Shown in pieces: positions 1 through 12,204 of a stretch of DNA of 12,204 nucleotides (the stretch's first letter is position 1; the number at the start of each line of letters is the position of its first letter). The position numbers were made by a program, and so were the translations under genes. The notes below the pieces were generated by a model. It searched no databases and was not told the DNA's origin. It was given only the letters and a program-made list of their open reading frames with translations. This DNA is from a bacterium (GTDB taxonomy: Bacteria; UBP15; UBA6099; JBFMBQ01): positions 1-12,204 of the forward strand of contig JBFMBQ010000044.1 of NCBI GenBank assembly GCA_040755115.1, written 5' to 3'.

Positions 1-160
1 CAGGCGTCTACGAGGTCGGCGCAAACTTCGTCAAGATAGAACACCATGACCGTGAAAAAATCGGGGACTATGTTCATTATCATCAGAAGAAGTGGAAAAA
101 CCCCACAGTCCAATAATAATCGGATTTGATTCCATTCAAAAAGTGCGAGGCATAATTTAG

Positions 161-261
161 TAACCAGCAACCAGTAGCCATTAACCAGCATTAGCGGATT
201 AACCTTAATTTTCCCTGATTTTCCCCGGCTACTGGCTACTATCTACTGGCTACTGTTCTAT
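161..261. repeat. Opposed heptamer tandem arrays, (AACCAGC)n at 162-203 and (GGCTACT)n at 227-261, across the adh stop codon
   Basis: aaccagc aaccagt agccatt aaccagc ... and ggctact ggctact atctact ggctact gttctat. The left arm contains agtagcc, which is the reverse complement of ggctact. Confidence 0.7.
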
Positions 262-1282
262 TTGGGTGAATAATCACTTTGATAGAATCTTGCGCTCTAA
301 CAACGAGGCGGAAGCCCAAGCCGGTTTCGTCAAGCGTGAGGCGATGCGTTATCATCTCCGACACAGGCACACGCCTGCCTCTTATCAGTTCAAGCGCCTC
401 CAGATGGTCTGACGGGCTGCCGGCGTAAGATGTTGTGATAGTTACATCGTTCCGCCAGAAAAGATCGTTCACCGACAGCGGCACGGTTACGCCCCTGTTC
501 GTAGGTGCGAACAGGAGTATCGTGCCGCCGCGTTCAATCGTGTTGAATGCCTGTTGTATTGCCGATTCCGCTCCCGTGCACACGATCACGCGGTCGGCGA
601 GGAAACCGTTGTTGAGTTCGCGGAAACGCTCGCTCAGGTTTTCATCTGCGTTGAAGGTAACATCGGCGCCGAACCTGCGCGCAGCCGCAAGTCGGAAATC
701 AGCCACATCGGTCGCAGCAATGAAGCCTGCGCCGCGGGCGCGTGCAAGAGCGATGTGGAGCAGCCCCGAGATACCGCTGCCGATTACGAGCACGCTGTCG
801 CCGGGCTGCAATCCTGCGCGCCGCTGCCCGCGCAGCACGCACGCTATCGGCTCTATAAATGTCGCCTCGTCAAAAGTTACCTCATCCGGAAGAAGATATA
901 CACCCTGCCGCACATTGATCGCGGGCACGCGGACGAATTCGGCGAACCCGCCGGGGTCAAAGTTTGTCCGCCTCAGCGTCTCGCACACAGTGTGGTTGCC
1001 GCGCAGGCAATGACGGCACTCGTTGCATGGGACATGGTGCGAGGCGGAAATGCGGTCGCCTTCCTTCCAACTTTCAACTCCTTCGCCCACGGCGACAACC
1101 ACGCCGGCAATCTCATGCCCCAGAACCATCGGCGCTTTGTGGACCCGATACCACTCCATAAGGTCGCTGCCGCAGATGCCGCTCGCCTCTATGCGCACGA
1201 GGAGTTCGCCGGCGCCGACCTGAGGCGTGGGCATCTCCTCCACGCGCACATCGTTGTTGTTGTAATACATCGCTACTCTCAT
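239..1282 (-). CDS. Zn-dependent alcohol dehydrogenase (medium-chain dehydrogenase/reductase family; threonine/sorbitol dehydrogenase-like)
   Basis: 347-aa ORF. N-terminal GHE and ASGICGSDL catalytic-zinc motifs, the HVPCNECRHCLRGNHTVC structural-zinc cysteine cluster, and a VIGSGISG Rossmann motif. The likelier true start is the internal Met (MYYNNNDVRVEE, about 1270). It ends 5 bp before xseB, consistent with co-transcription. Confidence 0.85.
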   Translation of the reverse strand: MRVAMYYNNNDVRVEEMPTPQVGAGELLVRIEASGICGSDLMEWYRVHKAPMVLGHEIAGVVVAVGEGVESWKEGDRISASHHVPCNECRHCLRGNHTVCETLRRTNFDPGGFAEFVRVPAINVRQGVYLLPDEVTFDEATFIEPIACVLRGQRRAGLQPGDSVLVIGSGISGLLHIALARARGAGFIAATDVADFRLAAARRFGADVTFNADENLSERFRELNNGFLADRVIVCTGAESAIQQAFNTIERGGTILLFAPTNRGVTVPLSVNDLFWRNDVTITTSYAGSPSDHLEALELIRGRRVPVSEMITHRLTLDETGLGFRLVVRAQDSIKVIIHPNRTVASR

Positions 1283-1287
1283 TTTTG

Positions 1288-1506
1288 TTATTCGGCGGTG
1301 CGTTCTTCTTCGCCTTCTACAAGTTTCGTAACTTTCATCTCCGCCTCTTCAAGGAATTTCTGGCAGCCTTTCGCTATCCGAATGCCTTCTTCAAAAAGAC
1401 GGACTGTCTCTTCAAGCGGCGCCTCACCGCTCTCTATTTTTTTTACGATCTCCTCAAGTTTCTTTAGATCATCTTCAAAGTTCTGTTTCTGTCCCTTTGC
1501 GCTCAA
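1288..1506 (-). CDS. xseB: Exodeoxyribonuclease VII small subunit
   Basis: 72-aa acidic helical protein (FEDDLKKLEEIVKKIESGEAPLEETVRLFEEGIRIAKGCQKFLEEAEMKV), typical XseB. TTG start with a GGGAGG site 6 nt upstream on the minus strand. Confidence 0.88.
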   Translation of the reverse strand: MSAKGQKQNFEDDLKKLEEIVKKIESGEAPLEETVRLFEEGIRIAKGCQKFLEEAEMKVTKLVEGEEERTAE

Positions 1507-1666
1507 TGCACACCTCCCGTGTCTGTTATTTGATTCTTACACGCTCACAATGAGAAAAATGCTCTCAAAACGAATGCCGAATACCGATTAACGAATATTG
1601 AATTATGAAGTAAATTCTTTGATTCTTTGTTCGTTATTCTGAATTCCTTGTTCAATATTCAATATT

Positions 1667-2875
1667 CTATGTTACTTCAATGCTTTCCGCCGTTGAATAG
1701 AAACTCCCATCGGCTAAAACGGTCTTCAGCCGTTGATGCGGTCTGACCTGTGAAACAGTCCGAAGCAGCATACCGGTGGCTGCATCGTAACATAACGAAT
1801 ATCCTCGCGAGAGCACCGCGCTCGGATCAAGCGATTCCAGACGCTCCATCAGGCTGGTGGTTTTGTGATGCAAACCCTCCATCCGATGCCTTGTTGTCAT
1901 TTCCGCAGCGGCAATGCGTTCATCAATCATCTGCTGTCTTTGTCTCACTATATCAAAAAATCGCCGCGGCGTCAGCACTGCTGTGAGCGCGCCGAGGAAG
2001 GCACGCCTGAGGTCAATCCTTGACTGCGCCGAATGCGTTAACACTGAAACTGCCCGCGCAATTCTGCTTTTCACTTCTTCAAGCGACGGAACGGACATCT
2101 CGGCAGCTGCCGAGGGTGTCGGCGCACGCACATCGGCGACAAAATCGGCTATCGTGTAATCGGTCTCGTGCCCTACGCCGCTCACTACCGGAACGCGGCG
2201 CCTTGCTATCGCACGCGCAACGATCTCCTCGTTGAAGCCCCACAAGTCCTGGATTGATCCGCCCCCGCGCACAAGAAGTATCAGCGAAACATCAGGTATA
2301 TTCTGCGCTGCCTCAAGGGAACTGACGACACTCCGCGCCGTCTCCTCGCCCTGAACTACTGTGGGCACTATAACGACCTCCACCGCCGGAAACCTGCGTT
2401 CTATCACGCTGAGCACATCCCGTATCGCAGCGCCCGTCGGGGATGTGCACACCGCTATCTTCCATGGAAATTCAGGCAGCCGCTTCTTGCGCGCTTCATC
2501 AAACAAGCCCTCCTCTTTAAGTTTCTTCTTCAGTTGCTCAAACTTCAGATACAGCGCGCCTATGCCGGCGGGTCTTATGCTGCGCACATAAAACTGGTAT
2601 TCTCCGCGCTTCTCATACACGCCGACCGAGCCGAACACGACCACATGCATGCCGTTCGCCAGTTCCATCTCGGCTGCGGAAACGGCATAAGCGCGGAACA
2701 TAACCGCACGAATCTGGCTCCCCTCATCCTTCAAGGTGAAATAAATATGCCCCGATGCGTGGCGCACGAAATCCGAGATCTCTCCTTCAAGCCACACATT
2801 CTGGAGGGTATCTTCGTCTTCAAGGACATTCTTTATGATTTCGGTAATCTCTGATATTGTCAGAACTTTTTCCAT
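1667..2875 (-). CDS. xseA: Exodeoxyribonuclease VII large subunit
   Basis: 402 aa from the MEKVLTISEITE start. N-terminal OB-fold region (VWLEGEISDF...GHIYFTLKD) followed by the ExoVII catalytic region. The six-frame ORF extends 14 codons further upstream, but the MEKV Met gives the canonical XseA N-terminus. Confidence 0.88.
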   Translation of the reverse strand: MEKVLTISEITEIIKNVLEDEDTLQNVWLEGEISDFVRHASGHIYFTLKDEGSQIRAVMFRAYAVSAAEMELANGMHVVVFGSVGVYEKRGEYQFYVRSIRPAGIGALYLKFEQLKKKLKEEGLFDEARKKRLPEFPWKIAVCTSPTGAAIRDVLSVIERRFPAVEVVIVPTVVQGEETARSVVSSLEAAQNIPDVSLILLVRGGGSIQDLWGFNEEIVARAIARRRVPVVSGVGHETDYTIADFVADVRAPTPSAAAEMSVPSLEEVKSRIARAVSVLTHSAQSRIDLRRAFLGALTAVLTPRRFFDIVRQRQQMIDERIAAAEMTTRHRMEGLHHKTTSLMERLESLDPSAVLSRGYSLCYDAATGMLLRTVSQVRPHQRLKTVLADGSFYSTAESIEVT

Positions 2876-2970
2876 ATCAAATTCTTGGTATTTTAGTTGT
2901 AAGTTGTAGGGCGGCATATCCGTATGCCGCCGATTCTATCCTGTTCCCGCTCCCGTTCCCGATGTTGTAC

Positions 2971-2992
2971 GGCGCGGTGCGGAGACCGCGCC
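2971..2992 (+). repeat. GC-rich hairpin repeat type B (ggcgcggt gcggag accgcgcc); a second identical copy lies at 11138-11159
   Basis: An identical 22-nt hairpin with identical flanks (acggcgcggtgcggagaccgcgccct) occurs twice, 8 kb apart. At this copy, CAAC and TTTTTTATT follow, which is terminator-like on the plus strand. Confidence 0.8.
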
Positions 2993-3042
2993 CTGCAACT
3001 TTTTTATTCTTATTTTAACGATTTTGTGTCATAATTTAGTTT

Positions 3043-4506
3043 ATGTCAAATCAATCAGTGTATCATAAAAGAGTTAAAGTCGGCATCGTTTCCTTCACAG
3101 ACACGCGCGAGGTTGCAGGTATTGATGTGATCAACAGGCGGAATCTGAAGTATCAGTCGTCGCTTGCATCTTATATGCGCAAGGGCGGATTTGATGTAGT
3201 AGAGGCTGTGGGGCGGCAGAATGTAAATTCAAAGCGGCTGGCGGCGGAGGCTGCGCACAGGCTGCTTGCGGAGGAAGTTGACTGCGTTGCCATCGGCTGC
3301 TGGAAGTGGACTGATCCGATGCTGGTGGTTGAACTTGTGCGGCGGATAGGCTGCCCAGTTATGCTTGTAGGAGTGAACGATCCAGACGCGACGGCACTGG
3401 GGTGCATAGCGGCGGTCGGCGCTGCGTTGTGGGAGATAGCGCCGGGGGACAATGCGCTGCGCCACGAGCGGTGCCTGACGGGATTTGACCGAGTGAGTTG
3501 CTGGGCGCGCGGTGCGGGCGCGCTGACGCGCCTTCGGCGGTCGTCAATCCTGCTGTGGGGCGGCTCCTACTGCCTGAAGATGCCGCACCTTGAAGATGAC
3601 AACTCGTATCTGAAATCTTTCCTGATCGGTGATATTCTCAACGAGGATCAGTATGTCCTTATCAGGGGCGCGGATGAGTTGCTTAAAAGCAATATGAACA
3701 GGATTACAAAGTTTATAAACAAGTGCGAAGGCAAAGGGATGATGATGGCCTTTGATGCGCGCATGTTCACGCCGGATGCGCTGCGGCGGCAGGTGGCGCT
3801 CTACCTTGCGGCAAAGGACCGCCTGAAAGAACTTGCGCTGGATGAAAACATAGCGGGCGTCTCGGTCAAATGCCAGCCTGAAATTTCCGAGGTTTACGGC
3901 GTAACAGCATGCACCATTCCTGCTTTCGTCCCATACACCGAAGACGCCGAGGGCAGGAAACCGCTGTATGCAGCAGTGTGCGAGGGCGATATAAAGGGAT
4001 TGATCACATCTGTTGCGCTACAGTTCATGAGCGGGAAGCCGGCGGGTTTCGGCGACATCCGCACGCTGAAGGCGGACGGCAGAGAACACCTTGTGATTTC
4101 CAACTGCGGCGGGGCGTCAATTTATTACAGCCGTCTTGCCGGCAGATTCGCGGAAGATGCCGCCGGCGTAGATATGTCGGCGCAGTGTCAGGGCGCTTCG
4201 GGCGGCGCAGTGGGATACAGAAGCCCTGGCTTTGGGGAAGTAACGGTTGCGCGGCTGATCCGTATCGCCGGCGAGTATCGTATGCAGTATGCAGTGGGAA
4301 ATGCGGTGGAGACAAAGCAGGAGTGGCTCAACCAATTAGGCTGGGGAAGTATGTGGCCCATAACAGTGATTGATATTGGTCTTGACCTTGAAGATTTTGT
4401 ATCAAGGGTAAGCAGCAATCATTTTTCATTTATTCCGGGTGATTTTTCGGGTGAGATTGAATTTTTCTGTTCGGCAGCGGGGATAGAAGTTGAAAGGATG
4501 GAATGA
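3043..4506 (+). CDS. L-arabinose/L-fucose isomerase superfamily sugar isomerase
   Basis: 487 aa. N-terminal KVGIVSF segment and a C-terminal SSNHFSFIPGD segment that resembles the His-containing C-terminal region of AraA/FucI-type isomerases. No sugar transport or kinase genes nearby. Family-level call only. Confidence 0.55.
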   Translation: MSNQSVYHKRVKVGIVSFTDTREVAGIDVINRRNLKYQSSLASYMRKGGFDVVEAVGRQNVNSKRLAAEAAHRLLAEEVDCVAIGCWKWTDPMLVVELVRRIGCPVMLVGVNDPDATALGCIAAVGAALWEIAPGDNALRHERCLTGFDRVSCWARGAGALTRLRRSSILLWGGSYCLKMPHLEDDNSYLKSFLIGDILNEDQYVLIRGADELLKSNMNRITKFINKCEGKGMMMAFDARMFTPDALRRQVALYLAAKDRLKELALDENIAGVSVKCQPEISEVYGVTACTIPAFVPYTEDAEGRKPLYAAVCEGDIKGLITSVALQFMSGKPAGFGDIRTLKADGREHLVISNCGGASIYYSRLAGRFAEDAAGVDMSAQCQGASGGAVGYRSPGFGEVTVARLIRIAGEYRMQYAVGNAVETKQEWLNQLGWGSMWPITVIDIGLDLEDFVSRVSSNHFSFIPGDFSGEIEFFCSAAGIEVERME

Positions 4507-4536
4507 ATGCGGAATGCGGAATGTGGAGTGCGGATG

Positions 4537-4560
4537 CACCCCCAAACAAGTTTGGGGGTG
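4537..4560. repeat. GC-rich hairpin repeat type A (cacccccaaac NN gtttgggggtg); a second, slightly divergent copy lies at 11108-11131
   Basis: An 11-bp perfect stem at 4537-4560, preceded by about five heptamer repeats, TGCGGAA-like, at 4501-4535. The second copy sits directly 5' of hairpin B. Confidence 0.8.
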
Positions 4561-4594
4561 GCACAGCGAGCGAAATGAAAAACGAGACATGGAT

Positions 4595-4623
4595 TTGAAA
4601 CGATTATGAAAGTAGTGTATAAC
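4595..4623 (+). promoter_or_regulatory. Sigma-70-like promoter for the stomatin-like gene
   Basis: -35 TTGAAA (4595-4600), a 17-bp spacer, TG-extended -10 TATAAC (4616-4623), and an AGGAGG ribosome-binding site at 4641-4646. Confidence 0.55.
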
Positions 4624-4652
4624 TACAGAAAATAATAAGAAGGAGGTAAAAG

Positions 4653-5432
4653 ATGGGACCGAACATGAGTTCATTTGTTGTGATTATTGTAATCGGTGTT
4701 CTTTTTCTTGTTTCGGCGATCAAGATCATCCCTGAGTATGAGCGTGTGGTCGTTTTCAGGCTGGGGCGGTTGAGCAAGGCGCTGGTCGGCGGCCACGGAC
4801 CAGGGCTGGTAATAATCATCCCCGGCGTAGACCGTGTGGTGCGTGTTGACCTGCGCGTCATAACAATGGATGTGCCCACGCAGGAGGCGATCACACGCGA
4901 CAATGTGCCCGTGAAGGTAAACGCGGTGATCTACTTCCGGGTAATGAATCCGCAGAACGCAATAGTGGAGGTGGAAAACTTCATCGCTGCCACATCGCAG
5001 ATAGCGCAGACCACACTGCGCAGCGTTCTGGGGCAGTCGGAACTTGACGAACTGCTTTCACAGCGTGAAAAGATCAATCAGCGGCTACAGACTATCGTTG
5101 ATGATCACACCGATCCGTGGGGAATCAAGGTATCAACTGTGGAGGTCAAGGATGTAGAACTCCCGCAGGGGATGCAGCGGGCGATGGCGAAGCAGGCGGA
5201 AGCGGAGCGCGAGAGGCGCGCCAAGATCATCGCCGCTGAGGGCGAATTCCAGGCGTCACAGAAACTCGCCGACGCCGCTGGTGTTATCAGCGAACACCCG
5301 ATAGCGCTCCAACTGCGCTTCCTGCAAACCCTAACCGAAATCGCCACTGAACACAATTCCACCACCATCTTCCCTGTCCCCATTGACCTGTTCACGCCGT
5401 TCATCAAACAACTTAAAGGCGATAAGACATAG
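4653..5432 (+). CDS. SPFH/band-7 family protein, stomatin-like (PH1511/QmcA-type)
   Basis: 259 aa. N-terminal transmembrane helix ([16 protein letters not shown]), an SPFH core ([15 protein letters not shown]...[25 protein letters not shown]) and a C-terminal coiled-coil ([22 protein letters not shown]). AGGAGG site 6 nt upstream of the ATG. Confidence 0.9.
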
Positions 5433-5448
5433 TTTTATAGAACTTATG

Positions 5449-5501
5449 GAACCACTGATTAACACTGATTATCCGTGTTTATCTGTGTTCATCTGTGGTT
5501 C
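5449..5501. repeat. Small element with GAACCAC/GTGGTTC terminal inverted repeats enclosing five phased decamers (A[AT]C[CT]GTG[AT]TT)
   Basis: accactgatt / aacactgatt / atccgtgttt / atctgtgttc / atctgtggtt, in exact 10-bp phase. Confidence 0.75.
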
Positions 5502-5537
5502 AATTTTTTATTCTTTCCCGTTGATTTTCCGTAAGGT

Positions 5538-6506
5538 GTGACTGAAACAGAACAAAAGGATATTCACTTAACGGCAGAAGATGATGCGCAGCGGCTGGAC
5601 ATCTTCCTGCTTTCCTGCCTGCCCGGTTTTTCCCGCACTTATGTACAGAAACTGATCCGCAACGGACTTGTGCGCGTGAACGCTGCCGCCGCCAAGCCCG
5701 CCGACCGCATCAGGCGCAACGACCGCATTCGCATATCGCTGCCGCCGCCGGCAGAAACAAATATCCGCCCCGAAGCAATACCGCTTGATGTCGTCTATGA
5801 GGATGATCACCTGATCGTCATAAACAAACCCGTTGGGATGAATGTTCACCCTGTGCCGCACTGCATCAGCGGCACGCTCGTCAACGCAGTCCTTCATCAC
5901 TGCGACCGCCTTTCGGGCATCGGCGGTACCGCGCGCCCGGGCATCGTTCACAGACTTGACAAGGAAACTTCCGGGCTGATCGTGGTGGCGAAAACCGATG
6001 CCGCGCATCTGTCGCTTGCCGCACAGTTTCACGATCACACCATAACCAAATGGTATACCGCAGTCGTCTATGGAAGTTTGAAAAGAGATAAGGTGCGTGT
6101 GGATTTGCCAATAGGTCGCTCGCCGATAAACCGCAAAAAAATGGCGGTCGTTGCAAAAGGCGGCAGGCAGGCGGTAACGGAATTTCAGGCTGCGGAGCGG
6201 TTTAAGTATTTCACTTTACTTGATGTAAGAACCTTCACCGGCAGGACGCACCAGATACGCGTCCACGCTGCGCACATCGGACATCCTGTCGCCGGCGACG
6301 CCCTTTACAGCGGAAGAAAAAGAATAGGGTCAGGTCTTGAATCTGGAATATTGCAAAAGGCGCTGAATGTCCTGAAAGGGCACGCCCTGCATGCGAAACG
6401 GCTCGTTTTCTGTCACCCGATTACAGAGAAGGATATGGCTTTTGAAGCGCCGCTGCGCGAGGATATCACGCGCTTTATAGAAACAATCCGCAGCGTCGGG
6501 GATTGA
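5538..6506 (+). CDS. rluD: 23S rRNA pseudouridine synthase, RluA family (RluD-like, with N-terminal S4 domain)
   Basis: 322 aa. An S4-like N-terminus (RLDIFLLSCLPGFSRTYVQKLIRNGLVRVN), the catalytic HRLDKETSGLIVVAKT motif and the GRTHQIRVH motif. GTG start immediately after an in-frame stop. Confidence 0.85.
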   Translation: MTETEQKDIHLTAEDDAQRLDIFLLSCLPGFSRTYVQKLIRNGLVRVNAAAAKPADRIRRNDRIRISLPPPAETNIRPEAIPLDVVYEDDHLIVINKPVGMNVHPVPHCISGTLVNAVLHHCDRLSGIGGTARPGIVHRLDKETSGLIVVAKTDAAHLSLAAQFHDHTITKWYTAVVYGSLKRDKVRVDLPIGRSPINRKKMAVVAKGGRQAVTEFQAAERFKYFTLLDVRTFTGRTHQIRVHAAHIGHPVAGDALYSGRKRIGSGLESGILQKALNVLKGHALHAKRLVFCHPITEKDMAFEAPLREDITRFIETIRSVGD

Positions 6507-6560
6507 AAAGATTAAGGTTGAAATTTATCTTACAATTATTCATACTGCAATAAAATCTAA

Positions 6561-7922
6561 ATGCAGAAAGAAAGTCTAAAACCCAAAGTCATCCTCCGCC
6601 GCTGCCCCATGCCGGATCCGGACCGGGTAGAGGCAATCATACGGGAGTGCTTTGAAGAACTGGGCGCAGCGCCGCGTGGAAGAGTGCTGATAAAACCCAA
6701 TGTCGTTACCGCTAACCGCGAATACATCCATCATTCCTACACGCATCAGGGCGTGATAGAAGGACTCATCCGCGCGCTGAAGACAAAAAGCAGCGTAACG
6801 GAAATAACCATCGGCGAATCCAGCGGCTTCGGCATCCCGCCCGGACTGTTCCTCCGCGAAGCCGGCTACGATGCGCTCGCACGCAGAATGAAGGTAAGAC
6901 TCGTGGACTTCAATCAGGACGGCACAACCTGGGCGCCGCTGAAAAAAGGCGTTCACCATAAAGGATTTCACGCGCCGCACAGCCTACTTCACGCCGACAC
7001 AAAAATCTGGGCGCCGAAACTGAAATACCACATCTGCTGCGAGATCACCAACGCGCTCAAACTCAACATCGGCTTGCTCTGTCACCGCGAACGCATGCTT
7101 TATCACGATGACAGATTGAATGAGAAAATCGTTGATCTCCTTGAACTCGGTTTTCCCGATCTCGTGGTGAGCGATGCGACCGTCATCGGGCACGGCTATG
7201 AAAGCGCGCCGCAGGGATTCCCGCTGGGATTGATCCTTGTGGCGAACGATCCGCTGGCGGCGGACGCTACAGCAGGCGCCGCGCTGGGTTATGCACCGGA
7301 GCAGATCGTTCACCTGCGCATTGCGCGCGACCGCGGCTACGGCACCATCGCGCTCGCCGACATTGAGATCACAGGCGACTATCCGCTTGACGAACTCGCG
7401 GAAAAAACAAGGCACATCGTCAGCGAATATCAGGACATACACAAACTCAATACGCCTCTGAAATTTTACTGCGGAAATGCGCCCGACCGCGGGGAATTCT
7501 GCTACGGCGGCTGCCTCGCTGCTGTCAAAGGCTGCCTCGGCACAACAGATAAACGCCGCCCCGGCGCAGTGCGCAATGCCCGCCCCGGCGCAATCGTTAC
7601 GGGCATCTATGAGGGCGATGTAATCCATCCCGAACACACGGTGTTGCTGATCGGCGACTGCACGCGCGTCAACGGCAGGCTTGTCGCAAGGCGCACCGTC
7701 AAAATCCCGGGCTGCCCCATCGGCACCTCTTATCTGCTGTTCCGTCTGCCGCTCATCTTCGGAATGCCGACGCCGGCATCCGACCTCCGCAGCGCAGTCC
7801 TGTTCATCTATTTCTCAATCCGCCACTTTTTGCGAAGGCTTATCACTAAAATTGTAAAAATTTCACGCAAAGAGCGCAGAGGCAGGGGCGCACAGCCGTG
7901 CGCCCCTACGGAATCTGTGTAA
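6561..7922 (+). CDS. DUF362 domain-containing protein (probable Fe-S-cluster-associated protein of unknown function)
   Basis: 453 aa. The VLIKPNVV...GESSGFG pattern and the late GCP motif fit DUF362. The last 60-65 residues are low-complexity and are encoded over a GC hairpin and decamer repeats, so the true 3' end may lie earlier. Confidence 0.55.
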   Translation: MQKESLKPKVILRRCPMPDPDRVEAIIRECFEELGAAPRGRVLIKPNVVTANREYIHHSYTHQGVIEGLIRALKTKSSVTEITIGESSGFGIPPGLFLREAGYDALARRMKVRLVDFNQDGTTWAPLKKGVHHKGFHAPHSLLHADTKIWAPKLKYHICCEITNALKLNIGLLCHRERMLYHDDRLNEKIVDLLELGFPDLVVSDATVIGHGYESAPQGFPLGLILVANDPLAADATAGAALGYAPEQIVHLRIARDRGYGTIALADIEITGDYPLDELAEKTRHIVSEYQDIHKLNTPLKFYCGNAPDRGEFCYGGCLAAVKGCLGTTDKRRPGAVRNARPGAIVTGIYEGDVIHPEHTVLLIGDCTRVNGRLVARRTVKIPGCPIGTSYLLFRLPLIFGMPTPASDLRSAVLFIYFSIRHFLRRLITKIVKISRKERRGRGAQPCAPTESV

Positions 7923-7952
7923 TCCGTAAAATCTGCGTCTATCTGCGTCCAA
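7856..7952. repeat. Composite spacer element: an AAAATTTCACGCAAAGAGCGCAGAGG motif, GC hairpin D (ggggcgcac agcc gtgcgcccc, 7885-7906) and four phased ATCTG[TC]GT decamers (7913-7952)
   Basis: The first motif recurs at 9396-9420 (AAAGTTTCACGCGAAGAACGCGAAG), and CGCAGAGG repeats recur at 11271-11296. The decamers are related to those at 5471-5500. Confidence 0.65.
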
Positions 7953-8020
7953 AAATCATCCTCTATTCCAGAAATCTGCCTTTTGCACTAAATTCAACTG
8001 TTAAAAATCTACGCCCTAAG

Positions 8021-8026
8021 TATAAT
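8021..8026 (+). promoter_or_regulatory. Candidate -10 TATAAT upstream of the secreted-protein gene
   Basis: TATAAT 33 nt upstream of the ATG, with no convincing -35. Confidence 0.3.
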
Positions 8027-8058
8027 AGGTAAACCAAATTAGGCTCTGGAGGGCATAT

Positions 8059-9384
8059 ATGAAAGCGACAATCCGGGCGTGTATTTTACAGGTTTTGTTA
8101 TGTATGTGCGCGGCAAATGCTGCGGAACTGAAGGTAGCCGGAGCGGGGAAAATTCACATAAAAACATATTTTGAATCTACGGTTGATGTGAAAGGCGTTG
8201 CGGCGCCGTTCAGGCTGGAAATATCGGCAGGGAGGCTGCCGTTCGGTCTGCGCCTGACCACAAACAATACGATTGCAGGTTACCCGGCAGCGGTTGAGCG
8301 CACAACCGCAACATTGCGCGCAACAGGCTCTGACGGCACATCAGTGGAGGAAGACATTCAGTTCACGGTAGTTGACGATAAGTTCCGCCTGCTCTATCGG
8401 GAATTACCTGTGGCGCAAGTCGGCAAAAAAATCGTGGCAAAGATAGAAATGCAGGGAGGGGTTGCGCCGTATTCGGGCTGCCGGATAGAGCGTGTGCGTA
8501 CATTTTTCAACGGCGGTGCGGCAATACCTGGGGCGAAAGCGCCGGCGGTGGACGAAGCGCCGGGATGGTTGTCGCTCAACGACGACTGCACGATGACCGT
8601 TGCGCCGGACGAAGAAGCGATTGTGCTTCTCGTGATTTCCGCGCACGATGCCGCTGATGCGAAGGCGAGCGAATTTTACGCCCTGCGCGCTGCGTCAGGC
8701 CCTTCATCACGCGGCTGGCTTGAACAGAAGGCAATAGAATACAACGAAGATTATCAGAAACGGTTCTCACCATACGGATTGACATTAGAGATTGATGCGA
8801 ACGGCGCGTATCATGCTTACGGCGATGCAGCAATGTGGACGGGAACATATCTTGCCGGAGCAGCATATTATTACGCTGTAACGGGCGAGGATTTTGCGCG
8901 GGTAAACCTTGAAAAGGCGCTTGCGGCGACAACGCAATTGCGGGAAATTACAGGCGTCCCCGGTCTGATTGCAAGGGCTTATGAAAACGACGAGTGGGTC
9001 GGCAAACGCGCAGAACCCCATATCAAGGCTGCACATGAGGAACACCGCTACCTCGTGGAGACCGGTCCGTGGAAAGGATGGCGTTTCCTGAGCACTGCGA
9101 GCCGCGACCAGTTTACCGGCGTGCTCTGGGGCAACGGAACGGTTTTAGAATTATTTGACGACCCTGATCTGAAGCGACGGGCATCTGCGAATATCGTTGC
9201 AATGGCAGCGCACATCTGGGATAACAAGATGCACATTATGGACGATTTCCAGTGGCAGCGCGAGCCATACAGGATCGGTCCGACATGGTCTGAAGGCGAT
9301 GCGGGAAGAAACTATCCCGGAGTTGATGTCATCACGCCGTATTGGATGGGGAGATATTTTGGGTATATACCCGAAGGAATATAA
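8059..9384 (+). CDS. Secreted hypothetical protein with an N-terminal Ig-like (putative-Ig/He_PIG-type) repeat
   Basis: 441 aa. Signal peptide MKATIRACILQVLLCMCAANA, then an Ig-like segment (GRLPFGLRLTTNNTIAGYPA...TLRATGSDGTS). The Trp/Tyr-rich C-terminal 250 aa is unrecognised. GGAGGG site 5 nt upstream. Its last 30 codons are duplicated about 1 kb downstream. Confidence 0.6.
   Translation: MKATIRACILQVLLCMCAANAAELKVAGAGKIHIKTYFESTVDVKGVAAPFRLEISAGRLPFGLRLTTNNTIAGYPAAVERTTATLRATGSDGTSVEEDIQFTVVDDKFRLLYRELPVAQVGKKIVAKIEMQGGVAPYSGCRIERVRTFFNGGAAIPGAKAPAVDEAPGWLSLNDDCTMTVAPDEEAIVLLVISAHDAADAKASEFYALRAASGPSSRGWLEQKAIEYNEDYQKRFSPYGLTLEIDANGAYHAYGDAAMWTGTYLAGAAYYYAVTGEDFARVNLEKALAATTQLREITGVPGLIARAYENDEWVGKRAEPHIKAAHEEHRYLVETGPWKGWRFLSTASRDQFTGVLWGNGTVLELFDDPDLKRRASANIVAMAAHIWDNKMHIMDDFQWQREPYRIGPTWSEGDAGRNYPGVDVITPYWMGRYFGYIPEGI
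9286..9375 (+). repeat. Direct repeat copy 1 (the in-frame 3' end of the secreted-protein gene)
   Basis: 90 bp, 84/90 identical to 10339-10428. Encodes WSEGDAGRNYPGVDVITPYWMGRYFGYIPE, followed by GI and a stop. Confidence 0.9.
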
Positions 9385-9483
9385 ACCCCGAAACTGCAAA
9401 AGTTTCACGCGAAGAACGCGAAGAAAAACAAAATGCGCTGGGGGAATGATAGAAACGCGAATTTTGCCAAAGAATTCCAACCT

Positions 9484-9520
9484 GCTGTGTTATCCCAAAA
9501 CACAGGCTGTGTGTTATAAT
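9484..9520 (+). promoter_or_regulatory. Promoter and candidate operator of the MNT-HEPN operon
   Basis: Extended -10 TGTTATAAT (9512-9520), 31 bp before the ATG. Inverted repeat ctgtgtt (9485-9491) / aacacag (9499-9505) over the -35 position, with ctgtgtgtt repeated at 9507-9515. Confidence 0.45.
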
Positions 9521-9550
9521 AATTATAAATGGTTTTCATGGTGAACATAT

Positions 9551-9868
9551 ATGACTGTAGTGGAATTGCTCCAACGGATTAAGGAACGCCTTCAGATTCT
9601 TTACGGCGACAGGCTGAAAGGCGTTATTCTCTATGGTTCTGAGGCGCGGGGCGACGCAGTTCCAGACAGCGATATTGACATCCTCTGCGTTCTGGACGGT
9701 TCGGTGAACACATGGAAAGAAATCCGTGCGACGGTTAAAGCGACATATTCACTAAAACTTGAATATTTAGACCGTATGTTCCACATAACCCCTGTCTCAA
9801 AGGAGGATTACGATAACGGGGCGTTTGCTATGTTACGGTTTGCACGACAAGAGGGTATTGAGATATGA
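9551..9868 (+). CDS. mntA: Minimal nucleotidyltransferase (MNT) antitoxin, MntA-like
   Basis: 105 aa. The nucleotidyltransferase signature LYGSEARGDAVPDSDIDILCV (G[GS] followed by an acidic hDhD motif). It overlaps the downstream HEPN gene by 4 bp (ATGA). Confidence 0.85.
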   Translation: MTVVELLQRIKERLQILYGDRLKGVILYGSEARGDAVPDSDIDILCVLDGSVNTWKEIRATVKATYSLKLEYLDRMFHITPVSKEDYDNGAFAMLRFARQEGIEI

Positions 9869-10266
9869 CCGGCATAACAGAAGCAAAAATTCTATGGGAG
9901 CGAGCGGTTGCCACATTTGAAGACGCCCAGGCTGTGAAACATCCTCATAGCATTGCGAATCGTTCATATTATGCCGCATTTTATGCTGTATCCGCGTTGT
10001 TCGCCCTTGAGGACGTTGCTTTCCGGAAACATCAGCAAGTTGAGGCTGCTGTCCATCGGGACCTTGTCCTGCCCGGAAAGTGGTCCAAGGAACTCGGAGA
10101 CGGTTATTCTTCACTTATGGAATTTCGTACAACCGGCGATTACGGAATCGTGAATAGTGTAACTCCGGTTGAAGCAAAAGAAGCCATAGAAATCGCCCGT
10201 GACATCCTCAAATCCGTCCACGAGGCGCATCCCGATATATTTCCCCTGCCGCTGGATAACCCATAG
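9865..10266 (+). CDS. hepT: HEPN-domain toxin, HepT-like
   Basis: 133 aa. An HEPN-like helical segment (NRSYYAAFYAVSALFALEDVAFRKHQQVEAAVHRDLV) and a C-terminal R-x-containing segment (EFRTTGDYG). Translationally coupled to the upstream MNT gene. This is the classic MNT-HEPN pair. Confidence 0.78.
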   Translation: MTGITEAKILWERAVATFEDAQAVKHPHSIANRSYYAAFYAVSALFALEDVAFRKHQQVEAAVHRDLVLPGKWSKELGDGYSSLMEFRTTGDYGIVNSVTPVEAKEAIEIARDILKSVHEAHPDIFPLPLDNP

Positions 10267-10338
10267 ACCTTTGTTTTTGTACAACCGAAATAGTGTTATT
10301 CCCTTATATCCAGATTTAAGGTCTGATACCTTTATCCT

Positions 10339-10428
10339 TGGTCTGAAGGCGATGTTGGAAGAAACTATCCCGGCGTTGATGTCATCACGCCCTACTGGAT
10401 GGGGAGATATTTTGGGTATATACCAGAA
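10339..10428 (+). pseudogene. Orphan 3'-terminal fragment (direct repeat copy 2) of a homologue of the 8059-9384 gene
   Basis: Encodes WSEGDVGRNYPGVDVITPYWMGRYFGYIPE, then YL and a stop at the same relative position as copy 1. There is no start and an in-frame stop 4 codons upstream. Five of the six nucleotide differences from copy 1 are synonymous. Confidence 0.8.
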
Positions 10429-10471
10429 TATCTTTGACCAAAATGAGCGATTTTTGACGATGAATAATTTT

Positions 10472-10551
10472 GGAGTGCGGTGATATTTCACCGCTTTGTC
10501 ATACGGCGATATATCGCCGTAAATGAAAGCGACATCGTGATGTCGCACTCC
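10472..10551. terminator. Cluster of three phased 18-bp palindromic hairpins, a probable bidirectional terminator between convergent transcription units
   Basis: Hairpins at 10477-10494 (gcggtga/tatt/tcaccgc, followed by TTTG on the plus strand), at 10503-10520 (the perfect palindrome acggcgatatatcgccgt) and at 10529-10546 (gcgacatc/gtgatgtcgc, followed on the minus strand by TTTCATTT). Outer complementary arms ggagtgcg and cgcactcc. Confidence 0.5.
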
Positions 10552-10608
10552 AGATTGATCACTCATTAGAGGAAACAATATCATAGAGAGAATCGCTCAA
10601 TTTAGGTT

Positions 10609-10899
10609 TTATTTAACGGTTTTTCTTGGTGGTCTTTCCGATGGATCGCGTACAAATCGACGAACCAATACATGGGTAATAACTTTATTTCCATCACTGG
10701 TTTGTATTGAATCATCCCATGCATCAATGATTTTTTTAACTCTACGATTTTCAAAGCACTTTTTATAGTCTCCATAATTGATATCGTGTGCTCCTTTAAT
10801 ATGCGTCTTTAATGCGCCTCCCTTACCACAGTTGCGTCCACAAATATTACACATAGTTCCACGACCTCGTCTAACAGCGCCTTTTTTTCTTTTAGGCAT
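10609..10899 (-). CDS. Small basic C2H2-type zinc-finger protein (putative DNA-binding protein)
   Basis: 96 aa from an ATG with a GGAAGGTGG site 5 nt upstream. The N-terminus PKRKKGAVRRGRG resembles an AT-hook or nuclear-localisation signal. It is followed by C-x2-C-x12-H-x4-H (CNICGRNCGKGGALKTHIKGAH). The coding sequence is markedly AT-rich compared with its neighbours. Confidence 0.55.
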   Translation of the reverse strand: MPKRKKGAVRRGRGTMCNICGRNCGKGGALKTHIKGAHDINYGDYKKCFENRRVKKIIDAWDDSIQTSDGNKVITHVLVRRFVRDPSERPPRKTVK

Positions 10900-11358
10900 A
10901 AAATCCACCTTCCTTTCTGATGATGACCAAATTATACCGCGAATAAAACATCAACAATTGATAGATAAAATAATGGGAGGGAATGGAGGTAGAGAATGGA
11001 GTCAAGTCTTTAATTTGGAGTGTTTTTTTAGATGTTGTTTTTTATATTTCCGAGACATTAATAAGTTCCCCATGCCGGCGGGCGATCTCTATGATTGCCG
11101 TATGTGCCACCCCCAAACTTGTTTTGGGGTGCCACACGGCGCGGTGCGGAGACCGCGCCCTACAGCAATTCACATGGCTAAAATGTTGCTTTTTATTCTA
11201 TCCTGAATTTATTTATACAGTCAACAGTATTGATGAGGTCTTGCTGGTTGGTTGAAAAAATCAAGATTAACCGCAGAGGCGCAGAGGACGCAGAGAAATC
11301 CGTGTAAATTCGTGTAATTCGTGGATAAAAATATATTCATCCCCGCAGCGAATAATTT

Positions 11359-11366
11359 TGTATAAT
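11359..11366 (+). promoter_or_regulatory. Candidate -10 element (TGTATAAT) upstream of tgt
   Basis: Near-consensus TG plus TATAAT, 215 nt upstream of the tgt start. The -35 is weak (TTCATC at a 19-bp spacing). Confidence 0.35.
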
Positions 11367-11442
11367 GTTTGAAGTAATTTAATACAGGTGAAAGCGATAG
11401 TGTCTTAAAACTGAAATCTTGCGCAAAAAGGCAAAAACTTTA

Positions 11443-11530
11443 GAACCACAGATGGACACGGATAAACACAGATGTTTTATTTGCGCCTTCGGCGCAAATA
11501 TCAGTGTATATCAGTGTTAATCCGTGGTTC
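11443..11530. repeat. Second GAACCAC/GTGGTTC-bounded element, with inverted decamer arms around a central hairpin (atttgcgcc ttc ggcgcaaat)
   Basis: Same termini and decamer family as 5449-5501, in palindromic arrangement. It lies in the tgt 5' leader region. Confidence 0.75.
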
Positions 11531-11580
11531 ATACTTTTTGGTTCTGGCTATGCCGGATTAGGACATTAAGGAGGAAATTA

Positions 11581-12204
11581 TTGGTTTTTCAATTAGAGGC
11601 AACGAGCGGCGATGCCCGCACCGGCGTCTGCCGACTCCCGCACGGCTCGTTCCAAACGCCGCTGTTCATGCCTGTGGGCACTTACGGTGCGGTGAAGGCG
11701 ATTGCTCCGGCGGAACTGCGCCGCATCGGCGTTGAGGTAATCCTCTGCAATGCGTATCATCTCTACCTGCGCCCCGGCGTGGAAGTCGTTGAAAGTCTCG
11801 GCGGACTGCGCGCCTTCGCCGCGTGGGATGGTCTGGTGCTAACGGACAGCGGCGGCTACCAGATATTCAGTCTCAAGGGAATGACGAAGGTTGACGAGCG
11901 CGGCGTTGAATTCCGCTCGCACCTTGACGGCTCTTCGCATTTTCTCACGCCTGAGGAATGCGTTCAGTTTCAGTCGCGGCTCGGTGCGGACATCATAATG
12001 GCGCTTGATGTGTGCCCGCCGCACGATGCACCGAAAGCAGAGGTTGAGGGCGCAACGGAGCGGACGGGACGCTGGGCGGAACGATGCAGGCGCGTGCCTC
12101 TGCCCGACGGGCGCGCATTGTTCGGGATCGTTCAGGGCGGTATGTATCAGGAACTGCGAAAAATTTCAGCAGAACGGATTTGCGAACTTGATTTTTCGGG
12201 CAAC
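11581..12204 (+). CDS. tgt: Queuine tRNA-ribosyltransferase (partial, continues past the window end)
   Basis: TTG start 6 nt after an AGGAGG site. The translation FQLEATSGDARTGVCRLPHGSFQTPLFMPVGTYGAVKAI...LTDSGGYQIFSL...ALDVCPP matches the conserved Tgt N-terminal half. Confidence 0.88.
   Translation, partial: MVFQLEATSGDARTGVCRLPHGSFQTPLFMPVGTYGAVKAIAPAELRRIGVEVILCNAYHLYLRPGVEVVESLGGLRAFAAWDGLVLTDSGGYQIFSLKGMTKVDERGVEFRSHLDGSSHFLTPEECVQFQSRLGADIIMALDVCPPHDAPKAEVEGATERTGRWAERCRRVPLPDGRALFGIVQGGMYQELRKISAERICELDFSGN

Follow-up and report, generated by a model that had tools for sequence, protein, structure and literature searches.

Two diverged 3' ends of one gene flank a putative MNT/HEPN toxin–antitoxin cassette: a recombination scar between two lineages

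Main

We report a recombination scar in which two orthologous 3' ends of one gene lie in tandem, as a 90-nt direct repeat bracketing a 963-bp cassette with a putative MNT/HEPN toxin-antitoxin pair. Overall, the locus is a two-lineage recombination scar of an already known kind. In the full explanation that we favor, a unit of about 1 kb carrying a donor gene end was inserted before the resident end of the gene, and we regard this account as having about an even chance of being correct.

The window analyzed here is the whole 12.2-kb contig (12,204 nt) of a metagenome-assembled genome, and it was compared with 80 related loci fetched from genome and metagenome collections. Pfam searches of the large open reading frames (ORFs) of the contig identified ADH, XseA, fucose-isomerase-like, SPFH, RluD-like, DUF362, He_PIG, MNT and HEPN proteins, and the ORF running off the right end of the contig resembles tRNA-guanine transglycosylase (Tgt), by inspection only.

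Two coding-constrained copies of one gene end

The repeat comprises copy 1 (9286-9375) and copy 2 (10339-10428), which are identical at 84 of 90 positions and spaced by 1053 nt. The first-pass annotation had described this repeat as bracketing the MNT/HEPN cassette. It was recovered both by self-BLAST (E = 4e-32) and by a repeat search, where no other repeat of the window comes close to it in length. Copy 1 is in frame with the forward-strand ORF at 8059-9384, of which it forms codons 410-439 (WSEGDAGRNYPGVDVITPYWMGRYFGYIPE), and is followed by its own ending, GGA ATA TAA (-GI stop, 9376-9384). Copy 2, on the same strand, starts 72 nt past the stop codon of the HEPN gene (10264-10266), is immediately preceded by in-frame stops and, with its own ending TAT CTT TGA (-YL stop), extends over 10339-10437. 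After the 90 nt, therefore, each copy has two extra codons and then a stop, GI/TAA in copy 1 and YL/TGA in copy 2. No similarity was detected past the 90 nt on either side. The cassette flanks likewise showed no hidden resemblance to the resident flanks, nor to the segment deleted from the gene, described below.

The differences between the copies are at repeat positions 17, 18, 36, 54, 57 and 87, corresponding to codon positions 2, 3, 3, 3, 3 and 3. Codon-by-codon comparison confirmed that four are synonymous and that the remaining two turn GCG into GTT, replacing Ala with Val, the sole amino-acid change in 30 codons. If six substitutions fell at random, they would cause no stop and no more than one amino-acid change with a probability of 0.0017-0.0035, and at least five of the six would be at third positions with a probability of 0.015. 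This bias toward synonymous sites upholds the proposal that the copies are orthologous gene ends from two lineages rather than products of recent duplication or decay. The longest identical run between the copies, 29 nt, codes for the invariant YWMGRYFGYIP motif.

Full-length homologues of the gene end in -SGI (P0005) or in -GYL/-SYL (P0002, P0003, P0008, P0009, P0013 and P0020), so that both endings are natural in the family, the -GI ending of copy 1 being an authentic variant, and each copy is a complete C-terminus, as had been suggested. The last nine bases of copy 2, TATCTTTGA, are identical to those of the closest homologue, L001. SEGD, NYPG and PE are common to both copies, whereas P0002 has SEYD, NFAG and PG; because both copies share derived residues against P0002, the donor and recipient lineages appear to be close. 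Ala is kept in copy 1, L001 and P0002, and the change to Val (GCG to GTT) is thus derived in copy 2, which fits relaxed constraint on a displaced copy. With L001 as the outgroup, a mosaic test inside the repeat was uninformative, with derived states split 2:2.

Direct repeats around an insert would also result from duplication in place (a tandem duplication or a long target-site duplication), with copies that began identical and drifted later. However, a non-coding copy 2 should drift randomly, and the observed pattern, with five of the six differences at third positions and a single amino-acid change, has a probability of about 0.002-0.015. Furthermore, the last two codons and the stop are wholly different, yet each version is a natural family variant. 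We know of no transposition mechanism that yields duplications of 53-90 nt, and we consider this origin exceedingly improbable. Two further candidates were rejected, namely, a tandem paralogue remnant and a diversity-generating retroelement; for the latter, there is no reverse transcriptase, and A is present in either copy at only one of the six differences.

The gene closed by copy 1 is a deletion derivative

The ORF at 8059-9384 encodes a member of a protein family with a signal peptide, two Ig domains and an (alpha/alpha)6 toroid (Pfam He_PIG). We identified 29 homologues, mostly of 660-690 aa, and the alignment revealed a gap in the product of this ORF, which has 441 aa compared to about 674 aa in the homologues, so that 233 codons are missing. 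BLASTN against L001 aligned window positions 8070-9243 with L001 positions 1050-2223, and window positions 9244-9371 with L001 positions 2923-3050. The missing segment is equivalent to L001 positions 2224-2922 (699 bp, 233 codons) and includes about half of the toroid helices. The in-frame deletion junction, NKMHIMD|DFQWQ, is thus at 9243|9244 on the forward strand, 42 nt upstream of copy 1. The AF2 model of a full-length homologue, P0002 (pLDDT 90), yielded Foldseek matches to Ig domains, GH9/GH144 and the complement thioester-containing domain (TED). The deletion has probably inactivated the gene. Copy 1 is indeed the in-frame end of the gene, but the initial view of this gene as an intact target restored by an integrating element overlooked the 233-codon deletion.

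We treat this deletion as a lesion separate from the arrival of the cassette. The proximity of the junction to copy 1 counts against our favored explanation, being an uncomfortable coincidence if the two events were independent. It would be accounted for by a single replacement, in which a foreign block, 9244-10338, consisting of the last 46 codons of the donor gene and the cassette, replaced resident codons 396-642 through two illegitimate joints, with the deletion and the repeat arising together; the total number of illegitimate joints would be no greater than in the other models. However, a 1.1-kb block is rarely inserted through two illegitimate joints, only one such fusion in three would keep the frame by chance, and 9244-9285 is indistinguishable from the rest of the gene. 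We therefore consider a single replacement quite unlikely.

Assembly could also have fused two co-occurring strains into a chimera, only one of them having the cassette after the gene. The window does represent an entire contig of a metagenome-assembled genome, and the copies are about 7% apart, as co-occurring strains might be. Such a chimera, formed via the shared repeat, would nevertheless leave one copy, not two diverged ones. Moreover, no k-mer-length sequence at the joints 9243|9244 and 10338|10339 recurs elsewhere in the window, so reads must span them. We find a chimera very unlikely.

The cassette encodes a putative toxin-antitoxin operon

The cassette starts with a 166-nt leader (9385-9550, forward strand), which contains an extended -10 promoter, TGTTATAAT, at 9512-9520. 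This promoter is conserved in an alignment of related MNT/HEPN cassettes, and there is no terminator after copy 1. An inverted repeat at 9485-9505, just 5' of the promoter, could be an operator. The first gene (9551-9868, forward strand) encodes an MNT-type minimal nucleotidyltransferase of 105 aa, a putative antitoxin, with the GS...DxD motif (GSEARGDAVPDSDIDI) and a match to Pfam NTP_transf_2 (4.7e-10). The second gene (9865-10266, forward strand) encodes a HEPN-domain protein of 133 aa, a putative toxin (Pfam HEPN, 1.8e-11), and overlaps the first by 4 nt (9865-9868), forming one operon. The cassette ends with a 72-nt tail (10267-10338, forward strand) that shows no similarity to other flanks or to the gene and meets copy 2 at an abrupt joint.

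The HEPN protein has 257 homologues, the closest being 72% identical; JGI labels homologues as UPF0332 family. The Rx4-6H RNase motif is absent from the HEPN protein of the window, the corresponding site being RTTGDY, without the histidine. The pair scores below the NCBIfam cut-offs for MntA/HepT, with a weak MntA match. Exact look-ups of the MNT, HEPN and zinc-finger proteins of the window retrieved no other contig.

Copy 2 is probably the resident gene end

Copy 2 is followed, after about 40 nt, by a bidirectional terminator cluster (10470-10553) with terminator-like sites at 10477-10494 on the forward strand and 10546-10529 on the reverse strand, a fold energy of -65 kcal/mol and a z-score of -7.15. 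The cluster serves the resident gene end and a convergent gene. No tRNA, tmRNA or known RNA was detected in this hairpin cluster, which reads as a bidirectional terminator. Intergenic repeats located 3' of it are of the host type, recurring at 2969, 4536 and 5471. The convergent gene (10609-10908, reverse strand), taken from the ORF list, encodes a small C2H2-like zinc-finger protein, with zinc-finger Pfam matches below threshold only, and is part of the resident context right of the scar. The DNA right of copy 2 is thus resident in character.

Copy 2 has the -YL ending of L001 and precedes both the terminator cluster and the host-type repeats. It is therefore probably the resident end, whereas copy 1 was probably brought in together with the 963-bp cassette. 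The earlier suggestion that the distal copy is the displaced native end is supported by these same features. No donor allele, recipient allele or empty site was found, and both polarity and mechanism are deduced indirectly. The closest relative, L001, shares 83% protein identity and 80% DNA identity with the window, but has different neighbors and is not syntenic. None of the 80 related loci has an MNT/HEPN pair, a DUF362 gene or a zinc-finger gene beside the family gene.

Under our favored explanation, the recipient gene would have ended in -PEYL, with the terminator cluster after it, and the incoming unit of about 1 kb would have consisted of the donor gene end (-PEGI), the 166-nt leader with its promoter, the MNT/HEPN pair and the 72-nt tail. 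As a result, copy 1 would now close the reading frame, and the displaced copy 2 would no longer be translated. For the joint 10338|10339, we tend to favor a route that requires no integrase encoded by the cassette. One such route is a Campbell-type insertion, in which a circularised fragment and the chromosome undergo a single crossover in the 90 nt that they share; the other is homology-facilitated illegitimate recombination anchored in the gene. By either integrase-free route, the repeat would be a by-product without a function of its own. The repeat does allow the cassette to be excised as a 1053-bp circle via homologous recombination, a loss that the toxin-antitoxin pair, being addictive, would be expected to select against.

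Related MNT/HEPN loci

A comparable arrangement was found in L084, where a 53-nt repeat (98% identical) lies on both sides of a pair encoding MNT and a HEPN protein 64% identical to that of the window. This repeat consists of the last 18 nt and 35 downstream nt of a DUF8201 gene, which is unrelated to the gene in the window, and includes the authentic DUF8201 C-terminus, as shown by a homologue search. Beyond the second copy of the L084 repeat comes another MNT/HEPN pair, which differs from the first. About 100 nt of right flank are common to both pairs, which thus look like two alleles of one locus in tandem. The L084 joint contains slippage-like tandem repeats of 15 nt and 11 nt. In an empty-site search, the closest DUF8201 homologue was only 50% identical. 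L085 is a near-copy contig of L084 from another sample, in which the L084 unit appears circularly permuted, and a weak 20-nt flanking repeat is present in L082. Five other related MNT/HEPN loci lack a flanking repeat, so gene-end bracketing is not general to the clade. Comparable repeats are rare, with 11 in 898 kb of fetched loci. Apart from the near-copy L085, an MNT/HEPN pair lies between the copies only in the window and in L084, and not in three others that were inspected or noted. Among viral contigs, the L084 motif had one 17-mer match, within chance by a rough estimate.

We also looked for a shared motif at the cassette ends as a common recombination site. The candidates were ATAAGTGTAYAACTCAAGGTCTGRCCCC, at the right end of both L084 pairs, and AAGGTCTGA, 12 nt before copy 2 in the window; in a scored scan, the window match (11/14) was no better than background and the motif was absent from other loci, so this candidate was rejected.

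The sister locus suggests that the toxin-antitoxin-only unit may itself be the mobile entity. Going further, the MNT/HEPN pairs of this clade might travel as toxin-antitoxin-only units of about 1-1.3 kb, with a captured neighbor gene end as a portable homology patch, circularising and re-inserting by a single crossover through host recombination or a recombinase acting in trans. The leads for this doubtful possibility are the window, L084, the permutation in L085 and the weak L082 repeat. If true, it would mean that addiction modules spread between sister lineages free of integrases, leaving scars resembling icd/icdC.

Comparison with site-specific integration

The first-pass annotation had interpreted the repeat as the attL/attR-like scar of an integrative element whose attP brought a replacement 3' end and which has since lost its integrase and everything but the toxin-antitoxin pair. 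Such an element, comparable to e14 or phage 21 in icd, would be a cis-mobilizable element (CIME), or else a small satellite that depends for its movement on an integrase from another locus. The arrangement of icd and icdC around prophage e14 has been described (PMC13626634), and in this bona fide case the signature is the same. We measured 12 differences over 165 nt between Escherichia coli icd, whose 3' end is borne by the prophage, and the icdC pseudogene, with 11 at third positions and two conservative Asp-to-Glu changes. In both systems, two 3'-end copies of a protein-coding gene flank the insert, the proximal copy closes the ORF and the distal one is a displaced fragment, and the divergence is about 7% and nearly all synonymous. 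Unlike the cassette described here, which has 963 bp with the MNT/HEPN pair only and no recombinase, e14 has 15.2 kb with intE and xisE. In addition, the e14 repeat continues through an identical stop codon, whereas here the repeat ends two codons short of the stop and the last two codons differ, and the target gene here is also internally deleted.

As measured on e14, a site-specific element with a replacement 3' end is expected to produce the same pattern equally well, and this counts against our favored explanation.

Elements with att sites but without an integrase are a recognised class: CIMEs are decayed ICEs/IMEs that keep attL and attR and have lost the integration genes (PMC5704250). 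The 29-nt identical run in the repeat could contain a crossover core, although it is not diagnostic because it codes for an invariant motif, and the apparent circular permutation of the sister unit of L084 in the independent sample L085 is also consistent with integration of this kind. However, no tyrosine or serine recombinase was found in or beside the cassette, by Pfam on all large ORFs and by inspection of the right-end ORF, nor is there a recombinase gene elsewhere on the contig. None of the 74 family gene ends in the 80 loci has a second copy of its own 3' end, so that this gene end is not a recurrent target. CIMEs, by comparison, are recognised via a cognate ICE/IME at the same att site, and neither such an element nor recurrent use of the site was found here. 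There is also no viral or plasmid relative: neither a HEPN relative nor the C-terminal motif of the family nor the joint sequence was found in viral contigs, and plasmids contained no HEPN relative at E <= 1e-10. Finally, related cassettes adjoin different genes with different repeats, with no single attachment specificity evident, and slippage repeats make the L084 joint messier than would be expected of a clean site-specific crossover. Thus, the att-like pattern stands as an equivalent of icd/icdC around e14, whereas the integrase-mediated origin, with no recombinase between the repeats or on the contig, is not supported and appears unlikely. The description of the locus as an element "reduced to an addiction module" is a conjecture.

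An integron gene cassette was rejected: there is no GTTRRRY at 9375|9376 or 10338|10339, the repeat is conserved coding sequence and no integrase was found. Other repeat-flanked toxin-antitoxin cassettes, namely, those of integrons and the Microcystis ParE/ParD module located between 152-bp repeats (PMC7935541), are also self-promoted toxin-antitoxin pairs of about 1 kb between direct repeats. They differ in that the repeats here are the coding sequence of a neighbor gene, not attC or intergenic elements, and there is no IntI.

Displacement of gene ends and its implications

In T6SS (type VI secretion system) effector-immunity clusters of Vibrio cholerae and the orphan 3' regions of Rhs/CDI loci, displacement arrays are formed via homology-facilitated illegitimate recombination (PMC5361080). 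As in our favored explanation of the window, the module in these arrays uses homology in a conserved upstream gene as its anchor, the resident 3' end persists downstream as an orphan, and no integrase is needed. In the window, the resident gene end, copy 2 with its stop, the terminator cluster and host-type repeats, is kept 3' of the module, and the cassette flanks are unlike resident downstream DNA, as a displacement model with one-sided homology expects. Unlike the V. cholerae and Rhs/CDI arrays, in which toxic C-terminal domains and immunity genes are exchanged, the locus described here has a conserved gene end, with an independent toxin-antitoxin operon as cargo.

For annotation, the ORF at 8059-9384 is a deletion derivative that is probably non-functional, and 10339-10437 is a gene fragment. 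The movement between genomes of chromosomal toxin-antitoxin pairs outside integrons, plasmids and prophages is mostly unexplained. This locus is a readable trace of one acquisition, in which the incoming and resident gene ends are adjacent and the direction can be inferred. The donor can be assigned to a sister lineage with a divergence of about 7% at the repeat site. The signature, a gene end present twice within about 1 kb and with coding-constrained divergence, is easy to search for and could reveal integrase-less cassettes in metagenomes.

A diverged gene end on both sides of an MNT/HEPN pair

We identified one outstanding direct repeat by a repeat search of the window, which is an entire 12,204-bp contig from the metagenome-assembled genome of an unclassified bacterium. 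The two copies, at 9286-9375 (copy 1) and 10339-10428 (copy 2), both on the plus strand, are 84/90 identical and spaced by 1053 nt (self-BLAST E = 4e-32). Copy 1 comprises codons 410-439 of the ORF at 8059-9384, and copy 2 starts 72 nt past the stop codon of a HEPN gene, with in-frame stops just 5' of it. The six differences between the copies fall at codon positions 2, 3, 3, 3, 3, and 3; four are synonymous, and the change from GCG to GTT replaces Ala with Val. Beyond the repeat, each copy continues for two codons and then stops, with GI followed by TAA in copy 1 and YL followed by TGA in copy 2. Sensitive local alignment detected no similarity past the 90 nt on either side of the repeat, nor any between the flanks of the cassette and those of the resident DNA, that is, the recipient genome's own sequence. 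The repeat, the six differences, and the GI/YL endings claimed in the first-pass annotation were thus all recovered by repeat search, translation, and alignment, and the repeat with these features is not a chance occurrence. When six random substitutions were simulated, at most one amino acid change without a stop codon was obtained in 0.17-0.35% of trials, and at least five of the six substitutions hit third positions in 1.5%, so that the non-random codon position of the differences, also claimed there, holds. An assembly chimera is unlikely, because one formed via the repeat would leave a single copy, whereas two diverged copies persist here, and because no long k-mers are common to the joints and the rest of the contig.

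Between the copies lie two plus-strand genes overlapping by 4 nt, one for a minimal nucleotidyltransferase (MNT; 9551-9868; NTP_transf_2, with a GS...DxD motif) and one for a HEPN protein (9865-10266), homologues of which are labelled UPF0332 family by JGI. The HEPN protein scores below the NCBIfam HepT/MntA cut-offs and carries RTTGDY in place of the Rx4-6H motif of canonical HEPN RNases; if it is toxic at all, it may act in another way than the characterised HepT RNases do. An extended -10 promoter, TGTTATAAT (9512-9520, plus strand), is conserved upstream of the MNT/HEPN pairs in three related loci (L082, L084, and L086), and the inverted repeat CTGTGTTATCCCAAAACACAG just 5' of it, starting at 9485, is a candidate autoregulatory operator.

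To the right of copy 2, a strongly structured cluster at 10470-10553 consists of an outer stem, GGAGTGCG/CGCACTCC, around three hairpins (fold z = -7.15), with terminator-like sites on the plus strand (10477-10494) and the minus strand (10546-10529). The cluster produced zero matches to tRNA and Rfam families and reads as a putative bidirectional terminator between convergent genes. The gene that follows (10609-10908, minus strand) encodes a small basic protein with a C2H2-like zinc-finger signature (CxxC...HxxxxH), for which we found no above-threshold Pfam or NCBIfam family and no identical copy on record. Further downstream are members of several short intergenic repeats that recur across the contig (2969-2997/11136-11164, 4536-4565/11103-11132, and 5449-5516/11428-11530; also 7930-7950), comprising families of GC-rich hairpins and ATCTGTG/ATCCGTG-type runs, which look like genome-specific REP-like elements and served here solely as a marker of resident DNA.

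Origin and polarity of the two gene ends

Full-length members of the family to which the bracketed gene belongs end in -GNI, -SNI, -GNL, -GYL, -SYL, -DYM, -ETL, or -SGI. The -EGI of copy 1 is of the -SGI type and the -EYL of copy 2 of the -GYL/-SYL type, and the two copies are equivalent natural gene ends. Both share SEGD, NYPG, and PE, where the closest homologue has SEYD, NFAG, and PG, which argues for two source lineages far closer to each other than to any database entry. In a neighbour-joining tree of the N-terminal 395 residues, the last three residues of the family proteins (P0002-P0028; -NI, -YL, -GI, and others) are scattered, and this distribution may reflect repeated swaps of the very 3' end along with the DNA beyond it, with the crossover at the invariant YWMGRYFGYIP region.

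The evidence points to copy 2 as the resident end. The last nine bases of its ending, TATCTTTGA, are those of L001, the closest relative's locus; the structured cluster lies 40 nt past its stop codon, facing the convergent zinc-finger gene; and the cluster is followed by intergenic repeats that also occur at 2969, 4536, and 5471 of the contig. No terminator was found after the stop codon of copy 1, where the extended -10 promoter is present instead. At the sole non-synonymous difference, copy 2 carries the derived state, which would be expected if coding constraint had been lost there. The earlier proposals that the gene ends are specific to two lineages and that the native copy is the distal one are therefore both sustained, the former by the natural endings and the synonymous-biased divergence, and the latter by the L001-identical ending, the terminator cluster, and the host-type repeats after copy 2.

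Internal deletion in the bracketed gene

The product of 8059-9384 is 441 aa long, and its 29 homologues are mostly 660-690 aa; in the alignment, a single clean gap inside the protein separates NKMHIMD (residue 395) from DFQWQ. At the DNA level, L001 is 80% identical, with window positions 8070-9243 corresponding to L001 1050-2223 and 9244-9371 to L001 2923-3050. Thus, relative to L001, and as an alignment gap relative to the homologues, 699 bp (233 codons) are absent in frame, and the deletion junction, 9243|9244, lies 42 nt 5' of copy 1. An AlphaFold model of a full-length homologue (pLDDT 90) contains a signal helix, two Ig-like domains, an (alpha/alpha)6-type toroid, and a C-terminal helix built from the invariant PYWMGRYFGY motif, with structural neighbours among Ig domains, glycoside hydrolases GH9 and GH144, and complement thioester-containing domains (TED). 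Mapped on this model, the deletion takes about six toroid helices, roughly half of the toroid, which makes an inactive gene very probable.

Comparison with integrase-generated att pairs

In a textbook case, the 15.2-kb prophage e14 of Escherichia coli K-12 lies between the icd 3' end and the icdC pseudogene (PMC13626634). We measured 12 differences between icd and icdC over 165 nt (92.7% identity), 11 of them at third positions, with two Asp-to-Glu changes and an abrupt start of homology, and the window repeat bears the same signature. The att-pair template offered in the first-pass annotation therefore stands as far as the pattern is concerned; the degenerate integrase element that it implied is neither shown nor favoured. 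CIMEs are a recognised class of elements that keep attL and attR after loss of the integrase (PMC5704250). There is no recombinase gene between the repeats or elsewhere on the contig, the other genes of which are housekeeping (the run-off ORF at the right end resembles tRNA-guanine transglycosylase, by inspection only); none of the 74 other family gene ends (80 loci) is duplicated; and viral contigs and plasmids provided no supporting match. None of these results supports an origin from an integrase element. No empty site was found, because the nearest relative is 83% identical in protein and is not syntenic. Among other mobile units, an integron cassette was rejected given the absence of the attC core at the joints, as was a diversity-generating retroelement, the mismatch pattern of which does not fit the repeat.

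Related cassettes in other loci

The closest HEPN relatives are 72% (L082/L083), 64% (L084/L085), and 61% (L086) identical. The L084 pair is flanked by a 53-57-nt repeat (1753-1809/3079-3135, 98% identical over 53 nt; associated segments at 2956-3078 and 4215-4242), of which the 53 nt consist of the last 18 nt of a DUF8201 gene, namely, its authentic C-terminus and stop, and the next 35 nt. This gene lies upstream of the pair and is unrelated to the bracketed gene of the window. A second MNT/HEPN pair, different from the first, follows the distal copy, and the right flank is common to both pairs (~100 nt at 71%, with a 28-nt core at 93%), so that L084 resembles a tandem arrangement of two alleles from a single variable locus. 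The L084 joint contains many slippage-type tandem repeats of 15 nt and 11 nt, the 15-nt array being TGACCCCATCGCTCC. In L085 (1-1340), from a different sample (SRR8542065), the L084 unit is circularly permuted and the ends overlap by 29 nt within the tandem array, a pattern that would fit a circle, a tandem array, or a cycle in the assembly graph and does not decide among them.

In L082, the flanking repeat is weak (20 nt), and five other related MNT/HEPN loci have none. Repeats of the window type are rare (11 in 898 kb of fetched DNA) and surround a toxin-antitoxin pair only in the window and L084, besides the near-copy contig L085; none of three other repeats examined or noted brackets such a pair. 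A candidate motif shared by cassette ends failed a scored scan.

L090 (4690-5417) and L091 (64-480) carry an MNT/HEPN pair without a flanking repeat inside a V-type ATPase operon, where the pair starts 13 nt past the stop of the preceding subunit gene and the last 19 nt of the HEPN gene are shared with the start of the next gene; in L091, this next gene is the D-subunit gene (PF01813). Separately, L001 contains a perfect 68-nt direct repeat (4122-4189/4482-4549, 360 nt spacing) that spans a 118-aa gene at the contig end and may be an assembly end effect.

Formation of the scar

We have fair confidence in the core of all viable models, in which the cassette would have entered along with the version of the gene end from a donor lineage, displacing the resident end downstream. 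The joint 10338|10339 could have formed by one crossover of the chromosome with a circularised fragment inside the 90 nt that they share; by homology-facilitated illegitimate recombination, the route suggested for the displacement of 3' ends in arrays of T6SS, Rhs, and CDI genes (PMC5361080); or through a site-specific recombinase that was supplied in trans or subsequently lost. We lean toward the recombinase-free routes because an integrase is absent, other genomes show no reuse of this gene end, the sister cassette resides in a different gene, and the sister joint is messy. None of the three routes accounts for why the 233-codon deletion lies so near copy 1. This would be explained if the block 9244-10338 had come in as a single double-illegitimate replacement, and we keep this scenario as a rival to displacement by these routes.

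To conclude, the locus is a scar of a kind already known, in which a displaced gene end accompanies an acquired cassette. As a hint only, units consisting of nothing but a toxin-antitoxin pair and carrying a patch of the neighbouring gene's end may move on their own.
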